A stretch of DNA of 64,000 bases from Candidatus Omnitrophota bacterium (GTDB lineage: Bacteria > Omnitrophota > Omnitrophia > JAHJGZ01): NCBI GenBank assembly GCA_018823795.1, contig JAHJGZ010000132.1, positions 21,755 to 85,754 on the forward strand, given 5' to 3'. Numbering within the stretch: position 1 is the stretch's first letter; every line of letters begins with the position of its first letter. Shown here in pieces: positions 1-64,000 of the stretch. The position numbers were made by a program, and so were the translations under genes. Below the pieces are notes generated by a model that saw only the letters and a list, made by a program, of their open reading frames with translations, did no database searches and was not told where the DNA came from.

Positions 1-962
1 TTAAAGAGCGGACAAGCCAGTGGTTTTATTTTTCCCTTAATAACATCTCCGCAACAACATCCCGACGGTTCAGGTACGCTGGTAATTTTAAAATCTATTA
101 AATTCTGAGCATCAAACTGCGCAAAATCACTTTTCAGCTGTAATCCACTCATTGGTAATTCGCCAATCCCTCTCCATCGTGCATTACACTTTGAAAAAAC
201 GGTATACATAATATCGTGTGCTGTGCGGTTCCCTTCTTTGGTAACAAACCGAGCATATTGATTTTGAATAGCTGCCTCCTTTTTTGAAACAATATCTAAC
301 AATAAATAAATTCCTTCAAGTATATCTACCGATTCAAAACCAGTAATGACACCAGAGGCCTGATAGGTCTCGACCATAAATCGATAGGCATCCTCTCCTA
401 TTATTGAACTCACATGCCCCGGGAGTAGAAATCCATCTATGGGACAATCTCCGTCAGATAAAAGCGCTTGCAATGCAGGCGGGATAAGTTTAAAGGCACA
501 TAAGAGATACAGGTTTTTTATCTTGTCTTTCTGAGCCCGCAGGAGGATAGAAGCAAAAAGGGGAATGGTAGTTTCAAATCCAACCCCAAAAAGTATAATA
601 TCCTTATGTGGTTCCTCTCGTGCATATTCCAACGCATCAAGAGGGCTGTACATAATCTTAACATTCGCATTGCTCTGTGCTCGTGCCAACTCCAACGTAC
701 CACTCACTCCCGGCACTTTCATCATATCTCCAAAACAAAAAAATACTGTATTCTCTCGACACGCTAATTCAATAGCATTTTGAACGATCTCAAGAGGAGT
801 TACACAAACAGGGCATCCCGGTCCTGACACAAGCGTAACCGTCGAAGGAAGTCCAAAACGAATACCTGTTTTGAACAAAGCCATAGTATGCGTACCGCAC
901 ACTTCCATTATCGTTACCTTTTCCGTAAAGGTATGAATTCTTTCAAGAAGATGACGAGCCAT
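1..962 (-). CDS. hypD: [NiFe]-hydrogenase maturation protein HypD (3' end cut by window edge)
   Basis: My own minus-strand translation from the ATG at 962 reads MARHLLERIHTFTEKVTIMEVCGTHTMALFK...VSGPGCPVCVTPLE, which carries HypD signature motifs. The frame stays open to position 1. It is absent from the ORF track because no stop falls in the window. Confidence 0.9.
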   Translation of the reverse strand, partial: MARHLLERIHTFTEKVTIMEVCGTHTMALFKTGIRFGLPSTVTLVSGPGCPVCVTPLEIVQNAIELACRENTVFFCFGDMMKVPGVSGTLELARAQSNANVKIMYSPLDALEYAREEPHKDIILFGVGFETTIPLFASILLRAQKDKIKNLYLLCAFKLIPPALQALLSDGDCPIDGFLLPGHVSSIIGEDAYRFMVETYQASGVITGFESVDILEGIYLLLDIVSKKEAAIQNQYARFVTKEGNRTAHDIMYTVFSKCNARWRGIGELPMSGLQLKSDFAQFDAQNLIDFKITSVPEPSGCCCGDVIKGKIKPLACPLF

Positions 963-978
963 TACCGGATCTTTAAAA

Positions 979-1203
979 TTATCGAGAATGCTCGAATAAT
1001 TGTTTGAAATATCCGATGGTTTCAAGAGCGTCCTCCTTATCAAGTTTATGTATCGCAAAGCCTGCATGAACAATCACATATTCTCCGACTGTAGGCTTTT
1101 CGATCAAATCAAAAGCAACTTTTTTATCTATTCCCATGAAATTGACTAAACCATTTTTCTCGTTGAACATCTCTTTTATTCGTCCGGGTACTGCCAAACA
1201 CAT
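979..1203 (-). CDS. hypC: hydrogenase assembly chaperone HypC/HupF
   Basis: 74 aa with N-terminal MCLAVPGRI (essential Cys2). Typical HypC size and position between hypF and hypD. Confidence 0.9.
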   Translation of the reverse strand: MCLAVPGRIKEMFNEKNGLVNFMGIDKKVAFDLIEKPTVGEYVIVHAGFAIHKLDKEDALETIGYFKQLFEHSR

Positions 1204-1215
1204 GTTCTTCTCCGT

Positions 1216-2379
1216 CTAACTTTCTTGTTTATTATTCACCATACTATTTTTTATGGTATTGGCTGCCACTAACGTCTGCCCCACACAAATTCCTAAGTCA
1301 TTGACAGGAATATTGTTACTTTCTAAAAGTCTAAATCCTGCTTCTTTCAACAATTGAGAGACTAAAGAATACAATAACTTATTTTGAAACACGCCACCAC
1401 TCAGTACGACAGTTTTAAGACCGGTATCATCGCTAATTAATGTCACCATATCCAAGATAAGTTTTGCCAGTGAATTATGAAATCGACGGGCAATACATGC
1501 TGTTGAAACCTTCCTTTTTAAGTCTGAAATAAGCTCTGTAAAAAATGATTCATAAGAAACAACATATAGATTATCTTTATTGATAACAGTAAATGAATAT
1601 GCCTGAGTATCATCAACGAGCGATGCCTGTGTTTCCAGATTAATAGCAGCTTCTGCTTCAGAAGTATTAATATACGTAATTCCCAACAAGGCTGAAACCG
1701 CATCAAAGAGTCTTCCGCAACTCGAAGTTAAAGGAACGTTAACACCTTTATCAATCATAGATCTTAAAAAGTCCCACGATTTTTTTGATACGTATTGATT
1801 TAAAGGAAAATCACTGTCGAGACATAAATCTTTATTACATTCATACAATAAACTTACTGCCATTCGCCATGGTTCTCGTACTGCCGTATCGCCACCGGGC
1901 ATTTTTAAATATTGTAAATGACCGCTTCTATGCCACGTACGGGGAGAAACTACTAAAAATTCTCCTCCCCATATATGTCCATCACTGCCATATCCCGTGC
2001 CGTCAAAACAAACCCCGATAACTGCAGTGTCTACCTCTACCGCTGCTAACATACTGGCTATGTGAGCATGATGATGTTGAACTTCTACACAAGGAATATT
2101 CTTAAAGATCGATGTTACACGAGAGGAAAAATACGAAGGATGAAGGTCATGAGCAATAATATCAGGCGAGAGAGTTAATTCATCTTTCATTTCCCTCACC
2201 TTATTTACAAACTTGAGAAAATTTTCTTGATATGCTAAATCCTCATTATCATCAGAAATATATATATACCCATTGTTAAAGAAAGAAAACCTATTCTTTA
2301 TATCAGCCCCACAGGCAAAGATACAGGCTGTTTTTTCATGTAATCCTTTTAAAGACAGAGACGGTATTAATTGTGGCAC
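1216..2379 (-). CDS. hypF: HypF-like carbamoyltransferase, C-terminal Kae1-like domain only
   Basis: 387 aa with HDLHPSYFSS and VQHHHAHIAS motifs typical of the HypF C-terminal half. The acylphosphatase, Zn-finger and YrdC-like parts are missing, and the upstream 120 nt is non-coding. Confidence 0.75.
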   Translation of the reverse strand: MPQLIPSLSLKGLHEKTACIFACGADIKNRFSFFNNGYIYISDDNEDLAYQENFLKFVNKVREMKDELTLSPDIIAHDLHPSYFSSRVTSIFKNIPCVEVQHHHAHIASMLAAVEVDTAVIGVCFDGTGYGSDGHIWGGEFLVVSPRTWHRSGHLQYLKMPGGDTAVREPWRMAVSLLYECNKDLCLDSDFPLNQYVSKKSWDFLRSMIDKGVNVPLTSSCGRLFDAVSALLGITYINTSEAEAAINLETQASLVDDTQAYSFTVINKDNLYVVSYESFFTELISDLKRKVSTACIARRFHNSLAKLILDMVTLISDDTGLKTVVLSGGVFQNKLLYSLVSQLLKEAGFRLLESNNIPVNDLGICVGQTLVAANTIKNSMVNNKQES

Positions 2380-2499
2380 AGGAAACCTCAGCGGTAATAA
2401 TTATTATTTTTTTGACTGTAGCAAACGTTGTGCGAGTAGACGACACTTTTATAAGAAGGGAATACTAATAAAATTTATATACTACAGTAAAACGTAGAA

Positions 2500-2856
2500 C
2501 TACGCTCTACCATAATCATCTTCACTGCGGACGCTATCATCCTCTTCAAGATACTCACCAAAGGCAACCTCAATAAAAATCATTGGTTCATCACCAACGT
2601 TACTCATACGATGAAATGTTTCGACCGGGATATCGACTACCGAGTTTTTTTCGACAGAAATATCATTATCACCTATTCGCACAATCCCTCTTCCTGCCGT
2701 AATAATCCAATGTTCTTTTCTCTGTGCATGTTTTTGTAAACTTAATCGTGCATGAGGCTTAACTTCAATCCGTTTAACCCACATACCTGGTTCACGTTTC
2801 AATACTTCATAATCTCCCCAAGGGCGTTTTTCATATTCTTTCTTTTTAGTAGCCAC
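2500..2856 (-). CDS. cupin-domain protein (mannose-6-phosphate isomerase type II C-terminal-like)
   Basis: 118 aa; RPWGDYEVL ... KRIEVKPHARLSLQKHAQRKEHWII is the cupin beta-barrel signature. Confidence 0.7.
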   Translation of the reverse strand: MATKKKEYEKRPWGDYEVLKREPGMWVKRIEVKPHARLSLQKHAQRKEHWIITAGRGIVRIGDNDISVEKNSVVDIPVETFHRMSNVGDEPMIFIEVAFGEYLEEDDSVRSEDDYGRA

Positions 2857-2894
2857 TATGCTTTTGCTCCTTAATAAGTGTACCGTCTCTCCGA

Positions 2895-3416
2895 TTAAAA
2901 ATGAATCAAGGAATATATATCATACCCCTGTAGCTTGTCTTTGCCATGCAAAAAGTCAAGTTCGATCAAAAAGGAAAGCCCCGTAACGACCCCGCCCAAC
3001 TTTTCGATCAACTGCACCACCGCTTCAGACGTGCCACCAGTCGCTAAAAGATCATCCACAATCAAAATTTTGGCACCTTTCCCAATAGCATCTTCATGTA
3101 TTTCAATAGTATCTTCACCATATTCCAAAGAATAGGTTACTGCCTGTGTTTTTGCAGGAAGTTTCCCTTTTTTTCTAATTGGCGAAAAACCTTTTCCAAG
3201 CTTATACGCAACAGCAGATCCAAAAATAAAACCACGCGATTCAATTCCAACGATTAAATCAATTTCCAGATTTTTCACTTGATCAAGCATGGCATCAACC
3301 GCACATTGAAAAGCATCTTTATCCTTTAATAAGGTTGTTATATCCTTAAAAATAATTCCCTTCTTAGGAAAGTCCGGAACATCGCGGATTGTTTTCTTTA
3401 AGCATTCTACATTCAT
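2895..3416 (-). CDS. apt: adenine phosphoribosyltransferase
   Basis: [16 protein letters not shown] and the PRPP loop [14 protein letters not shown] moved the start to the ATG at 3416, which follows a GAGGAGAG SD; the ORF-track start at 3461 overlaps the sigma gene. Confidence 0.9.
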
Positions 3417-3435
3417 GTTCTCTCTCCTCTCGTAT

Positions 3436-4593
3436 TTACAAATAGTGTTCCAACTTGTCATCTTGCTCTTTTAACTGATCACGAATTTTCTTGAGAGCGG
3501 CAAATTCGATCTGTCGAACTCGTTCACGGGTAATACCAAACTGTTGCGCAGTCTCTTCGAGCGTATGAGCGTCGTGATTATGAAGACCGAACCGTAAAAT
3601 TAAAATTTTCTTTTCGCGTTCACTTACATAATTAAGCAAGGTTTCAATGCGCTCGCTCTTTGAAACCTGGTGTGCCTCTTCATACGGTCGACTTAACGAT
3701 TCATCTTCAATGAGATCCATCAATTGTGCATCACCTTCAATACTCACCGATGCATGCAATGAACTCGGACACGATGTTGCTACGTCCTCAATATCCTTAA
3801 CCTTTTCAGGGGGAAGCTTCAAGAGCTTAGCAATTTCCCTTTGGGTTGGAACACGCCCTAATTTTTGAGATAAATGTTTTTTCGCTTTGCGCCATCGGTT
3901 CATTGTCTCAAACATATGTACCGGAATACGGATGAGCTTTCCTTGGTTTGAAAGCGCCCGCATAATTGACTGTTTTATCCACCACGATGCATACGTACTA
4001 AATCGATATCCTCTTTTATAATTAAACTTATCAACGGCTCGCATTAACCCAATATTACCTTCTTCTACAATATCTGAAAAAGGAAGTGTTAAATTCATGT
4101 AGCGCTTACCAATATTAATAACCAACCGTAAGTTGCTTCTAATCATCTTACGTCGTGCTTGTTTCCAGCGACTTTTTTTCAATTGAATTGTTCGAGATAG
4201 ACTAAGTTCCTCTGACGCAGTTAACAGTGGTATGTGTTCGATTTGATTGAGGTAAATACGCATTGGAGTCAACCCCTGAGCACGTTGTGACGTGGCGGCC
4301 AACTCCTGTGCCTTTAATTTTTTTGATGCAACTTGATCTTTTGTTGCCTTCTGAACAACCTCTTTTTCTTTTTTCTTTTCTGTTTTCTTACGAGCTCGCT
4401 GAGCCCTCTTTTTAGAGAGTTTACGGCGTTGTGGACGTTTTTTAATTTTCCTTTTACGTTTTTTTCTTCTTTTTTTTACAGTTTTTCTCTGAGACTTCGT
4501 GCGTGGTTTTCTCACCCTCTTCCGAACCGACCGCAGGACAGCCCTTTTCCTCTTTTTTCTTTTAGCCTTCTTGCGCTTGTTGCTCTTTTTCAT
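3436..4593 (-). CDS. RNA polymerase sigma-70 family factor (RpoD-like) with a Lys/Arg-rich N-terminal extension
   Basis: Region 2 reads [34 protein letters not shown] and region 4.2 reads [11 protein letters not shown]. The first ~105 aa are mostly K/R. The ATG at 4593 overlaps the ppdK stop (TAATG). Confidence 0.9.
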
Positions 4594-7322
4594 TATTTTT
4601 TCTTCTGTTCGAGCACCGCTTGTGCCGCAGCTAAACGAGCGATAGGAACACGATACGGTGAGCAACTAACATAATTAAGCCCTATTTTAACAAAGAATTT
4701 TACCGATGCGGGATCGCCGCCATGTTCACCACAGACACCAATTTTGAGATTTTTACGCGTCGAACGCCCTCGATCGACGCCAATTTTGACCAATTGCCCT
4801 ACCCCTTCTATATCGATTGAAGCAAAAGGGTCATCCATGACAATTTTTTTATCAAGATAATCAGGCAAAAAACTTCCCACATCATCACGGCTGTACCCAA
4901 AGGTCATTTGTGTCAGGTCATTGGTACCAAATGAAAAGAATTCAGCTCGTTCTGCAACCGTATCAGCGACAAGGGTTGCACGAGGAATTTCAATCATGGT
5001 ACCGACGAGATAATGGATGTTCGCCTTTTTCACCTTAATAACTGCATCTGCTGTTTGACGCGTTAATTCTTCAAGAATATCAAACTCAGCTTTCGTTCCA
5101 ATAAGCGGAATCATAATTTCAGGAAGCACCGTTACTCCCTCCTCTGCGACATTACACGCGGCTTCAATAATAGCTTTCACTTGCATCGTACATATTTCCG
5201 GATAGGTAATCGAGAGACGACAGCCTCGGTGTCCTAACATCGGATTCATTTCGTGAAGACTCTCTACCTTCTTTTTTACCACCTCAGCTGTTGTTTTAAG
5301 CCGTTTTGCCATTTCTTCCTGTCCTTTTTCATCATGTGGAAGAAATTCATGAAGTGGTGGATCAAGTAAACGAATAGTCACGGGTAAACCATCCATTGCT
5401 TCAAAAATGCCTTCAAAATCCTGTCGTTGCAACGGTAAAAGTTTCTTCAATGCCTTCTCACGTCCCGCAAGGTCATTGGCAAGAATCATTTCCCGAACTG
5501 CCCAAATACGGTCACCTTCAAAAAACATATGTTCGGTACGACATAACCCGATCCCTTCTGCACCGAGCGCACGTGCAACCTGTGAATCTCGAGGTGAATC
5601 GGCATTGGTACGAACTTTGATTTTGCGCACTTTATCAGCCCACTTCATTACTTCAAGGAATATTATACATATCGGATGTTGCCGTGCTTTCTTATTGCCT
5701 TCAGCAATACCCGAAACAACTGGTGAAGAAGACGTACCTACATGGCCAAGGATAATTTCCCCTGTTGAACCATCAACTGAAATTTCATCACCCTCTTTAA
5801 CAATTTTGCTCCCCACGGTCATATTTTTTTTCGTGTAATCAATGTTAAGCGCGCCACACCCAACGACACAACATTTACCCCAGCCTCGCGCAACAACAGC
5901 TGCATGAGAAGTCATACCTCCGGTTGACGTTAAAATAGCCTGTGCTGCCCACATACCACTGACATCTTCAGGAGATGTTTCTTTTCTTACCAACATAACC
6001 TTTTTACCTTCCTGTGCCCAACGCACGGCATCATCCGCCGTAAATACAACGAGTCCATTCGCGGCACCAGGTCCTGCAGGGAGCCCCTTTGCAATTATCC
6101 GTTTTGCAGCAATAGCCGCCACTTTAGCCTTTGGATCAAGAATCGGAAAGAGAAGCTGGTTAAGATGATCCCCCTCAATCCTCTTGAGCCCCTCCTCTTC
6201 CGTAATGAGCTTTTCCTTTACCATATCCACGGCAATCTTCACTGCAGCAAGCCCCGTACGCTTGCCGGTCCGTGTTTGCAACATGAAAAGTTTCCCTTCC
6301 TGAATGGTAAATTCAATATCCTGCATATCCCGATAATGCTTTTCCAATTTATGACGAATAGTATCTAACTCTTTATAAATTTTGGGCATTCTCTTCTGCA
6401 AGGAGGCAATCTGTTCAGGAGTGCGAATACCAGCAACCACGTCCTCACCTTGTGCATTGATTAAATATTCACCAAAAAATTTATTTGTACCATCTGCTGG
6501 GTTACGGGTAAAACCAACCCCGGTCCCTGAATTCGACCCCATATTACCAAATACCATTGCTTGAACATTCACCGCAGTCCCTTTTAAGCCATGAAGTTTA
6601 TTAATATTGCGATAGGCAACAGCACGGGGAATATTCCATGAACCAATGACAGCATCTATGGCATAGCCAAGTTGTTCGCGGGCATCGGTTGGAAAATTTT
6701 TACCAACAGATTTTTTATATACCTTTTTATACGCGGCGACCACTTCCTTAAGTTCCTGAGTCTTTAAATCAGTATCTAGTTTGCGCTTGTATTTTTTCTT
6801 AATGCGTGTTAATTCGTGTTCAAAATACTCGTGATCAACCCCCATACACACATCACCAAACATATTAATAAAACGACGATATGAATCCCATGCCATACGT
6901 TCGTTTTTCGTCTTTTTCGTTAATCCGATAATCACATCGTCATTAATACCAAGGTTCAATACGGTGTCCATCATACCCGGCATCGAGACCGCAGCACCGC
7001 TACGAACTGACACGAGAAGCGGATTATCCTTATCCCCAAATTTCATTCCCATAGTTTTTTCAATTTTTTGGATATTACGTTCAATTTCTTTATCTAAACC
7101 GTCAGGCTTTTTCTTTCCGTGTGAATTGTAATATTCACATACATCGGTCGAAATGGTAAAACCGGGCGGCACCGGAACACCGATACTTGACATTTCCGCA
7201 AGATTAGCCCCTTTGCCACCTAATAATTCCTTCATTTTGGCGCTGCCTTCTGCTTTGCCGCCGCCAAAAAAATAAACGTATTTCTTTTTCTTCGCTGCTG
7301 ATTTCTTTGTGCTCTTACTCAT
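4593..7322 (-). CDS. ppdK: pyruvate, phosphate dikinase
   Basis: 909 aa with the phosphohistidine loop GGMTSHAAVVARGWG, GLCRTEHMF and CGEHGGDP. Confidence 0.95.
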   Translation of the reverse strand: MSKSTKKSAAKKKKYVYFFGGGKAEGSAKMKELLGGKGANLAEMSSIGVPVPPGFTISTDVCEYYNSHGKKKPDGLDKEIERNIQKIEKTMGMKFGDKDNPLLVSVRSGAAVSMPGMMDTVLNLGINDDVIIGLTKKTKNERMAWDSYRRFINMFGDVCMGVDHEYFEHELTRIKKKYKRKLDTDLKTQELKEVVAAYKKVYKKSVGKNFPTDAREQLGYAIDAVIGSWNIPRAVAYRNINKLHGLKGTAVNVQAMVFGNMGSNSGTGVGFTRNPADGTNKFFGEYLINAQGEDVVAGIRTPEQIASLQKRMPKIYKELDTIRHKLEKHYRDMQDIEFTIQEGKLFMLQTRTGKRTGLAAVKIAVDMVKEKLITEEEGLKRIEGDHLNQLLFPILDPKAKVAAIAAKRIIAKGLPAGPGAANGLVVFTADDAVRWAQEGKKVMLVRKETSPEDVSGMWAAQAILTSTGGMTSHAAVVARGWGKCCVVGCGALNIDYTKKNMTVGSKIVKEGDEISVDGSTGEIILGHVGTSSSPVVSGIAEGNKKARQHPICIIFLEVMKWADKVRKIKVRTNADSPRDSQVARALGAEGIGLCRTEHMFFEGDRIWAVREMILANDLAGREKALKKLLPLQRQDFEGIFEAMDGLPVTIRLLDPPLHEFLPHDEKGQEEMAKRLKTTAEVVKKKVESLHEMNPMLGHRGCRLSITYPEICTMQVKAIIEAACNVAEEGVTVLPEIMIPLIGTKAEFDILEELTRQTADAVIKVKKANIHYLVGTMIEIPRATLVADTVAERAEFFSFGTNDLTQMTFGYSRDDVGSFLPDYLDKKIVMDDPFASIDIEGVGQLVKIGVDRGRSTRKNLKIGVCGEHGGDPASVKFFVKIGLNYVSCSPYRVPIARLAAAQAVLEQKKK

Positions 7323-7373
7323 TCTGATTACTCCCCTTGGTTATTATGGTTCACTACAATACATTATTGATAG

Positions 7374-7583
7374 TTATACAGTTGTTAGCCCTTGAATCAA
7401 TCTAAGATCGGCGACCTCCTTGGTAAGCAATTCATTAACATATCTCAACAACAACATTCGATTCTCTTGTATCGTTGCATCCTTAACATTGACCAGTACT
7501 TGATCAAAAAACCTGTGTACTATATCAAAAAATGCCTCGGCATACAAGCAGGTTGCATCATTATATTTTTTGCCTTTAATCAA
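7374..7583 (-). pseudogene. glyS: C-terminal segment of GlyS in a different frame (apparent frameshift)
   Basis: FFDQVLVNVKDATIQENRMLLLRYVNELLTKEVADL matches the conserved GlyS C-terminus (FFD-V-V...NRL-LL). It follows the 653-aa ORF out of frame. Confidence 0.75.
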
Positions 7584-9541
7584 CGTTTGAATTCCCCTCG
7601 CTTCGCTTCATACACTTCATACAGTTCCTGTTCCAATGGCTCATGGAGTAAATTGCAAAGAACATGGCTTTGTAATTGTTTTTTATACGATTTGACAATA
7701 TTTCCTGTCCGTTCGACAACCTTGCACGCCTGCAGGAAGGATTTCCGTTGTACCTTATGGCGGTACATATCTTTGAGTACAGAAATACGTTCAAAAACAT
7801 TATAAATATCATCATATGAACTTTGTAAAACAGCGTCGACAATCATACGCTCGACAGACCCTGCCACTTCCTGTGTCTCATAAATAATTCTCTCTTTAAC
7901 GATATTCTTTGCCTGTGCAGACAGAGTTGCATAATCAACTTTAAGCTCTCCTTCATACATATTGTATGCGCATTGTATTAACTGGTCGAACGAAAAAGTC
8001 AAGCAACGGTTTCTGATAAGTTTGACCATCCCGCCCGATATACGCCGTAAGGCATAGGGATCCTCGCTTCCCGAGACTTCAATTCCCAACCCTAATGCAC
8101 CGATCAATGTGTCAATACGGTCGGCAACCCCTAAAAGTGCACTAAGCGTATCGGTAATATCTGATGGTTGTGATATGTTTTCATTGAGTGTACGCGGTAC
8201 ATAATGATCGCTCACCGCACGATATTGTTCCTCAGGACATTGTTCTCGCTTTAGATATTCACGACCGGCAACACCTTGTAGTTCGGGAAATTCAAAGACC
8301 AAATGTGTTACTAAATCAACTTTACATAACCGGGCTGCAATTGCTAGATGATTTTTGTTTTTTTCAGTACAAACTGCCGGAGGCATGTTCGTTATCAGGA
8401 AATCACACAAACGTTCTAGCCGTACAGACTTATCATAATACGTCCCTAACGATCCTAAAAAGACTACTTCTTTCAGTTTTTCCCGGTTGCTCGCTAATGG
8501 TTTTTTCGTGTCTTCTTCGATGAAAAATGCCGCATCGCGGAGGCGTGATTCAAGCACCCGCTCATAGCCTTGTACAATACTCTGGACATTTCTTCTCGTC
8601 CCATCAAGGACAGCAATAAAACATTTATCAAGCTGATCGTTATCTTTGCAATAGCAGGCAAAAATCTTTTGATGTTTTTTCATGCACGTCGCAAGAACGT
8701 CCGCTGGAAGGTTAAGATATTTCTCCTTGAAATATCCGTCCACAAGCATTGGTGATTCACATAAACGCGCAACAATTTCGATCAAATCTTTATCAAAACG
8801 GTCGATTTTTAATTGTAATTGTTTCCCCTCTTTTGCTAACAAATTTCTGATAATACTTATTCTTTCCTGTTCATCTAAGATGATCTTGCCTTTTTTAATT
8901 TTAGTAAAATACATTTTTGCATTGGTAACTTTAATCTTCCCCGGAGCATTATAGCGATGACCATATGTTATGTTTGAAACAACCAGTCCGGCACATTTAA
9001 AGGCAACCGTTTTTTTGCCGTAGAGACAAAGAATCCAACGAATCGGACGAGGAAAGCGAATGTTCGAATCATTCCACTTCATAGTGCGGGGAAAAGTAAA
9101 TAGTTCTAAAAAGCGAGGGAGTATCTCTTTCAGTACCAGTTCTGTCTTCTTCCCACCAGAAATTTTCTTTACGGCAACACAGTGACGCTTTTCATCTTTT
9201 ATTTCTATGAGATCTCCCGGCCCCACTGCTTTACTTTTCAAAAAACCAAGTAGTGCGCTCGTCGCTTTTCCTTTTGTATCATAACATTTTTCATATGCCG
9301 GCCCTTTGATAAGTACTTCTTGTTTCGCTTGAATGGGATGCAATCCAATGACATGAAAAACGATGCGGCGCGGAGTGATGTACATCTTACAATCTTCGAA
9401 AGAAAGACCGTGTGATTTTAATAACTCGCAAACTTTTTCTCTGCGGCTATAAATACAATCAAAATAAGAAGCCGGTAATTCTTCCATACCAATCTCAAAG
9501 ACAAGATCCTGTGGATTATTTTTTCTTCTTTTTGTTGCCAT
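7580..9541 (-). CDS. glyS: glycine--tRNA ligase beta subunit (main body)
   Basis: 653 aa directly downstream of and overlapping glyQ. Typical GlyS N-terminus ([14 protein letters not shown]). Confidence 0.9.
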
Positions 9542-10430
9542 ATTGTTTTTTATGCAAAAGTGGAAATCCTAATGCTTCCCTTTTTTCTAAAAATTTTTCC
9601 GCACATAAACGAGCAATACTCCGTATCCGCGATATGTACCGCTGCCGTTCATTCACACTAATCGCGCCGCGTGCATCGAGAAGATTAAACACGTGAGAAG
9701 CTTTAAGGCAAAAATCATACGCAGGCAATACAAGATTTTTCTTCAATAAACGTTTTGCTTCCTCCTCATATTCACTAAAATAGCGCGTCGTATATTCAAT
9801 ATTTACTTCCTTAAAATTAAACTGAGAAAATTCCTTCTCTCCTTGTAAATGGACATCGCCGTAGGTAACATTTCTATTCCACATAATATCGAACATCGAC
9901 TCTTTGCCCTGTAAAAACATTGCGATACGTTCTAATCCATAGGTAATTTCACACGGGGTTACTTCAAGGTCAATACCACCACATTGCTGGAAGTAAGTAA
10001 ACTGTGTGATCTCGAGACTATCGAGCCATACTTCCCATCCAAGTCCCCATGCACCCAGTGTCGGAGAAGCCCAATCATCCTCCATAAAACGTATATCATG
10101 ATTGTCAATATCGACACCTATCGATCGTAAGCTCTCTAAATATATTTCCTGGATATTGTCTGGTGATGGTTTTAAAATTACCTGATACTGATAATAATGT
10201 TGTGTGCGGAGCGGGTTTTCTCCATAGCGACCATCAGTAGGCCTCCGTGACGGCTCAACGTAGGCAACATTCCATGGTTCAGGCCCGAGGGCACGCAAGA
10301 AGGTATGTGGTGAAAAAGTCCCTGCGCCAACTTCAAGATCGTAAGGCTGCGCAATGAGACAGTTCCCTTGTGACCAAAAGTTGTTGAGTTTTTGAATTAG
10401 CTCTTGAAAGGTAATAATGTTTTGAGACAT
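9516..10430 (-). CDS. glyQ: glycine--tRNA ligase alpha subunit
   Basis: 304 aa; [35 protein letters not shown] are the conserved GlyQ core. Confidence 0.95.
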
Positions 10431-10587
10431 TCTTTAACTACTTGATTATAAGTTTAATTTTATCAGTAAGATATAGCAATTTTCTAACTTTATACACACC
10501 CATCGCTTAAAAGTTTGATGATTTTACCAAAAAGGCGAAATATTAGCAAGTTAAATTGGTACATTATGTTAATAGACCCTCCCTATT

Positions 10588-10621
10588 AAAAAGGGGACAT
10601 CGATAACCGACGTCCCCTTTT
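10588..10621 (-). terminator. Rho-independent terminator after comEA (bidirectional shape)
   Basis: The GGGGAC(10593-98)/GTCCCC(10612-17) stem is flanked by an A-run on one side and a T-run on the other. On the minus sense the hairpin is followed by TTTTT. Confidence 0.7.
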
Positions 10622-10670
10622 GCCTCCACCAAAGCTATATAGTTCAATTCCTTTTCTCTTCGATTACCTC

Positions 10671-10985
10671 CTATACTTTTAAATGTTCTTTAATTTTTTC
10701 AAATTTGGCGGTTCCTACGCCTTTCACTTTCATAATATCTTCAACAGTGCTAAATTTACCATTTTCACTTCTATAACGAATGATCCGCGTGGCTAATGTA
10801 GGGCCGATTCCACTAATCATTTGAAGCTCATCGACTGATGCAGTATTTATATTTGCCACAGGAACTTCAATTACTTCTGTCTCTGTTTGCGTATTGCTTC
10901 GTGCATAAACAGGAGCCGTTATACTTGAATTAACTACGAAAGTTGCGGTTAGAATCAGTATAAAACAAAATACTTTCTTCATCAT
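10671..10985 (-). CDS. comEA: ComEA-like helix-hairpin-helix DNA-binding protein with signal peptide
   Basis: N-terminal hydrophobic signal plus the HhH segment INTASVDELQMISGIGPTLATRIIRYR..VKGVG. Confidence 0.85.
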   Translation of the reverse strand: MMKKVFCFILILTATFVVNSSITAPVYARSNTQTETEVIEVPVANINTASVDELQMISGIGPTLATRIIRYRSENGKFSTVEDIMKVKGVGTAKFEKIKEHLKV

Positions 10986-11268
10986 AATCTCACCTCCTTT
11001 CTAAAAAATATGAAAGATATTATACCACTTATTGCTTTTTTGTCAATTTATATTTGCATATTATACATATTATTTGCATCTCTTTACTTGTTTGTTTTCA
11101 AACAGTTATGGAACTAATGTCAGAAAAAATGAATAAATATGGTATGATCGAATGAGCCATAATAGATATTAAAGGTGCAATGTATATGAATAATTGATAA
11201 AAGTATTTGCTAGTTTTAATAATACTCATTTATGAAATAAAATATGCGGATTAGTTAATATATTTTTA

Positions 11269-11296
11269 TTGTTATGCATTTTTATTATGCTATAAT
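11269..11296 (+). promoter_or_regulatory. candidate sigma-70 promoter for the XRE-cupin gene
   Basis: TTGTTA (11269-74), a 16-nt spacer, then TATAAT (11291-96). An AAGGAG SD lies 8 nt before the ATG at 11352. Confidence 0.4.
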
Positions 11297-11351
11297 AAAA
11301 TAATTTTGTTAATTCATTTAACACAATATCTAAAGCCAAGGAGTTCAATTC

Positions 11352-11903
11352 ATGAGTCAATTAGGAGATAAAATTAGAGAAATCAGAAAACTTAAAAAAA
11401 TTACCTTAGTAGAATTAGCTAAAACCACGGGTGTTGCACAAGCATCACTTTCACGTATTGAAACTGGCGTCATGACCGGTACGGTAGATTCGCATCAAAA
11501 AATTGCAGAAGCACTTGGTGTGAGCATCGGAGAATTATACGAAAAGTTAGATATGCGTGTAGCAGACATTGCACAACATGAACCGAGCGAAGATACTATT
11601 ACGCATGTTACCGATTCAGTAAAATTGGAAGTGCTGACAACCAATACGACACATAAAAAAATTGTTCCTGTACTTTTTACACTTGATACGGGGAGCCAGA
11701 TAAAAGCCGATAGACTTGAAAGAGGTGTGGAACGATTCTATTGGGTCGTAAAAGGTGAAGTAATGTGTACTATCAATGATAAAGAATATCAATTAAAACA
11801 AAATCATACGATATATTTTGATGCGTCACTATCACATCATTTAAGGAACAACTCGTCATCGTCTGCACAAGTATTTTGTGCAACGAGCCCGCCTAAAATC
11901 TAA
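11352..11903 (+). CDS. XRE-family HTH transcriptional regulator with C-terminal cupin domain
   Basis: The HTH reads ITLVELAKTTGVAQASLSRIETG and the C-terminal half is cupin-like. It is one of only two plausible plus-strand genes. Confidence 0.85.
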   Translation: MSQLGDKIREIRKLKKITLVELAKTTGVAQASLSRIETGVMTGTVDSHQKIAEALGVSIGELYEKLDMRVADIAQHEPSEDTITHVTDSVKLEVLTTNTTHKKIVPVLFTLDTGSQIKADRLERGVERFYWVVKGEVMCTINDKEYQLKQNHTIYFDASLSHHLRNNSSSSAQVFCATSPPKI

Positions 11904-11913
11904 AAAACATTAG

Positions 11914-12069
11914 TTACAAAAGAAATGTTTTGGAAAAGACTAATGTAACGGTGAGTTTGCTCTGCTGATAGCTTTGTGTCGTCATATCCATTTTCTCAAC
12001 ACGAATAAGTGTCTGAGAAGATGCAATGGTATGCAACAAAACGACAAGATCCTGAATAGTGCATTCGAG
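11914..12069 (-). pseudogene. in-frame continuation of the PilO/GspM-like ORF beyond a TAA stop
   Basis: In the same frame after the TAA at 12070-72 I read LECTIQDLVVLLHTIASSQTLIRVEKMDMTTQSYQQSKLTVTLVFSKTFLL*, which resembles the beta-rich C-terminal part of PilO/GspM proteins. Confidence 0.5.
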
Positions 12070-12438
12070 TTAAACCTTAATTAAAAAAACATGAGTCTCT
12101 TCACGCATTTCATCGGGAAGCGGCTTAATATCATTTATGTCAACCTTTACCTGTTTAATAAACAATTCGATCTCTTTAAGGAATAAAGCCACTTCTTCTT
12201 CATTCGACTTTGTTTGTTTCATTTTACGTTCATATTCCTTAAATTGCCGCAGCGAATCATCAAAACAACGCACCGTTTGAGAACCACGCAGATATTGAAT
12301 ATTCGCTTTATCAATGCGCCGCTCAAGATCTTTCCATCCCTTCCCGAGAGGAATCATGACAAAAATATACGCTATCAGTACAATGCTTAGTATTACGAGC
12401 ACTACACGAATCTTTGTTATTTTAATGTATTTCATCAT
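12070..12438 (-). CDS. PilO/GspM-like inner-membrane assembly protein (N-terminal part)
   Basis: A single TM (VVLVILSIVLIAYIFVMI) followed by a coiled-coil. It sits after the PilMN/GspL-like gene. I placed the start at MMKYIK rather than the overlapping 12471. Confidence 0.55.
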   Translation of the reverse strand: MMKYIKITKIRVVLVILSIVLIAYIFVMIPLGKGWKDLERRIDKANIQYLRGSQTVRCFDDSLRQFKEYERKMKQTKSNEEEVALFLKEIELFIKQVKVDINDIKPLPDEMREETHVFLIKV

Positions 12439-12443
12439 AACTA

Positions 12444-13883
12444 TTATTTTTCTACCGTGCCATAGGGACAAAATATTTCAAAATCAATACGTTCCTGCTT
12501 ATTAATAATCTTTTCTTTGGCATATTTAATCTCCGCATTCTTGAAATAGGGAGATTTCTGCAAAATAAGCAATAAATCAGAAACGTGCGACATATCCGTG
12601 GTAACTCCTCGAAAGCTCACGCCGTGAGAAATATCATACTCTAATAATGCCAAAAATATATTTTGCGGAATAATTTTATAAAGCTCGCTCAGCATTGAAA
12701 GAGGAAACACCTGTCCTTGTTTGACCGTATTAATAATACCAATTCTTTTAATCGCTACGGTTACACTTTGTGCCTCAGGAGTAAGACGAGATAGCTCACG
12801 CTCAATATTTTTTACATACGTATATTTCTGGTATAGAAAAGTAAGGGTCCCTATCAAAACGACGAGACAGATACACACAGCAAGGATCGCAGCGTACAGT
12901 CTCCCCCCCCGAGTCTCACGTACCACACTTTGCTTTTTTAATGAAGGCGGCAATAGGTTAACTGTTGGAGAATGCATCAGTTGTGCCATGCCCGATATTG
13001 GGAGAAGACTGAGATTATATTCCTGCACACAATTGAAATTTCCCTGCACGGACGATTTACAATAATCCTCAAGACTGAGCACGGTAGCATCCTTTGAAAA
13101 ATTTACTTTAAAACTGGGAATTGCGGATACCAAGGTATGGCCAACAATAATTGTATTGACGACGATACCCCCTCTTTCTTTCTCGAGTCTGTCTAAGGTA
13201 TATCTGAGTTCAGCGATTATCTGTTCCATAAAGGCAGCTTGTTTCGAGGTAAGAGTAAAATCAACTTCATTGCTGATAGTCCGTGTATGTAAGACCATAG
13301 AACCATACATAATAATAAACTCTGTTCTATCATATGCGGTATCAATAAGCGCTACATATCGCGTATGTGCCGGATTATAAAGAGACGAATGGAGATAGGC
13401 TGAGACAATTCCCCACGTTGAAACACTTAAAAGATCTGGTTTAAGACCGCTCTGTACCATAATACGGATGATTCTGTCGCATTCTTTTTTATTTATTGCC
13501 GTCAGCACAATATGAGAATATCCTTTTTTCTCAGTCTCAAAGCAAACGAAATCATAGTACATTTCTTGCAATGAATAGGGAAAATGACGTTCTACTTGAA
13601 GGTCGACCATCTTTTGAATTTCTTGTTTTTCTGTGGAAGGAAGCTTAAGATAGCGTACAATAACCGTACTTCGTGAAACAAGCAAAAACGTTTTAGAAAT
13701 CTTTTGACATTGCTCTGTTGATGCTTTTATTTTCTCAACGATTTTATCGTCATTCAATTCCGCAATCTTATACGACCCAATAATATTGATTTTACTGACA
13801 TTCCCACTAATAATGCCCGTAACAATCTTAATGAAATTTCCCGTCCATTCAATGCCTAAGAATTCTTTGTTGTATTTTGCCAT
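12444..13883 (-). CDS. PilM-PilN fusion / GspL-like assembly protein
   Basis: 479 aa with an actin-like PilM N-terminus (FLGIEWTGNFIKIV), a central TM (LYAAILAVCICLVVLIGTLTFLY) and a PilN-like tail. Confidence 0.7.
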   Translation of the reverse strand: MAKYNKEFLGIEWTGNFIKIVTGIISGNVSKINIIGSYKIAELNDDKIVEKIKASTEQCQKISKTFLLVSRSTVIVRYLKLPSTEKQEIQKMVDLQVERHFPYSLQEMYYDFVCFETEKKGYSHIVLTAINKKECDRIIRIMVQSGLKPDLLSVSTWGIVSAYLHSSLYNPAHTRYVALIDTAYDRTEFIIMYGSMVLHTRTISNEVDFTLTSKQAAFMEQIIAELRYTLDRLEKERGGIVVNTIIVGHTLVSAIPSFKVNFSKDATVLSLEDYCKSSVQGNFNCVQEYNLSLLPISGMAQLMHSPTVNLLPPSLKKQSVVRETRGGRLYAAILAVCICLVVLIGTLTFLYQKYTYVKNIERELSRLTPEAQSVTVAIKRIGIINTVKQGQVFPLSMLSELYKIIPQNIFLALLEYDISHGVSFRGVTTDMSHVSDLLLILQKSPYFKNAEIKYAKEKIINKQERIDFEIFCPYGTVEK

Positions 13884-13886
13884 ATG

Positions 13887-15005
13887 CTATAATTCTCTCC
13901 ATGAAAAAACATCTAACATTCCTTCACTCTCGCTACCACCCACTCCTCCGCGTGCGGGGCCCAGCATCACCTCGACTGTTCTAAATCGAGGTCTATTTTT
14001 TATAGTAACATCAATAGTAACAGAAAAATATTTTGAATCAATAGTACAATGCTGCAAAAGCTGTATGACAAGTGAAATATTAATAACATCGCTCGACATG
14101 CCAAGACAAGCCAAAAAATTATGAGCAGTTAAATCCTTGTCCGTAAAATAATATTGCTCCCTCTCTTCGCTCTTCTGCCCGTCTCCTTCATTATTTGCTT
14201 CATTATATTCTCCGGCCTTCAATCGAAATTCTACGATATGTTTAAAGAGCTCCTTCTTTCGCTGTTCATCGCCGGATAAACTAATAATTACTGATTTTAA
14301 AACGGGCAAAGATGCTGTATTTAGATTTATGGTAAGTATACCCGTATTGCCTGAATCTGTATACACCGTCAGATAGTCTTTAATCAGAACAAAATCTGCC
14401 TCTGTTATATCAGGTAAAAGTAATAATTCTTCAAGAGACTCGAATGGTTCTTTTTTATAATCATACCCGAGAGAACTTTTGCCCTTTATTGAACTGTCAC
14501 CGCGCCAATAAAGAATACTACTGACAAGATCTTCTGTGGATACTTCAATAGCACCTATTTCTTCTTCAATATATAAAAAAAGTGACGTTAGTTCACGTTC
14601 CTTGGCCTGATTAATACTAATTTTACTTTCTTCATCAACAATACGTATCGAGAGACTACCGCTCGGCCATACGTCTTCTGCAATTTTAATTTGATTATAC
14701 CACGTATCATACGTACTATCAACGCTTGGCTCTTCATCGGCATTAATATAATAGCGGGCAACATTAATACCTGAAAAAAGTATCTGTTCAGCGTCAAAGT
14801 ATTCTTTCTCACGTACCGATAATGTCGCCTCTAAATTACTGCGGTACCCTAACGATAACACCAAGAGTACAAAAATAGTCAAAATCCATAACGATACAAT
14901 AAGAATAGAACCGCTATAATTATGTATTCTCTTCTCTTCCCCATTGACCATGGGGAATCCAAATTTTCTTCTCAATTGTTTTATCTCCCTTTTCTCCTCG
15001 TCCAT
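13887..15005 (-). CDS. gspK: GspK-like minor pseudopilin
   Basis: N-terminal hydrophobic segment SGSILIVSLWILTIFVLLVLSLGY, of GspK size and position. The start is uncertain: 15005 or the ATG at 14951. Confidence 0.6.
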   Translation of the reverse strand: MDEEKREIKQLRRKFGFPMVNGEEKRIHNYSGSILIVSLWILTIFVLLVLSLGYRSNLEATLSVREKEYFDAEQILFSGINVARYYINADEEPSVDSTYDTWYNQIKIAEDVWPSGSLSIRIVDEESKISINQAKERELTSLFLYIEEEIGAIEVSTEDLVSSILYWRGDSSIKGKSSLGYDYKKEPFESLEELLLLPDITEADFVLIKDYLTVYTDSGNTGILTINLNTASLPVLKSVIISLSGDEQRKKELFKHIVEFRLKAGEYNEANNEGDGQKSEEREQYYFTDKDLTAHNFLACLGMSSDVINISLVIQLLQHCTIDSKYFSVTIDVTIKNRPRFRTVEVMLGPARGGVGGSESEGMLDVFSWREL

Positions 15006-15564
15006 TATCGATAAAAGTAATCCATACAGTAACTTTCACTGCTTGCGGAATGGATTGTTGATCCTCAGCAGACCACGTATCCTTCCATACTATTGATTCA
15101 TCAGTTTCGCTAAAAAAACCATACTGAAATGAAATATTCTTAAGATACGACGGAAGGATGTTCGTTTTTGTCTCCTTTTCATTCTTGCGGGATAGTGATT
15201 TTTCTTTTTTAACTAACTTTTTTGAAGCAAAGGTATATTCAATATGAACGAAATCGTCACATTTATTATCTTTCGTATATCTTCCTAATACCGCAGGGAA
15301 TGACATACTCGTTTTCTTGCCTTCGAAAGGCACAGAAGAATATTGAACAGCATTTCGTAATTCACGTGAAATTGAATTTAAAAAATGAGTTGTTCTATGA
15401 TAGGACGACAGTCCTACCTCCCCTCGCTTATAGAGCATAAGACCACTTTGCAGAGCAAGATATAAACTTGAACTGACTACTAAAAATAACGTTATAGCGA
15501 GCAGAAATTCTATGAGAGTAAACCCCGTTAGAGTGCGTCCATGTGTATTATAGTTTTCTCTCAT
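14920..15564 (-). CDS. gspJ: prepilin-type pseudopilin (GspJ-like)
   Basis: The leader MRENYNTHGRTLTG precedes FTLIEFLLAITLFLVV, the prepilin cleavage/methylation motif. Confidence 0.7.
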   Translation of the reverse strand: MRENYNTHGRTLTGFTLIEFLLAITLFLVVSSSLYLALQSGLMLYKRGEVGLSSYHRTTHFLNSISRELRNAVQYSSVPFEGKKTSMSFPAVLGRYTKDNKCDDFVHIEYTFASKKLVKKEKSLSRKNEKETKTNILPSYLKNISFQYGFFSETDESIVWKDTWSAEDQQSIPQAVKVTVWITFIDNGRGEKGDKTIEKKIWIPHGQWGREENT

Positions 15565-15630
15565 ATGTAGGCTCTTACTATCTCGTTAACGTATTGAATA
15601 TCTTTTTTGATAGTTATTCTCTAACGGGGT
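15522..15630 (-). promoter_or_regulatory. 5' UTR / coding inverted repeat enclosing the gspJ-like start codon
   Basis: Plus-strand ctctaacggggt (15619-30) and accccgttagag (15522-33) are perfect 12-nt complements. The lower arm encodes TLTG-F. Confidence 0.6.
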
Positions 15631-15665
15631 AAATCCAGCCCTAAATTTTATTGCAGATGCTTTCA

Positions 15666-16091
15666 TTAATTACCTTTTTCTCTGAGGGCATGAAATGTTT
15701 CAACATCAAATACTGTATTGTCATTAAGCAAAATATACGTGGTCGCTTTTTTATAGGATACTGTTGTTGCTTCAGAACTAACGTCTCCTTTGTCGGTACC
15801 GCCATCTTCGTTGCCACGAGACAAAGCAACATCATCCCATTCATATTGATATGAGTATTCCTTACGTACGGTAAGGTTTTTATTATTAAACTTTTTCTTT
15901 CCTTTTGTTACGATCATCTGTTTTGCTAATTTTGGTGTAGTAAAAAGTTCGAATAAACAATCAGAAGCTATTAAACGTACATCGAAATATTCTTGTGAAC
16001 GTTTTGTTATTTCTATAATATGCCGGAATGCCTGAAGAGAAGCGGTAATGCCAATCGATAGAATAAGAATAGCCAGTAATACTTCAAACAA
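15666..16091 (-). CDS. gspI: GspI-like pseudopilin, body separated from its leader by a frameshift
   Basis: (L)FEVLLAILILSIGITASLQAF is a prepilin hydrophobic helix. The ATG at 16134 encodes MRRLPLLKQKK, and an A9 run (plus-strand T9, 16101-09) puts it out of frame. Confidence 0.65.
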   Translation of the reverse strand: MFEVLLAILILSIGITASLQAFRHIIEITKRSQEYFDVRLIASDCLFELFTTPKLAKQMIVTKGKKKFNNKNLTVRKEYSYQYEWDDVALSRGNEDGGTDKGDVSSEATTVSYKKATTYILLNDNTVFDVETFHALREKGN

Positions 16092-16181
16092 TAAAATACC
16101 TTTTTTTTTGTTTTAAAAGAGGTAATCGTCTCATAGCATCATGCTTTTTGTATTATCGGTCTATACATAATCAATATACTA

Positions 16182-16685
16182 TTATTCCCGAAAGGTTACT
16201 TTCAAACCAAATAAGTAGCCTGGTATTGTAAATGATACTGTTTGATCATTATTGTAACAAATTGAAAATTGGGCAATTGTTGATGAACCATCGGGAAAGA
16301 AAAAAATTTCATCGGACGTCAAATCAGAAAGTTCCATGTTTTTGGGTAATCGTATTGAAAAGGAACCTTTTCCTGTAATCTTCTCAAATTCCTCTTTCTT
16401 ATCCTGTTTCTGTTGACTAAAAAGAGAAAAGCGTTTTTCTTCTCTTTCTATAGACATTTTATACACAGTCCCATCCAGCACAGGGCTCTGCTGAGCATAG
16501 TGAATTAATTTTTCAATCTTTTCTATAGTGCTATGGAGTTCATAATTAAAAAAAAGAACGCCAACGCGAGGAATAACGAGGCCGGTAAAGATACTTATTA
16601 ATAATACAACAAGTAATATTTCAATTAACGTGAATCCCGTTAGAGTGCGTCCGTTAGTAGAATGTGCCATTTTAAGAGTAAGCAT
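16182..16685 (-). CDS. gspH: prepilin-type pseudopilin (GspH-like)
   Basis: GRTLTG precedes FTLIEILLVVLLISIF; 167 aa. Confidence 0.7.
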   Translation of the reverse strand: MLTLKMAHSTNGRTLTGFTLIEILLVVLLISIFTGLVIPRVGVLFFNYELHSTIEKIEKLIHYAQQSPVLDGTVYKMSIEREEKRFSLFSQQKQDKKEEFEKITGKGSFSIRLPKNMELSDLTSDEIFFFPDGSSTIAQFSICYNNDQTVSFTIPGYLFGLKVTFRE

Positions 16686-16743
16686 TTCGTATCACATATG
16701 TTATTTTTATAACCTTTTTTCACCGTTTTTTCTCTAACGGGGT
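16634..16743 (-). promoter_or_regulatory. 5' UTR / coding inverted repeat enclosing the gspH-like start codon
   Basis: ctctaacggggt (16732-43) against atcccgttagag (16634-45), 11 of 12 complementary. Confidence 0.55.
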
Positions 16744-16829
16744 GAACCCGGTGGAACGCTTTTTAAATAGCCTTTTACGTATTATCACAATATAACTATT
16801 GAATAATGTATCAATTTACGAACAACCCC

Positions 16830-17276
16830 TTAGTCAGTATCCCAATTAGAAATATCATCCGCTGTTCCTTCTTGCCCATCTGACCCACGAGAACTTAGAT
16901 CGTAGGAAGCGGTATTATTAATCCCTGGATACTTGTAACTATATTCATTTCCCCATGGGTCTTTCGGAAGTCTTCTTTTTACATACGGGCCACGCCAATT
17001 CTTGACTGAACCAGGATCCGTAATTAAATCTTCTAACCGCGCAGGATAGGTACCGGTATCGAGTTCATATAAATCAAGGGCTGCACCAATGCCGCCATGA
17101 ATATCCGCCATCGCTCCTTCGCGACGCGCCTCTTCTCCCCGCCCTACCATATTTGGAATAACCAGTCCTGCTAAAATACCAATAATAAGAACAACTAATA
17201 AAATTTCTATTAACGTGAACCCCGATAGAGAGCGACGCGTAAATAACTTTTTACGTAATAATAACTTAATCGGCAT
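16830..17276 (-). CDS. gspG: major pseudopilin GspG
   Basis: MPIKLLLRKKLFTRRSLSG precedes FTLIEILLVVLIIGILAGLVIPN, and the C-terminus has GSDGQEGTADDISNW. The ORF-track N-terminal extension to 17375 is translation of the inverted repeat, not coding sequence. Confidence 0.85.
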   Translation of the reverse strand: MPIKLLLRKKLFTRRSLSGFTLIEILLVVLIIGILAGLVIPNMVGRGEEARREGAMADIHGGIGAALDLYELDTGTYPARLEDLITDPGSVKNWRGPYVKRRLPKDPWGNEYSYKYPGINNTASYDLSSRGSDGQEGTADDISNWDTD

Positions 17277-17345
17277 AGTGACACCATTGTTACTCCTGTT
17301 CCCTGTTACTTCATTCTCTAACGGGGTGAACCCCTTATTTGTTCT
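17219..17345 (-). promoter_or_regulatory. 5' UTR / coding inverted repeat enclosing the gspG start codon
   Basis: ctctaacggggt (17326-37), followed by the mini-palindrome ggggtgaacccc (17334-45), against accccgatagag (17219-30); 11 of 12 complementary. Confidence 0.6.
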
Positions 17346-17364
17346 CATATGCCCTCCACTGTTA

Positions 17365-18582
17365 TCATCTAACAAAAATGTTAATTTGAAATATTGGCAG
17401 CAACATACTAATCACAATGATACCAACAAGCAAACCAATACATAATACCAATAACGGTTCTATTAACGTCGTAATAACTTTAATCTGCATATCAACGTCT
17501 TTTTCATACGAATGAGCCACACGTTCCAATGATTTAGAGAGCATACCACTTTCTTCCCCCGTGGCAACCATATTAATAATAAGTGGCGAAAAAGATTTCA
17601 TCTCTTTCATTGCAACATGTATTTTACTACCATTACGCACCTTATCATGTACACAGCCAATATCTTTTTTTAGTGCAGCGCTCCGCAATATATCTTTTGC
17701 AACTAATAATGATTCTAATATAGTAAGGCCCCCCTCCTGAAGCATCCCCAAACTTCTGGCAAAGCGTCCTATTTCTTCTTTGTGCATAAGATGCCCCCAG
17801 ACAGGAATTTTCATTACCATAAAATCAAATAACGTACTTGCTGTCTCAGTGTTGGCTATTTGCCTTTTAATCCACCATACGAATACAATTGCTATCAATG
17901 CAATAAACCACCAGAGAGTAAGAAATCCATGACTCGCTTTAATAACCAGCATGGTAATAAATGGTAATCCTTGTCCTAAATCAGCATACATTGACTCCAA
18001 GCGTGGAATAACAAAAGTGAGAATGGCAATGACCGTAGCAATACCACAGATGCCTATTAAAGAAGGATAGACAAATGCTTGTTTAATACGGTTTCTAAAA
18101 TCATCCTCTTTTTCTAATGTCGTCGCAAGTCGCATTAAAACGTGCTCAAGTCTACCACTCGCCTCACCGGCACGTATCATGTTAATATAAAAGACGTTGA
18201 AAATCTTTTTGTACATTTCTAAACTTTTTGAAAAACTCATTCCACCTTTAACCTGACGAGAAACATCCGACAATATTTCTTTAAGCCGCGTTTTTTCTAC
18301 TTGGGTAACAATAGTATCTAACGCTTTATGAAGTGTTAAACCCGAGCCCAAGAGGTCAACTAATTGATAGGTAAAGGTGTACGTATCTTTCAGTGTAACT
18401 TTTTGTACTTTGAAATGAGAGGCTTTTTTTTCGGTGGTATCACTACGTATCTCTTTTAGTTCAAGCGGCACAATTTTTTTTAAAGATAGCTGAAGGACAG
18501 CGGCCGCTTCATTGTCTGCTCTAACCGTACCGGTGATAATCTTTGCGGGGCCTTCTTTCGCGCGATATTCAAAAATTGCCAT
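17365..18582 (-). CDS. gspF: type II secretion / type IV pilus platform protein GspF/PilC
   Basis: 405 aa with a duplicated GspF-type domain and three TM segments. Confidence 0.9.
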   Translation of the reverse strand: MAIFEYRAKEGPAKIITGTVRADNEAAAVLQLSLKKIVPLELKEIRSDTTEKKASHFKVQKVTLKDTYTFTYQLVDLLGSGLTLHKALDTIVTQVEKTRLKEILSDVSRQVKGGMSFSKSLEMYKKIFNVFYINMIRAGEASGRLEHVLMRLATTLEKEDDFRNRIKQAFVYPSLIGICGIATVIAILTFVIPRLESMYADLGQGLPFITMLVIKASHGFLTLWWFIALIAIVFVWWIKRQIANTETASTLFDFMVMKIPVWGHLMHKEEIGRFARSLGMLQEGGLTILESLLVAKDILRSAALKKDIGCVHDKVRNGSKIHVAMKEMKSFSPLIINMVATGEESGMLSKSLERVAHSYEKDVDMQIKVITTLIEPLLVLCIGLLVGIIVISMLLPIFQINIFVR

Positions 18583-18605
18583 TACAGACCTTTTCTTTAT
18601 AAGTT

Positions 18606-18926
18606 TTATTTCTTTTCAATCGACTCACTGATCCAATCCAAATAGTCTTTGGACCCATCAAGTATGGGTAATGCAATTATTTCAGGCACGTCATATGAAT
18701 GATGTTTTTTAATAATCGACTCGACACGGCTAAAATAGGTTTTTTCAGTTTTTGCTATTAACAGTGTCTCACTGGCATTATCTATTTTTCCTTGCCACCA
18801 AAAGCGAGAAGAAATAGTATCAATAATATTTGCACAGGCGACTGCTCGTGCCTCCAATAAACATTGAGCGACCTTTGAAGCTTCATCCTTGTTGGGAAAT
18901 GTCGTTAGAATAATAATATAATCCAT
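18606..18926 (-). CDS. cutA: divalent-cation tolerance protein CutA
   Basis: 106 aa; ILTTFPNKDEASKVAQCLLEARAVACANI...WWQGKI is the CutA1 fold signature. Confidence 0.85.
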   Translation of the reverse strand: MDYIIILTTFPNKDEASKVAQCLLEARAVACANIIDTISSRFWWQGKIDNASETLLIAKTEKTYFSRVESIIKKHHSYDVPEIIALPILDGSKDYLDWISESIEKK

Positions 18927-18953
18927 ATGCAGTCACTCCGTTACCCTGTTGAT

Positions 18954-19151
18954 CTAGACAAGTTTAATAGTATAGTCATCCCCATTCTTTATAACATTCA
19001 CATGTCCTTCTCGAGCTAACCATCCTAAACTCATTAATATTAAATCATGTGGCGCATCAATTTCTTTAAGCACTTCTTTAAGAATGACAGGAGATTTTTT
19101 GTCCAAAACATGTAATATGTCACCTGCAGTAATACCAATTTCTGTAATCAT
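18954..19151 (-). CDS. small winged-helix protein (DUF2582-like)
   Basis: ITAGDILHVLDKK..LSLGWLAREGHV. I moved the start to the ATG at 19151, 7 nt after an AAGGAGG SD. Confidence 0.65.
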   Translation of the reverse strand: MITEIGITAGDILHVLDKKSPVILKEVLKEIDAPHDLILMSLGWLAREGHVNVIKNGDDYTIKLV

Positions 19152-19334
19152 AGAGACCTCCTTGTTGCATGAGCACATGATTTATGGAGTATATTGTACG
19201 ACATAAATCATATCTGCGAATTCAACCCAGCACTAATTTTTAATTCACTCTTTTTATCAAAAATTAGCGCATTGATTTTAGTATATCTATTTAGAATTCA
19301 CCCACAACTAATTCAAAAAAGATTAGTGCTGGGT
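19152..19334 (-). repeat. intergenic module copy 1 (long P1, TGAATTCG linker, P2, SD)
   Basis: P2 spans 19177-19211 (atgatttatg...cataaatcat). P1 arms are acccagcactaat (19225-37) and attagtgctgggt (19322-34). Confidence 0.75.
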
Positions 19335-19365
19335 AAATTCAAACTTATACCTTATCTTCACCTTC

Positions 19366-19404
19366 GCCCGCCTGCCGCCTGCCGGACAAGCAGGGACGGG
19401 CAGG
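19366..19404. repeat. GC-rich palindrome just after the exbD stop
   Basis: gcccgcctgccgcctgccggacaagcagggacgggcagg shares the CCTGCC/GGCAGG core with the other copies. Confidence 0.65.
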
Positions 19405-19425
19405 TTCGCTAAGGTATGTTTTCAT

Positions 19426-19812
19426 TTAGGTATCCGTTCGTATATTAATTTCTTTAAGCTTATATTTACGGGCAAAATCCCACACCTTAATAACAGAACC
19501 AAAAGGGGTATCTTTATCCGCAACGATCGCCACTTTCCCTTTTTCCATCGCTTTAAATATTTTATGTAAGTCGGAAAACATAATATATTTATCATCTAAA
19601 AACAACTCGCTATCTTTCGTAATAGTAATGGTGACAATAGTATCATGAACAGCCTGACTGGTTTGCGCTCGAGGCAATTTCACTTTAATGTTCGTCGTAT
19701 AGACAAAGCGAGATGACAGCATGAAAAATATTAATAAAAGAAAAACAACATCGATTAATGGTGTGATATCGGGTCTGAGCTGGGCCTTTTGAATTTCGTG
19801 ACGAAATTTCAT
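19426..19812 (-). CDS. exbD: biopolymer transport protein ExbD/TolR
   Basis: 128 aa with ITPLIDVVFLLLIFFM. Confidence 0.85.
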   Translation of the reverse strand: MKFRHEIQKAQLRPDITPLIDVVFLLLIFFMLSSRFVYTTNIKVKLPRAQTSQAVHDTIVTITITKDSELFLDDKYIMFSDLHKIFKAMEKGKVAIVADKDTPFGSVIKVWDFARKYKLKEINIRTDT

Positions 19813-19815
19813 ACA

Positions 19816-20430
19816 CTATAAGATAAATGTTAAAACTTTTGTAGCAGCTTTTTCCATATCATGTTTAATTTTTTGAACTCTATGGAATAAATAGTTATAT
19901 GCTACAACCGACGGAATAGCAACGGCAAGTCCAAGCGCAGTGGTAATTAAAGCCGTCCAAATGCCCTGAGCAAGATCTGCAGGAGAGGCTAATCCGGTCG
20001 TTTGAGATTTTTCATAAATGACTTGAAATGCTCTAATCATACCGTTCACCGTTCCCAATAAACCAAGCAGTGGTGAAATGTGTGCTACGGTAGCGATAAT
20101 TCCCAATTTTGATTCCAAGTGAGGGAATTCTTGTAATGCCGCCTCTTCAAGTAAAACAGTCATTTTTTCTCGTGATGTTCCCATATGGGTGAGACCGGTC
20201 TGGACAATTCGAGCAATCGGTGAGTTAGATTCCCTGCAGAGTGTCAGTGCTTGTTTAATATTATCGTGCCGAACAAAACGTTCGATTTTTTCTAAAAAAT
20301 CGTCGCAATCTATTTTATAATTATGAAGGGTGATGAGGCGTTCAATAAAACTACTTAAGGCAAAGATTGAACATAAAAGGATGCAATATACTAAAAATCC
20401 TCCCTTGGTAAATATAGTAACAATTCCCAT
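19816..20430 (-). CDS. exbB: MotA/TolQ/ExbB proton channel protein
   Basis: 204 aa, 3 TM, with the conserved C-terminal GLLGTV.GM..AF motif. Confidence 0.85.
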   Translation of the reverse strand: MGIVTIFTKGGFLVYCILLCSIFALSSFIERLITLHNYKIDCDDFLEKIERFVRHDNIKQALTLCRESNSPIARIVQTGLTHMGTSREKMTVLLEEAALQEFPHLESKLGIIATVAHISPLLGLLGTVNGMIRAFQVIYEKSQTTGLASPADLAQGIWTALITTALGLAVAIPSVVAYNYLFHRVQKIKHDMEKAATKVLTFIL

Positions 20431-20592
20431 AATCTCCTATCTCTTTAAAATATCATGAACGTACATTATACCCGTTACTAACCGAATGAAATTGTTTTAC
20501 CCCGTTTAAAAATGAAATTAACTTATTTCTCAAATCTTTGCCTATATTCTAACATAATGGTATCTCAGAATATAGCATCAATTGTAGCGTCG

Positions 20593-20730
20593 CTCTTTAA
20601 TGGGGTTTACCCCGTTAGAGGATGGGGTGGAAAAGAAGAAAACTAACAATGATGTAACGATTCCGATTACGTTATTATTACGTAAAAAATTATGCGTGCA
20701 TTGCTCTCTAACGGGGTTTACTATAACAAA
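20593..20730 (+). pseudogene. orphan copy of the gspG leader and first codons (start codon lost, truncated)
   Basis: Roughly 75% identical by eye to the gspG 5' region (17345 down to 17215) and includes both repeat arms (20609-20, 20706-17). ATG has become ATT, and the frame ends ...SLTGFTITN*. Confidence 0.6.
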
Positions 20731-20736
20731 TTAACA

Positions 20737-23505
20737 TCAAAGGTTCAAATAATTTTTAAGATATTTACCGGTATACGAACGCGTGGCCCGCACAATCTCT
20801 TCTGGTGTCCCCTGTGCGACAATATATCCTCCCGCCTCACCACCGCCGGGACCAAGATCGATAATATAATCTGCCATTTTAATAACATCCAAATTATGTT
20901 CAATCACAACAACGGTATTGCCGCTGTCACGTAATTTGAGGAGTGCTTTTAATAGATTTTTAATATCATGAAAATGTAATCCTGTTGTCGGTTCATCAAG
21001 AAGATATAATGTTCTCTCTTCATGTTTTTTTGCAAGTTCTGCTGCTAGTTTTACCCGCTGTGCTTCACCTCCCGACAATGTCGTTGATGATTGCCCTAAT
21101 TTAATGTACGCAAGCCCTACCTTGTCTAAGGCAGCAAGTTTTTCTCTTACCAGTGGTATAGATGAAAAAAATTCTAATGCTTCGCGTACCGACATATTTA
21201 AGACTTCGCTAATGTTTTTATTTTTATAGGTAATGGTAAGCGTTTGATCGTTGTAACGCTTGCCATTACATATTTCACACACAACATAAATATCCGGCAT
21301 AAAACTCATGGTCAGTTTCTTAACCCCAGCTCCTTGGCAGGCTTCGCAACGCCCTCCCTTGACATTAAAACTAAATCTTCCTGGCGAATAGCTCCGCAGC
21401 CGTGCGTCGGGAAGCGAAGCAAAAAGTTTTCGAATATGAACAAATAAGTCAATATACGTAGCAGGATTCGATCGAGGGGTACGGCCAATGGAAGATTGGT
21501 CTATTTCAATAACATTATTAATGTGCTCATCACCGCTAATTGCTTCATGTCTGCCAACCGCATAGTGAGTTTTCCACCGCTTATTATGAAGGGCAACCGA
21601 CAGGGTGTCGTGAATAAGTGAACTTTTTCCCGAACCAGAAACACCCGTTATACAGGTGAAAAGACCCAAAGGAATTTTCACATCAATTTCCTTTAAGTTA
21701 TGTTCCGACGCTTTCGTAATAACGATCCACTCACCCTTTTTATAGGGCTTACGATATTGTGGTATGTCAATCTGCATTTCATGACGAAGATACTGTGCCG
21801 TCAGTGAACGAGGACTCTTCATAAATTGTTTCATTGTCCCCTTACCAATAATTTTCCCTCCTTGCTCACCCGCACCTGGCCCCAGATCGACAACAAAGTC
21901 AGCTTTTCGTATTGTTTCTTCATCGTGTTCAACGACAATGACCGTATTACGTAAGTCACGCAATACAAGCAATGTGTTAAGAAGTTTATGGTTATCATGC
22001 GGATGAAGCCCAATGCTTGGTTCATCCAATACATACAAAACCCCTGACAGACCGATACCCACTTGCGCTCCTATTTTAATCCTTTGCATTTCTCCACCGC
22101 CTAAGGTAGCAATGCGTCTGTCTACACTGAGATATCCAACGCCGACATTGACGAGAAATTTCAATCGTTCCCTAATCTCTTTAAGTATCGGTTCTGCAAT
22201 AGATCGTTTCTGTGCTGTTAATTGTAAATGATCAAAAAATCTCTTTACCTTATCGATAGAAAGAGCGCATAGATCGGCAATATGAATTCCCTTCAGCTTT
22301 ACTCCCCTACTTTCATCCTTCAGGCGTGTTCCCTTGCAACATGGACAGATATTTTCATCTATAAACTTCCGTAATTTATTTCGTATATTTTCTGATGATG
22401 TTTTATTCATTTGATCTCGTAATTCATCAAATAATCCGTCCACGTCGTCATTTCCCCAAAAAAAGGCATCTTTGACCTCATCTGATAAATCACTATAGGG
22501 AGTCGAAAGGTCAAATGTGTAAGAGTCCATTAATTCGGTAACTAAATCTTCAATAAAATATTTATTATACGAAAAAAACAGATCGGGATTAAGCGCTCCC
22601 CTCAGAAGCGGTTTGCTTTCATCCTTTATGACCAATGTAGATACAATATTTGAAACCTTTCCTAATCCATGACACACAGTGCAGGCACCATACGGACTGT
22701 TAAAAGAAAACATATTTGGTGTAAATTCACTGTAACTGACAGCACACTCTGGACAACTCATTGTTTCAGAGAACATCAACTGTTTACGGCCCCTCTCTTC
22801 CTGTATCACACATAAACCTCCCGCCATATTTAATGCGGTGTTCAATGAATCAGAGATTCTTTTTTCACTTTGTTTCTCTATTATCACACGATCGATTAAT
22901 ACCTCGATTGAGTGTCGCACATTTTTCTTTATAGTAATTTTGTTATTAACATCATAAAGGGTTCCGTCTATTTTTACTTTTGTAAAACCTTTTTTTCTTA
23001 TTCCTGCGATAAAATCTTTATAGATTCCTTTTCTCCCCCGTACCATTGGCGCGTAAATAGAAATTGGCTTTCCTTTTCCAATGTTTATTGCTGCTCGGAA
23101 TATTTCGTCACGGGTTTGATGCTCGACTTTTCGTCCACATTTAAAGCAAAAGACATCCCCCACTTTCGCATAGAGAAGTCTGAGATAATCATAGATTTCG
23201 GTAACCGTTCCAACCGTTGAACGTGGGTTTTTGCTTATTTGACGCTGCTCAATGGAAATTGCAGGTGAAAGACCTGAGATATAGTCGACATCTGCTTTTT
23301 TCACTTTTTCAAGAAACTGGCGTGAGTACGAAGAAAAACTTTCAAGATACCGTCGTTGGCCTTCAGCATAAATGGTATCAAATGCAAGCGAAGATTTCCC
23401 GGATCCAGAAAGCCCGGTTATAACGATAAACGAATGACGCGGTAGGCGTACATTGATGTTTTTCAAATTATGCTCGCGGGCACCTTTGATCGTAATGTAA
23501 TCCAT
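20737..23505 (-). CDS. uvrA: excinuclease ABC subunit A
   Basis: 922 aa with two ABC modules (GLSGSGKSSLAFDT, GVSGSGKSSL) and Zn-finger cysteines. Confidence 0.97.
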   Translation of the reverse strand: MDYITIKGAREHNLKNINVRLPRHSFIVITGLSGSGKSSLAFDTIYAEGQRRYLESFSSYSRQFLEKVKKADVDYISGLSPAISIEQRQISKNPRSTVGTVTEIYDYLRLLYAKVGDVFCFKCGRKVEHQTRDEIFRAAINIGKGKPISIYAPMVRGRKGIYKDFIAGIRKKGFTKVKIDGTLYDVNNKITIKKNVRHSIEVLIDRVIIEKQSEKRISDSLNTALNMAGGLCVIQEERGRKQLMFSETMSCPECAVSYSEFTPNMFSFNSPYGACTVCHGLGKVSNIVSTLVIKDESKPLLRGALNPDLFFSYNKYFIEDLVTELMDSYTFDLSTPYSDLSDEVKDAFFWGNDDVDGLFDELRDQMNKTSSENIRNKLRKFIDENICPCCKGTRLKDESRGVKLKGIHIADLCALSIDKVKRFFDHLQLTAQKRSIAEPILKEIRERLKFLVNVGVGYLSVDRRIATLGGGEMQRIKIGAQVGIGLSGVLYVLDEPSIGLHPHDNHKLLNTLLVLRDLRNTVIVVEHDEETIRKADFVVDLGPGAGEQGGKIIGKGTMKQFMKSPRSLTAQYLRHEMQIDIPQYRKPYKKGEWIVITKASEHNLKEIDVKIPLGLFTCITGVSGSGKSSLIHDTLSVALHNKRWKTHYAVGRHEAISGDEHINNVIEIDQSSIGRTPRSNPATYIDLFVHIRKLFASLPDARLRSYSPGRFSFNVKGGRCEACQGAGVKKLTMSFMPDIYVVCEICNGKRYNDQTLTITYKNKNISEVLNMSVREALEFFSSIPLVREKLAALDKVGLAYIKLGQSSTTLSGGEAQRVKLAAELAKKHEERTLYLLDEPTTGLHFHDIKNLLKALLKLRDSGNTVVVIEHNLDVIKMADYIIDLGPGGGEAGGYIVAQGTPEEIVRATRSYTGKYLKNYLNL

Positions 23506-23514
23506 ACCGTTCGC

Positions 23515-24330
23515 TTACGTTCCTATTTTCAACGAGGAGAATTTTTTCTTTAGTAATGCCTCTGCAGCAAGTATTGCAAGGTAGCTGGTTTTGGGGTTAG
23601 TAGGAGAGGGAACATTTTCTGTCTTCGTGGTTATTTTTCCAGACGCTCCTTCTACACATATATCATGGCTATTACACGTAAAACTGGGAGATGTTATGAT
23701 TTGAACCTTTGTTTTTTTTGAACCCAAGCTCGCTAAACTCAAAAGAGCGGCTACGTTCACATTTTTAGGGAAATAACGGATTGCTTCTTCTGCACTACCA
23801 CTAAAAACAACCGTTTCTTTTTTTATTGCATCAATATTTATTTTCTTCAATGCAAAATACGGCGCCCCTCTCAATCCTTTAAGCGGTTTACGGGTAGTAA
23901 GTGTTGCTTTCGTAATACCACCACATTGGGCAGCCAATATACCGTCAATGCCACAAATTGCTCCCGAAGGAAGATAGAGCGTCCCTTTTGATTTTTTTCC
24001 TAGTAGCCGTAATTGATGCACTTTTTTTACGAGACCACCGATACTCATAATGAGAACGTCTTTGTTGAGTTTCAAGCAGGAATACGCAATGTCAAACGAA
24101 ACCTTTATCGATGCCGCTTCAATAACAAAATCACTGTGCTGAATAACTGCTTTAGTGGGAGCAATTTTAACACCAGAAGATAGTTTTTTTTGCAAAGAAC
24201 GTGCTTGCAAGACATTACTATCAGCTAAAAAAGCTACACGGATAGTAGGACTAAATTTCTTTTGTATCGTGTGGGCTAAGGCACTGCCGATGGTACCACA
24301 CCCGATTATTCCGACTTTAATTTTTTTCAT
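23515..24330 (-). CDS. nadX: L-aspartate dehydrogenase
   Basis: 271 aa with a KVGIIGCGTIGSALA Rossmann fold, adjacent to nadA. Confidence 0.75.
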   Translation of the reverse strand: MKKIKVGIIGCGTIGSALAHTIQKKFSPTIRVAFLADSNVLQARSLQKKLSSGVKIAPTKAVIQHSDFVIEAASIKVSFDIAYSCLKLNKDVLIMSIGGLVKKVHQLRLLGKKSKGTLYLPSGAICGIDGILAAQCGGITKATLTTRKPLKGLRGAPYFALKKINIDAIKKETVVFSGSAEEAIRYFPKNVNVAALLSLASLGSKKTKVQIITSPSFTCNSHDICVEGASGKITTKTENVPSPTNPKTSYLAILAAEALLKKKFSSLKIGT

Positions 24331-24339
24331 AAAGATTGT

Positions 24340-25302
24340 TTACGTAACTGCTAACATTCTGTCTAAAGCCCCACGAGCTTTTTCACGAAGCACCGTATCT
24401 ACCTGCACTTCATAGACAAGAGTCTCTAATGAATTGAGCACCCATCCAAGCGTGGTAAGTTTCATATTCGCACAGATCAAATGTTTAGAAGGGAGAAAAA
24501 AAAGCTTATCCGGGTTTTCTTTTTTCAAACCATATAACATGCCTTGCTCGGTCGTTATAATAAACTCATTCTTCGGTGATGATTTAATGTACGAAAACAT
24601 CCCCCCCGTACTCGTAACACAATCAGCATGTCGCAAGACTTCTGGTTCACATTCTGGATGAGCTACTAACGCCGCTTCAGGATGTTCTTTTTTCGCTTTC
24701 AATACTTCTTCTTCTGTAACACGCATATGCGTAATACAAAATCCAGGCCAAATGATGATTTCCTTTTCAGGAACATGCTGCGCTACATAACGTGCCAAAT
24801 TTCTATCGGGAAGAAAAATCACTCTTTTTTGTGGAAGACTCTGAACAACTTTAATCGCATTACTGGACGTACAACAAATATCGCTCTCAGCCTTTATTTC
24901 AGCAGCTGAATTCACATAACACACGACCGCTGCATCAGGATATGAAACACGATACTGCCGCAACTTTTCAACAGTAGCCATTTCTGCTAACGGACAGCCT
25001 GCTTCTCTCACCGGAAGAAGCACCAGCTTTTCCGGATTGAGGATTGCAGCACTCTCAGCCATAAAAAGAACTCCACAGAAAACGATTGTCTCTTGTTGAA
25101 TATCTTTGGCCGCACGAGCAAGTGCAAGGGAATCGCCACGGACATCCGCGATATCTTGAATTTCATCACGTTGATAATTATGAGCCAAGATAATGGCATT
25201 GCGTTTTTTCTGGAGTTCTTTAATTTTTGCAGTTACTTTTTTCTTATATTTTTCGTCACTATTAATTTTTTGATCTTCTTTTGAAACAATCATGATTGTC
25301 AC
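24340..25302 (-). CDS. nadA: quinolinate synthase
   Basis: 320 aa; NAIILAHNYQRDEIQDIAD and conserved Cys residues typical of NadA. Confidence 0.9.
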   Translation of the reverse strand: MTIMIVSKEDQKINSDEKYKKKVTAKIKELQKKRNAIILAHNYQRDEIQDIADVRGDSLALARAAKDIQQETIVFCGVLFMAESAAILNPEKLVLLPVREAGCPLAEMATVEKLRQYRVSYPDAAVVCYVNSAAEIKAESDICCTSSNAIKVVQSLPQKRVIFLPDRNLARYVAQHVPEKEIIIWPGFCITHMRVTEEEVLKAKKEHPEAALVAHPECEPEVLRHADCVTSTGGMFSYIKSSPKNEFIITTEQGMLYGLKKENPDKLFFLPSKHLICANMKLTTLGWVLNSLETLVYEVQVDTVLREKARGALDRMLAVT

Positions 25303-25649
25303 CCTTTGGTTTTATTTTTACTATCCACTTTAATTACTGTCGACGTAAATACTTTTGCCTCCTCTTCGGTCATCTGAGCAAAAGACATAATAATAACAAG
25401 TTCGCCTACACTAAAATGGTGAGCAGCAGCACCATTGACACAAATGGTACCAGATCCTGCGCCCCCCTCAATAACATACGTCTCTACACGAGCGCCGTTA
25501 TTTAAGTTTACCACTAACACTTTTTCACCAACTATTAAACGAGCAGCCTTGATGAGCGCTGCATCAATCGTAATACTCCCCTCATATTCTATTTTACTCT
25601 CAGTTACTGTCGCTCTATGAATTTTTGATTTTAAAATACTTACTAACAT
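25299..25649 (-). CDS. panD: aspartate 1-decarboxylase
   Basis: MLVSILKSKIHRATVTE...YEGSITID contains the Gly-Ser self-cleavage site. It overlaps nadA by 4 nt. Confidence 0.92.
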   Translation of the reverse strand: MLVSILKSKIHRATVTESKIEYEGSITIDAALIKAARLIVGEKVLVVNLNNGARVETYVIEGGAGSGTICVNGAAAHHFSVGELVIIMSFAQMTEEEAKVFTSTVIKVDSKNKTKG

Positions 25650-25800
25650 CTTTTTACTCCTTTAATGAGCAGATACTTTACGAAGCATAATATGCGACGT
25701 AAAGCATAGGCCGCTCGGCCGTCTGTGAATTAAACCCCCACACCAATTATCTTAAATAGCTCGTTCTTTATACATACCCCTCACACAATTGGTGTGGGGG
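25650..25800 (-). repeat. intergenic module copy 2 (P1, TTTAATTCA linker, small hairpin, P2, SD of panD)
   Basis: P2 spans 25673-25707. The 14-bp P1 arms are cccccacaccaatt (25735-48) and aattggtgtggggg (25787-800). Confidence 0.75.
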
Positions 25801-25851
25801 TAAGTTCCGACATTACATTTTAGTTTCGCTTTTGCCCATCCATTCCTAACT

Positions 25852-25875
25852 GCTGTCAGGCAGGCGGCGGGCAGC
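25852..25875. repeat. GC-rich palindrome just after the panC stop
   Basis: gctgtcaggcaggcggcgggcagc ends 3 nt from the panC stop codon. Confidence 0.55.
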
Positions 25876-25878
25876 TCA

Positions 25879-26727
25879 CTAAAATGTATCGTCACTTACT
25901 ATAATATTATCAATTAACCTGGTTTTTCCGACATATGCCGCCACACCAACAAACAACTTCCCTTGTATTGTTTCAACATAGTCAAAGTTTTCTGCTCCCA
26001 AAATTGCAATATAATCAATCTTATCCACCTGTTCTTCTATTTTTTTTTTCATCTGAGAAATAATCGCTTGTGGATCTTTTTCTCCTGCTTTTATACATGT
26101 GCGCGCTACAGAAAGTGACTGATAGAGTGATAATGCGCGCACCCGTTCTTGTTGATTTAAATAAACGTTACGGGAACTCATGGCAAGGCCATCATCTTCA
26201 CGCACAATCGGACATACTTTCAACTGTACGGGAATATTCAGGTCCCGTACCATCTGTTGTATAATTAAAAACTGCTGATAATCTTTTTGCCCAAAATACG
26301 CATAATCGGGAAGTACACTATTGAACAACTTACACACAACGGTTGCAACACCTTGAAAATGCCCCGGTCGGGACACGCCGCATAAAAGTTCAGAAAGCTT
26401 GCCGATTTTAATACTGCTTAAAAATGGTGATGGATACATATCGTCAAGCGAAGGACAGAAAATATAATCGACTTTTTCACCTCGCGCATCTTGACAATCC
26501 TTTTTCAAATTCCTCGGATACTGCCTATAATCTTCTTCTGGGCCAAATTGTGTAGGATTAACAAATATGCTGACGATAACAACATCATTTTCTTTCCGCG
26601 CATAACGCATCAAACTCAAATGCCCTTTATGAAAACATCCCATAGTCGGCACAAAACCAATGCGTTTGCCTTTTTTCCTCTGGATCGCTACTATTTTCCG
26701 TAATTGAGCAATAGTTTTAATAACCAT
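25879..26727 (-). CDS. panC: pantoate--beta-alanine ligase
   Basis: 282 aa with PTMGCFHKGHLSL (the HIGH-type motif). Confidence 0.92.
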   Translation of the reverse strand: MVIKTIAQLRKIVAIQRKKGKRIGFVPTMGCFHKGHLSLMRYARKENDVVIVSIFVNPTQFGPEEDYRQYPRNLKKDCQDARGEKVDYIFCPSLDDMYPSPFLSSIKIGKLSELLCGVSRPGHFQGVATVVCKLFNSVLPDYAYFGQKDYQQFLIIQQMVRDLNIPVQLKVCPIVREDDGLAMSSRNVYLNQQERVRALSLYQSLSVARTCIKAGEKDPQAIISQMKKKIEEQVDKIDYIAILGAENFDYVETIQGKLFVGVAAYVGKTRLIDNIIVSDDTF

Positions 26728-26733
26728 ACAACG

Positions 26734-27234
26734 TTATCCTTCTATCCGCAGGACTTTTTGATCGCCTCCGACTCTCTCCTTAAGTTCATGCATCAATGTA
26801 CCGATTGTCTTCTTGCGTACCGGATGAATAAAATCGTGAGCGATATCAGAAAAAGGACAGAGCACAAAAAGACGATCAGTTAAACGCGGATGTGGCACCG
26901 TAAGATAGGTATCATGTAAGATGAGATTATCATAGAACAAAATATCAATATCTATTGCCCGCGGGCCAAAACGTTCTGCTCGTAGCCTTCCCAATGATTT
27001 TTCGATAGATTGAAAACTGTCTAACAAAGAAAGTGGCGCCACGTCGCAACAAATTTCGATAACCTGGTTTAAAAAATCTTCTTGCAATGGCCCTGCTACG
27101 GGTTTCGTTTCGTAGAGCGGAGATTCCTTAATAAGAACACATCTCGTTAATTGTGAAATAGCAATAACGGCCTTCCTCACCGTTTCTGCCCTATTGCCAA
27201 CATTTGAACCTAAGCTGAGAAAAATCCGTGCCAT
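26734..27234 (-). CDS. folK: 2-amino-4-hydroxy-6-hydroxymethyldihydropteridine diphosphokinase
   Basis: MARIFLSLGSN...PRAIDIDIL...TVPHPRL. I preferred the ATG at 27234 over the TTG at 27261. Confidence 0.85.
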   Translation of the reverse strand: MARIFLSLGSNVGNRAETVRKAVIAISQLTRCVLIKESPLYETKPVAGPLQEDFLNQVIEICCDVAPLSLLDSFQSIEKSLGRLRAERFGPRAIDIDILFYDNLILHDTYLTVPHPRLTDRLFVLCPFSDIAHDFIHPVRKKTIGTLMHELKERVGGDQKVLRIEG

Positions 27235-27306
27235 AGTATTATATTTAACCGTAACGGGCAATTCCTGTCTGCCGTCAGGCGCGGCATGAATTGCTCTAAC
27301 CTATCA

Positions 27307-28470
27307 TTACAATTTTATTTTGCGCATTCTCTCTATCACTTGTGGCAATCGTTTTGAATCAATTGTCAGGGCTATACGAAAATATCCTTCGCCCGACGGT
27401 CCAAAACCGTTTCCTGGGGTGACGACGATATGTGCTTCACGTAAAAGTTTCATACAGAAATCAGCAGAGGTATACGGACGCGGAACTTTAATCCACAAAT
27501 AAAAAGTAGCCTGCGGTACTTGTAATTCATAACCTAAAGATTGCAACCCTTCAACGAGGATATCACGCCGTTGTTTATAAATTGCCAGATTTTTTTCAAC
27601 AGTCGCAGCCCCTTCTCTTAAAGCTCGTATGCCTGCATATTGAATAGCCTGAAAGACCCCGGAATCGATATTAGCTTTTACCTTTGATAATAATCGAATG
27701 AGTTCTTTGTTCCCATAGGCAAACCCGATACGCCAGCCGGTCATATTATAGGTTTTTGATAAAGAATGAAATTCTATTGCGCTATCCTTTGCCCCATTAA
27801 TTTGCATAATGCTCAATGGGGTAAATCCATCAAAGGTCATTTCACTATATGCAAGGTCACTGCAAATAATGATATTATATTTTTTTGCAATGCGTACTGC
27901 ATCCTCATAAAATCCTTTTGTCGCACATGCAGACGTCGGATTGTTGGGATAATTCAGATATAACAGTTTTGCTCTCGTAAGAGAACCCTCAGAAAGTTTG
28001 CTCAGATCAGGTAAAAACGAATTTTCTGCTCGTAATGGCATCAATTCAAACTCACCACCGGCAAAGAGAACACCTGATTTATAAGGCGGATAACAGGGAT
28101 CAGGAATAAGCGCAAGGTCCCCTTCATTGATAATAGCTAATGGAAAATGTGCAATAGCTTCTTTCGACCCAATGGTAGGCAGTATTTCTGTTGCACTATC
28201 CATTTCAATATTAAATCTCATTTTGAGCCAGCGTGCAATCTCCTGTCGCAATTCCGGAATACCTTGATCAAGGGCATAGCGCTGGTTTATCTGAATTCGT
28301 GCTTGCCGGTTGAGTTCATCGATAATAAATTCAGGCGTGTTAAGATCGGGATCCCCTACTCCCAAATCAATAATATCATGTCCTTTACTTCGTGCTTCTC
28401 TCTTTAAACGATCTATTTCTATAAATAGATATGGTGGTAACTTTTGAAGTCGTTCGGAAGATTCATGCAT
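27307..28470 (-). CDS. class I/II aminotransferase (LL-diaminopimelate aminotransferase-like)
   Basis: 387 aa with LPPYLFIEIDRLK..DIIDLGVGDPD and the PLP lysine region SLSKTYNMTGWR. Confidence 0.75.
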   Translation of the reverse strand: MHESSERLQKLPPYLFIEIDRLKREARSKGHDIIDLGVGDPDLNTPEFIIDELNRQARIQINQRYALDQGIPELRQEIARWLKMRFNIEMDSATEILPTIGSKEAIAHFPLAIINEGDLALIPDPCYPPYKSGVLFAGGEFELMPLRAENSFLPDLSKLSEGSLTRAKLLYLNYPNNPTSACATKGFYEDAVRIAKKYNIIICSDLAYSEMTFDGFTPLSIMQINGAKDSAIEFHSLSKTYNMTGWRIGFAYGNKELIRLLSKVKANIDSGVFQAIQYAGIRALREGAATVEKNLAIYKQRRDILVEGLQSLGYELQVPQATFYLWIKVPRPYTSADFCMKLLREAHIVVTPGNGFGPSGEGYFRIALTIDSKRLPQVIERMRKIKL

Positions 28471-28717
28471 AATCAGCCTCCATAATTCGTATTCAGTAAG
28501 TTAATTAAGTTTAGTCGGTTAAGGAAGTTACAGTATGCAAATCACCACTCATTATCCGACTGAAAGGCTGGATTATAACAGAGGTCTATAGGCATGTCAA
28601 GAAATGCGGTATGAGTTAAAAATGCTGATAATGATTACGTAAAAGAAAGTACCGGTATGTTACGCAGCGTGTTGCTTTGTTAAAATAAGGCAATGTATGA
28701 GGACAGAGATAAAACCA

Positions 28718-30520
28718 TTAAGCAGTCACTTTTATGACTTCGTCTATTGTCGTGATTCCCTCTTGAACTTTTTCAAGTCCCGACTGCCACAACGTTTTCA
28801 TCCCTTTGTGGATTGCTTTTTCGTGAATAGTATCTGCCGATGCTCTATTATGAATAAGCTTTTTTATATCATTATCAATTATTAATATTTCACTCAGTAC
28901 TGTTCTCCCGAGGTATCCGGTCTTGATACAATACGGACATCCATCGGCTTCATAACCGTCTTTGCCATGTTCAAGATCCGAATAATAGAGCTGATCAGGT
29001 TCTTTTTCTCTTGCATGCAGAACTTTCTGTACTTTACAGTGTTCACAGAGGACGCGAACAAGTCTTTGTGAAATAACACAGTCTAAGGCATCGGCAATAA
29101 CGTAGGGTTCCAACCCCATATCCATAAGACGCGTAATAACATTACTCGCCCTATTCGTATGTAACGTACTAAATACTAAGTGCCCGGTTAAGGCACTTTT
29201 AAATGCAATTTCTGCGGTTTCACGATCTCTAATTTCTCCTACCATAATAATATCCGGATCATGACGCAGAATGGAACGGAGCCCCGCAGCAAAATCAAAA
29301 CCTATCTTCTGCTTGGTTTGCATCTGTGTAATACCTTCCAAATAGTATTCTACCGGATCTTCGATAGTAATAATTTTTCTATTATCCCTATTAAGTTGAC
29401 TCAAACACGTATAGAGCGTACTCGTCTTCCCGCTTCCGGTAGGACCGGTGACAAGAACCATTCCATGCGGCTTTTTCATAATGGTATCAATAAGTCGAGC
29501 ATATTCTTTGTTAAATCCCAAATGATGTAAGTCAAGTTCGATATGGCTGCTCAATAATCGTATATCAATACTTTCTCCATATGCAGTCGGCAATGTAGAT
29601 AGTCTCAGGTCAAGCAGACGATCATGTATTTTTACCTTTATTCTTCCATCTTGAGGAATCCTCCGTTCTGCAATATCAAGATTTGCCATTATCTTTATAC
29701 GTGAAATAATAGAATCTTTCAGATGCACAATATCTTGTGCAATATTTAATTTAACAAGAGATCCGTCAACACGATAGCGAATTTGTAGCTTGTCTATATA
29801 CGGTTCAATATGAATGTCGGTCGCTCGTGCTTCATACGCATCAAAGAATAGTTTATTGACGAACTTAATAATTGACGCTTCATTATCTTCATTTTTCGTT
29901 ATTTCATCAACGGGTACTCTATTATCTGCATACTCCTGTGCATCAAACACATGTTCAATAATTCCCTCAATACTTTCAGCACCAATACCATAATACTGAT
30001 TAATGCCTTTGATGATATCTTCTTCTCGTGCTAAGAACGGAATTACTTCTAATCCTAAAAATATTCGCAACTCATCAAAGAGGGTTACATTATTTAAGCT
30101 ATTAACCGCTATTTTTAAAACACCGTTCGATAATTCCAACGGCATAAATTTATAATGCAACACGACCTTCGGCGGTACCGCTTTAACTGCCTCTGGATCT
30201 ATTGGAAATGTTGTGATATTGATATGGTCTACAGGAGAAATAGGTTTTATTATATTTTCACGCCGTCGGTCTCTCAGGCCATCCCTTCTCTCATCACCGG
30301 TATCTTGACCCGATTGAGAATCATTATTAATGGGATGGGAATTCTCATCGGCTAACGCTGATTGAGAAAACATCACCATATGGTTTTCTTTATTGTGGCA
30401 CTCTTTACCGAACGATACGCTGCGAGCATGAGAAAAAACGGGTACAAATTTTTTACAACAGTACCATACTAATGATATGATTGAAACAACGACAAGAATG
30501 AAATTAAAATTATATTCCAT
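28718..30520 (-). CDS. gspE: GspE/PilB-family secretion ATPase with N-terminal hydrophobic helix
   Basis: Walker A VTGPTGSGKT, a T2SSE_N-like segment, and a tetracysteine motif (CEHC..CPYC). A strong GAGGTGAG SD precedes the ATG at 30520. Confidence 0.9.
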   Translation of the reverse strand: MEYNFNFILVVVSIISLVWYCCKKFVPVFSHARSVSFGKECHNKENHMVMFSQSALADENSHPINNDSQSGQDTGDERRDGLRDRRRENIIKPISPVDHINITTFPIDPEAVKAVPPKVVLHYKFMPLELSNGVLKIAVNSLNNVTLFDELRIFLGLEVIPFLAREEDIIKGINQYYGIGAESIEGIIEHVFDAQEYADNRVPVDEITKNEDNEASIIKFVNKLFFDAYEARATDIHIEPYIDKLQIRYRVDGSLVKLNIAQDIVHLKDSIISRIKIMANLDIAERRIPQDGRIKVKIHDRLLDLRLSTLPTAYGESIDIRLLSSHIELDLHHLGFNKEYARLIDTIMKKPHGMVLVTGPTGSGKTSTLYTCLSQLNRDNRKIITIEDPVEYYLEGITQMQTKQKIGFDFAAGLRSILRHDPDIIMVGEIRDRETAEIAFKSALTGHLVFSTLHTNRASNVITRLMDMGLEPYVIADALDCVISQRLVRVLCEHCKVQKVLHAREKEPDQLYYSDLEHGKDGYEADGCPYCIKTGYLGRTVLSEILIIDNDIKKLIHNRASADTIHEKAIHKGMKTLWQSGLEKVQEGITTIDEVIKVTA

Positions 30521-30546
30521 TTTCTCACCTCACGATACAATCTTCG

Positions 30547-30891
30547 TTATGTCGATTCTATATTAAAATATGATGCAACTTTTTCTATATGAAAGATTCC
30601 AGTAGCAATTCTTTCTTTTTCTACGTATTTAGCGTGAAAAGATATTTCGTGGAGTATCCAGTAAATAAATACGCAATGTATCTCTACTTCCATGGTGCGT
30701 ACTATTGGTAACATTTCATACACGGTTTGACGCGCCTTTTTTACAAATGCCGGCTTTGCTGCTGGATAATTTTCAAATGCCCACAATGCATAGTTTAATC
30801 CTCGACGAACGATATATCGCTTTTCCTCGTCGGTAATGCGTTCGGCTGTTTCTGCAAGCATATCTTTTTTATTATCAAGTACGGTTTTCAT
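30547..30891 (-). CDS. hypothetical protein
   Basis: 114-aa ORF directly upstream of gspE. No recognisable motif. Confidence 0.5.
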   Translation of the reverse strand: MKTVLDNKKDMLAETAERITDEEKRYIVRRGLNYALWAFENYPAAKPAFVKKARQTVYEMLPIVRTMEVEIHCVFIYWILHEISFHAKYVEKERIATGIFHIEKVASYFNIEST

Positions 30892-30971
30892 TTCCTCATT
30901 TACCTATGTCTTTTGATGATTTAAATAGTTTTTAAACATTTAATAAAATACTTTATTAACTAGATGTAAAA

Positions 30972-31000
30972 AGTATAACCCAAAGTACCCCTCTTGTCAA
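30972..31000 (-). promoter_or_regulatory. candidate sigma-70 promoter (TTGACA, 17 nt, TATACT)
   Basis: The minus sense reads TTGACAagaggggtactttgggtTATACT, about 75 nt upstream of the ATG at 30891. Confidence 0.55.
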
Positions 31001-31105
31001 GGTATGGCAAAAATATACTTAACTAATTGATGTTATTAATGTTACACTTTCTTGCTGCTGGTAAATTTAATGAATTGGGCAGGATTGTGGCATTAAGGTA
31101 GAATG

Positions 31106-32152
31106 TTAGAAATTATCAACAATTCTCATAAAAGCAGCTACTACTTTAGGGTCAAACTGTGACCCAATATTTTTCCTTATCTCTTCAATACACTCTTCTT
31201 TAGTAAATTGTCTAACACGATACGGCCGTTCAGACATTATTGCATCATACGTATCAGCAACTGCTATGATGCGAGCTCCCAGTGGAATCTGGTCGCCGGG
31301 CGTACCAAATGGATATCCTCTGCCGTCATATCGTTCATGATGGTGTGTGACCAACTGAATGGCAGAACCAAGAAAATCAAGGGGTTTTAAAATCTCTCCC
31401 GCTTTGAGTGGATGTTGTTTTATTTGATCAAATTCTTCTTCAGTCAATTTCCCTGGTTTGTTCAATACCATATCCAAAATACCAATTTTTCCTATATCAT
31501 GTAATTGCGCAGCCCTATCAATGAGCTCAACCTCATCAGAAGGAAGCATCATTTCCTTCGCAAGAGCAACAGAATATTTCGCAACATTTTCCGAGTGATG
31601 AGCAGTATACGAATCTTTTGCTTCCATTGCGCTAATCAAAGCAGTAATAATGCGTAAATAAACGTTTTTAAGATCTTCATAGGCTACCTGCAATTTCTGT
31701 GTTCTTTCTTGTACTTTTTCTTCAAGAATTTTATTCTGGCCCGAGACCTCTTTCATCAACCGTTTATTTGTTTTAACATGATGCCGTGATGCAAGTGCCC
31801 GTCTCACTGCAAAGGTCATCTGTTCAAGATCAAAGGGTTTCGGGACATAATCAAAAGCACCGGCGCGAAGCGCTCCGCGCATATTCTCTATCGAATTGTA
31901 CCCCGTAATTACGATAATAATGGCATCGGGATCATTTCGTCTAATATGTTCAATGATATTTAAACCGTCATCACCCGGGAGCATAAAATCGATAATAATA
32001 AGATCAAAATCTTCATTCATTGCTGTTTCATAACCTGCCTCACCGGTTGCAACCGCTTTCACGGTACACCCTTGATCTACTAATAAGTCGATAAGGAAAT
32101 TACGAATTATTTCTTCATCATCGATAACGAGTACTTTGCTCGGTCCTTCCAT
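31106..32152 (-). CDS. response regulator with HD-GYP phosphodiesterase domain
   Basis: A receiver domain (VLVIDDEEII...DLIIIDFMLPG) plus HD..HHERYDGRGYP. Confidence 0.9.
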   Translation of the reverse strand: MEGPSKVLVIDDEEIIRNFLIDLLVDQGCTVKAVATGEAGYETAMNEDFDLIIIDFMLPGDDGLNIIEHIRRNDPDAIIIVITGYNSIENMRGALRAGAFDYVPKPFDLEQMTFAVRRALASRHHVKTNKRLMKEVSGQNKILEEKVQERTQKLQVAYEDLKNVYLRIITALISAMEAKDSYTAHHSENVAKYSVALAKEMMLPSDEVELIDRAAQLHDIGKIGILDMVLNKPGKLTEEEFDQIKQHPLKAGEILKPLDFLGSAIQLVTHHHERYDGRGYPFGTPGDQIPLGARIIAVADTYDAIMSERPYRVRQFTKEECIEEIRKNIGSQFDPKVVAAFMRIVDNF

Positions 32153-32237
32153 ACTTTTATCTCCTCAAAAATAACATCTGTTATTCTATCGCGTATAATT
32201 TATACCCTAAATTACTCACCATTACAACACAATATTC

Positions 32238-33791
32238 TTAGTATCGGCACAACGGTAAAAAAACAGTAAACGTCGTCCCGACTCCAATGTCACTGGTTAC
32301 CTCTATTTTTCCATTATGCTCTTTCACGATCTGATTTGAAATTGATAACCCCAAACCGATATTGCCTTCATGTTCTCTCATTGAAAAAAATGATTTAAAT
32401 ATCTTATCAATATTTTCTTTTGGAATGCCCGAGCCGGTATCCGCAAATCCCAATATAACCATGTCCTGTCCCTTATGCTGCTCCGCGCGTACTGAAATAC
32501 GCAATTCTCCGCCCTGCGGCATTGCCTGTGATGCATTCGCAATAAGGTTAATAAATATTTGCTCTATTCTATTTGCACTACCATTAACAGTAATCGATTC
32601 TGCCTCGGATGCCGTCACAATTGTTTTAATAGCACGGCTGGTCAGTTGATACTCCATGATAGCAAGAGACATTTGAAGAATCTCTTTGATGTTAACCGGT
32701 TCGAATTCCGGTTTTTCTTTTCGCGAATAGCTTAATAAATCGCTAACGATATCTTTGCACCGCATCGACTCTTTTTCCAAATACCCAAGGTATTTTTCAC
32801 AGGCTTTAAAATCATTGTAATCATACGCGGGTTGACGTATTTTATTCATCATAAACTGCACATACCCGATAATGCCGCCCAGTGGATTATTAAGTTCATG
32901 GGCAACACTCGCACCGATAAGTCCAATAGCAGCCATTTTGCTTGACTGCATTAATTGATACTGCGCCGCGTGTAACTTACTGTTCGCTAACTCAAGTTCT
33001 GCGGTCCGTTCTTGCACTTTCTCTTCTAACGTCCTATTCCAAAGCTCAATTTTCTCTTTTGAGGTCTTAAGTTTTCGCGTCATAATATTAAATGCGTCAG
33101 CAAGCATTCCAATTTCATCATTATTTTTGACCACAATGTGATGCTCAAGGTTCCCTGCGCCAATAATTTTTGCTCCCTCTTCAATAACTGAAATCGGTCG
33201 GACAATCAATCCATTCAGCAACACATACAATAATACACTTATTTCGAGCAAGAGTATTATCGCTGAATAGAGTGAAGAATGGATTTGCTGTATATATAAG
33301 TTATAAAACTTATCCCGTGATAAAATGACTCGCACGAAGCCCAATTCAATATCGTGTTCCTGTATCGACATACGAACGGGTGCTTGATAGACCGTCCCTC
33401 TTTCTGAAACCATTTTTGCGAAATTACCGGTACTATTAGGATCTATTGAAGAATATTTTGTAACGAGCATATCAGCGACATAAATCTCAATCGCGTTAAT
33501 ATTGCCGTATGATTTTGCAATCATTTCTATAACTTTTTTTAATGCCTCAAAATTATTTTCATGGAGCGCCTCACTACATGCAGAAGCAATACCCCGCACA
33601 AGCGAGGTTCCGTAAGCATCGGATTGTTCACGAACCACTCGTCGTGTTTCCTTGATACTGTATAACAAAAAAATGGCAGTAAAAATTCCAACGGTCAATA
33701 AAATGATGGCGAGGAGTTTTGCTTGCAGCAATCGAGATCTATGGGAAGATACGGTATCCTTCTTTTCTCTGCTACTTCGTTTCCGGTACAT
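32238..33791 (-). CDS. sensor histidine kinase (TM, HAMP, HisKA, HATPase)
   Basis: H-box SVAHELNNPL, N/G boxes (NLIANASQA, DTGSGI, GLGLSIS) and a HAMP segment. Confidence 0.9.
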   Translation of the reverse strand: MYRKRSSREKKDTVSSHRSRLLQAKLLAIILLTVGIFTAIFLLYSIKETRRVVREQSDAYGTSLVRGIASACSEALHENNFEALKKVIEMIAKSYGNINAIEIYVADMLVTKYSSIDPNSTGNFAKMVSERGTVYQAPVRMSIQEHDIELGFVRVILSRDKFYNLYIQQIHSSLYSAIILLLEISVLLYVLLNGLIVRPISVIEEGAKIIGAGNLEHHIVVKNNDEIGMLADAFNIMTRKLKTSKEKIELWNRTLEEKVQERTAELELANSKLHAAQYQLMQSSKMAAIGLIGASVAHELNNPLGGIIGYVQFMMNKIRQPAYDYNDFKACEKYLGYLEKESMRCKDIVSDLLSYSRKEKPEFEPVNIKEILQMSLAIMEYQLTSRAIKTIVTASEAESITVNGSANRIEQIFINLIANASQAMPQGGELRISVRAEQHKGQDMVILGFADTGSGIPKENIDKIFKSFFSMREHEGNIGLGLSISNQIVKEHNGKIEVTSDIGVGTTFTVFLPLCRY

Positions 33792-33865
33792 ACTTTTTTA
33801 TTCCTCTTGTGTTATGCACGATAATGCACACGAAGGTACGCGCGTTACCGCACGAGCGTAACAAT

Positions 33866-34624
33866 TTATTCAAGGTTAAAGATAAATGAAGGGTCGAGTT
33901 CGTGTAGCTCCTGACAAACTGTATTAATTTTTGTTTTCAAGACATTCGTTTTCTTTTTGAGCCACCGAGAATAAAGATCAAGGAAAAGGTTCTGCTTCGA
34001 TTCAAATTCTATCTTTTGTTCATAGAGCTTCATGTAATCAAGAAACTGTCCAAATTCACTGTCTTCATATCTGTTCAGGAAGAGAAAAAAACTTTTTCTT
34101 GCGTACAACATCGATTTTACATACAGGGGTAAATTTTTTGATAATTTCAATAAAACATCTGCTATTGCCGTTTTTCGCCGGTAGATTTTTTTATTCAGTT
34201 GAGCAGCATTCGAATAAAAGTCTTTTGCGTTGTCCTCGAACGATTCTAACCCCTTGGCAGGGTCTTTATTGTACGGAGCCTGTCTACATAAATCACGAAA
34301 GATACCTAAATGAACAAGCAAATTATCAGCATTAACTTTAAAAATGAAATACTTTAAATAGTTATCTTCAGCCATGTCAGCTAATACGCGAACTTCCGTT
34401 TCGTGAAGTGAAATATACTGTTCGGTAATACTGCTATAATTGGGCATTGATATGGCATAGAGGAGATGGGCAATATAAAGATTTACATCTTCATCGAACC
34501 CTTTAGAATTCGTATCAAATTTTGCCTTAACACGGGCATTTATATAACTATCTAACAGCATATTTATAACTTCTTCCTTCTTGTTTGCATCAGGAACATC
34601 AAAGTAAAAAGTGTCGTTATCCAT
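33866..34624 (-). CDS. hypothetical protein
   Basis: 252-aa ORF with no motif I recognise. Confidence 0.5.
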   Translation of the reverse strand: MDNDTFYFDVPDANKKEEVINMLLDSYINARVKAKFDTNSKGFDEDVNLYIAHLLYAISMPNYSSITEQYISLHETEVRVLADMAEDNYLKYFIFKVNADNLLVHLGIFRDLCRQAPYNKDPAKGLESFEDNAKDFYSNAAQLNKKIYRRKTAIADVLLKLSKNLPLYVKSMLYARKSFFLFLNRYEDSEFGQFLDYMKLYEQKIEFESKQNLFLDLYSRWLKKKTNVLKTKINTVCQELHELDPSFIFNLE

Positions 34625-35070
34625 ATATACCTCACATAGTTACTATGTTTATACTGTTTTATATACAGTTCAACCTTGAATTCTTATAAAAAAGTTTAAC
34701 ATACACCACTGGTGTTGTCAATCAATGCCATTCATAAATCATTTAATAACAGCATGTTAAAGTATACTTATTTAAAAAGTTTCTAAAACATATAAAAAAA
34801 TATCTATCTATCCCCCCTGTATTACGATACACACAACACAGGGGCAATTCTGACATTAACTCTTTATCTGACAATATGTTATGCCAATTATCATGCTTGA
34901 ATAAACACCACTTCAACCAGAATTACGTTAGTATATATCGGCACAAATATTCAAATTCCTTACTATATCATTTTCATTATTTATACATCCGCGGTCAGTC
35001 TAATGCAAAGAAATCTTAAGTTTTATACCGAATTCGCCGTTAATTTTAAAGAGAAGGAAGGGCCTATACC

Positions 35071-35253
35071 ATGGATCTTAAAGCAATCGGAATTAATAGT
35101 CGAATGATCGAGAGAACAGAGTATAGTGACGTTAATCAAAGTGGTATACGAAAAAATCGGGTTGAATCAGACAAGGAACACATGCGCCCCCAAGATAAAA
35201 GCACATCCGTTGTTAACAAAGATAAAGGGAGGATTATAGATGTATCTTTTTGA
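35071..35253 (+). CDS. small hypothetical protein (60 aa)
   Basis: A GAAGGAAGG SD-like sequence lies ~10 nt upstream of the ATG. It is an isolated plus-strand ORF in a 700-bp intergenic region, with a hydrophilic, low-complexity sequence. Confidence 0.3.
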   Translation: MDLKAIGINSRMIERTEYSDVNQSGIRKNRVESDKEHMRPQDKSTSVVNKDKGRIIDVSF

Positions 35254-35323
35254 ATTTGTTCAAATATGTCTCATGGTAATGGTGCTTTTCGTCTTGAGTT
35301 GTTTAGATTAATTAAACGATGTG

Positions 35324-36091
35324 CTACGACACCATCACTCCCACATCCTTCATAAACCGCATACTTTTAAGTTCATGATGAAGATGGTAGGAAATAAACG
35401 ACTGCATAAGCCGCATCATTTCGCCTTCAATTGTATTACTCACCTGAAACGCATTTAAGTCAGTAAAGGTATGTTCTTTCAAGAATTTCATTGCTGCAAT
35501 GCAACCAGAAGAAATGTCAATGTGCTCACGAGCCTTTTGGCGGCAGGCGGCCTGTGAACAGATAATGCCACCGTGATGAAAGCTAAAAAAAAGACGAGAC
35601 GGTAATTGCGCCCGTCCACATACAGAACATTTTTCCAGATTAGGAAAAAGACCACTATATTTTAAAACGTTTACCTCGAACAAACGTAAGAGTTTCAGCG
35701 GATGCGTGCATTTCAGTTCACACAACACATAGAGCAGCAGATTAAATAATTCCTTCTGTTGTTGATGCGCTTGCGTTACTTCATCGACTAAATCAACCAT
35801 ATAACTCGCCACACAAATTTTAACAAAATCATTGCGAATAAATGAAAAAGATTCTTTAACGGTTGAATCGGTAATGAGATTGATTTCACGCTGTGGGTGG
35901 TGATAAAAAACTATTTCTTGGTAGGTAAACGGTTCAAAATGACTTAAGAGAGGGCTTCTTCCCTTGCGGACCCCCTTGCTGATTGTTTTGATCTTCCCAA
36001 AATCCCGACTTAAAAACGTAATAATGAGGGACGTTTCTCGAATAGGTGCACTGCGTAAGACAATAGCATCTGTCTTTTCTACTGTTGACAT
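35324..36091 (-). CDS. recO: DNA repair protein RecO
   Basis: 255 aa with an OB-fold N-terminus and a C-terminal Cys cluster (CSVCG...C..AAC). Confidence 0.85.
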   Translation of the reverse strand: MSTVEKTDAIVLRSAPIRETSLIITFLSRDFGKIKTISKGVRKGRSPLLSHFEPFTYQEIVFYHHPQREINLITDSTVKESFSFIRNDFVKICVASYMVDLVDEVTQAHQQQKELFNLLLYVLCELKCTHPLKLLRLFEVNVLKYSGLFPNLEKCSVCGRAQLPSRLFFSFHHGGIICSQAACRQKAREHIDISSGCIAAMKFLKEHTFTDLNAFQVSNTIEGEMMRLMQSFISYHLHHELKSMRFMKDVGVMVS

Positions 36092-36113
36092 ATACTAGTT
36101 ACGTTTCACCTCA

Positions 36114-36773
36114 TTACCGCTCCAATGGTTTCCACGGCGGTGTTACGGCACCACCCGATATGATTAATTTCATAACATCTTCAACACTCATATCGAGTTC
36201 ACACAGGTCCTCTTCAGGGACAAAAAGCAGGAAACCACTCGTGGGATTTGGCGTCGTGGGAATAAAAACACTGATAAGCCTTTTTTCAGTTTTTTCTTGT
36301 ATTTCTCCACTCGCTTCGGTGGTTACTATGCCCAGGACATACGTTCCTTTGCGCGGGTATTCAACTAACACGGGTCGTTTAAAAACAGATTGTTTTTTTA
36401 TTAAAAATGTCCGACTAATTTGTTGAATCGCAACATAAATTTTATTCACGAAGGGGACCTTCATCAGTATCCTTTCGCCAAAATTAATAACTCTGCTGAC
36501 AAAAAAGTTCCGTACCAATATCCCCAACAAAGTAATAAGAGAAAGAATACTGACAAGAATGACTACTTTTACTGAAAGGGTAATGTAGCGAGGATCCGTA
36601 CCCTGTAAATACGGCCGCAGGAGCTGAATCGTTGGATTAAGAAGGGCCTCGTTAACCAGCGATAAAATAAATTTAACGACAAGATAGACGACCCATATCG
36701 GCAAGATAGCCGTAATACCAGCCAAAAAATTATTCCGTAGTGCTCCAAATATATGCGCTCTCCTTTTTCCCAT
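36114..36773 (-). CDS. DUF502-family membrane protein
   Basis: 219 aa, two N-terminal TM segments, then the conserved PTTPNPTSGFLLFVP motif. Confidence 0.8.
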   Translation of the reverse strand: MGKRRAHIFGALRNNFLAGITAILPIWVVYLVVKFILSLVNEALLNPTIQLLRPYLQGTDPRYITLSVKVVILVSILSLITLLGILVRNFFVSRVINFGERILMKVPFVNKIYVAIQQISRTFLIKKQSVFKRPVLVEYPRKGTYVLGIVTTEASGEIQEKTEKRLISVFIPTTPNPTSGFLLFVPEEDLCELDMSVEDVMKLIISGGAVTPPWKPLER

Positions 36774-36786
36774 AGTATAACTCCTC

Positions 36787-37266
36787 TTACGTCCTCTTCA
36801 CGCGTCGTGTTATTGCCGCTAAAAGTTCGTGTTGTTTTTTTTCCATTCGTTGTCGGTCTTTATTTTTTATATCGTCATAGCCGAGAATATGTAAAATCCC
36901 GTGAATCACATATAAGATGACTTCCTGTCGAAAGGTTGTATGAAAGCGACCTGCCTGCACTTTTGCCTGATCAAGAGAAATAACAACCTCTCCCATCAAA
37001 CACACCATCCCGTGGGACCGTGTCGGAATTTCCTCTCCAATGGGAAACGCTAAAACATCGGTAGCGGCATTTCTCCTCTTGTACGTTTTGTTTAATCGAC
37101 GTATCGTTCTGTTACCTACCAAATAAATATTCAAGAGGCCGCTGCGTATACCGCAACGAGTGAGAGTAACGCGTGCTATCTTTTCAATAGAGTGTGCTGA
37201 TATCCGATACTTTTTTGTCGCAATAACGACTTTAATCGTTACGTTTCTTTTTCTGGGTATTTTCAT
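36787..37266 (-). CDS. ybeY: rRNA maturation endoribonuclease YbeY
   Basis: HGILHILGYDD zinc-binding motif. Confidence 0.9.
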   Translation of the reverse strand: MKIPRKRNVTIKVVIATKKYRISAHSIEKIARVTLTRCGIRSGLLNIYLVGNRTIRRLNKTYKRRNAATDVLAFPIGEEIPTRSHGMVCLMGEVVISLDQAKVQAGRFHTTFRQEVILYVIHGILHILGYDDIKNKDRQRMEKKQHELLAAITRRVKRT

Positions 37267-39424
37267 TGATCATTTCTGGATATTCAACGCGTGTATGAAA
37301 AATGGCCATAAGATTTCTGATAAAACTTTCTTTTATTTTATATAAGTCAAGAAGGGTCAACTCGCATTCATCCAATTGATTATCCAAAAACTTATCATTA
37401 ATCATTTTATCGACTAAACCACGGAGACTTCCCGGCGTAGGCTCTGAAAGTGCCCGCGAAGCTGCTTCTATTGAATCAGCAAGGAGAGTAATAGCAATTT
37501 CCTTACTTTGCGGCTTGGGTCCAGTATATCTAAAATCGGTAATATTAATACTGCCGTCCTTTTCAAGTTGATCAAGCGCCTTTTTATAGAAAAAATACAC
37601 CGGGCCGGTTCCGTGATGCTGCATAATAAAATCAACGATTATCTTTTTGAGATTGTACTTTGTTGCCATCTGTATACCGTCTTTGACATGATTCGTTATA
37701 ATAAAATAGCTCATACGCGGCGTCAGATTGTCATGTACATTTTTCCCTTTCGCCGTTTGATTTTCGGTGAAATATTCTGCCTTTGCAATTTTCCCAATAT
37801 CATGAAAATAAGCGCCAACGCGCGCAAGAAGCGAATTAGCACCGATCGCCTCACTCGCTGATTCCGCTAAATTACTGACCACCAGGCTATGATGATACGT
37901 TCCGGGCGCTTCAATAATAAGTCGTTTTAAAAGAGGATGATTCAAATCTGAAAGTTCCAGAAGCGTAATAGACGTTGTTTTATCAAACAATTTTTCAAAA
38001 AGAAAGAGTCCGGGAATAAGTAATATCGTAATAAAAAATCCGTTCACCATCCCTATCGTCGCTTTGTTGAGTGCTTCAATGAGTATCATTTCTTTCAGTA
38101 CAAAAAAACCAAAAATGATACACGAGTTAATAACACCGACAAGGGCACCAACAACAAAAAAACGTGAACGACGACGAACATCAAGCATCATGTAGACCCC
38201 ACCAATACTGGCAAAAAGAGTCGTAATGATAACCAGCGGATCATAATTGGTCATAAGCCCGCTCAACACTGCCATACCAATGCCAATACAAAATCCAATA
38301 CGCGGCTTAATAAGAATTGCAAGAAGGAGTGCTGCAAAGGACGTCGGCAGCAAAAACACATTGAGTTGCATAAAACTAAGTAATCCTTTATTTAACAGGA
38401 GGTTAAATATAATAGCAGTATTGATCAATAATATATCATTTAATGAATAATACAGTTTTGGTTCAAAATGCAAAAGATAATTGGCTAAAATGATAATAAA
38501 AAAGAGCGCGATAACGCCAACGCCAATAAACCCAGTAGCAACTTTCTTTTTTTTAATTTTTTTCTCAATCTCCGCAAGCCGTGCAATTTCTTCATAGGTA
38601 ATAATGCTTCCGCGACGGAGTACGATTTCATTCTTTTTTACACTTTGCTCGACCGGAAGTGTTTCTTTATATACTTTTTCTCTCTTGACCTCAGTCCCTT
38701 CTTTGTCAAAGACAAGATTCGGCTCAAGAAAACTATTCACGACCTCAGAAAAAACATCTCGGTCTTTTCGCTGTTTTGGAAACGTTTCCATTGCAATACG
38801 ACGCACACTATCACGTGCTTCACTCAGTGAAACCAAATCAAGCACACTTACTTCCGTCTCTCCGGTAGTACGTACAATAAATACCGTCCATTTATTTTGA
38901 TTACGCAATTCTACTTTTTCCGCAAAACTGATTAACCCATTTCCCAAAAGAGAGGTAACGCTTGCGCGCACCATCTCTTGAAAGGTTTCACTGCCCTCGA
39001 TTTCAAGGACTGTTTTCAAACTGGTCTCAGCGAGAATGGTACGGATCACCTCAGGCGGAGAAACAGGCTTCTCTGTCCCTTTTAATTTCTCAATCTCAGC
39101 AAAGAACGCAGTGATATTTTTTTCAACACGTTTATTAACCTCTTCATCAATTTTATATTGTAGCAAGACGTGATCAGCAGCGAGTCGTTTAGCCCGTTTT
39201 GTTTCCTCCTCATCAATAAACGTGAAATTAAAGGGAGAATACATATCCTGGGGGGCAGGTTCACCGATATTAACGTCAACCTTCCACTCGCTCCCTTTTG
39301 GATCATAGGTAATAATACCGACGATCATAAGAAAAGAAAGCGTGAATATAAGAAAGCGGTAAAAGCTCTCAGTGCTAAACTTTCCTGTTTTTTCTTTTGG
39401 TTCGTTTTTTTTCGTCTTTTTCAT
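37232..39424 (-). CDS. 7TM-HD (HDIG) membrane phosphohydrolase, PgpH/YqfF-like
   Basis: 730 aa with a large extracytoplasmic N-terminal domain, a 7TM block, and an HD domain with YFHDIGK. Confidence 0.85.
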   Translation of the reverse strand: MKKTKKNEPKEKTGKFSTESFYRFLIFTLSFLMIVGIITYDPKGSEWKVDVNIGEPAPQDMYSPFNFTFIDEEETKRAKRLAADHVLLQYKIDEEVNKRVEKNITAFFAEIEKLKGTEKPVSPPEVIRTILAETSLKTVLEIEGSETFQEMVRASVTSLLGNGLISFAEKVELRNQNKWTVFIVRTTGETEVSVLDLVSLSEARDSVRRIAMETFPKQRKDRDVFSEVVNSFLEPNLVFDKEGTEVKREKVYKETLPVEQSVKKNEIVLRRGSIITYEEIARLAEIEKKIKKKKVATGFIGVGVIALFFIIILANYLLHFEPKLYYSLNDILLINTAIIFNLLLNKGLLSFMQLNVFLLPTSFAALLLAILIKPRIGFCIGIGMAVLSGLMTNYDPLVIITTLFASIGGVYMMLDVRRRSRFFVVGALVGVINSCIIFGFFVLKEMILIEALNKATIGMVNGFFITILLIPGLFLFEKLFDKTTSITLLELSDLNHPLLKRLIIEAPGTYHHSLVVSNLAESASEAIGANSLLARVGAYFHDIGKIAKAEYFTENQTAKGKNVHDNLTPRMSYFIITNHVKDGIQMATKYNLKKIIVDFIMQHHGTGPVYFFYKKALDQLEKDGSINITDFRYTGPKPQSKEIAITLLADSIEAASRALSEPTPGSLRGLVDKMINDKFLDNQLDECELTLLDLYKIKESFIRNLMAIFHTRVEYPEMINENTQKKKRND

Positions 39425-40355
39425 ATGCCTTAATAATATCCTTCACTAATTGATGGCGCACCACATCATGTTCATCGAGATACACAAACTGTATACCCTC
39501 AATCCCCTCTAAGACTGCTTGTACGTCAACGAGTCCTGATCGATGACCGTGGCGCAAATCTATTTGTGTAATATCACCCGTAATAATACACTTTGATGAA
39601 AAACCAAGCCGCGTTAAAAACATTTTCATTTGCTGCGGCGTTGAATTTTGTGCTTCATCAAGAATAATGAATGCATCATTCAGCGTCCGTCCCCGCATGA
39701 ACGCTAACGGCGCTATTTCAATAATCCCTTTCTCAATACACCGGGCAACTTCATCAAAGCCGATCATTTCATAGAGCGCATCATAGAGCGGACGCAAATA
39801 CGGATTAATCTTCGCATACATATCACCCGGAAGAAACCCCAAACTCTCCCCTGCCTCAACAGCAGGACGCGTAAGAATAATGCGTGCAACTTCATGCCGT
39901 TTTAAAAAAGCAAGCGCAATCGCTACCGCTAAGTACGTCTTCCCCGTGCCTGCTGGACCAATAGAAAAAATTATATCACGGCGCGCAGAAAAGTTCACAT
40001 ACTTTTCCTGCCCCTTTGAACGTGCCTGTATCGCTTTCCCTTTGTACGTCGTAAACACTGCCCCGTCAATAGGGACAGGTGCCGGTTTCTCTTTGTGATG
40101 AGGGCCTTCCTCCGGCATAAACTGTTCTAACTCTTCAGCAGATACCGTCTCACCACGTCTGATTGAACGAAGCATATTGTGAAAAAAAGCATATGCCTTA
40201 TCAATATCTTTTTCGTCGCCATTGAGCGTAATTTTATGACCGCGTGCACTCACCGTAATACGGCATCGGCTTTCAGCAAAAGAAATATTTTGGTCTAAAT
40301 TACCGAATAATTTAAGCGCTTCTTCATCACTGCGCACTTTGACGATTTTTTTCAA
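39375..40355 (-). CDS. phoH: PhoH-family ATPase
   Basis: GPAGTGKTYLAVA Walker A, in the conserved PhoH/YbeZ context upstream of ybeY. Confidence 0.9.
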   Translation of the reverse strand: MKKIVKVRSDEEALKLFGNLDQNISFAESRCRITVSARGHKITLNGDEKDIDKAYAFFHNMLRSIRRGETVSAEELEQFMPEEGPHHKEKPAPVPIDGAVFTTYKGKAIQARSKGQEKYVNFSARRDIIFSIGPAGTGKTYLAVAIALAFLKRHEVARIILTRPAVEAGESLGFLPGDMYAKINPYLRPLYDALYEMIGFDEVARCIEKGIIEIAPLAFMRGRTLNDAFIILDEAQNSTPQQMKMFLTRLGFSSKCIITGDITQIDLRHGHRSGLVDVQAVLEGIEGIQFVYLDEHDVVRHQLVKDIIKAYEKDEKKRTKRKNRKV

Positions 40356-40374
40356 ATGCCTATCTCCTCATCAC

Positions 40375-42132
40375 TTATTGCCGCACCCGCAGGTGCAACT
40401 CGTTGAGCTGTTTTTCACTCACCTCACTCGGCGCTGCAGTAAGTGGACAGGTCCCCTTTTGCGTTTTCGGAAATGCAATGACGTCTCGAATTGAATCAAG
40501 CCCCAGAAGCATTGCAACTAACCGGTCCAACCCTAAGGCAATACCACCATGCGGTGGCGCACCGTATCGCAATGCACGGAGCAAAAAACCAAACTTTTCC
40601 TCTGCTTCTTCCTTGGTAATATTCAACGCCGTGAACATTTTCTCCTGTATTGCTTCCTGATGAATACGAATACTACCGCCGCCAATTTCAGTGCCGTTAA
40701 ATACCAAATCATACGCACGAGCCTTCATCTTAAGCGGGTCAGAATCGATGAGTGCAATATCCTCGCTGCACGGCGAGGTAAACGGGTGATGCATTGCCTG
40801 CATTCGCTTTTCGTCCTCATTGTATTCCAGGAGGGGAAAATCAACGACCCAGCAAAACATAAATTTTGACTCGTCAATACTTTTCATGATACGCGCCAGA
40901 TGAAGACGTAATGCCCCTAACGAGACGCAACTCGTGTGCCAATCGCTCGCCACAAAAGTAAGCACGTCCCCTTCCTGCGCCTTAAAAGTTTCACGTATTT
41001 TATTTAATGTTTCATCAGTAAAAAATTTCTTAATCGGTGAATCAAAGCCGTCTTTGGTGACTTTAAACCACGCCAACCCTTTTGCACCGTACTGCGCAAC
41101 AAATGCCGTAAGGTCGTCAAAATCTTTGCGGGACATTTTACTCATTCCCGCTATTTTTAATCCCTTAATGACGCCGCCGCTTTTGATAACGTTTCCAAAT
41201 ATTTTAAACTCTGTTCCTTTAACAATCTCAGTAACATCTTGTATTTTCATCTCAAATCGTAAGTCAGGTTTGTCCGTCCCGTAGGTATTCATTGCCTCGC
41301 AATACGAAATGCGTTGAAACGGCACGGCAATCTCTCTTCCGAGTGCGTTTTTGCAAATGCGCTGAATCATTCCTTCAATTAACAAATAAATATCCTCTTC
41401 GGTAATATAGGACATTTCAATATCAATCTGGGTATGTTCCGGTTGTCGGTCAGCACGCAGATCTTCATCACGGAAACAGCGTGCCAGCTGAAAATAACGG
41501 TCATAGCCGGCAACCATTAATATCTGTTTAAAAAGTTGTGGAGATTGGGGCAACGCATAAAAGGTTCCCTTATTCATCCGACAGGGAACAAGATAATCCC
41601 GCGCCCCTTCAGGGGTGCTTTTCGTCAAACAGGGTGTTTCAAGTTCGATAAATTTTTCCTTATCAAGATAATCCCGTGCCTCTTTATTTATACGGTAGCG
41701 CAGTTCAAGATTTTTATACATTTTTTTCCTGCGCAAATCCAAGAAACGGTATTTGAGACGCAAATCTTCCGAGGCATCTTTTTCATCTGACACGTCAATC
41801 GGCGGGGTATCAGATTGGTTCAGGAGTTCAAGTTTTGTAACAACGATTTCAACCTCACCGGTCGGTAATTTTTTATTCACCGTCCCTTCAGGCCGGTGCC
41901 GCACCGTGCCCGTTGCCTGAATAACAAATTCTGAGCGCAATTTTGCTGCCTGATCGTGAAGATCTTTGTCATATTCCGGATTAAACACCAGCTGGGTCAC
42001 TCCCCACCGGTCCCGCACATCAATAAAAATAACACCGCCGTGGTCCCGCCAGCGGTCAACCCACCCGCACAGGGTAATGGTCGTATCAATATGTTTTGAA
42101 TTCAGCTCACCACAGGTATGTGTCCGTAACAT
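40375..42132 (-). CDS. aspS: aspartate--tRNA ligase
   Basis: MLRTHTCGELN...FIDVRDRWG... with class II motifs. I set the start at the ATG at 42132, which follows AAAGGA. Confidence 0.95.
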   Translation of the reverse strand: MLRTHTCGELNSKHIDTTITLCGWVDRWRDHGGVIFIDVRDRWGVTQLVFNPEYDKDLHDQAAKLRSEFVIQATGTVRHRPEGTVNKKLPTGEVEIVVTKLELLNQSDTPPIDVSDEKDASEDLRLKYRFLDLRRKKMYKNLELRYRINKEARDYLDKEKFIELETPCLTKSTPEGARDYLVPCRMNKGTFYALPQSPQLFKQILMVAGYDRYFQLARCFRDEDLRADRQPEHTQIDIEMSYITEEDIYLLIEGMIQRICKNALGREIAVPFQRISYCEAMNTYGTDKPDLRFEMKIQDVTEIVKGTEFKIFGNVIKSGGVIKGLKIAGMSKMSRKDFDDLTAFVAQYGAKGLAWFKVTKDGFDSPIKKFFTDETLNKIRETFKAQEGDVLTFVASDWHTSCVSLGALRLHLARIMKSIDESKFMFCWVVDFPLLEYNEDEKRMQAMHHPFTSPCSEDIALIDSDPLKMKARAYDLVFNGTEIGGGSIRIHQEAIQEKMFTALNITKEEAEEKFGFLLRALRYGAPPHGGIALGLDRLVAMLLGLDSIRDVIAFPKTQKGTCPLTAAPSEVSEKQLNELHLRVRQ

Positions 42133-42145
42133 AATTATCCTTTCT

Positions 42146-43432
42146 TTACTCTTCTGTAGACATAGATGCTCTGATGTTAGCCTCAAATGACTTGTCAAAA
42201 ATTAAACATTGATCAACGTCCAACGATCGAAGATCTTTCAATTGATAAGTTCCTCGTTCAACTTCATCCTGATTAAGAATCAATACCCACCGCAGACCGA
42301 ATTTATTGGCCCGTTTTAATTGACTCTTCAGTGACCGTTTATCTAAATCAGCGTACGTTGCGTACCCCAATGCTTCTAACCGTGCAAGTATCTGTTTCGC
42401 TTGATCAATATAGGCATTATCGCCATAGGCTACATACACGGTTCTTTCAAGAACCGATGAGGGATTCTTTTTGAGGCTATCTTCTAAACACACGAGCAAA
42501 CGCTCAACGCCGAGTGCAAAACCAATAGCACTTTTATCCTCACCACCCAGTTCTCGCAAGAGATTATTGTACCGGCCACCGGCGGCAATTGCATCCTGAG
42601 CACCGAGTTTTTTCGACGTGACTTCAAAGACAGTGCTCGTATAATAATCAAGGCCGCGTACGATATTTTTATCAATCGTATACGGAATCTGGAAAAGCAT
42701 CAGCCCTTTCTCAACCGCAGTAAAATGTTCGCGGCACCCTTCACACACATTATCACTCACCTTTGGTGCCCCCGCGGCAATCTCTTTACATTCTTTATTT
42801 TTACAATCAAAAATCCGGAGCACGTTTTTCTCAAACTTGACCTGGCAACTTTCACACAAACTTTCTTTTTGCGTGGTGAAAAACTCTCGCAGTTTTTTCA
42901 AAAATGCAGGCCGGCATTGTGGACAACCAATATTATTAAGCTTCACCGTACACGCATCGCGCTCAAGCCCGAGACGTTCAAGAAAAAAAACCAGATCCCG
43001 AATCACCTCTGCGTCACAGAACGGTGAATCATTGCCAATCACCTCAACCCCAATCTGATAAAACTGCCGTTTTCGTCCTGCTTGCGGCCGTTCAGCCCGA
43101 AACATAGGGCCTGAGTAAAAAAGTTTGAGCGGTTCACGTATACCGAGAAGATTGTTTTCAATGACCGCACGCACTATAGAGACGGTCATCTCCGGACGGA
43201 GGGTGAGACTGCGCTCACCACGGTCACAGAAGGTGTACATCTCTTTACTGACGATATCAGTCACCTCGCCAATCGATCGCTGAAACAGTTCGGTGTATTC
43301 GACGACGGGCGTACGGATCTCTTCATAAAGCCGCGCCTTAAAAAACAAGCGTGCTTCATCTTCAACAAACTGCCAATTCGTTACTTCTGGCAGAAAAATA
43401 TCTGACATTCCTTTAACTCTTTTATACTGCAT
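42146..43432 (-). CDS. hisS: histidine--tRNA ligase
   Basis: 428 aa; KGMSDIFLPE..LRPEMT..FYSGPMFRAERPQAGR. Confidence 0.95.
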   Translation of the reverse strand: MQYKRVKGMSDIFLPEVTNWQFVEDEARLFFKARLYEEIRTPVVEYTELFQRSIGEVTDIVSKEMYTFCDRGERSLTLRPEMTVSIVRAVIENNLLGIREPLKLFYSGPMFRAERPQAGRKRQFYQIGVEVIGNDSPFCDAEVIRDLVFFLERLGLERDACTVKLNNIGCPQCRPAFLKKLREFFTTQKESLCESCQVKFEKNVLRIFDCKNKECKEIAAGAPKVSDNVCEGCREHFTAVEKGLMLFQIPYTIDKNIVRGLDYYTSTVFEVTSKKLGAQDAIAAGGRYNNLLRELGGEDKSAIGFALGVERLLVCLEDSLKKNPSSVLERTVYVAYGDNAYIDQAKQILARLEALGYATYADLDKRSLKSQLKRANKFGLRWVLILNQDEVERGTYQLKDLRSLDVDQCLIFDKSFEANIRASMSTEE

Positions 43433-43624
43433 ATGCGCCCTTTCTTCCTAAAAGTAGTGGCTATAATAACATAGGCACGGAAAAATGTCTATACCTAAGA
43501 GAAATACGCGTTTCTCTACCCTTTATATAACACACTTCGCCCGTTACACAAAAAAAAACACGTAACTTTTTCAGGTACATAAATGATTATGGAAAATTAA
43601 TAGGAAAGATGCTTGCAGGAAAGG

Positions 43625-44218
43625 TTACCGCCTGACCAATGCATAGAGGCATGTCGAGCCGGTTATGGATGTATCCGCTTGCTCTTTACTCATTCTCACC
43701 ACCCGCAGCCCATTCTCATCATAAAACACTTTGCCATTCATCGGATTTCTGCAGGCCAGTTGATAACAATGCATACAATTTTTCCCCGCAATGCTAATTT
43801 TTTTAGCAAGTAAATTTCGTGCTCGCTGATGAGCAATACAGGCGGGATAAATAAGGGCATTTGAGCCAGGGCTTCGTTTCATATAATCAAACATAACTCG
43901 TTTATGAAAGGGGGGGGTCGCTGCACCGTGAATGATATTCAATTTTCTCATCTCACTTGACATACAACACCCTTTTAAAACAACAACGCCAGAATCAGAA
44001 ATTTTTGAAGAACCTTCAAGTTCAACAAATTCTGAGGTCCCATTTTCATGTGCGTGCTTAAATTCCTCCCAACTGCTGTATTGCTTTGCTTCTATCGCCT
44101 GAGCTATTGTAGCCCCTTCGTTAAAAAAATTAAATGAGACAGAGTCATCACGCACCGCTTTATCGAGCATTTTATTTAAAACTTTACTATTGAGTATAAG
44201 TGCCATTTTCCCTGCCAC
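43625..44218 (-). CDS. Cys-rich hypothetical protein
   Basis: 197-aa ORF with several Cys pairs (GCCM, CMHC..C). No family recognised. Confidence 0.5.
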   Translation of the reverse strand: MAGKMALILNSKVLNKMLDKAVRDDSVSFNFFNEGATIAQAIEAKQYSSWEEFKHAHENGTSEFVELEGSSKISDSGVVVLKGCCMSSEMRKLNIIHGAATPPFHKRVMFDYMKRSPGSNALIYPACIAHQRARNLLAKKISIAGKNCMHCYQLACRNPMNGKVFYDENGLRVVRMSKEQADTSITGSTCLYALVRR

Positions 44219-44421
44219 GAAGATCTCCTTGTTCTCTACTTATAGAATATCGACCAGTTTTCCCTGATTCTTTAACGGCGTATACAGCGCTCTTTTATCA
44301 GCTTTTAAGGGATGAGACAATGAAGTTCCTTATTACAATAACACGCCCCACAGGCACAGTCCTCTTGTAACACAAAAAATGGAGAAAATGATGGTATGTT
44401 ATTCTTGTGAGAATTATGCAG

Positions 44422-44450
44422 ATTCCCGCACTTTTTTAAAATGCGGGAAT
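44422..44450 (-). terminator. hairpin immediately after the RRM gene stop
   Basis: 9-bp stem attcccgca/tgcgggaat. No clean U-tract on the minus sense, so this is tentative. Confidence 0.35.
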
Positions 44451-44455
44451 TGTTT

Positions 44456-44875
44456 CTATCGTCCGTATGGGCTGTAGCCGCCTCGGCTGTCACCTCGACC
44501 ACGACCGCCGCCGCCGCCGCCTCGATTGCCACCGCCACCGCCTCGGCTGTCACTTCGACCACGACCACCGCCGCCGCCACGTGAATAGCCACCACCACTA
44601 CGCGGAGGTCGCGACTCTTTTGCCCGTGCCTGGCTTACATTCAATGTCCGTCCACCAAGCTCCTGCCCGTTCGCAGCATCAATTGCTTTCTGGACATCCT
44701 CTGAAGAAGAAAGTTCAATAAAACCAAACCCTTTTGAGCGGTCCGTATATCGATCTTTTACTACGGTTACTGCTGTGACCGTAATGCCTTTTTCTTCAAA
44801 AAAATTATTGAGTTGCTCTTCGGTTACTTCATAACTCAAATTTCCGACATATACCTTATTAGCTGCATCAGACAT
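44456..44875 (-). CDS. RRM-type RNA-binding protein with RGG/Gly-rich tail
   Basis: RNP2 is VYVGNL and RNP1 is KGFGFIEL. The C-terminal tail is (RGGGGG)n. Confidence 0.9.
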   Translation of the reverse strand: MSDAANKVYVGNLSYEVTEEQLNNFFEEKGITVTAVTVVKDRYTDRSKGFGFIELSSSEDVQKAIDAANGQELGGRTLNVSQARAKESRPPRSGGGYSRGGGGGRGRSDSRGGGGGNRGGGGGGRGRGDSRGGYSPYGR

Positions 44876-44917
44876 GATTATTGCTCCTTTACTGTTAACG
44901 ATGATTCTGTTTTGTTA

Positions 44918-45109
44918 TTAAAACGTTTGATTTCTTTTTTGTTGTAACCTTTTTCTTTTCCGCGCATCGGTCTTCTTTTTAACCGATGGTTTTGAATAAT
45001 AGCGTCTTTCTTTCACCTCCTGTAAAATGCCTTCGCGCCGACAGCGCGTTTTAAACGATTTGAGCGCTCGCTCTAAATCTTCTTTTCTTCGTACCATCAC
45101 TTTTGCCAC
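44918..45109 (-). CDS. rpsU: 30S ribosomal protein S21
   Basis: 63 aa; VRRKEDLERALKSFKTRCRREGIL..RRYYSKPS. Confidence 0.9.
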   Translation of the reverse strand: MAKVMVRRKEDLERALKSFKTRCRREGILQEVKERRYYSKPSVKKKTDARKRKRLQQKRNQTF

Positions 45110-45143
45110 TCTTTCTCACCCCTCTCATCTTTCAACGCTGTAT

Positions 45144-45656
45144 TTATTGAATATTGACAATCGTAACATCAAACTGCAGTTCTTTGCCTGCAAGTGGATG
45201 ATTAAAATTAATGACAATGGTAGTGTCCCGCACTTCTGCAATAACTACCGCTACTTTCCCCCGCTGTGGATGGTTCAATTGTAAGATCATACCAACCTTT
45301 GGCTCTATATTCTCAGGCAGTGACGTCTTAGGAATTTCTTTGAAGGCGTCTGGATTGACCTGACCGTACCCTTCTTCTGCGCTCACCGTAATCGTTTGTT
45401 TGGCACCAACTTTTAATCCTTCAAGCTGTTGCTCAAGCCCCCGCACAATTTTCCCTTCGCCATGAACATATTCAAGCGGCTTACGCCCTGCGGAGGTGTC
45501 AACCTGCTGGCCATCAATCGTGAGGACATAATCAAACTGTACTTTTTTACCTGCTTCAATCATAGCAACAGTTTCCTTCTCTTGGGTTACATGCATAAAC
45601 GCTACTACACCACCCACAATAAGCACAATCCCAACAACTATCAATACTCGTTTCAT
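45144..45656 (-). CDS. FKBP-type peptidyl-prolyl cis-trans isomerase with N-terminal membrane anchor
   Basis: VQFDYVLTIDG...HPLAGKELQFDVTIVNI is the FKBP fold. The N-terminus has a TM segment. Confidence 0.85.
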   Translation of the reverse strand: MKRVLIVVGIVLIVGGVVAFMHVTQEKETVAMIEAGKKVQFDYVLTIDGQQVDTSAGRKPLEYVHGEGKIVRGLEQQLEGLKVGAKQTITVSAEEGYGQVNPDAFKEIPKTSLPENIEPKVGMILQLNHPQRGKVAVVIAEVRDTTIVINFNHPLAGKELQFDVTIVNIQ

Positions 45657-45790
45657 TCTGTGTATTCCTCGGGTGCGTATTCGTTTCCCATTAGTATGTG
45701 TCAGGATAGGACGTTAAAAGACTTGATCTTCCTGATATGTTTGGCATTTTTGTGCGGTTTTAAATGCATGCTTTCTTATTTTATTGCGAC

Positions 45791-45819
45791 AGTATGCACT
45801 ATTTATCTGTATTTGTCAA
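45791..45819 (-). promoter_or_regulatory. candidate sigma-70 promoter (TTGACA, 17 nt, CATACT)
   Basis: The minus sense reads TTGACAaatacagataaatagtgCATACT, upstream of the FKBP-rpsU-RRM genes. Confidence 0.45.
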
Positions 45820-45877
45820 ACCCTAAAATTCGAATCCATTCGAAGAATAAATACCATACCGGAACCTTCTCCAACGT

Positions 45878-46390
45878 TTACACAGACGACCGAAAAGCGG
45901 GATGATATTTCACCACCCCTTTCATCCTTTGCAAGTAACCGGCGTGAAGTTCTCGTACCATAAAAACATCGGGAGGAACATCAAACTCTGAGGTGAACGA
46001 AAACGTATCTGAGGACATAAAACGAAACCGTCGGTAATACGCAGGATGACCAAGTACGACCACGACACAAACCCCTTTTAAGAGACATCCGCAAATCCCC
46101 ACTTCAATGAGCATTGCGCCAAGGCCTTGCCGCTGATAATGTGGCATAACTGCCATTGGCCCCAGGCCAAGAATTTCTTGGGATGATCCGGTTGCTTCAA
46201 CCGTTACCGGCGTAAATAAAATATGTCCGACAACAGCCCCGTCAACCACCGCTACGATAGATAAAACATGTGCATTCTCTTTGCGTAATGTATCAACAAG
46301 GTCAGCTTCAGCACTGCGGCCAAACGCTGCCTCGTGTATCTGCCGAATCACCGGAATGTCTTCTTCTTGCTCAGGGCGTATATCCGTCAC
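45878..46390 (-). CDS. GNAT-family N-acetyltransferase
   Basis: 170 aa; the acetyl-CoA motif QRQGLGAMLIE. Confidence 0.8.
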   Translation of the reverse strand: MTDIRPEQEEDIPVIRQIHEAAFGRSAEADLVDTLRKENAHVLSIVAVVDGAVVGHILFTPVTVEATGSSQEILGLGPMAVMPHYQRQGLGAMLIEVGICGCLLKGVCVVVVLGHPAYYRRFRFMSSDTFSFTSEFDVPPDVFMVRELHAGYLQRMKGVVKYHPAFRSSV

Positions 46391-46569
46391 AATGGCACCT
46401 TTCTCTTAATCGAAAATAGTTACACGTCTCATGTCAATTTCTTGTCTTAATAATCGGCCGTTCAGGATAAAACATTGAGGATTATTTGAATCGCTGATGT
46501 ATAACACAATGTGCTTATTAAATAACGGCTTAATGACACGTGATGGCGCCGAAATATGGTCCCGCACTT

Positions 46570-46992
46570 CTATAATGCCCTCGCCCCCAGAAGTTCTTTT
46601 TTCTTTGCCTGCCGTATTTCACTTATGATATCTTCTTTGACATCAACATAAAAATCATTAAAATCATCATTTTCAGATAGATGATCAAACTCTTCATCCA
46701 ACTCCCACATCTTCTTCAATTTCATCTCGGCAAAATCTTTTTTACCTTGTTTATATAACGCGTATGCCTGATAATAATACGCCTTTGCCTTTACTTGCTT
46801 GCGAAATGAGCCGTAGACTAATTCCTGTGCCGAATTAAAAACACCTGCAAATTTTTGTGCACTGACAAGCTCGGCAATCGCGTTTAACCGGTCCTCTTCA
46901 GCCCCAATTTTAAAGCCAAAAAACGCCGTTATACCAAGAACAATGACAATGCCGCTTAAAATACCTAACATTTCTAATGAATGTTTTTTCAT
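46570..46992 (-). CDS. membrane-anchored hypothetical protein (TPR-like helix pair)
   Basis: 140 aa with an N-terminal TM and a YYYQAYALYKQGK TPR-like segment. Confidence 0.5.
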   Translation of the reverse strand: MKKHSLEMLGILSGIVIVLGITAFFGFKIGAEEDRLNAIAELVSAQKFAGVFNSAQELVYGSFRKQVKAKAYYYQAYALYKQGKKDFAEMKLKKMWELDEEFDHLSENDDFNDFYVDVKEDIISEIRQAKKKELLGARAL

Positions 46993-47077
46993 CGTAGGTC
47001 CTTTCTTTTATACGAATACTTACCGATTTTCACCCGTTTATTATATACCGGGGCTTCCAAAAAACAACACACTTTTT

Positions 47078-47160
47078 TTAATGAGCACGTACTTTACGGA
47101 GTTTGAAGAACGACGTAAAGTACTTTGCGAATTAATACTTTGCCAGCTAGCTGGCAAAGT
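47078..47160 (-). repeat. intergenic module copy 3 (P1 perfect palindrome, linker, P2)
   Basis: P2 spans 47089-47123 (gtactttacg...cgtaaagtac). The linker is gcgaattaat. P1 is actttgccagctagctggcaaagt (47137-60). Confidence 0.75.
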
Positions 47161-47271
47161 ATATCACCATCGGCAAAAGAAACAAAACATTGAGGATTAT
47201 GTGCTGTACTCTCTTACAACAGTGCGCTCTTTGTCTTTTTCTTCTGATACCTCTGGAGCAAATCCTTCTTG

Positions 47272-47880
47272 TTATTCCAACCGTAACGACTGGACGACCC
47301 GCTCATAATCGTTCAGATATTTCCGGTACTGATCACGGCGCGCCACATAATAAAGGTTGTACACCCGGTCATTTTTTTTCATAAAAAGCAGTTTACCCTG
47401 CAGTGGCGTCTCGTCACTCAGAGTTTCACTATCAATAGTGAACGCCTCTTCTCCTGCAACACGTGAATACAAATGATTGGTAAAACGGCTATTCTTATTA
47501 AATTGAACGATCCCTTTACATATTTCATCAGCAATTCTTTCAAGCGACTGGTCAGTATTAATGACATTTTTGTTTAATGTCGTCATCGTAAACGAGGCGG
47601 CTGGCTCATCATTATTATATTTAATGAACAGCAACGACATATCAGGATGCACGGCATCACACACCGTATACGAATACGATCCGGGAACCAGAATGCTATA
47701 CCCCCGCGGAGAACGGTAGCGCATATCAACCTGAGCAATCCCTTTCTCCTCCTGCTGCGCCGTCGGACACTGTATTTCAGGAAGGCCGGCGACTGCGCAA
47801 CAGGTAATACCTCCCGCATAATTAAAAATGACCAGAACAAAAATAAAAAGACAACCCTGTCGGTAAAAAATACTTTTCAT
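47272..47880 (-). CDS. secreted hypothetical protein
   Basis: Signal-like MKSIFYRQGCLFIFVLVIF. Start taken at the ATG at 47880. Confidence 0.5.
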   Translation of the reverse strand: MKSIFYRQGCLFIFVLVIFNYAGGITCCAVAGLPEIQCPTAQQEEKGIAQVDMRYRSPRGYSILVPGSYSYTVCDAVHPDMSLLFIKYNNDEPAASFTMTTLNKNVINTDQSLERIADEICKGIVQFNKNSRFTNHLYSRVAGEEAFTIDSETLSDETPLQGKLLFMKKNDRVYNLYYVARRDQYRKYLNDYERVVQSLRLE

Positions 47881-47923
47881 TTTTATATTTTTGTTTATCG
47901 AATGTATGAGCACAACACCTACC

Positions 47924-49783
47924 TTACTGTTGTATATTCTGTCCAAAGTATTCTCTTAAGAGCACCTGTGCAATATTTTTCGCCAACAGCCGATTCCCTT
48001 TTCTCGTACAATGGCCAAAATCTCCGGCAAATGAATCGGTAAAATACTCTGTATACCCTTCGTTGCGCACACTCGTTTTAAATGTCAATTCATTATCGAC
48101 AAACACAATAGTATCATCAAAACTGCAGAACTGTTTTAATGGTTTAATATTGCGCACTGGATATTGTACACACACAAGCGGGATACCATGTTTTTTCGCG
48201 ATATCATTCAATTGCCGGTAATAACGAGATAATCGTGAATCAAACAACGTAGATTCTACCTGTTCTGCCCTCTGGAAAGAGGTTTGGGCAGTTGTTTCAT
48301 CTTCCATTAAATAGTAATATAACCCAAGACCACGGTGTGCCCAACTATTATATGGATCCTTATTAATCTGGTCTTCATACAGTTGCCTGAATTCACTATA
48401 TTGTTCTTGTGCAATGTAGAAGAACGCCATCATTCCCCCTACCCTTTGACGTTCTGCTTTCTGCATACTGTCATTGGCAATTGTCAGAGCTTCTTTAAAG
48501 GTCTTTTCTGCTGCTTTACTATTGCCACTTGCTTGGTAACAATCCCCTATGCAACGTACTGAAAATTGATTATACGGATTAAGCGTATATGCTTTCTTGA
48601 ACATCTCCAATGCTCTGTCAAAATCACCCATCTTACAGTAATATAATCCAAACTCTACATAAGCACGGTCAGACCTCGGATTGAACGCTAATGCCTTCTT
48701 AACCATACTCTCACATTGAACAAATTTGTTCCGACTACGGTAACAAGAACTAAGTAAAACATATGCCATAGAACTTCGTGGATTTATGGTAAGCGCACGA
48801 TACAACGCCTTCTCTGCCTCCTGAATCTGCCCTTTTTTAGACAAACAGTACCCCCACGCAATGTCAAATAATTCGTGCTGGGGTTGTAAGGCAACTGCTT
48901 TCTGAAACATACGTTTGGCCGCATAAAAGTCCGCCTCCTTCACAAAGCAGAACCCCAAGCCAAGATACGCAAGGTCATTTTTAGGATTGAGAGTGCGCAC
49001 ATTGGAAAAGAATTTTTTTGCACTCAGATTGTCATTCATTTCAAAAGAACAAAAGCCAAGCATTAAAAGTGCCCACTCATTCTTTGGATTTACCGCCTGC
49101 ACTTTCTCAAACAACTCACGTGCCGCATCAATGCGGCGTTCATTCCACAACTGCCTTCCCTCCCGCAACAATTGCTGTTCTTCAGGCGAATATTTTTTTA
49201 TTTGTTCTTGAAACAATTCCTCAAGAGTCTGTGGTAATTGAACATTCCTTTGCGGCAGAGCGAAAGAACGAGTACTGCCACCGCCACCCTGTAACAATTG
49301 AAATTTTTGAATACTATGAAGCTTCAGGAGCTGTATCAACTTTATAATATGGAAGTGATGAAGGAAAGCCGGTCGCAAAAAAGACCTGTTGCCATACATA
49401 ATATCATTAATCCCTGCCATCGTAACAATAAGGTGGGGTTTATACGTCTGTATGTTATCCTCTAATCGCCCAACAAGAACCTGCATTGACGCTGATCCTA
49501 CCCCTTCATTAACAACACTCACCGCAATGCCGGGAAGGGCTTTATTTAATATCTCCTCTAGCTGGCTCGGATACGAATCCTCTCCTCCCATAGCAGTTGT
49601 CGATTCTCCAATGCACAAAATACGGTATTCGCCATATTTTTGAATTGATGTTTTATTGCGATATTCTTGCATCCACGAAAATAAAAATCCGCCGAACCGA
49701 AGTCCTACTTCAAGAAGCAGAAAGAAAAGAACAATACCAAAAATAATTAAAAATATTTTTTGTTTTCCTGTCGTGTGTGTCAT
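47924..49783 (-). CDS. SGNH/GDSL-like hydrolase domain protein with multiple TPR repeats
   Basis: N-terminal TM, then ILCIGESTT (the GDS-type block), then about 8 TPR-like repeats. Confidence 0.7.
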   Translation of the reverse strand: MTHTTGKQKIFLIIFGIVLFFLLLEVGLRFGGFLFSWMQEYRNKTSIQKYGEYRILCIGESTTAMGGEDSYPSQLEEILNKALPGIAVSVVNEGVGSASMQVLVGRLEDNIQTYKPHLIVTMAGINDIMYGNRSFLRPAFLHHFHIIKLIQLLKLHSIQKFQLLQGGGGSTRSFALPQRNVQLPQTLEELFQEQIKKYSPEEQQLLREGRQLWNERRIDAARELFEKVQAVNPKNEWALLMLGFCSFEMNDNLSAKKFFSNVRTLNPKNDLAYLGLGFCFVKEADFYAAKRMFQKAVALQPQHELFDIAWGYCLSKKGQIQEAEKALYRALTINPRSSMAYVLLSSCYRSRNKFVQCESMVKKALAFNPRSDRAYVEFGLYYCKMGDFDRALEMFKKAYTLNPYNQFSVRCIGDCYQASGNSKAAEKTFKEALTIANDSMQKAERQRVGGMMAFFYIAQEQYSEFRQLYEDQINKDPYNSWAHRGLGLYYYLMEDETTAQTSFQRAEQVESTLFDSRLSRYYRQLNDIAKKHGIPLVCVQYPVRNIKPLKQFCSFDDTIVFVDNELTFKTSVRNEGYTEYFTDSFAGDFGHCTRKGNRLLAKNIAQVLLREYFGQNIQQ

Positions 49784-49798
49784 TTATTTTCTTGTTCG

Positions 49799-50887
49799 TT
49801 AGGCAAATGGCCGGGCACGATGAGCATCTAATAACTGCTGATTAAGAAACACTCCCTCTCGTGCAACGATTGCCGGTTCCTTTTCTCCCGCTGCATAAAA
49901 AAGATCGGCAACGTAACGGTCGTATTTATCCGAGCCGTAGGTTTTTATAATGACGAACGGGCACGGCTTGAGACAGCGCTCAACAAACGTGCGTGCCTCC
50001 TGCCCCTTCTGTGATGCCAGCTCCGGTGTGTCGATTGCTTTCAGCCGTATCTTTTCCCGAATCCAGGTGCCAAACCCGCAGTCAATGTACAGCCACATTG
50101 TATCACCGTCGATCACTCTGTCAAGAAACGCAACGTAGGTGTAGAGATCCTTTTTTTCTGCCGCAACCTTTTCTAACCGATATCCGTCCCCAGTTTTAAT
50201 CGAGTGCACACAGTCTCCGTCTCTAAAATTCTCACTCGCCGCAAGCGGCACGTCACGCAATACTGAAAATCCACTGTCAACCAAGGTTTTTTTTTCGAGC
50301 GGCGAAACGTCGGCAATTGTTTTAATGCGGTAGGTATACAACTGGCCGCGGCTTACGCGCAACGTAGTTTCACGAAATAGCTGCTGCGCTTTCGTCTGCA
50401 ATCTGCTTCTTTTAATAAGGTCTTTTAGTTGGCGAGAGCCCAGCCCCCCTCGAATCACCTGCCGTTCGAGCTCTTCTCGCTTCCCTTTTTCTTTTATACC
50501 GGAGAGGAGTTGATAATGGGTCCAGTCCAATTGCGCAGGCGCCTGCGCAATTCGGTACGTAAGATAAAAACGTCTCATATATTGTATGTTACGGACAGAA
50601 AAACCGTTACCGTATTTAGCGGTTAAATCCTCTGACAGACGTTCAATAAGATAGGCGCCGTATTTTGCTTTTATCTGCTGATCTTGTTCCACCTCAATAA
50701 TACGTTTGCCGATCTCCCAATATGACCGCACAAAATGCTTTTGTGCTTTTTCATAAATTTCAGAAATATCAGAAATAAGTTCCCGGTACGTGCTCAGCGT
50801 AATTGCTTTAGTAAGAGGTACTTGAGGCATAGTGTAGTGTACCACACCAAGGATTGATGTGCAAGCAATAACGCAGTCTGACTGCAA
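49799..50887 (-). CDS. DUF1016 N-terminal domain fused to a staphylococcal-nuclease-like (SNase) domain
   Basis: The N-terminus reads YWEIGKRIIEVEQ..YGAYLIERLSEDL..GFSVRNIQYMRRFY. The C-terminus reads DGDTMWLYID...IRLKAIDTPE...DKYDRYVADL. Confidence 0.7.
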   Translation of the reverse strand: MQSDCVIACTSILGVVHYTMPQVPLTKAITLSTYRELISDISEIYEKAQKHFVRSYWEIGKRIIEVEQDQQIKAKYGAYLIERLSEDLTAKYGNGFSVRNIQYMRRFYLTYRIAQAPAQLDWTHYQLLSGIKEKGKREELERQVIRGGLGSRQLKDLIKRSRLQTKAQQLFRETTLRVSRGQLYTYRIKTIADVSPLEKKTLVDSGFSVLRDVPLAASENFRDGDCVHSIKTGDGYRLEKVAAEKKDLYTYVAFLDRVIDGDTMWLYIDCGFGTWIREKIRLKAIDTPELASQKGQEARTFVERCLKPCPFVIIKTYGSDKYDRYVADLFYAAGEKEPAIVAREGVFLNQQLLDAHRARPFA

Positions 50888-50896
50888 TATAAAAAA

Positions 50897-50915
50897 CTAC
50901 GTAGTCGCTACGTAG
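50897..50915. promoter_or_regulatory. twin palindromic 8-mers CTACGTAG-tcg-CTACGTAG upstream of the nuclease gene
   Basis: Two copies of the self-complementary octamer, at 50897-904 and 50908-915, 10 nt beyond the ORF start. Confidence 0.4.
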
Positions 50916-50944
50916 TGAGATGGGAATAAATATTCTACCACGGC

Positions 50945-50991
50945 AAAAGAAAAGGGGCATTCCTATTATAGAAATGCCCCTTTTCTTTTTT
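50945..50991. terminator. bidirectional Rho-independent terminator
   Basis: GGGGCATT (50954-61) / AATGCCCC (50973-80) stem with T-rich runs on both strands, downstream of 51006..51689. Confidence 0.7.
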
Positions 50992-51005
50992 GCACTATAC
51001 CCGTA

Positions 51006-51689
51006 TTATTTAACCGGCTCAATCTCTTCAGTAAGAGCGGTCCATGGCCAATCACCGTTGAAAGGATACCCAGGATTATCAGGGTGGTTCGGCACAAGAC
51101 AGGTAAAAATTTCACCGAATCCGTATAAGGATCGGCTAAACCAAAACCATACCCCTTTACCAAGGCCTTTTACTGCATTGCCATCTGAAACACCACGCAT
51201 GGTCTGCCCCGGAAGTTCAGCAATACCCGTAAAACCGTTTGCAATACCATGAGCGAGTTTACGTCCAATCGGTGCGACCCCTTCTTTCAGACTTGGTTTA
51301 AAAAGACTATACTGTTCCCCTTCTTGCCACGAATACTGTCCGTCAAACGGCACGCCGATCCCTTCATTATCTTCAGGATTAGCAGCCCAAAAACCAAAGA
51401 GTTCCATGCCACCGCCAGCAATGCGGCCGGCAGTATGACCAAAGCCGCGGAAAATTCCGAGAATCGTTCCGACAGTTTTTGATCCGGCTGTATTTTCAAT
51501 CGGACCAAATCCACCTTTGTACCCTTTGATAATCTGCATCGGCAATTCGACAATACCGGTCACCATATCGACAGCACCGCGTATCGCCTTCTTCCCCATC
51601 CCTTCCGGGATGTTTTCAGTCGCTGCATATGCAACAGACGTGCAGCATACCATCGCAACGACTACAAAAAACACCATTGCTTTTTTCAT
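51006..51689 (-). CDS. secreted protein with two TIGR04073-like (exosortase-system-associated) repeats
   Basis: Signal peptide. KKAIRGAVDMVTGIVELPMQI and RKLAHGIANGFTGIAELPGQT each precede a G..E.F....P...P tail. The family assignment is from memory. Confidence 0.55.
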   Translation of the reverse strand: MKKAMVFFVVVAMVCCTSVAYAATENIPEGMGKKAIRGAVDMVTGIVELPMQIIKGYKGGFGPIENTAGSKTVGTILGIFRGFGHTAGRIAGGGMELFGFWAANPEDNEGIGVPFDGQYSWQEGEQYSLFKPSLKEGVAPIGRKLAHGIANGFTGIAELPGQTMRGVSDGNAVKGLGKGVWFWFSRSLYGFGEIFTCLVPNHPDNPGYPFNGDWPWTALTEEIEPVK

Positions 51690-51800
51690 CTGACTCCTCC
51701 TTTAAATGAGGCCATGATTTATGGAGTCAACATGACGACATAAATCATCTGGCCGAATTAATCCCTGCCGCTTTGCTTCGCTCGGCGAAGAAGGCGGGGA
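51690..51800 (-). repeat. intergenic module copy 4 (P1, ATTAATTC linker, P2, SD)
   Basis: P2 spans 51714-51748 and is closed by ggcc/ggcc. The linker is gaattaat (51755-62) and P1 spans 51763-51799. Confidence 0.8.
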
Positions 51801-51832
51801 CAATGAAACGATTACAATCCCGTCCTTCTTTA

Positions 51833-52021
51833 CTATTCCTTTTTCTTACAACACGGGCATACTGACAATGCAATTGCCAGGAGAAGAACACTATTGGCAA
51901 GGGCCAAAATACCTCCCGGAAATACTACATAGCCAGCAATGGCAAGCGGAATTCCGCTCACCCGTAATACGAGTGCCAGAGCGATACACACCGCACCAAT
52001 AATAATAATTATTTTTTGCAT
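51833..52021 (-). CDS. small two-TM membrane protein ending CPCCKKKE
   Basis: 62-aa hydrophobic ORF. A GGAGGC SD is supplied by the upstream module. Confidence 0.5.
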   Translation of the reverse strand: MQKIIIIIGAVCIALALVLRVSGIPLAIAGYVVFPGGILALANSVLLLAIALSVCPCCKKKE

Positions 52022-52150
52022 GTTAGCCTCCGTTTTATGAGGCCATGACTTACGGAATCTGAAAGACGACGTAAGTCATCTGGCCGAATTAATCCCTGCC
52101 GCTTTGCTTCGCCGGACTGCCGTTAGGCAGACGAGCGAAACAGGCAGGGG
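52022..52150 (-). repeat. intergenic module copy 5 (branched P1, ATTAATTC linker, P2, SD)
   Basis: P2 spans 52045-52079 (atgacttacg...cgtaagtcat) and the linker spans 52086-93. P1 spans 52094-52150 and contains a nested ctgcc/ggcag hairpin. Confidence 0.8.
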
Positions 52151-52203
52151 CAATGATGCATATAGAGAATTTACTGACCCACTAAATCAGAATTATTACT
52201 TCC

Positions 52204-52325
52204 CCCGTCTCGAAAAACTGTCGCAAAATTATTAAAAGGAATTTTGCGACTCTCGACGGGATAAATTCCTGCCTACCGGCAGGCAGGCAGCCAACAAACT
52301 TACGTTATTTCATTCCGTAAGTTTG
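52204..52325 (-). repeat. cluster of three further hairpins in the same intergenic region
   Basis: A long hairpin at 52204-52260 (cccgtc../..gacggg and gtcgcaaaat/attttgcgac), a GC palindrome at 52268-87, and a P2-like hairpin at 52295-52325. Confidence 0.7.
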
Positions 52326-52329
52326 GGCT

Positions 52330-52464
52330 TCATTTAACTTTACCCGATGCTGGATTATAGCCTGTGGCCTTTTGTACCTGCCCGGGTGCACACCATTTCT
52401 TCATCGGACACTGACAACCACTCAGTAGAATTCCGAGTAATAGTAATGCAACGAGTTTGCGCAT
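52330..52464 (-). CDS. small lipoprotein (44 aa)
   Basis: MRKLVALLLLGILLSGC lipobox, with a GAGAGGAGAA SD before the ATG at 52464. The longer ORF-track version (to 52653) overlaps the upstream gene. Confidence 0.55.
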   Translation of the reverse strand: MRKLVALLLLGILLSGCQCPMKKWCAPGQVQKATGYNPASGKVK

Positions 52465-52478
52465 ATTTATTCTCCTCT

Positions 52479-52856
52479 CTATGTTTTTGACAAACGAAGT
52501 GAGATATCGGTCTCTTGCAGTTCCCATGCACCGGCGGCAAGAAGGCCGACATACGGAATTAAAAAGAAATGCCCACCAATCGTATCTAAAATCCCGGCTT
52601 TGCTCATTTTCCTTCGAACCGTTTGTACGGCCGGACGATATCCTTCCCTCCATGCCATGACTGAAATAGCCCTGTTCGACGCAACCGATTTCGATACCGT
52701 ACCCTGTCCAACAATGATACCCTCGATATAGATGTCAGCATCTTTTTCAGACGCGGTTACGGTGATCATTTGCGTGGGTTCGACAAACAAGGAACACCCT
52801 GAACTGGTCAATAATAATGCAATAATGAGGGAGTATGAAATGAGTTTTTGTAGCAT
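52479..52856 (-). CDS. lipoprotein (PEGA-like beta segment)
   Basis: LLLTSSGC lipobox, with ITVTASEKDADIYIEGIIVGQG. Confidence 0.45.
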   Translation of the reverse strand: MLQKLISYSLIIALLLTSSGCSLFVEPTQMITVTASEKDADIYIEGIIVGQGTVSKSVASNRAISVMAWREGYRPAVQTVRRKMSKAGILDTIGGHFFLIPYVGLLAAGAWELQETDISLRLSKT

Positions 52857-53049
52857 ATGAGGACGTGATTATAGCATAGGACGGATAGCGAAGAAAGACA
52901 ATTGTCTCCCCAGAATTAATCGTCTGCACTATATCCCGATTAGACAATACTTGGTGTGCTGTCTAACGGGATATATTCCGACTTATTACTTATGAAGTCT
53001 GCTTACAGATTTCATAAGTGATGTCGTCATGTAAAGAAAAAAGACTTTC

Positions 53050-53070
53050 GCCTACTGCCGGCAGGCAGGC
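53050..53070. repeat. GC-rich palindrome 3 nt after the MCP stop
   Basis: gcctactgccggcaggcaggc contains the perfect palindrome ctgccggcag. Confidence 0.65.
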
Positions 53071-53073
53071 TCG

Positions 53074-55581
53074 CTAAGTTGCGTCTTCATTTATTTTAAA
53101 CTGGCCGACAAGTTTTTTAAGTTGCTCGGCCTGTGCGGCCATTTGTTCTGCGGATGATGCCATCTCTTCAGCTGCCGTCGCATTTGATTCAGTGATAGAG
53201 GTATTCTCCTCCATCCCTGAAGCCTCTTGTTGTATGGCATCAGAAATGAGTAAGAGCTTTTCTGCAACGCTACTCATATCGCCAACAATACCTTTAAGAT
53301 GAACCCCTGCATCTCGTGAAAGTTCTGCACCGCGACTCACTTCTTTGGTACTACTTTTAATGATCCCTGAAATCTCTTTTGCTGATGTTGCACTACGTTC
53401 AGCAAGTTTCCTCACTTCATCGGCAACAACGGCAAATCCTTTTCCGTGTTCACCGGCGCGTGCCGCTTCGATCGCTGCATTGAGCGCTAAGAGGTTTGTT
53501 TGATCAGCAATATCAGTAATAATCGCAACGGCTTCACCTATCCGTCCCGAACTTTTTTCAATTGCCTTCATGGCCTCGATGGTATTATCCATACCCGCCC
53601 CAACGCCTTCCGCATTTTTTGACGTCGCTTGTGCAATTTCATTTGCCGTCGATGCATTAGCGGCGTTTTGTTGCACCGAGCTCGACAACTCCTCAAAACT
53701 TGCCGATTGCTGTTGCGCCCCATCGGAAATCTTTTGTGTCGATTCTGATATCTCATGAGCGCCACCCGCCAGTTGATTTGAAGCAGCTTTAACCTGGCCG
53801 ATAATGGACTCGAGTTTTTTAATGAAGGTGTTGAACCATTTTGCGAGGTCTCCTATTTCATCTTTACTCGTAACTTCAAGGCGTCTGGTAAGATCCCCTT
53901 CGCCTTGTGCGATATCCTTCAACATAGCAACGGTCTTATTAATGGGGCCGACGATGATTCGTATACACGTGAACGATAAAAAGGATGATATGATAAAAGC
54001 ACCGATGACACAAATGATGATGATAATCCGACTCCCGACAATCACTGCTTGCGCCTGCAACACAATAGCATCACTTTCCTGTTTGATATCTTCCAAAACT
54101 TTATCGATAACCGATACCATTTGTTTTGATAATACTTTCGCCTCCGTAACAACCGCACTACTTCGCTGACGCGCAATAATATACTCGGCACTGATCGAAG
54201 CAGCGCCGCCGCTTCCGACGACCACCTCCTCTAAGGTGACGATATCATCTTTAACTTTCTGAACAATCGGCGCACTTCCTGTATCAATAGTCCGTTCTAA
54301 TGTCTCGACATCCTCCTTCACATCGATCATCATTTCCACAAATTGTCCTTTTATAAAATTAAGTTGATCCACATTGGGCGTTCGAATCATCTGTCCCACA
54401 AATGCCGAGAGGATCGCAATCTTATTTTTCAGTCCTAAGGTAACCTTAACGGTAGGAAATACTTCAGCAATAAATTTTTTTGTCGCATCACTAATATTTT
54501 CAAGCTTCACATTAATATCGCCGCCAACCATTAAAATTTCAAACTCATTGTTGTCGAGCACTTCACTAATCACTTGCAGAATGGTATCCAATTGCTCAAT
54601 AAGTTGGCGATATACTATTTGTATACCCTTGTCATTAAAACGTCCTCTCTGGATATTTCTCTTGTGCTCAGCGGCAATTGAATCTCGCTCACCGATCGCT
54701 AACGTGCGAGCGTCTCGAACCATTGCTACCATGTTAACGATCTTCGCCTTTAAACCTTTCTCGGCTACCGCTGCCTGAAGCTGCCGGCACTCTTCCGCAA
54801 CAGCAGTAAAATGAGATTCCGTCCGATCAAGAATGGGAACAATCTTCGCAGGATCTGTTTCATTTAAGAAAGAAAGAATTTCTGCTTGGATTGATTTTAA
54901 ATACGCATTGATAAAAAGTGCGCTTTTTTCAGACGGAAATAACATATCGGTAAAATTGCGGACCGCCGTATCAACTTCTGTTACCACGGTATAGATCTCT
55001 CCTTCTGCGAGCATGGCAATGAAATCATTATTATCGATAATAACGGCGATATTATTTTCGATATTTTCAACGATCTTTTTCCGTTGTGCGTATAAGGTTG
55101 GTATGTTATTACTGAGCGTAATAAGCGTACTCATCTGTTCGTACACTTCTTTTTTCTTCGTTGCAAAGTCACCAAACACATCCTCTACTTCCTTTAAATA
55201 TTCTTGTGCTATCTTACTGACATCGGTTTTTTTCAACGATTCAAGTTCTTCCGTAAATTGCATGATTTCTTTTGTCAATACGGTGTTTGCCCCCTCAAGT
55301 TCTGCCATCGTTTTACTCGCACTTAACATATCAACTTCCGCAACAATACTCCCTAAAAGGAGTGATAAATCTTTTGCCTGAACACTAATATTGAGTGCTC
55401 TGTCGGCCATAACATTAAAACTTCTGCCCACCTTTTGATAGCCAAAAAAAGACACGACACCTAAGATGACCGTTAAAGAGGCGACAAGTAGAAAGCTTAC
55501 GCCCAGTTTTCTTCCAATGGTCATTCCATGGAACTGTTTGTCGAGCGTTTCCGCCCCCTTTAATGCGATCTTATTCTTCAT
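53074..55581 (-). CDS. methyl-accepting chemotaxis protein
   Basis: 835 aa with a large ligand-binding region, a HAMP segment and the signalling hairpin [34 protein letters not shown]. Confidence 0.92.
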
Positions 55582-55681
55582 AGAAATTCTCTCATATAAT
55601 TACCCTACCATTATAACTACTATTACGCGGAGAATACTGAACCGTTATTATTCAGTATTCTCCGCATGTCCGCGTGAGCCA

Positions 55682-56815
55682 TTATTGTAACTTCTCAACC
55701 GGAATAGGTTTTCCACCGATAACCTTGGTTAAAAACACTTCATCAATTCCCTGGTGATCACCAGGACCATAGCTTACGATAACCCCTCCTGCATCATATC
55801 GAGATAAATCCTCCATCGCACCGATAAAAGCGGCTCTCGTCACGTTTGCACCTGCATTGTCTAATCCCTTGACGAGCACTTTTGCATCAACAAATCCTTC
55901 GAGCTCACCATACATCGGTTGACGACCAAGAAGATCGGTGCATTCCCGCACAACCGGAATACTGGTGTCCGCCGGCGAAGGCATAACCTGTGAGATATAG
56001 GTTCCTTCTCCCGCCGCCCCCATTTCTTCAATTAAATTAGCAGTTCCCACAAATGAAATGTTAGCAAATTTTGCATTAATACCTATTTGTTTTGCGAGCT
56101 TAATAAAAGCGGCACATGGTTTATACGCACCAACCATAATGATTGCGTCAGGATCTATCTTTTTCATTGTCGCAACAGCCCCTTTTACGGCAACTGTATT
56201 TCTTTCATAGGTGGCAGACCCTGCCAATGTTAATCCTTCCGCCTCAAGTCCTTTTTCCACACCAGAAAGACCGGCTTTTCCATACGCATCATTTTGATAC
56301 AAACAGGCGATCTTGGTAAATCCCATATCTCGATGAAAACTTTTCACTAATTTACCCGTTTCCTGATCGTAGGTTCCTCGAATATTGAAAACTTTTCGTT
56401 GTGGATCGCGCAAAAATCCAGCACCGGTAAAGGGACCAACGAACGGAATGCCCACCTCATCAATGATAGGAATCGCAGCTGATGCCGTTGGTGTCCCCAC
56501 GTAGCCAAAGAGCAGAAATACCTTATCGTCATCGATCAACTTTCGGGTATTGTCGATACATGTGTCCGGCTCATATCCGTCATTGTATGATATGAGTTTA
56601 ATCTTCCGTCCATTAACGCCGCCTTCACGGTTCACCTGGTTAATGTATGCCTCTGCTCCTGCTTTAAGTTCCAATCCTAATCCAGCAGCAGGCCCTTCCA
56701 ACGCACACGACTGCCCAATAAGAATCTCCGCATCGGTTACACCGACTTCGGCATAACTAATAGCGGCAATGCACATACACACGAGACAAAACAAACCTAT
56801 CTTTATTCTTGTCAT
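55682..56815 (-). CDS. ABC transporter substrate-binding protein (branched-chain amino acid / LivK-like)
   Basis: Signal peptide and a type I periplasmic-binding fold. I preferred the ATG at 56815, which follows a GGAGGT SD, over the GTG at 56821. Confidence 0.8.
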   Translation of the reverse strand: MTRIKIGLFCLVCMCIAAISYAEVGVTDAEILIGQSCALEGPAAGLGLELKAGAEAYINQVNREGGVNGRKIKLISYNDGYEPDTCIDNTRKLIDDDKVFLLFGYVGTPTASAAIPIIDEVGIPFVGPFTGAGFLRDPQRKVFNIRGTYDQETGKLVKSFHRDMGFTKIACLYQNDAYGKAGLSGVEKGLEAEGLTLAGSATYERNTVAVKGAVATMKKIDPDAIIMVGAYKPCAAFIKLAKQIGINAKFANISFVGTANLIEEMGAAGEGTYISQVMPSPADTSIPVVRECTDLLGRQPMYGELEGFVDAKVLVKGLDNAGANVTRAAFIGAMEDLSRYDAGGVIVSYGPGDHQGIDEVFLTKVIGGKPIPVEKLQ

Positions 56816-57421
56816 TCGCACACCTCCTTTGTTATACGTTATTACTTTTTCATCACTCTTTATTAAGACGTTAAAGAAGCGTACAGCGCTTCAAAAATAT
56901 CAGGCGCTTTTTTAAATATGACTCTGGTAACATTGGTATGCCCTATGCAGTATGAGGAGATAGATTAAAACGTGTGTGGTAAAGAATCCGTTCTCCTAAA
57001 ACTCCTTCAGTACAACTATTACAATACTTTTTTTCAATTAGCGCGAACGGCAATCTGGTTGGTGCCCTACATCAGAGGTGCTGTAGGATACCTAATACCC
57101 ACGACCGCATTGTAAAGGCATACGTTCCGCTCTTTCCCTCCGTGCCACTCTTTCTTAGAAAATTTTTGTTACAACGTGTATCTTTTGTATATCATCTGCA
57201 TTAATACTTTACATATTATCTACAATAGTTGAGTTAATCTTTATTATTACAACTTGTGACTATTATTGCAATAATAAATGTTTGCAGTATGATGATTATT
57301 ATTATAGCACCATCAAGTAATTGTTCAACTTAAATAATAATAAGAGGCAAGGGGAAGGCATTTATTCAGGGAAAACGGGACATGCCTATTTCAATTATTA
57401 ATTTTAAATGCCCTTTTTGTC

Positions 57422-57886
57422 TTAACATTTCGTCAAGCATAACAGCTGTAGGCGGGTTTGTTCAAGTCGTTGCGCAAAAATTTTTGTGAGTCGCATCATG
57501 AGTTCAAATCCCAGTTCATGATTCTCCATGCATTTATTCCGCAAGCAGGTACCATCCAACGCAATGGCACGCGTGTCTTTGACCGCACGGCAATTAAACC
57601 GCGCACGGTGTGGTGGAATAAGCCACGACCAGCCGAGAATCTCACCTTCCTTAATGGTCTGGATACTAATTGCGTCATACTGACCGGTCAGAACTTCAAT
57701 CGCCACTAATCCTTCACGGATAAGATAAAATTTTTCCGCAGGTTCACCTTCTTTAAAAATAACTTCATCCGGCCTAAAGCGCACATTCGAAGCACACCCC
57801 ACGATAAAATCAAAGTATTCCTGTTTTAAATCTTTAAAAAAAGGATGCTTTTTTAAGATAGGCTCAAGTGTTTTATTTCCTTCCAT
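57422..57886 (-). CDS. stand-alone cyclic-nucleotide-binding domain protein (no HTH)
   Basis: 154 aa with a CAP_ED-type beta roll (FKEGEPAEKFYLIREG...GEILGWSW). Confidence 0.8.
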   Translation of the reverse strand: MEGNKTLEPILKKHPFFKDLKQEYFDFIVGCASNVRFRPDEVIFKEGEPAEKFYLIREGLVAIEVLTGQYDAISIQTIKEGEILGWSWLIPPHRARFNCRAVKDTRAIALDGTCLRNKCMENHELGFELMMRLTKIFAQRLEQTRLQLLCLTKC

Positions 57887-58003
57887 GGTAACCTCATTTT
57901 AATGAGCGCATAATTTATGGAGTGCCTGCCTACCGACAGGCAGGCGTAGCACGACATAAATTATTTGCGCGAATTAATCCCTTAAGGCGAAGCCTTATAG
58001 GGA
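57887..58003 (-). repeat. intergenic module copy 6 (P2 carries a nested GC palindrome)
   Basis: P2 spans 57910-57964 and carries gcctgcctaccgacaggcaggc (57924-45) in its loop. The linker is gaattaat (57971-78) and P1 spans 57979-58003. Confidence 0.8.
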
Positions 58004-58289
58004 TACATGACGCGAGCATTACTAATTACACTGTCATCAATGAACACTGCCCAACGTACTTCAGAATCTCCCGGAGCAATAAAAAAAAGAATGTTATCAA
58101 TATTCGACATATCGATTGAATCGATAACAGAATATAACGTAGTTTTTCGATGTAAACTTTACGATTTTTTTCTTTCGAGGGTGTAAAGATTGTAGCAAAA
58201 ATGGAAGATTTTTTAAAGAAGCATAATGGGGCTATACGACGGTAACTGTGAGATATAAGCACTGCACTAATTGTTGATGGCGAGGATGG

Positions 58290-58514
58290 TTAGATAATCA
58301 TTTCCAGGTTTCTTTTAATGGCATCTGCCTTATCAGGCGCAACACGATTATAATGTACGATAAGACTCTCTATGATCGCAGGCAATTTAGCCTGATCAAT
58401 GAGCTGGGAATTTACTCCTCGTGCCGCGCACACTTGATAAACAGTAGTGCACACATCTGTTGGAACAAGGGGCGCTATTGCCCGTATTAATTGCTGGTAA
58501 TATCCGCTCTCTAT
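58290..58514 (-). pseudogene. third copy of the 75-aa partner protein, lacking an in-frame ATG
   Basis: My translation, (I)ESGYYQQLIRAIAPLVPTDVCTTVYQVCAARGVNSQLIDQAKLPAIIESLIVHYNRVAPDKADAIKRNLEMII*, is paralogous to 59701..59928 and 59972..60202. The nearby ATG is 1 nt out of frame. Confidence 0.6.
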
Positions 58515-58558
58515 CCATATGAAACTCCGGCCATATGTTTTGATGAAAAACGGTACCC

Positions 58559-58837
58559 TTACAGCGCCATTTTAAAACTGTTTCCTTCTTCATCTTTAAC
58601 TTTAAGAAAAAAATCACAGGTCATGCAACTGCGTTTATCTTGTGCAAACGTACCTTTTTTTTTCTCTTTACAGAACGTTCCTGCAATAAGCCAGCAGATT
58701 CTCCCCGCATTCGTGCCGCCATTTATTCCATCGCTTGTTTTGTTTGAGGCTGCAGGACAGACACCGAGTTTTTTCACCTTCTGCCCGCCGATACCCCTTC
58801 CACATCTTTTAAATTCCCAACAATTTTCTTTCATCAT
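58559..58837 (-). CDS. Cys-rich 'two-CW' protein, copy 2
   Basis: MMKENCWEFKRCGRG...GRICWLIAGTFC...CMTCDFF, paralogous to 60234..60506. The start is probably the ATG at 58837 or 58834. Confidence 0.75.
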   Translation of the reverse strand: MMKENCWEFKRCGRGIGGQKVKKLGVCPAASNKTSDGINGGTNAGRICWLIAGTFCKEKKKGTFAQDKRSCMTCDFFLKVKDEEGNSFKMAL

Positions 58838-58976
58838 ACTATTCATCCCCTTTCATTTTCATAATGCCCCCAGCCTTCTGATATGTTTTTTCTCTCGTGG
58901 CTTCCAAATGCTATCCTGTACGTATCATTACAATACAACATAACAAATGTATTTGTAGGTCGTGGGCAAAAAAAAT

Positions 58977-59297
58977 TTACCAAGCTACTTCTTGGTTTTG
59001 ATTACGATACACCGCACATTTATTTCTTTCGCGCGGTTTGCACTTTTTGATCTCCCAACACGGTTTCTTTAACATGAGCTCTCTGACCCCTGCCAGATTA
59101 ATCCTTTTCTGCTGAACCATTTCTTTAATAAACTTCAACTTCCCCAAGTCACAGCGGGAGTAATATCTATTCTTCCCAAGGCGAGCCGGTTTAATTAAGC
59201 CTTTATGCTCCCAAATTCTCAGCGTAGCTAAACACACCTCTAAAAGATGAGCAACGATACCAATCGTATAAACCGGTTTATTATCATGATGTTCCAT
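58977..59297 (-). CDS. MerR-family HTH regulator with C-terminal CWEIKKC..C motif
   Basis: The MerR HTH reads YTIGIVAHLLEVCLATLRIWEHKGLIKP and the C-terminus reads KKPCWEIKKCKPRERNKC. Confidence 0.8.
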   Translation of the reverse strand: MEHHDNKPVYTIGIVAHLLEVCLATLRIWEHKGLIKPARLGKNRYYSRCDLGKLKFIKEMVQQKRINLAGVRELMLKKPCWEIKKCKPRERNKCAVYRNQNQEVAW

Positions 59298-59508
59298 TTT
59301 TTCTCCTCACCGTTATTCAACAGATAAAGACTACCACCTCAAAACGTTGTTGTCAAGTAACCTATAAAGAGCATTATTAGATGCCGTTTTTTTGATATTT
59401 CTGTATGAGTAGATTGTTCAACCGATGGCAGGAAAAAACATGCTCTGAATGATATAAACAGGTATGTACCATTCGAAAAAAATTCTCATCACTGCCGGCA
59501 GTGTAGGC

Positions 59509-59700
59509 GGCCATATAACTTTGATCGTTCATTTACCCCTGCCTGCTTCTCAAACCGAAGCAATGCGGCAGGGATTAATTCGGCCATATGACTTTGATCG
59601 TTCATTTACCCCTGCCTGCTTCTCAAACCGAAGCAATGCGGCAGGGATTAATTCGGCCATATGACTTACGTTCGCTCTACTCCGTAAGCCATGGCCTCAT
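59509..59700 (+). repeat. intergenic module copy 7: two 73-bp tandem units plus a terminal P2, in plus-sense orientation
   Basis: The units span 59509-59581 and 59582-59654 and differ by a single base by eye (59517 a vs 59590 g). The terminal P2 spans 59661-59692 and is followed by ggcctcattta. Confidence 0.8.
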
Positions 59701-59928
59701 TTATTCTATCATATCCAACGTCTCTTTTATGGCATCGACCTTATCAGCCACAAAAATTTTATAATGTACGAGCAGTCCCTGTTTAATAACGGATAAGTTT
59801 TCTTGCGAAATATTTTCGACATGTATCTTATTCCTGCGGCAGACTCGAGAAATCGTGGTACATACATCTGTTGCACAAATAGGGGATATCGCTTTCACCA
59901 GCCGAACATAATATGAATTTTCTTCCAT
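59701..59928 (-). CDS. 75-aa partner protein, copy 2
   Basis: MEENSYYVRLVKAISPICATDVCTTISRVC...ENISQENLSVIKQGLLVHYK, a paralog of 59972..60202. Confidence 0.7.
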   Translation of the reverse strand: MEENSYYVRLVKAISPICATDVCTTISRVCRRNKIHVENISQENLSVIKQGLLVHYKIFVADKVDAIKETLDMIE

Positions 59929-59971
59929 TCTCTGATCCTTTGCTCAAGTATGAATCTTTCGGCATGAACTG

Positions 59972-60202
59972 CTATACGACAGTATTGAGTTTTGTTTTAA
60001 TCATCTCCATTTTATTAGCTAAAAAGTTTTTATAGTGTTCTACAATACCGCTTTTAATCATCGGTAAATCTTCTTTTGATATATTTTCGACATTCAACCC
60101 GTTTTCTTTACACACAGCATACACGGTAGTACCGACACCGACTGAAATGATTGGGGAAAGCGCTTTCACTAATTGGATATAATAGGTATTGGTAATAGCC
60201 AT
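59972..60202 (-). CDS. 75-aa partner protein, copy 1
   Basis: MAITNTYYIQLVKALSPIISVGVGTTVYAVC...ENISKEDLPMIKSGIVEHYK, starting 31 nt after the two-CW gene. Confidence 0.7.
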   Translation of the reverse strand: MAITNTYYIQLVKALSPIISVGVGTTVYAVCKENGLNVENISKEDLPMIKSGIVEHYKNFLANKMEMIKTKLNTVV

Positions 60203-60233
60203 GGTTTCACAACGATATATGCGTACGGGTCTT

Positions 60234-60506
60234 TTACGTCATTTTAAAATCGGTTCCTTCTTCTTTTTTTACTTTGACGAAAAAATCACAGGTCATACAG
60301 GTCTGTTTCTTTTGTGCAAAAGTACCCTGCCGTTGCCCGCCACCAAACGTACCGGCAACAAGCCAGCACATTCTTCCTGCATTCTCGCCGCCATTTATTC
60401 CATTACAGGCAACGAACTTGGTAACCGGACACGCACCTAATTCATCTATCTTGTTCCCGCCTTTTCCTCGTCCGCATTTTTTAAACTCCCAGCAATTCTC
60501 TTTCAT
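60234..60506 (-). CDS. Cys-rich 'two-CW' protein, copy 1
   Basis: MKENCWEFKKCGRGKGG...GRMCWLVAGTF...CMTCDFF. A GAGGAGAG SD precedes the ATG. Confidence 0.8.
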   Translation of the reverse strand: MKENCWEFKKCGRGKGGNKIDELGACPVTKFVACNGINGGENAGRMCWLVAGTFGGGQRQGTFAQKKQTCMTCDFFVKVKKEEGTDFKMT

Positions 60507-60570
60507 CGTCAGTCTCTCCTCGTGTTAGATTATTCGATATACATTACGGCATAAAGGAACTATTTCTTTA

Positions 60571-60716
60571 GCCCCGTTAGAGATTATGTACTATTTTATA
60601 TTACACGTCTTTTTAAAAAAAAAGATACCTTGTACCCATATTCGTATTTCATCGAGATACGGAAACGCCTACTATTCACACGCTGCGTTTCCTATCTCTA
60701 ATGGGGTTAGCCCCCC
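60571..60716 (-). promoter_or_regulatory. CCCCGTTAGAG-type inverted repeat in the leader of the two-CW operon
   Basis: The arms are ccccgttagag (60572-82) and ctctaatgggg (60696-706), with the mini-palindrome ggggttagcccc (60703-14). The architecture matches the pseudopilin leaders. Confidence 0.5.
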
Positions 60717-60745
60717 TATGGAAAAAATTATACATTTCTGATCGT

Positions 60746-61588
60746 TCACGAGCGTCTCCCCTGCACTGTACGTACTGCGAGTTCTTCTTTCTTCCGTGCG
60801 GCATATTGATAAAGCAACGGTGTAACAGGCAGCCCTTCCTGCGGATGGGTAAGAATATGCCACCAGAGCTTCTTTGCTTCCGCCCTGACTGCCTCCCGTT
60901 CCTTAGTGAGGGCCAGTGGTTTTGCTTCTGAATAAATAAGGGCATTTGGATTAAATCGGATACGAAAACCGGCGATAAGCAAGCGATGGCCATATTCAAT
61001 ATCTTCATAGCCAAATGTTTTTCCGAGTGCAAATCGTTCATCAAAAAGACCGGCACGCTCAATGCACTCACGAGATAATGCTACGTTACCACCCATGAGT
61101 TCAGTCAGATTGTTTTCTTCGCTTAATCTTTGCAAGCGTCTCATAGCGTCATCATCAACCGTTATGGGAAGCTTTGTATTTAATTGTGCCCGATTATACG
61201 TAATACACCCGGTAAGAACTTTTTCCCCTTTTTGCAATAGGGTAAGGTGTGCATCCATCCATTGCGTATGCGGAATGGTATCATCATCTAAAAAGAGTAA
61301 ATATTCACCCCGTGCTTTCTTTATCCCCTTATTACGTGCAACAGAGGTACCGTATGTATCCGTAAGACCGGTATTATCATAGGAAATGTCAAACCGATAT
61401 GCCCGTTCCTCAATGATGCGTTGTACAAATTCCTGGGTTGTATCGGTCGACCCGTCATCAACGATAATGACTTCAAAGGAAACATCCGGTGCTACCACTT
61501 GGCAATCTAAGTGGTTCAAAACCTCTTCGAGGATTTTCCTGCGGTTAAATGTACAAATAATGACTGAGGCAGTATAGGAAAAATTCAT
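60746..61588 (-). CDS. family 2 glycosyltransferase
   Basis: SVIICTFNRRKILEEVL...IIVDDGSTD...FLDDD is the GT-A fold with its DxD motif. Confidence 0.85.
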   Translation of the reverse strand: MNFSYTASVIICTFNRRKILEEVLNHLDCQVVAPDVSFEVIIVDDGSTDTTQEFVQRIIEERAYRFDISYDNTGLTDTYGTSVARNKGIKKARGEYLLFLDDDTIPHTQWMDAHLTLLQKGEKVLTGCITYNRAQLNTKLPITVDDDAMRRLQRLSEENNLTELMGGNVALSRECIERAGLFDERFALGKTFGYEDIEYGHRLLIAGFRIRFNPNALIYSEAKPLALTKEREAVRAEAKKLWWHILTHPQEGLPVTPLLYQYAARKKEELAVRTVQGRRS

Positions 61589-61703
61589 GGTTGATTATAG
61601 TCGATATACTGTGAAGCGTCAAAATAAAAAAGGAATAAGGGCTAAGGGGTAAGAGATAAGTGAAAGAAAAGCGTACGCCCTACCCCTTACCTCTATATTT
61701 CAC

Positions 61704-62792
61704 TCAGATCATGTCAATAATAAACGTCATGTCCTCCGGCTCGTCGTTCGAGGCTGGTTGAACTTTCCAAAGTTTTATATACAATCGTGCGGGAAGTTTG
61801 CTAATTTGAATCTTAAAATCCGGAGTATCCGGACTCATATTGTTACCTCCCCCCTCATAGCCGCAACTGCCACCGACATGTAACATAAAAGGAATCAACA
61901 ACGCTCCGCCTGATGTACTCAATGATATCGCATTTCGTGACTGTTTGTTATCGACATGAAGATACTGAAAACCAAGGTCGCGTGCATTATAGGCATACAA
62001 GTCAAACGTCCGGTCATTGAGACTGAGATACTCGTACGGTTGGGCTTCTTTCCAAAATCGCCTTACGGCATACGTCACCTTTGCCCATTTTTCCTCTTTT
62101 TTCCATACTAATGTAGTCGGTTTAGGATACACCGCTTTCGGCCGAAGATTTTTATCTTTTATAACATAGGCATGTCCTTCATCAAGGCCGACTAAAATAT
62201 AAGGATTTGCGATGAAACGTGACTCCTCTGATAATCCTTCGATACTCTTCTGACCCGGACCATAATAACAAAGACCTAAAATCCCCCACCATGGTTTTCC
62301 ACTTTCAATGTCTCCAAAAACCTCAGCTGACGGCTCATACGTATCAACAACTAATCCAGGATATTGTGCAACATATTGGCGGCGAAGCTCATATATCTCC
62401 TCTTTTGATTTGAAATCAAGTTCAATCATCGGATTGATACGCAGGTATAGCGTCGACTCATTTGTCGTTGATTCACTCTCTCCACTGCTCTCTAATACCT
62501 CCTCTGGAGTATTGTCGCTCTTCGCGCTGCGAGCCTGCAAAATTTTTTCATTCTCTTCCGTCGTGGTACGCTCTATTTTTTCGATTTCATTCTTTGAAAA
62601 GGTAAAGCTGCCCACCCCGATATTAACAACAATCGTGTCTGTTGTTTCACGTTTAACGACAACGTTCTCAAGCACTTCTTTATCTTTAAAGTAGAGGATA
62701 TCGGCAAATGCCGTGGAGGGGTTGAGTCCACTGATGATAATGATAATAATAAAGAGGAGTTTTTCCACCTTATGGGTATACATTGTATACAA
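61704..62792 (-). CDS. secreted hypothetical protein
   Basis: 362-aa ORF with an N-terminal hydrophobic segment. No recognised domain. Confidence 0.5.
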   Translation of the reverse strand: MYTMYTHKVEKLLFIIIIIISGLNPSTAFADILYFKDKEVLENVVVKRETTDTIVVNIGVGSFTFSKNEIEKIERTTTEENEKILQARSAKSDNTPEEVLESSGESESTTNESTLYLRINPMIELDFKSKEEIYELRRQYVAQYPGLVVDTYEPSAEVFGDIESGKPWWGILGLCYYGPGQKSIEGLSEESRFIANPYILVGLDEGHAYVIKDKNLRPKAVYPKPTTLVWKKEEKWAKVTYAVRRFWKEAQPYEYLSLNDRTFDLYAYNARDLGFQYLHVDNKQSRNAISLSTSGGALLIPFMLHVGGSCGYEGGGNNMSPDTPDFKIQISKLPARLYIKLWKVQPASNDEPEDMTFIIDMI

Positions 62793-62828
62793 ATATAATA
62801 GCAGAAAGAATAGGGAAAATAAAGGGCA

Positions 62829-63989
62829 TTATGCAAAGACCTTAATAATGTCTTGCAGCATTGCTTGTTTGAGTTTGTCGGTCATGGCGTCTTGAATATC
62901 GTCAGTATTAAAAAACCTCTGCTGTTCTAACTCTTGAACCTTCTGTGCATCTAAAAAGAACAGACCGAGTTTGAGTTTTGCTTCGTCTGACAACTTAATA
63001 TTCTCGACAGTACTATTTGGTGCGTATAAGTTCTCAATCTTCGTGAAGACATAGCCCAGCGGTAGTGATGAGGAAACATCACCATATATAACACGAACTT
63101 TATTATGCAATGTGATATCGGTGATGTTCCTTAATGTCTGTCTAATAGATGCTGAAAAGATATCTATTATTTTTCGCTGGTTTGGAATAAAAACATTGAT
63201 CTTCTTAAAGTTCAAAAGAGTGTCTTCAAAAAATTGATAGTTCCCCTCATTAACATGATACAACTTATCCGACGATATTACCGTTTGTACGATATCCTCC
63301 TCCTCACGCCCAAGCATCCTTCTTAGTTCCTTACAATAGAACGCCCGTGTCTCAGGAGGGACGTCAGCGGGGAAAAAAATAAAGATCTTTTTATAACAAT
63401 CAAACATATTTCGTTCGACAAACTCACGCACTTTTTCCCTATCCATTTTTACCATCATATCAACATACTCTGCATGCATAAGAGCAGCAGTATTTGATGA
63501 TTCCCTTTCAGCGCGAGCAGCATTTTCATCACTCTTTTTATGAAATACTGCGCCTTTGGAGAGAATATCGATCAGCATCTGCTGAATAGATGCAGCATTT
63601 TCCTTATCGATCGTCTGTGCTTCAAGTGCTTTTTTAATGAGTACCTGAGCAAGTGCTCTGGTATCGTTCCACATCTCAGGATCACCGGAATCTTTGATGA
63701 GGCCGGCAAGCAACACTTCGCGTAAACGTATCGGATACGATTCGCTCATCTGCTTCGCAATCTTCTGATTAATAAATGCCCGAATTGCGTACCTGAACCA
63801 TCCTTTTTCCGCTACATCGTCCGGTGTTGCATCTAAACCAAACCGCTTTTTAAAATAGCGTGCGATTCGATCATCCCACATGTAATTTTGTGGGAATTCT
63901 GTCCGTTGCAATGCGATACTTTGTTGAAGACCCTCTTTGCTATGGCCATGAATCGCGCACAGCAGTTCATGGAAGAGATATTCATGCAT
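62829..63989 (-). CDS. hypothetical protein
   Basis: 386-aa ORF with no recognised domain. Confidence 0.5.
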   Translation of the reverse strand: MHEYLFHELLCAIHGHSKEGLQQSIALQRTEFPQNYMWDDRIARYFKKRFGLDATPDDVAEKGWFRYAIRAFINQKIAKQMSESYPIRLREVLLAGLIKDSGDPEMWNDTRALAQVLIKKALEAQTIDKENAASIQQMLIDILSKGAVFHKKSDENAARAERESSNTAALMHAEYVDMMVKMDREKVREFVERNMFDCYKKIFIFFPADVPPETRAFYCKELRRMLGREEEDIVQTVISSDKLYHVNEGNYQFFEDTLLNFKKINVFIPNQRKIIDIFSASIRQTLRNITDITLHNKVRVIYGDVSSSLPLGYVFTKIENLYAPNSTVENIKLSDEAKLKLGLFFLDAQKVQELEQQRFFNTDDIQDAMTDKLKQAMLQDIIKVFA

Positions 63990-64000
63990 AAGCTTTAACG

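Follow-up and report, generated by a model that had tools for sequence, protein, structure and literature searches.

The structured intergenic modules in the stretch of DNA analyzed here (64,000 nt from a Candidatus Omnitrophota bacterium; hereafter the window) were interpreted as arms, paired or solo, of a larger three-hairpin mobile unit, and they are probably non-autonomous mobile DNA of a REPIN-like kind, with a minimal GIY-YIG nuclease as partner; a dedicated riboregulator was not the favored reading of the P2 modules. The complete unit was composed of, in order, an inverted P2 hairpin (tail TTWAATGAG outward), a P1 hairpin (CCC...GGG), and a second P2 hairpin (tail CTCATTWAA outward), and the P1 loop of its full-length ('master') copies held a 75–80 aa GIY-YIG nuclease gene (seven independent loci; see below). 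The copies in the 64-kb window were gene-less derivatives only: the window contained no GIY-YIG gene, which counts against the proposed partnership, and no GIY-YIG remnants were detected by tblastn in the P1 loops of the window. A first-pass annotation had offered two readings: (i) a cis-acting RNA element controlling translation or stability, which was not supported as its primary character, and (ii) a REP/BIME-like mobile palindrome family, which was essentially right, with the unit being an inverted P2 doublet around P1 as in REPINs.

That annotation had called for a covariance-model search and an Rfam search. A covariance model of P2 (R1), run with filters off, gave 10 P2 matches in the window (E = 2e-15 to 0.05) and recovered copies in other Omnitrophota. 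All the copies listed earlier existed in the sequence, with P2 matches on the minus strand at 51698–51765 (copy 4; 77.6 bits, E = 1.8e-15), 57894–57981 (73.2 bits), 52029–52096 (copy 5; 71.3 bits), 47073–47139 (68.6 bits), 19161–19228 (67.1 bits), and 25657–25737 (39.3 bits) and on the plus strand at 59644–59708 (56.5 bits); R1 added three inverted ones on the plus strand at 52968–53038 (47.6 bits), 52288–52331 (partial; 33 bits), and 19337–19425 (degenerate; 20.3 bits). The layout described before, P1 followed by (A/T)TTAATTC, P2, and CTCATTWAA, was correct.

Copy 4 (minus strand) contained a P1 hairpin CCCCGCC...GGCAGGG (51763..51799; 'class B', without GIY-type arms) and, as read from the sequence and R1, a P2 hairpin with linker and tail (51701..51762), of which the linker ATTAATTC was located at 51755–51762 and the tail CTCATTTAAA at 51701–51710; its Shine-Dalgarno (SD) sequence (CCTCC on the plus strand) and start codon were found at 51696–51700 and 51687–51689, respectively. 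Copy 4 formed both P1 and P2 in its minimum-free-energy fold (z = -3.1). A complementarity between the conserved ACUCC of P2 and the SD had been proposed: CUCC did match GGAG, but nothing more did, and the copy 4 P2 stayed closed in that fold. Copy 5 (52029..52150, minus strand) was composed of P2 (52029–52096) plus P1 (52094–52150) and lay upstream of a gene for a 62-aa membrane protein. The inverted partial-P2 region (52203..52331, plus strand) displayed a class-A P1 GAATTTAT-CCCGTCGAGAGTCGC... (about 52203–52262), a nested GC mini-hairpin (52268–52288), and the P2 part (52288–52331), within whose tail was the TGA stop of the open reading frame (ORF) ending at 52330. Two tails-outward doublets were recognized in the window, at 19.2–19.4 kb and 52.86–53.04 kb. 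The latter (52857..53038) was composed of P2 on the plus strand (52968–53038), P1 CCCGTTAGACA...TGTCTAATCGGG, and a decayed partner P2 on the minus strand (52857–52925), and about 36 nt separated the tail of its plus-strand P2 from the stop (53074) of a methyl-accepting chemotaxis protein gene; the degenerate module reported near 52857–52974 was thus present, not as a separate module but as the decayed partner arm of 52968–53038.

The 19.2–19.4-kb doublet was a complete three-hairpin element (19161..19428) occupying the whole exbD/DUF2582 junction: P2 with linker and tail (19165–19225, minus strand), P1 with GIY-type arms CCCAGCACTAAT and ATTAGTGCTGGG (19226–19333), and a degenerate P2 with a nested GC hairpin inside (19337–19425, plus strand), with the exbD stop TAA at 19426–19428; folded as DNA, it had z = -6.5. 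The true start of the gene downstream is likely ATG at 19149–19151. In-frame ATGs supplied by the repeat are spurious and lead gene callers astray, e.g., at 19178 (likely real start 19151). The element between panC and panD (25657..25878, minus strand) contained P2 with an additional hairpin at its bulge (25661–25734), P1 CCCCCACACCAATT...AATTGGTGTGGGGG (25735–25800), and a decayed stop-proximal arm (25808–25878) directly after the panC stop TAG (25879–25881). Two solo arms were located on the minus strand: (i) 47073..47160, with P2 (47077–47136) and a palindromic P1 (47137–47160), had no SD after it, the next gene starting about 85 nt downstream, and (ii) 57894..58002, with P1 at 57979–58002, lay upstream of a cNMP-binding protein gene and had a 22-nt GC hairpin (57924–57945) nested within its P2 loop. 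The inverted copy 59508..59708 (plus strand) carried a 73-nt tandem duplication (59508–59580 and 59581–59653, 99% identical) spanning P1 together with the 5′ half of P2; after it came a shortened P2 (59644–59708) whose tail adjoined the stop (59701) of a convergent 75-aa ORF. An SD and start codon had been described directly after the tail of each module, but they proved not to belong to the repeat: the 47-kb and 59-kb copies were without them, and some copies abutted stop codons or tRNA 3′ ends.

The P2 hairpin was under structural constraint. Compensatory stem changes, already claimed for the window copies, were verified (in the seven copies, at 12 of 23 pairs) and were confirmed on 113 P2 copies (2,349 cells), with 500 shuffles and slid pairings as controls: 97.6% of the cells were paired, compared to 31–43% in the slid controls, and double-changed cells numbered 410, compared to 130 in shuffles (0/500). 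The UC/UC internal loop was kept in 113/113 copies, as had been described, and a second UC/UC loop was found between linker and tail in 109/113 copies, so the linker pairs with the tail. The 113-copy consensus ended in AATTC / TCATT. An asymmetry favoring G-U in the sense strand over A-C on the other strand, noted in the window, was not general: G-U and A-C occurred 25 and 26 times among the 2,349 cells, and 13 and 15 times in the 60 sense-transcribed arms. The P2 loop and bulge accepted nested hairpins (in the window, e.g., the 25-kb and 57-kb copies), which fits recognition of the stem rather than a linear duplex spacing. The G-U/A-C parity and the nested hairpins were taken as support for a constraint on P2 at the DNA level rather than the RNA level. 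Each hairpin evolved by internal compensation, and the two P2 arms of one element were not copies of each other.

Several candidate features of P1 and P2 were tried and rejected: (i) a C(UUCG)G tetraloop as an RNA signature at the frequent apex CACTTCGTG, which was actually a C-UUC-G triloop (C-GAA-G on the other strand); (ii) a promoter within P2, the distance of whose candidate hexamers varied with loop length (6–27 nt); (iii) a boxA-like tail (GCUCAUUAA), compared with the rrn boxA GCUCUUUAA, in which only UCAUU was conserved and the 'GC' was part of a covarying 4-bp box; (iv) a K-turn, the tandem GA pairs having no adjoining 3-nt bulge; and (v) a switch in which the P1 5′ flank (GAAYTTR) competes with the tail for the linker, for which there was no matching covariation, this flank being the linker of the inverted partner P2.

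Folding z-scores of -3.1 and -6.5 are among the points in favor of an improbable alternative, in which P2 plus P1 is primarily a host-serving RNA (an intercistronic 5′ stabilizer, a translation enhancer, a processing site resembling an RNase III substrate, about 24 bp long and with internal loops, or a terminator) and mobility is incidental or ancient. It is opposed at the hairpin itself by the lack of a G-U excess, sense-transcribed arms included, and by the transcribed sense hairpin being the less stable strand (-20.8 versus -25.6 kcal/mol). It is also opposed by the Rfam results, in line with the earlier statement that no named RNA family could be matched: the whole window had no match at gathering score, and a search by E-value on 51600–52250 gave chance-level matches only (mir-15_2, SAM_alpha, and sR38; 14–18 bits compared to gathering scores of 36–80). 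As for a terminator, no P1 or P2 hairpin was among the consensus terminator matches in 45–64 kb, and P1 and P2 were followed by (A/T)TTAATTC and CTCATTWAA, respectively, with no U tract of the intrinsic-terminator type.

The P2 pattern scan identified at least 110 stretches from about 90 assemblies, almost all from Candidatus Omnitrophota, and one P2 consensus was kept phylum-wide; such sequence conservation is unusual for REP or MITE families and counts for a host-serving RNA. P2 density was about one per 6–13 kb across the sequence examined. A viral origin was rejected, with no match to the P2 element in 2.9 million viral contigs. Insertion took place in the short gap, a few nucleotides long, that separates a stop codon or tRNA 3′ end from the SD of the next gene, and orthologous core-operon junctions differed in the presence or absence of the element, which counts against a host-serving RNA: (i) the panC/panD junction was 229 nt in the window but only 14 nt in L138 and 42 nt in L139, its closest relatives, L138 having the same HPPK–panC–panD–nadA synteny as the window; (ii) the infC/rpmI junction was 11 nt in one genome but 180 or 205 nt in two others; and (iii) two adjacent junctions differed reciprocally between L066 and L080 (38 versus 185 nt and 148 versus 32 nt), the neighboring proteins being about 87–90% identical. 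By PanC, the best relatives were only 62–64% identical; placing the window in Omnitrophota by sequence therefore relied on the repeat itself and on protein matches of 48–59% to Omnitrophota loci. The empty panC/panD junctions already had AGGAG 3–4 nt past the stop codon; with the SD already at empty orthologous sites, the element does not donate it, and the earlier suggestion of a family donating ribosome-binding sites fails at this point.

The placement of copies relative to genes bears on the same alternative from both sides; it was scored with crude longest-ORF gene calls at loci ascertained by a strict P2 pattern. In most sense copies, the hairpin ended 0–5 nt before the SD, with the start codon a median of 16 nt past the matched core; strict-consensus copies favored the sense strand of the gene by 61:18; and the SD-proximal arms of doublets were better preserved than the stop-proximal ones (71.8 versus 57.8 bits; Wilcoxon p = 3e-4), all of which count in favor of a host-serving RNA. 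The sense bias and the SD-proximal preservation together hint at host-level or transcript-level selection. Against this, the covariance model assigned 44 junctions as sense-only, 28 as antisense-only, and 18 as double, so that the gene-orientation preference proposed earlier held as a mild bias, with both orientations common; copies were also found after tRNA genes and at convergent gene ends, and the genes downstream of copies were functionally unrelated.

The reading as mobile arms was further supported by doublet geometry: among 166 model matches in 716 kb, 36 tails-outward inverted pairs were found, compared to three tails-inward pairs and 11 tandem ones. P1 and P2 were near-identical within one genome, as in the 51-kb, 52-kb, and 59-kb copies of the window and the LacPavin MAG copies, and tandem duplications occurred too. 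No flanking direct repeat was seen at 38 doublets (36 from related loci and two from the window), giving no sign of a target-site duplication or defined target, a point against this reading.

The GIY-YIG gene was recognized in P2-flanked copies at L033, L038, L053, L072, L112, L124, and L134. In pattern-ascertained loci, 5/5 ORFs of this GIY-YIG subfamily were inside P1 (Pfam PF01541, E = 3e-9 to 7e-15): those of L033, L038, L053, and L072 lay between a detected P2 pair, and L041 had P2 detected on one side only. Three more Omnitrophota-type copies, retrieved by protein identity alone, served as an independent test: L124 and L134 displayed P2 on both flanks (E = 3e-16 to 1e-10), and at L112 the gene was flanked by a clear P2 (56.4 bits, E = 7e-11) and a degenerate one (13.9 bits, E = 0.63). 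All P2 pairs with 257–262-nt spacers contained the GIY-YIG ORF. The gene was co-oriented with the surrounding host genes, was found at different junctions in different genomes, and encoded a GIY-YIG catalytic domain only (75–80 aa), with Y3, Y5, Y16, G18, R26, H30, E43, and E55 invariant in 31 homologues. Gene-bearing and gene-less copies shared both the P1 arms, e.g., CCCAGCACTAATTTT, and the P2 hairpins around them; the 19-kb copy of the window had these arms.

The P2 doublets might instead be mobile through another enzyme (Y1/RAYT or unknown), with the GIY-YIG gene and its CCCAGCAC arms being a homing element in its own right, aimed at the P1 position between P2 arms, which we consider unlikely. 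Homing and repair are the classical roles of GIY-YIG nucleases, and the present one being a catalytic domain only accords with that alternative, as do three further observations: orthologous P2 copies could have different P1 hairpins (L020 versus L056), indicating P1 turnover beside a conserved P2; many P1 hairpins were of class B (including that of copy 4) and had no sequence in common with the gene-flanking arms; and Patescibacteria-type copies had the same gene and arms with different flanking hairpins, undetected by the P2 model. P1 and its gene could accordingly be a separate parasite of P2 doublets. Yet among the loci examined, no other gene type was found inside P2 doublets and no Y1 (IS200/IS605-type) gene was flanked by the repeats; the 257–262-nt spacers were all GIY-YIG, the Omnitrophota-type copies found by protein identity all had P2 on at least one flank (L124 and L134 on both), and a gene between inverted repeats is exactly the RAYT/REP arrangement.

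Some other DNA signal, such as integron attC-like sites, DNA-uptake sequences, or protein-bound duplex operators, was judged very improbable. Folded-strand features (conserved mismatches and bulge) recall attC, type IV pilin-like proteins (GFTLIE N-termini) are encoded in the window, and the repeat is abundant and conserved in sequence; the covariation, however, indicates selection on structure and not on sequence alone. The attC cores RYYYAAC/GTTRRRY were absent from the consensus, and the copies were inverted doublets in core operons rather than co-oriented cassette arrays; a duplex-binding dimer with fixed half-site spacing was ruled out by the variable loop length and nested hairpins.

If the modules are REPIN-like DNA partnered with the GIY-YIG nuclease, the nuclease would act in trans, recognizing P2 when it is folded as a hairpin, either in single-stranded DNA or by extrusion. 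The likely identity marks are the helix CTTAYG/CRTAAG, the 5′ bulge, and the two tandem TC·TC mismatches (GA·GA on the other strand). Cleavage at P2 would start copying of the cassette to new intergenic sites through host repair or replication, as proposed for RAYTs and REPINs; compensatory changes would maintain the foldability of each hairpin, and arms would decay afterwards, leaving singletons such as 51690–51800. In transcribed copies, a stable hairpin would lie immediately 5′ of the SD or 3′ of a stop, and a secondary effect on mRNA stability or translation is possible. GIY-YIG enzymes are hydrolytic nucleases that are not known to have strand-transfer activity, which counts against this proposal at the integration step. 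The broader claim, of a mobile DNA class not described before, in which three-hairpin repeats are propagated by a nuclease of about 78 aa reading folded hairpins marked by TC·TC / GA·GA, Omnitrophota-wide and with relatives in Patescibacteria, is put forward tentatively, as a serious possibility short of a probable one.

The full-text literature contained no description found by us of this three-hairpin/GIY-YIG repeat in Omnitrophota, and the system appears to be undescribed. REP/REPIN-RAYT has so far been the model case of a nuclease that coexists with a hairpin-repeat population of its own; if the proposal is true, this strategy would have evolved at least twice with unrelated enzymes (GIY-YIG and RAYT). 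Part of the large UPF0213-like family of stand-alone GIY-YIG proteins would then have its first function, and thousands of orphan 75–110 aa GIY-YIG proteins would have a testable substrate (a profile search with the nuclease gave 1,317 cluster representatives at E ≤ 1e-10, most of them 75–110 aa). For annotation, the repeat fills stop-to-SD spacers within core operons; for expression, many transcripts of this little-studied phylum, whose genomes are streamlined, come to carry very stable hairpins.

Among known systems, Seg proteins and I-TevI bind DNA through a C-terminal domain, and each has a single cognate site, while the Omnitrophota protein is a catalytic domain only, and its gene, unlike seg, is embedded in structured repeats that also occur as many gene-less copies per genome. 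The T4 Seg genes (e.g., SegB in the tRNA cluster) are alike in that a GIY-YIG gene lies between conserved operon genes, co-oriented with its neighbors and patchy among relatives (PMC2330249), and the catalytic motifs are conserved as in free-standing GIY-YIG homing endonucleases (PF01541). Stand-alone UPF0213/YhbQ-like GIY-YIG proteins (PDB 1ZG2, BH0048) are the same in size and domain content, with marginal sequence similarity (1ZG2 was the best solved-structure match, a weak one at E = 0.011), and no description of a function or repeat association for this family was found in the literature. MITEs and the Correia, ERIC, RUP, and BOX elements are likewise non-autonomous intergenic repeats with inverted symmetry, and MITEs and nested palindromes are co-transcribed with their neighbors and have stop codons at their ends (PMC10969869, PMC3184786). 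The Omnitrophota element shares with MITEs the terminal inverted repeats common to gene-bearing copies, but it differs in lacking both a relative among IS-type transposases and a detectable target-site duplication, and in the internal compensation of each hairpin; its parent gene encodes a nuclease domain and not a known transposase.

REPs have a conserved GTAG-type 5′ tetranucleotide adjoining the palindrome, which was absent from the 113-copy consensus of the Omnitrophota element. The two systems (REP/REPIN-RAYT as known from Pseudomonas fluorescens SBW25 and Escherichia coli) are alike in (i) short extragenic imperfect palindromes of high copy number, (ii) a replicative unit that is an inverted doublet, with hairpins in ssDNA or mRNA, (iii) singlets that are decayed doublets, together with tandem arrays, and (iv) a nuclease gene that itself lies between inverted repeats (Bertels & Rainey 2011, PMC3116915). 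They differ in that the gene flanked in RAYTs encodes an IS200/IS605-type Y1 (HUH) transposase, while that of the Omnitrophota element encodes a 75–80 aa GIY-YIG domain and changes its junction between genomes; moreover, the Omnitrophota element has an additional middle hairpin P1 directly embracing the gene, its P2 contains two invariant tandem TC·TC mismatches, and its P2 consensus extends phylum-wide, while a REP consensus belongs to one species group.

The module at 51690-51800 lay on the minus strand as the first-pass annotation had described it: a GC-rich hairpin P1 (CCCCGCC...GGCAGGG), the linker ATTAATTC, the hairpin P2 (GGCC-AG-ATGATTTATG-TC-GT-loop-AC-TC-CATAAATCAT-GGCC) and the tail TCATTTAAA, followed by GGAGG and ATG. 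The other listed copies were recovered with a repeat finder and a regular expression, and a covariance model of P2 (R1) gave ten P2 copies in the window, where at least 7 modules had been counted. The P2 hairpin itself stood, but its described extent was too short: in the consensus fold of seven aligned window copies (23 pairs, 12 compensatory, in agreement with the paired stem changes noted earlier), base pairs between the linker (TTAAT) and the tail (ATTAA) extended the stem past a further UC/UC internal loop; P2 therefore comprised ~24 bp, interrupted by a pair of identical pyrimidine loops (2x2) and, on its 5' side, by a bulge of 1-3 nt. Across an alignment of 113 P2 copies, standard pairs made up 97.6% of 2,349 cells, and double-sided changes occupied 410 cells versus 130 +/- 9 after shuffling (a level as high as observed came up in 0/500 shuffles); with the partner shifted by 1-3 columns, pairing fell to 31-43%. 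The internal loop reported as conserved was invariant at its inner TC/TC position (113/113) and nearly so at the outer one (109/113). The Rfam search of the window gave no match at the gathering score and only chance-level matches at a relaxed threshold.

In related loci fetched from other genomes, R1 matched 166 P2 copies in 716 kb, and neighbouring copies were overwhelmingly minus-then-plus with tails outward (36 pairs, versus 3 tails-inward and 11 tandem). The motif GAAYTTR, found 5' of many P1 hairpins, was the linker of an inverted partner P2; given this and the tails-outward pairing, the complete unit is inverted P2, P1 and P2, and the module first described is half of it. The two P2 arms within one element were not copies of one another, each hairpin keeping its own complementarity. 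The element at 19 kb filled the exbD/DUF2582 junction entirely, with the exbD stop TAA directly before the ATGA of one tail and the Shine-Dalgarno sequence (SD) after the other tail, and folded as DNA with z = -6.5. At 52.86-53.04 kb, a well-kept inverted arm adjoined the stop of a methyl-accepting chemotaxis (MCP) gene; the degenerate copy reported here did exist, not as a separate copy but as the decayed partner of this arm. The copy at 51690-51800 was a solo arm.

Insertion polymorphism was evident in the fetched loci, many orthologous adjacent gene pairs varying in spacer length. Loci L066 and L080 (neighbouring proteins ~87-90% identical) differed reciprocally in length at two adjacent junctions (38 versus 185 nt and 148 versus 32 nt), the element beginning right at the stop codon in both cases. 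The infC/rpmI junction measured 11 nt in L013 and, with the element, 180 nt in L068 and 205 nt in L076; the panC/panD junction measured 229 nt in the window versus 14 and 42 nt, element-free, in the two relatives with the closest PanC (62-64% identity), of which L138 (14 nt) displayed the same HPPK-panC-panD-nadA synteny as the window. Both element-free relatives had AGGAG 3-4 nt past the panC stop, so the SD is ancestral rather than donated: of the earlier proposal of a REP/BIME-like mobile palindrome that donates ribosome-binding sites, the first half agreed with the inverted doublets and filled/empty junctions, while the second half was not supported. The tail stands directly before the SD because the element is squeezed into a gap only a few nucleotides long, and the same tight packing accounts for convergent genes terminating within the tail (14/30 cases; TTAAATGA supplies TAA and TGA) and for the tail overlapping the 3' ends of opposite-strand tRNA genes, three consecutive times in L039. 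Recent copying was further indicated by P1 and P2 sequences that are nearly identical between the copies at 51k, 52k and 59k, and likewise between copies of one lake MAG, by a 73-nt tandem duplication (99% identical) at 59508-59653, and by tandem arrays of the element in L008 and L025. No target duplication was seen at the element ends.

Strict-pattern copies with co-directional flanking genes lay in sense versus antisense at 61:18, and model-based junction counts gave 44 sense-only, 28 antisense-only and 18 with both arms. For 26 doublets between co-directional genes in related loci, the SD-side arm scored 71.8 bits versus 57.8 bits for the stop-side arm and was the higher in 18/26 (Wilcoxon p = 3e-4), an effect of uncertain size because these data, like the orientation counts, used crude longest-ORF gene calls and loci each ascertained via one strict match. 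A better-kept SD-side arm was also listed for the window doublet 19161-19425. The asymmetry may reflect selection on transcripts, possibly a gain from a hairpin 5' of the SD or else harm by a very stable GA/GA hairpin directly after a stop, or it may be a bias in arm decay. P2 has in-frame ATGs (TCATG), and longest-ORF calls therefore begin inside the repeat: the DUF2582 gene was called from 19178, its SD-preceded start being 19151, and many downstream ORFs in related loci seem to start 9 nt inside the tail. These P2-internal ATGs are an annotation hazard for Omnitrophota MAGs.

RNA-selected structure is normally far more tolerant of G-U than of A-C. The G-U versus A-C asymmetry noted earlier in favor of the sense RNA disappeared in the 113-copy alignment (G-U 25 cells, A-C 26, G-U being not commoner), and 60 arms in the sense of both flanking genes had 13 G-U and 15 A-C. 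A primary riboregulatory role was the least supported reading, though a transcribed element probably affects its mRNA in a secondary way. The opposite strand of P2 had GA/GA where the sense strand had TC/TC, plus C-GAA-G apices, and folding predicted it to be more stable than the sense strand in 102/109 copies (-25.6 versus -20.8 kcal/mol with RNA parameters; -14.4 versus -13.5 with DNA parameters). The P2 loop ranged from 6 to 27 nt, an entire extra hairpin was nested in the P2 loop of the 57.9k copy, and another stood at the P2 bulge in the 25k copy and in L076 and L112. Variable loop length and nested hairpins excluded a duplex operator whose half-sites lie a constant distance apart, and fit a stem that is recognised in its folded form.

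A second, smaller GC-rich palindrome, GCCTGCC-TGYCGGTA-GGCAGGC (exact pattern: 3 matches versus 0 expected), was nested in other hairpins: in the P2 loop of the 57.9k copy (57924-57945) and beside a partial P2 at 52.3k (52268-52288), with similar palindromes inside decayed arms (~19383-19419 and ~25850-25872) and just past the MCP gene stop (~53049-53067). The P1 hairpins of the 51k, 52k and 59k copies (CCCCTGCC...GGCAGGG) resembled it. The window further contained (i) at 58290-60506, minus strand, small paralogous genes forming an array (repeat families D1 and D4) and comprising Cys-rich proteins of 90 and 95 aa (58559-58846 and 60234-60506; N-terminus M..ENCWEFK(R/K)CGRG), three paralogues of 54-76 aa (58290-58454, 59701-59928 and 59972-60202) and a MerR-family protein (58977-59297; Pfam MerR_1, E 2e-16) with the same CWEIKKC motif at its C-terminus, the small proteins having no Pfam match; (ii) at 15493-17234, minus strand, three paralogous ORFs (families D10 and D12), putative type IV pilin or pseudopilin genes by their prepilin-type N-terminus ..RTLTGFTLIE..; and (iii) at 44467-44597, a tandem 18-21 nt GC-rich coding repeat of CCGCC/CCACC units (families D3 and D5) within a 139-aa ORF (44456-44875, minus strand), the predicted product stretch being Gly/Arg-rich and low-complexity.

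When one genome of each species was scanned for the exact pattern AATTC-N8-11-YTTAYGTCGY-N4-12-RHTYCRTAAR, at least 110 stretches matched, whereas by our estimate chance would account for around ten over the entire collection. The roughly 90 assemblies among the matches listed were nearly all labelled Candidatus Omnitrophota or Omnitrophica, and a few Planctomycetia, 'bacterium' or Scalindua; by these matches the element is phylum-wide in Omnitrophota. The same pattern had no match in 2.9 million viral contigs. Six P2 copies lay within 2 kb (5218-7023) of L085 (MAYW01000026, labelled Candidatus Scalindua rubra), a contig placed with an anammox planctomycete, owing either to mis-binning of an Omnitrophota contig or to transfer across phyla; L043, labelled Methanobacteriota, is a 2-kb contig.

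At five loci, the P1 arms (e.g. CCCAGCACTAATTTT ... AAAATTAGTGCTGGG) enclosed ~250 nt, versus 10-100 nt otherwise, and each insert was an ORF of 76-113 aa matching Pfam GIY-YIG (PF01541, E 3e-9 to 7e-15); four of the five were P2 pairs with 257-262 nt spacers. A protein search found 58 homologues (44-100% identity), with Omnitrophota, Candidatus Velamenicoccus archaeovorus and Patescibacteria/Parcubacteria as named sources. Further gene-bearing contigs were chosen by protein identity only, independent of P2, and in the three Omnitrophota-type loci so chosen the gene again lay within CCCAGCAC arms: (i) between V-ATPase D and I in L112, with a single clear P2 (56.4 bits) plus a degenerate arm (13.9 bits, E 0.63), (ii) between fabF and acpP in L124, and (iii) upstream of dnaK in L134, the latter two with P2 on both flanks (E 3e-16 to 1e-10). 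Patescibacteria-type loci (L113, ruvB/yebC; L118, ssb/rpsR; L127; L133) kept the arms and had different flanking hairpins, one locus keeping the GTCG...CTCC apex. The gene was co-oriented with its host neighbours at every locus where orientation could be judged. The residues invariant across 31 homologues (Y3, V4, Y5, Y16, G18, R26, H30, Y41, E43 and E55) were the GIY-YIG catalytic set, with no additional domain; the closest solved structure was orphan UPF0213 protein BH0048 (1ZG2, E 0.011), and a profile search gave 1,317 cluster representatives at E<=1e-10, mostly of 75-110 aa. The 64-kb window had no GIY-YIG gene of this kind. A more distant GIY-YIG ORF in L058 (3780-4340; 41% identity to the L033 protein) lay outside P1/P2 amid 5' tRNA-gene fragments that recur three times (ttcGGGGCGTAGCG...), which suggests a different insertion habit for this related nuclease. 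In L021, L023, L045, L068 and L083, P1 hairpins that lack the gene and have arms CCC(N)CACCTTTT shared, between different genomes, a loop remnant ..TTGAATA(N3)AAAAGGTG, which may be a relic of the lost gene or a conserved signal.

The parallel in anatomy with REPIN/RAYT systems (RAYT, REP-associated tyrosine transposase) favors a reading of the element as non-autonomous mobile DNA, with the GIY-YIG nuclease acting in trans and P2 as its recognition structure. The nuclease would interact with P2, its substrate being perhaps single-stranded or cruciform DNA. To our knowledge, GIY-YIG enzymes only hydrolyse DNA, so integration would have to use host repair or replication, which would also be the copying route. 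A serious alternative is that the gene and its arms form a separate homing element in the P1 position of P2 doublets moved by something else: P1 turned over beside a conserved P2 (L020 versus L056), and many P1 hairpins, including 51763-51799, had no similarity to the gene-flanking arms.

Full-text literature searches found no description of this repeat, nor of stand-alone GIY-YIG proteins tied to hairpin repeats; one paper simply names a GIY-YIG gene as one of several putative transfers out of Patescibacteria into other bacteria. Like REPIN/RAYT (Bertels & Rainey 2011, PMC3116915), the mobile-DNA candidate described here had inverted doublets that fold, decaying singlets and tandem arrays, together with a nuclease gene carrying inverted repeats on its flanks; unlike REPIN/RAYT, its enzyme was a minimal GIY-YIG domain, its repeat had a third hairpin embracing the gene, and one P2 consensus extended across the whole phylum Omnitrophota. 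The gene-bearing loci did not have the defining transposase family, nor the 113-copy P2 consensus the GTAG motif, and the element is therefore not a REP/RAYT member. Nuclease-associated hairpin repeats are a known kind, of which we rate the Omnitrophota version a new variant, apart from REP/RAYT.

Follow-up and report, generated by a model that had tools for sequence, protein, structure and literature searches.

Duplicated two-CW genes around a Cys-tailed MerR-type regulator in an Omnitrophota genome: probably an uncharacterised redox or metal sensor

We analysed a 64,000-nt stretch of DNA from Candidatus Omnitrophota bacterium (assembly GCA_018823795.1), hereafter the window, in which two cassettes of small genes lie on either side of a MerR-type regulator gene. 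The two-CW, partner, regulator and cNMP-binding genes of the window are all on the minus strand. The first cassette begins with a gene for a Cys-rich two-CW protein (copy 1, 60234..60506, 90 aa), which is preceded by a GAGGAG Shine-Dalgarno sequence and followed after 31 nt by the partner gene pA (59972..60202) and after a further 43 nt by the partner gene pB (59701..59928). The second consists of two-CW copy 2 (58559..58837, 92 aa), for which gene callers choose the start at 58837 over an alternative ATG at 58846, and, after a 44-nt spacer, the partner gene pC (58290..58519). Between the cassettes is a gene that matches PF13411 (58977..59297), and adjoining them is one that matches PF00027 (57422..57886). 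An earlier sequence-only reading of this DNA had placed the cassette genes at these positions and on this strand, with spacers of 31-44 nt, a MerR-type gene between the cassettes and a cNMP-binding gene next to them, and in all of this it was correct; the start of pC, the spacing of the regulator's motif and the Cys count of the two-CW family are corrected here.

The first cassette is separated from the regulator gene by a hairpin-rich, REP/MITE-like repeat (59508..59700) made up of a leading hairpin and 2.2 copies of a 73-nt unit. This repeat, D3, is 99% identical between copies, and related copies occur at 51696-51781, 52027-52112 and 57910-57982. Other assemblies of the same genome break at the 59508..59700 repeat. 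Between the regulator gene and the second cassette stands a candidate terminator, a hairpin with a T-run on the minus strand (58979..58996) that overlaps the regulator's stop codon and comes from a consensus scan only, in which promoter and terminator sites were no more numerous than in shuffled sequence. A search of Rfam across 57000-61000 returned nothing credible.

Both two-CW proteins match the NCBIfam model NF045718 ('two_CW_domain', 80 positions) from end to end (model positions 1-80), copy 1 with 97 bits and copy 2 with 104 bits, far above the curated cutoff of 35 bits. The model carries a name only, 'two-CW domain-containing protein', as expected from the earlier statement that this type of protein has no described function, and the role in signalling that we propose below is our own reading. 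The two copies are 64% identical, and a dS of ~1.0 with a dN/dS of 0.24 points to an old duplication under purifying selection. The same values rule out chance ORFs, and an assembly artefact was rejected as the source of the duplication because the copies are just 74-77% identical in DNA, with a dS of about 1. Across 82 distinct two-CW domains, conservation is 98-100% at seven Cys, at the two Trp, at the Glu of CWE and at the Pro of CP, and the Cys are laid out as two CW-x(4-6)-C-x14-C units. The sequence-only reading had recognised the two CW dipeptides and the end-to-end relationship of the paralogs, and its expectation that the Cys would be conserved among homologs holds, but it counted six invariant Cys rather than the seven of the family. 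This is because copy 1 has Gly in place of the fifth Cys, the sole such case among the 82 domains, and therefore shares only six with copy 2, which retains all seven. Copy 2 in turn departs from the family at three positions with conservation of 96% or more (G56E, Q59K and K65D).

Anaerobic bacteria and archaea of many lineages carry the two-CW domain, a wide distribution that is new in this analysis. A scan of species-representative genomes gave at least 558 confirmed two-CW loci, from Nitrospirota/Thermodesulfovibrionia, Desulfobacterota, Planctomycetota, Acidobacteriota, Omnitrophota, methanogens and Asgard archaea. We kept the 80 loci nearest to the stand-alone query, so the share of fused forms among them is not a census. 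N-termini that score 74-110 bits against NF045718 are joined to HisKA+HATPase+REC+Hpt, PAS, CheW, cNMP_binding+Pkinase (in L032 and L048), PP2C and GAF+HATPase, and in L001, L012 and L014 the two-CW domain is the sole candidate sensor domain. Stand-alone copies usually adjoin signalling genes. Among the 97 immediate neighbours at 54 two-CW loci, the commonest families are REC (10), PAS (10), HD/HD-GYP (8), HAMP (7), GAF (6), MCP (4), histidine kinase (4) and Ser/Thr kinase (3). Downstream of the stand-alone genes we found PAS/kinase, REC, HDOD or FHA genes or more two-CW copies, and no conserved small ORF when one was looked for in that position. From the N-terminal fusions and the signalling neighbours, we infer that the two-CW domain behaves as a cytoplasmic input domain, which agrees with the sensory role suggested for it earlier, and it probably carries a Cys-bound metal or Fe-S cofactor.

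A cytoplasmic, Cys-rich input ahead of kinase outputs is also what is seen in established Fe-S sensor domains (the PAS-[4Fe-4S] domain of NreB, FNR and the WhiB-like proteins), and, like these, the two-CW domain probably reads O2, NO or redox state. Unlike these, it lacks similarity to any solved structure, and its seven-Cys, two-unit pattern is distinct. No Pfam family matched it, searches of the PDB by sequence and by fold gave no match, and literature searches on the domain, on its motif strings and on Cys-rich Fe-S sensor domains found nothing relevant. The AlphaFold2 model is confident (pLDDT 85, pTM 0.73) and describes a small, compact domain whose first half has little regular secondary structure.

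The 75-aa partners had been described as three paralogs, which is accurate for pA and pB, both of them intact; the third is frameshifted. The pA ORF encodes 76 aa, modelled by AlphaFold2 as four helices (pLDDT 92), and pB encodes a 75-aa paralogue that is 48% identical to pA and was the top match of the family profile search. The pC ORF (58290..58514) is 35-43% identical to these two and contains no in-frame ATG, GTG or TTG ahead of a GTG at 58454. The ATG at 58519 that is preceded by a Shine-Dalgarno sequence sits one base out of frame, with the extra base in ATAGAGAGCGG; a 1-nt frameshift near its start thus deprives pC of an in-frame start codon. The frameshift region is identical in three assemblies, gene callers skip the ORF, and dN/dS between pC and pB is 0.21. 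Most probably pC is a pseudogene of recent origin; alternatively, its expression would depend on recoding.

Partner proteins of this kind are rarely found elsewhere. No Pfam, NCBIfam or PADLOC family matched them, a word-indexed homologue search returned only the query itself, and a profile search of 1.84 billion representative proteins recovered just three further homologues. Four-helix bundles are common folds, and a search of PDB folds with the partner model gave only helical-bundle matches, none of them significant. The closest full-length fold is that of the STAC domain/Af1502 (5a1q; TM 0.65-0.71, rmsd about 2.4 A, Foldseek E 2.2). STAC, only 60-90 aa long, is a free-standing bundle of four helices in two alpha-hairpins, encoded straight after a receptor that has no effector domain (PMC4834066). 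In both proteins, a Pro-containing motif links helices 1 and 2, reading LGPxxA in STAC and [LI][SAE]P[ILV]xx in the partner. However, STAC/Af1502 is coupled to SLC5 transporters or to membrane or two-component receptors, none of which is present here, and the gene upstream of the partner in the window encodes a soluble two-CW protein. Nor was 5a1q recovered by a profile search of PDB sequences with the partner, and no Pfam link to STAC was found. We regard the partner as a very rare protein with a predicted four-helix fold.

The regulator between the cassettes encodes 106 aa and matches PF13411 (MerR_1) with an E value of 2e-16 and 60.3 bits against a gathering cutoff of 21.6; a Pfam scan assigned it to the MerR and HTH_17 families only. 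As previously noted, its tail carries a single CW motif, which reads CWEIKKC-x7-C (C-x5-C-x7-C) and not, as had been given, with a spacing of six residues. It belongs to a family of 102 homologues, MerR-CW, of ~103 aa and mostly from Omnitrophota, in which C80, W81, C86 and C94 are conserved in a tail of the form CW-x4-C-x7-C. That the regulator and the small proteins have a motif in common was supported by hhalign, which aligned the tail with the first CW unit of the two-CW domain (69% probability, E 4e-5), with CWE-K-C...CP in register.

Comparison with characterised MerR-type regulators sets MerR-CW apart. In its HTH region the best sequence match is to HspR (57-63 bits; 57 for the window regulator and 60 for the orthologue P0071), short of the 105-bit cutoff of the HspR equivalog NF047375, and the best PDB matches are to TnrA/GlnR; the score for the TnrA equivalog is likewise below its cutoff, 140. 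These proteins have the same architecture as MerR-CW, that of a short protein with a signal-receiving tail, yet the Cys tail is peculiar to MerR-CW. The neighbouring genes also differ, being Fe-S, sulfur and rnf genes for MerR-CW (NifU, NifS, Rnf and sulfur mobilisation) and neither the dnaK/clpB chaperone genes expected for HspR nor nitrogen-assimilation genes. The combination of a MerR-type HTH with a C-terminal Cys cluster, probably a reporter of redox or Fe-S state, resembles SoxR; however, the window regulator scores 24 bits against a cutoff of 116.9 for SoxR (TIGR01950), its tail has three Cys (C-x5-C-x7-C) where SoxR has a four-Cys [2Fe-2S] motif, and at ~103 aa the family does without SoxR's long dimerisation helix. 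It is likewise too short for the long dimerisation helix and metal loop of MerR, ZntR, CueR and CadR, for whose equivalogs the window regulator reached only 18-27 bits against cutoffs of 143-168. Regulators of the Rrf2 family ligate their cluster via three Cys. By analogy with IscR, NsrR and RirA, MerR-CW could be viewed as a small regulator heading nifU-nifS genes with three Cys as likely cluster ligands, although its fold is that of MerR and no Rrf2 Pfam match was found. A literature search combining Omnitrophota and MerR returned nothing relevant.

The gene neighbourhoods of MerR-CW suggest what it responds to. After dereplication at 90% identity, 53 groups remained, and in 25 of them NifU/NifS, Rnf or sulfur-mobilisation genes lie at most four genes from the regulator; the link is missing in the other 28, a number inflated by many short contigs. 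NifU follows directly downstream in 10 of 46 cases and RnfC in 7 of 46. Such neighbours (nifU-nifS, sulfur-mobilisation or rnf genes) point to a regulator that senses Fe-S or redox state, in keeping with the metal, Fe-S or redox signal proposed in the sequence-only reading. A promoter element, cTTGACAATAnnATTTATATATGATATAAAA, is strongly conserved in the upstream regions of MerR-CW orthologues (33 of 58), which suggests autoregulation, and the 17-nt spacer of these promoters would fit repression better than the promoter distortion typical of MerR. The window regulator lacks this element: a position-weight matrix built from it reached no more than 5.7 over the window, where true instances score 26 or higher. 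Ahead of the two cassettes we detected no shared operator, since the palindrome ACAAATGTATTTGT that precedes the second one occurs only once in the window, and tblastn searches of the window for NifU, NifS, Rnf, CysK, ThiF and Rex gave zero matches.

Since relatives of the regulator often head iron-sulfur-assembly operons, the locus probably encodes an uncharacterised redox or metal sensor. The explanation that we favour, and on balance consider probable, joins a sensory two-CW input module, rare adaptor partners and a MerR-CW tail that senses Fe-S or redox state. According to this model, the two-CW domain would be a cytoplasmic sensory module that is used either at the N-terminus of signalling proteins or as a separate protein beside signalling genes. 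Its seven Cys would most likely hold a thiolate-bound cofactor, with one or two Fe-S clusters favoured and zinc as the alternative, and the oxidation or occupancy state of this cofactor would be the signal. The 75-aa partners may act as adaptors or outputs for a two-CW sensor that has no effector domain of its own. The tail of MerR-CW would be a single, shortened CW unit (CWExKxC-x7-CP) that senses Fe-S or redox state in the manner of IscR or SoxR, and the window regulator would be a divergent member of the family, placed before the second two-CW cassette and, judging by this adjacency, probably controlling it. Counting against the model are the missing promoter element and shared operator, the terminator-like hairpin ahead of the second cassette and the frameshift in pC.

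In the window, genes of all three types stand side by side on one strand, and the regulator tail and the two-CW domain have a motif in common, which might suggest a dedicated, conserved three-part metal or redox system, as implied when the locus was first read as a single regulatory module. One further locus points the same way: in L160, a two-CW-GAF-kinase gene lies directly upstream of a MerR-CW gene. This was, however, the only one of 84 loci scanned (74 of them with the regulator gene identified) in which a two-CW protein occurred near MerR-CW, and none of the 80 two-CW loci contained a MerR-CW gene. The partner profile matched no ORF in the 80 other two-CW loci, and both of the partner homologues elsewhere with readable upstream DNA (2 of 2) follow an unrelated 195-aa protein, itself without a Pfam, NCBIfam or PDB match; comparative data thus lend no support to the pairing of sensor and adaptor. 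The lack of conserved co-occurrence, the outcome set beforehand as refuting the proposal, largely refutes such a system, which we now regard as very unlikely. The trio is lineage-specific and not a conserved three-gene system, and what survives of the earlier proposal is the sensor reading, not the module of two-CW protein, partner and MerR-CW.

The seven Cys could equally bind zinc in a purely structural way, making the two-CW domain a non-sensing interaction or dimerisation module and the MerR-CW tail a dimer-stabilising zinc knuckle. Like many zinc fingers, the domain is small and compact, its Cys are invariant and its first half contains little regular secondary structure; an N-terminal place in kinases would also suit dimerisation or docking. 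We nonetheless consider this rather unlikely, given that the two-CW domain is the sole non-catalytic domain of several kinases and of a CheW fusion and that the family is found mainly in anaerobic lineages; structural zinc would also leave unexplained why a half-motif regulator is placed before Fe-S assembly and rnf operons. Another alternative is that the stand-alone two-CW proteins are not sensors but Fe-S carriers, scaffolds or electron carriers (ferredoxin-like cargo) in an Fe-S homeostasis regulon under MerR-CW. In the window a two-CW gene lies directly downstream of MerR-CW, where orthologous loci can have NifU or RnfC. The domain is rich in Cys and has a conserved Cys-Pro, which occurs in ferredoxin motifs. 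In a carrier, fusion to kinases, phosphatases, CheW and PAS amid signalling genes would be unexpected, and no two-CW gene was present within the nifU/nifS or rnf clusters examined, making this idea improbable. Small, duplicated genes next to a small HTH regulator also bring to mind modified-peptide precursors or components of a toxin-antitoxin or phage-defence cassette. PADLOC gave only a generic HTH match (mad1, 28 bits) and a weak PycC match (E 0.004), no maturase, radical-SAM, transporter or toxin genes were found near the cassettes, and the two-CW domain is confidently modelled as a globular fold, shows end-to-end conservation and occurs fused to signalling enzymes, all of which renders this last explanation barely credible.

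Returning to the favoured sensor model, a bolder form of it can be proposed tentatively, as a possibility that we do not expect to hold in full. Here, the two-CW domain would be a new-fold gas or redox sensor with an Fe-S or thiolate-bound metal centre, half of it would sense on behalf of a MerR-type master regulator that governs Fe-S cluster assembly and Rnf in Omnitrophota, and the sensors of the window would signal via a novel four-helix adaptor. If true, Omnitrophota would have in MerR-CW a counterpart of IscR from outside the Rrf2 family, and anaerobes of many phyla would plug the two-CW domain into kinases, chemotaxis proteins, Ser/Thr kinase-phosphatase pairs and cNMP modules. To our knowledge, cytoplasmic sensing of redox state, O2, NO or Fe-S status in strict anaerobes depends on a handful of domains (FNR, NreB, WhiB-like, Rrf2 and SoxR), and we know of no characterised sensors for most of the uncultured lineages considered here (Omnitrophota, Thermodesulfovibrionia and Asgard archaea). 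An 80-residue, seven-Cys module that has no solved relative and precedes at least six kinds of signalling output is a good candidate for a new class of sensor, and it lends itself to expression, spectroscopy and structure determination. MerR-CW, in turn, offers a candidate that can be tested as the regulator of nifU-nifS and rnf in Omnitrophota. Should the cofactor prove to be structural zinc, the outcome would be more modest, namely a new interaction domain.

The cNMP-binding gene (57422..57886, minus strand, 154 aa) lies 403 nt downstream of the second cassette. Its product matches PF00027 with an E value of 4e-15 and 56 bits (gathering cutoff 27.5) and lacks an HTH domain, which makes it a binding domain that stands alone rather than a regulator of the CRP type. 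Its similarity to the cNMP domains that are fused to two-CW elsewhere is generic (24% identity), and we treat it as part of the context of the cassettes and as a possible functional partner.

The sequence-only reading had described duplicated two-CW/partner cassettes around a MerR-type regulator, and this arrangement was confirmed. The genes of interest are all on the minus strand. In its 5' to 3' direction, a GT2 glycosyltransferase gene (60746..61588) comes first, followed by the gene for two-CW copy 1, a Cys-rich protein (60234..60506), and those for two ~75-aa partner paralogues, pA (59972..60202), 31 nt after copy 1, and pB (59701..59928), 43 nt after pA. Approximately 400 nt of non-coding DNA, carrying a 73-nt tandem repeat, lead to the gene for the regulator, MerR-CW (58977..59297), whose stop codon is overlapped by a terminator-like hairpin. 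Two-CW copy 2 (58559..58837) and a third partner, pC (58290..58514/58519), ~40 nt after it, form the second cassette. A further 403 nt of non-coding DNA precede the gene for a stand-alone cNMP-binding protein (57422..57886), beyond which are encoded a periplasmic binding protein and then a methyl-accepting chemotaxis protein. Profile searching placed both two-CW proteins in NCBIfam NF045718 (scores of 104 and 97 bits, cutoff 35, whole model covered), while a Pfam scan of the pair returned no match. The copies share 64% protein and 74-77% DNA identity (dS ~1.0, dN/dS 0.24), and dN/dS is 0.21 between pB and pC. Given the family match, the divergence and these ratios, the two-CW and partner genes are real genes that were duplicated long ago.

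In other loci, two-CW very probably serves as a signalling input domain. It is found at the N-terminus of hybrid histidine kinases with HisKA, HATPase, REC and Hpt domains (loci L001 and L022 from other genomes), a plain kinase (L014), a GAF kinase (L160), PAS proteins (L008, L022), a CheW protein (L012), proteins with cNMP_binding and Ser/Thr kinase domains (L032, L048) and a PP2C phosphatase (L032), all of these N-termini scoring 74-110 bits on NF045718. No sensor domain other than two-CW was found in L001, L012 or L014. Across 54 loci, the 97 immediate neighbours of stand-alone copies belong most often to the Pfam families Response_reg (10), PAS (10), HD/HD-GYP (8), HAMP (7) and GAF (6), followed by MCPsignal, HisKA/HATPase and GerE (4 each) and Pkinase (3); such signalling neighbours are typical of cytoplasmic input domains. 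Stand-alone two-CW genes also directly adjoin SelB (three loci) and SelA (two), in L062, L077 and related Thermodesulfovibrionia loci.

At least 558 two-CW loci were confirmed in a scan that covered one genome per species. Of the best 80, the majority belong to Nitrospirota/Thermodesulfovibrionia, and the remainder to Desulfobacterota, Planctomycetota, Acidobacteriota, Omnitrophota, Elusimicrobia, Chloroflexota, methanogens and one Asgard archaeon. Conservation across 82 distinct domains is 98-100% at seven Cys and both Trp, and likewise at the CWE Glu and at the Pro in the first Cys-Pro; the pattern is N-C-W-E-x-K-x-C-G-R...G-x-C-P...G-R-x-C-W...G-x-x-C...C-x-x-C-x-F. The domain consists of two CW-x(4-6)-C-x14-C units, the second with an extra CxxC partner. 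Its AlphaFold2 model is confident (pLDDT 85, pTM 0.73), a PDB search matched nothing by sequence or by fold (best E 5.5), and the fold is probably new. Tandem pairs of two-CW genes are frequent (L053, L056, L061, L067, L069), and the Asgard locus L069 encodes a single 185-aa protein containing two fused domains, indicating that duplication of the module is common beyond the window.

The window's MerR-CW protein has 106 aa and a MerR_1 HTH domain. The nearest curated model is HspR, at 57-63 bits and thus under its cutoff of 105, and the nearest solved structures are TnrA/GlnR; scores for SoxR, MerR, ZntR and CueR fell far under their cutoffs. We collected 102 homologues of ~103 aa, the named ones from Omnitrophota or the PVC group, whose C-terminal tail keeps C80, W81, C86 and C94 with few or no exceptions (CWE[IV]KxC-x7-C-[PK]-V-Y). 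The spacing in the regulator, first read as CWEIKKC-x6-C, is in fact C-x5-C-x7-C. That it shares the motif of two-CW was supported by profile-profile comparison with the first CW unit of that domain (69% probability, E 4e-5, one 7-residue gap), which makes the tail a probably homologous half-unit. The two-CW domain of L160 has a first CW unit of intermediate loop length, C-x5-C-x10-CP.

MerR-CW genes are associated with Fe-S, sulfur and rnf genes. Those for the homologues P0071 and P0091 immediately precede rnfC-D-G-E-A and an NqrF-like gene, and those for P0119 and P0122 immediately precede cysK, HcyBio, NIL-ferredoxin, cysteine desulfurase, NifU and NadA. With 80 metagenome loci added and dereplication at 90% identity to 53 groups, NifU/NifS, Rnf or sulfur-mobilisation genes (NIL-Fer4, ThiF, CysK, HcyBio, Thi4) lay within four genes of MerR-CW in 25 groups. 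Of the 46 groups with a gene directly downstream, that gene encodes NifU in 10 and RnfC in 7; Rex and CsoR recur as well. All these counts are lower bounds because many contigs are short. In L113 (5634-5882) and L116 (5488-5736), a small Cys-rich 82-aa protein of unknown family is encoded directly downstream of MerR-CW. A near-identical promoter/operator, cTTGACAATAnnATTTATATATGATATAAAA, with a 17-nt spacer, is found upstream in 33 of 58 dereplicated orthologue loci (L093-L172, L081), despite protein identities of just 55-65%. MerR-style activator promoters have a 19-20-nt spacer, and the element appears to fit the site of an autoregulated repressor better. From these contexts and this element, we infer that the MerR-CW family comprises regulators of Fe-S or redox status, acting in the manner of IscR or SoxR while belonging to neither family.

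Two-CW, partner and MerR-CW had been proposed to form one module, and such a conserved three-gene system does not hold up. MerR-CW and two-CW are neighbours in one of 84 MerR-CW loci (L160), where a 510-aa two-CW-GAF-HATPase protein (3180-4712) is encoded directly upstream of MerR-CW (5001-5279), and no MerR-CW gene was found near two-CW in 80 two-CW loci. The position of MerR-CW makes it a plausible candidate for controlling the second cassette; the cTTGACAATAnnATTTATATATGATATAAAA-type element is absent from the window, the MerR-CW promoter included, no operator shared by the two cassettes was seen, and the window holds no Fe-S or rnf genes. Nor is the partner a general companion of two-CW: the 80 other two-CW loci contain no partner homologue, and no other conserved small ORF follows their two-CW genes. 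A word-indexed search for partner homologues returned only the query, and a HMMER profile run against 1.84 billion representatives added three more, P0133 (E 1e-9), P0134 (E 7e-9) and P0135 (E 5e-4). In both readable upstream regions, those of P0133 and P0134, the preceding gene encodes not two-CW but an unrelated 195-aa Cys-containing protein (L090:2971-3558, L091:3412-3999, L092:2-193; C-terminus FYQLACRS...G.ACL) with no Pfam, NCBIfam or PDB match. The cluster at L090-L092 also encodes unknown small proteins and GerE and ArgR regulators. The partner is a very rare, lineage-specific four-helix protein (family model pLDDT 92) with one invariant Cys. Among full-length structural neighbours Af1502 ranks best (5a1q; TM 0.65-0.71, non-significant E of 2.2); it is the type STAC protein, STAC proteins being small four-helix bundles encoded directly after an effector-less receptor (PMC4834066). 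In the window, too, the gene of a putative output-less sensor is followed by that of a small helical protein, an attractive parallel, but no sequence evidence ties the partner to STAC proteins, which serve here solely as a model of how it might work.

Sensors based on Cys are a known kind of system, as are redox regulators of the MerR type. The invariant Cys of two-CW probably bind a metal centre; Fe-S cluster(s) specifically are a tentative assignment, a little short of even, with zinc the alternative. The state of the cofactor would shift with O2, NO, redox or Fe-S supply, switching output in fused proteins and altering partner binding by stand-alone copies. Candidate binding proteins in the window are the four-helix partners and perhaps the neighbouring cNMP-binding protein, since two-CW-cNMP-kinase fusions exist, though its similarity to the fused cNMP domains is only generic. 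MerR-CW would switch between promoter-bound and promoter-free forms with the state of its cofactor. The package as a whole, two-CW sensory input together with the Fe-S/redox reading of MerR-CW, we favour slightly. Two-CW is catalogued yet uncharacterised: literature searches found neither the domain and its motif nor its signalling role, the MerR half-domain relative or the Fe-S/rnf association. The finding is taxonomically broad and open to experiment, the cofactor being its conjectural part.

The window copies depart from the family in particular ways. Six Cys described as invariant are indeed shared by both, but the family conserves seven, and the fifth is absent from copy 1 alone among the 82 distinct domains. 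Copy 2 alone changes three positions conserved at 96% or more (G56E, Q59K, K65D), in the same segment as the missing Cys. The copies have thus degenerated in a complementary fashion, which may point to subfunctionalisation or a heterodimer. Among the three partner ORFs originally called, pA and pB stood, while pC lacks a canonical start in the conserved frame; the ATG at 58519, which has a Shine-Dalgarno sequence ahead of it, is shifted by one base from that frame, with an extra base inside an AGAGAG run. The sequence is the same in three assemblies and the ORF is skipped by gene callers, and pC is either a very recent pseudogene or a gene needing recoding.

A hairpin-rich, REP/MITE-like dispersed element occupies 59508-59700, with a 73-nt unit repeated 2.2 times at 99% identity (59508-59667) and a hairpin with a 14-bp stem ahead of it. 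Three related copies in the window (51696-51781; 52027-52112, plus strand; 57910-57982) are all intergenic. Contigs of the same genome's other assemblies stop exactly at this repeat, which therefore breaks short-read assemblies. An Omnitrophota source is suggested by the best matches of the regulator taken with the ORF at 62829-63989. This ORF forms the C-terminal end of a giant gene that has more than 3,594 codons, runs past the window end and has iPGM_N/Metalloenzyme matches in the public record.
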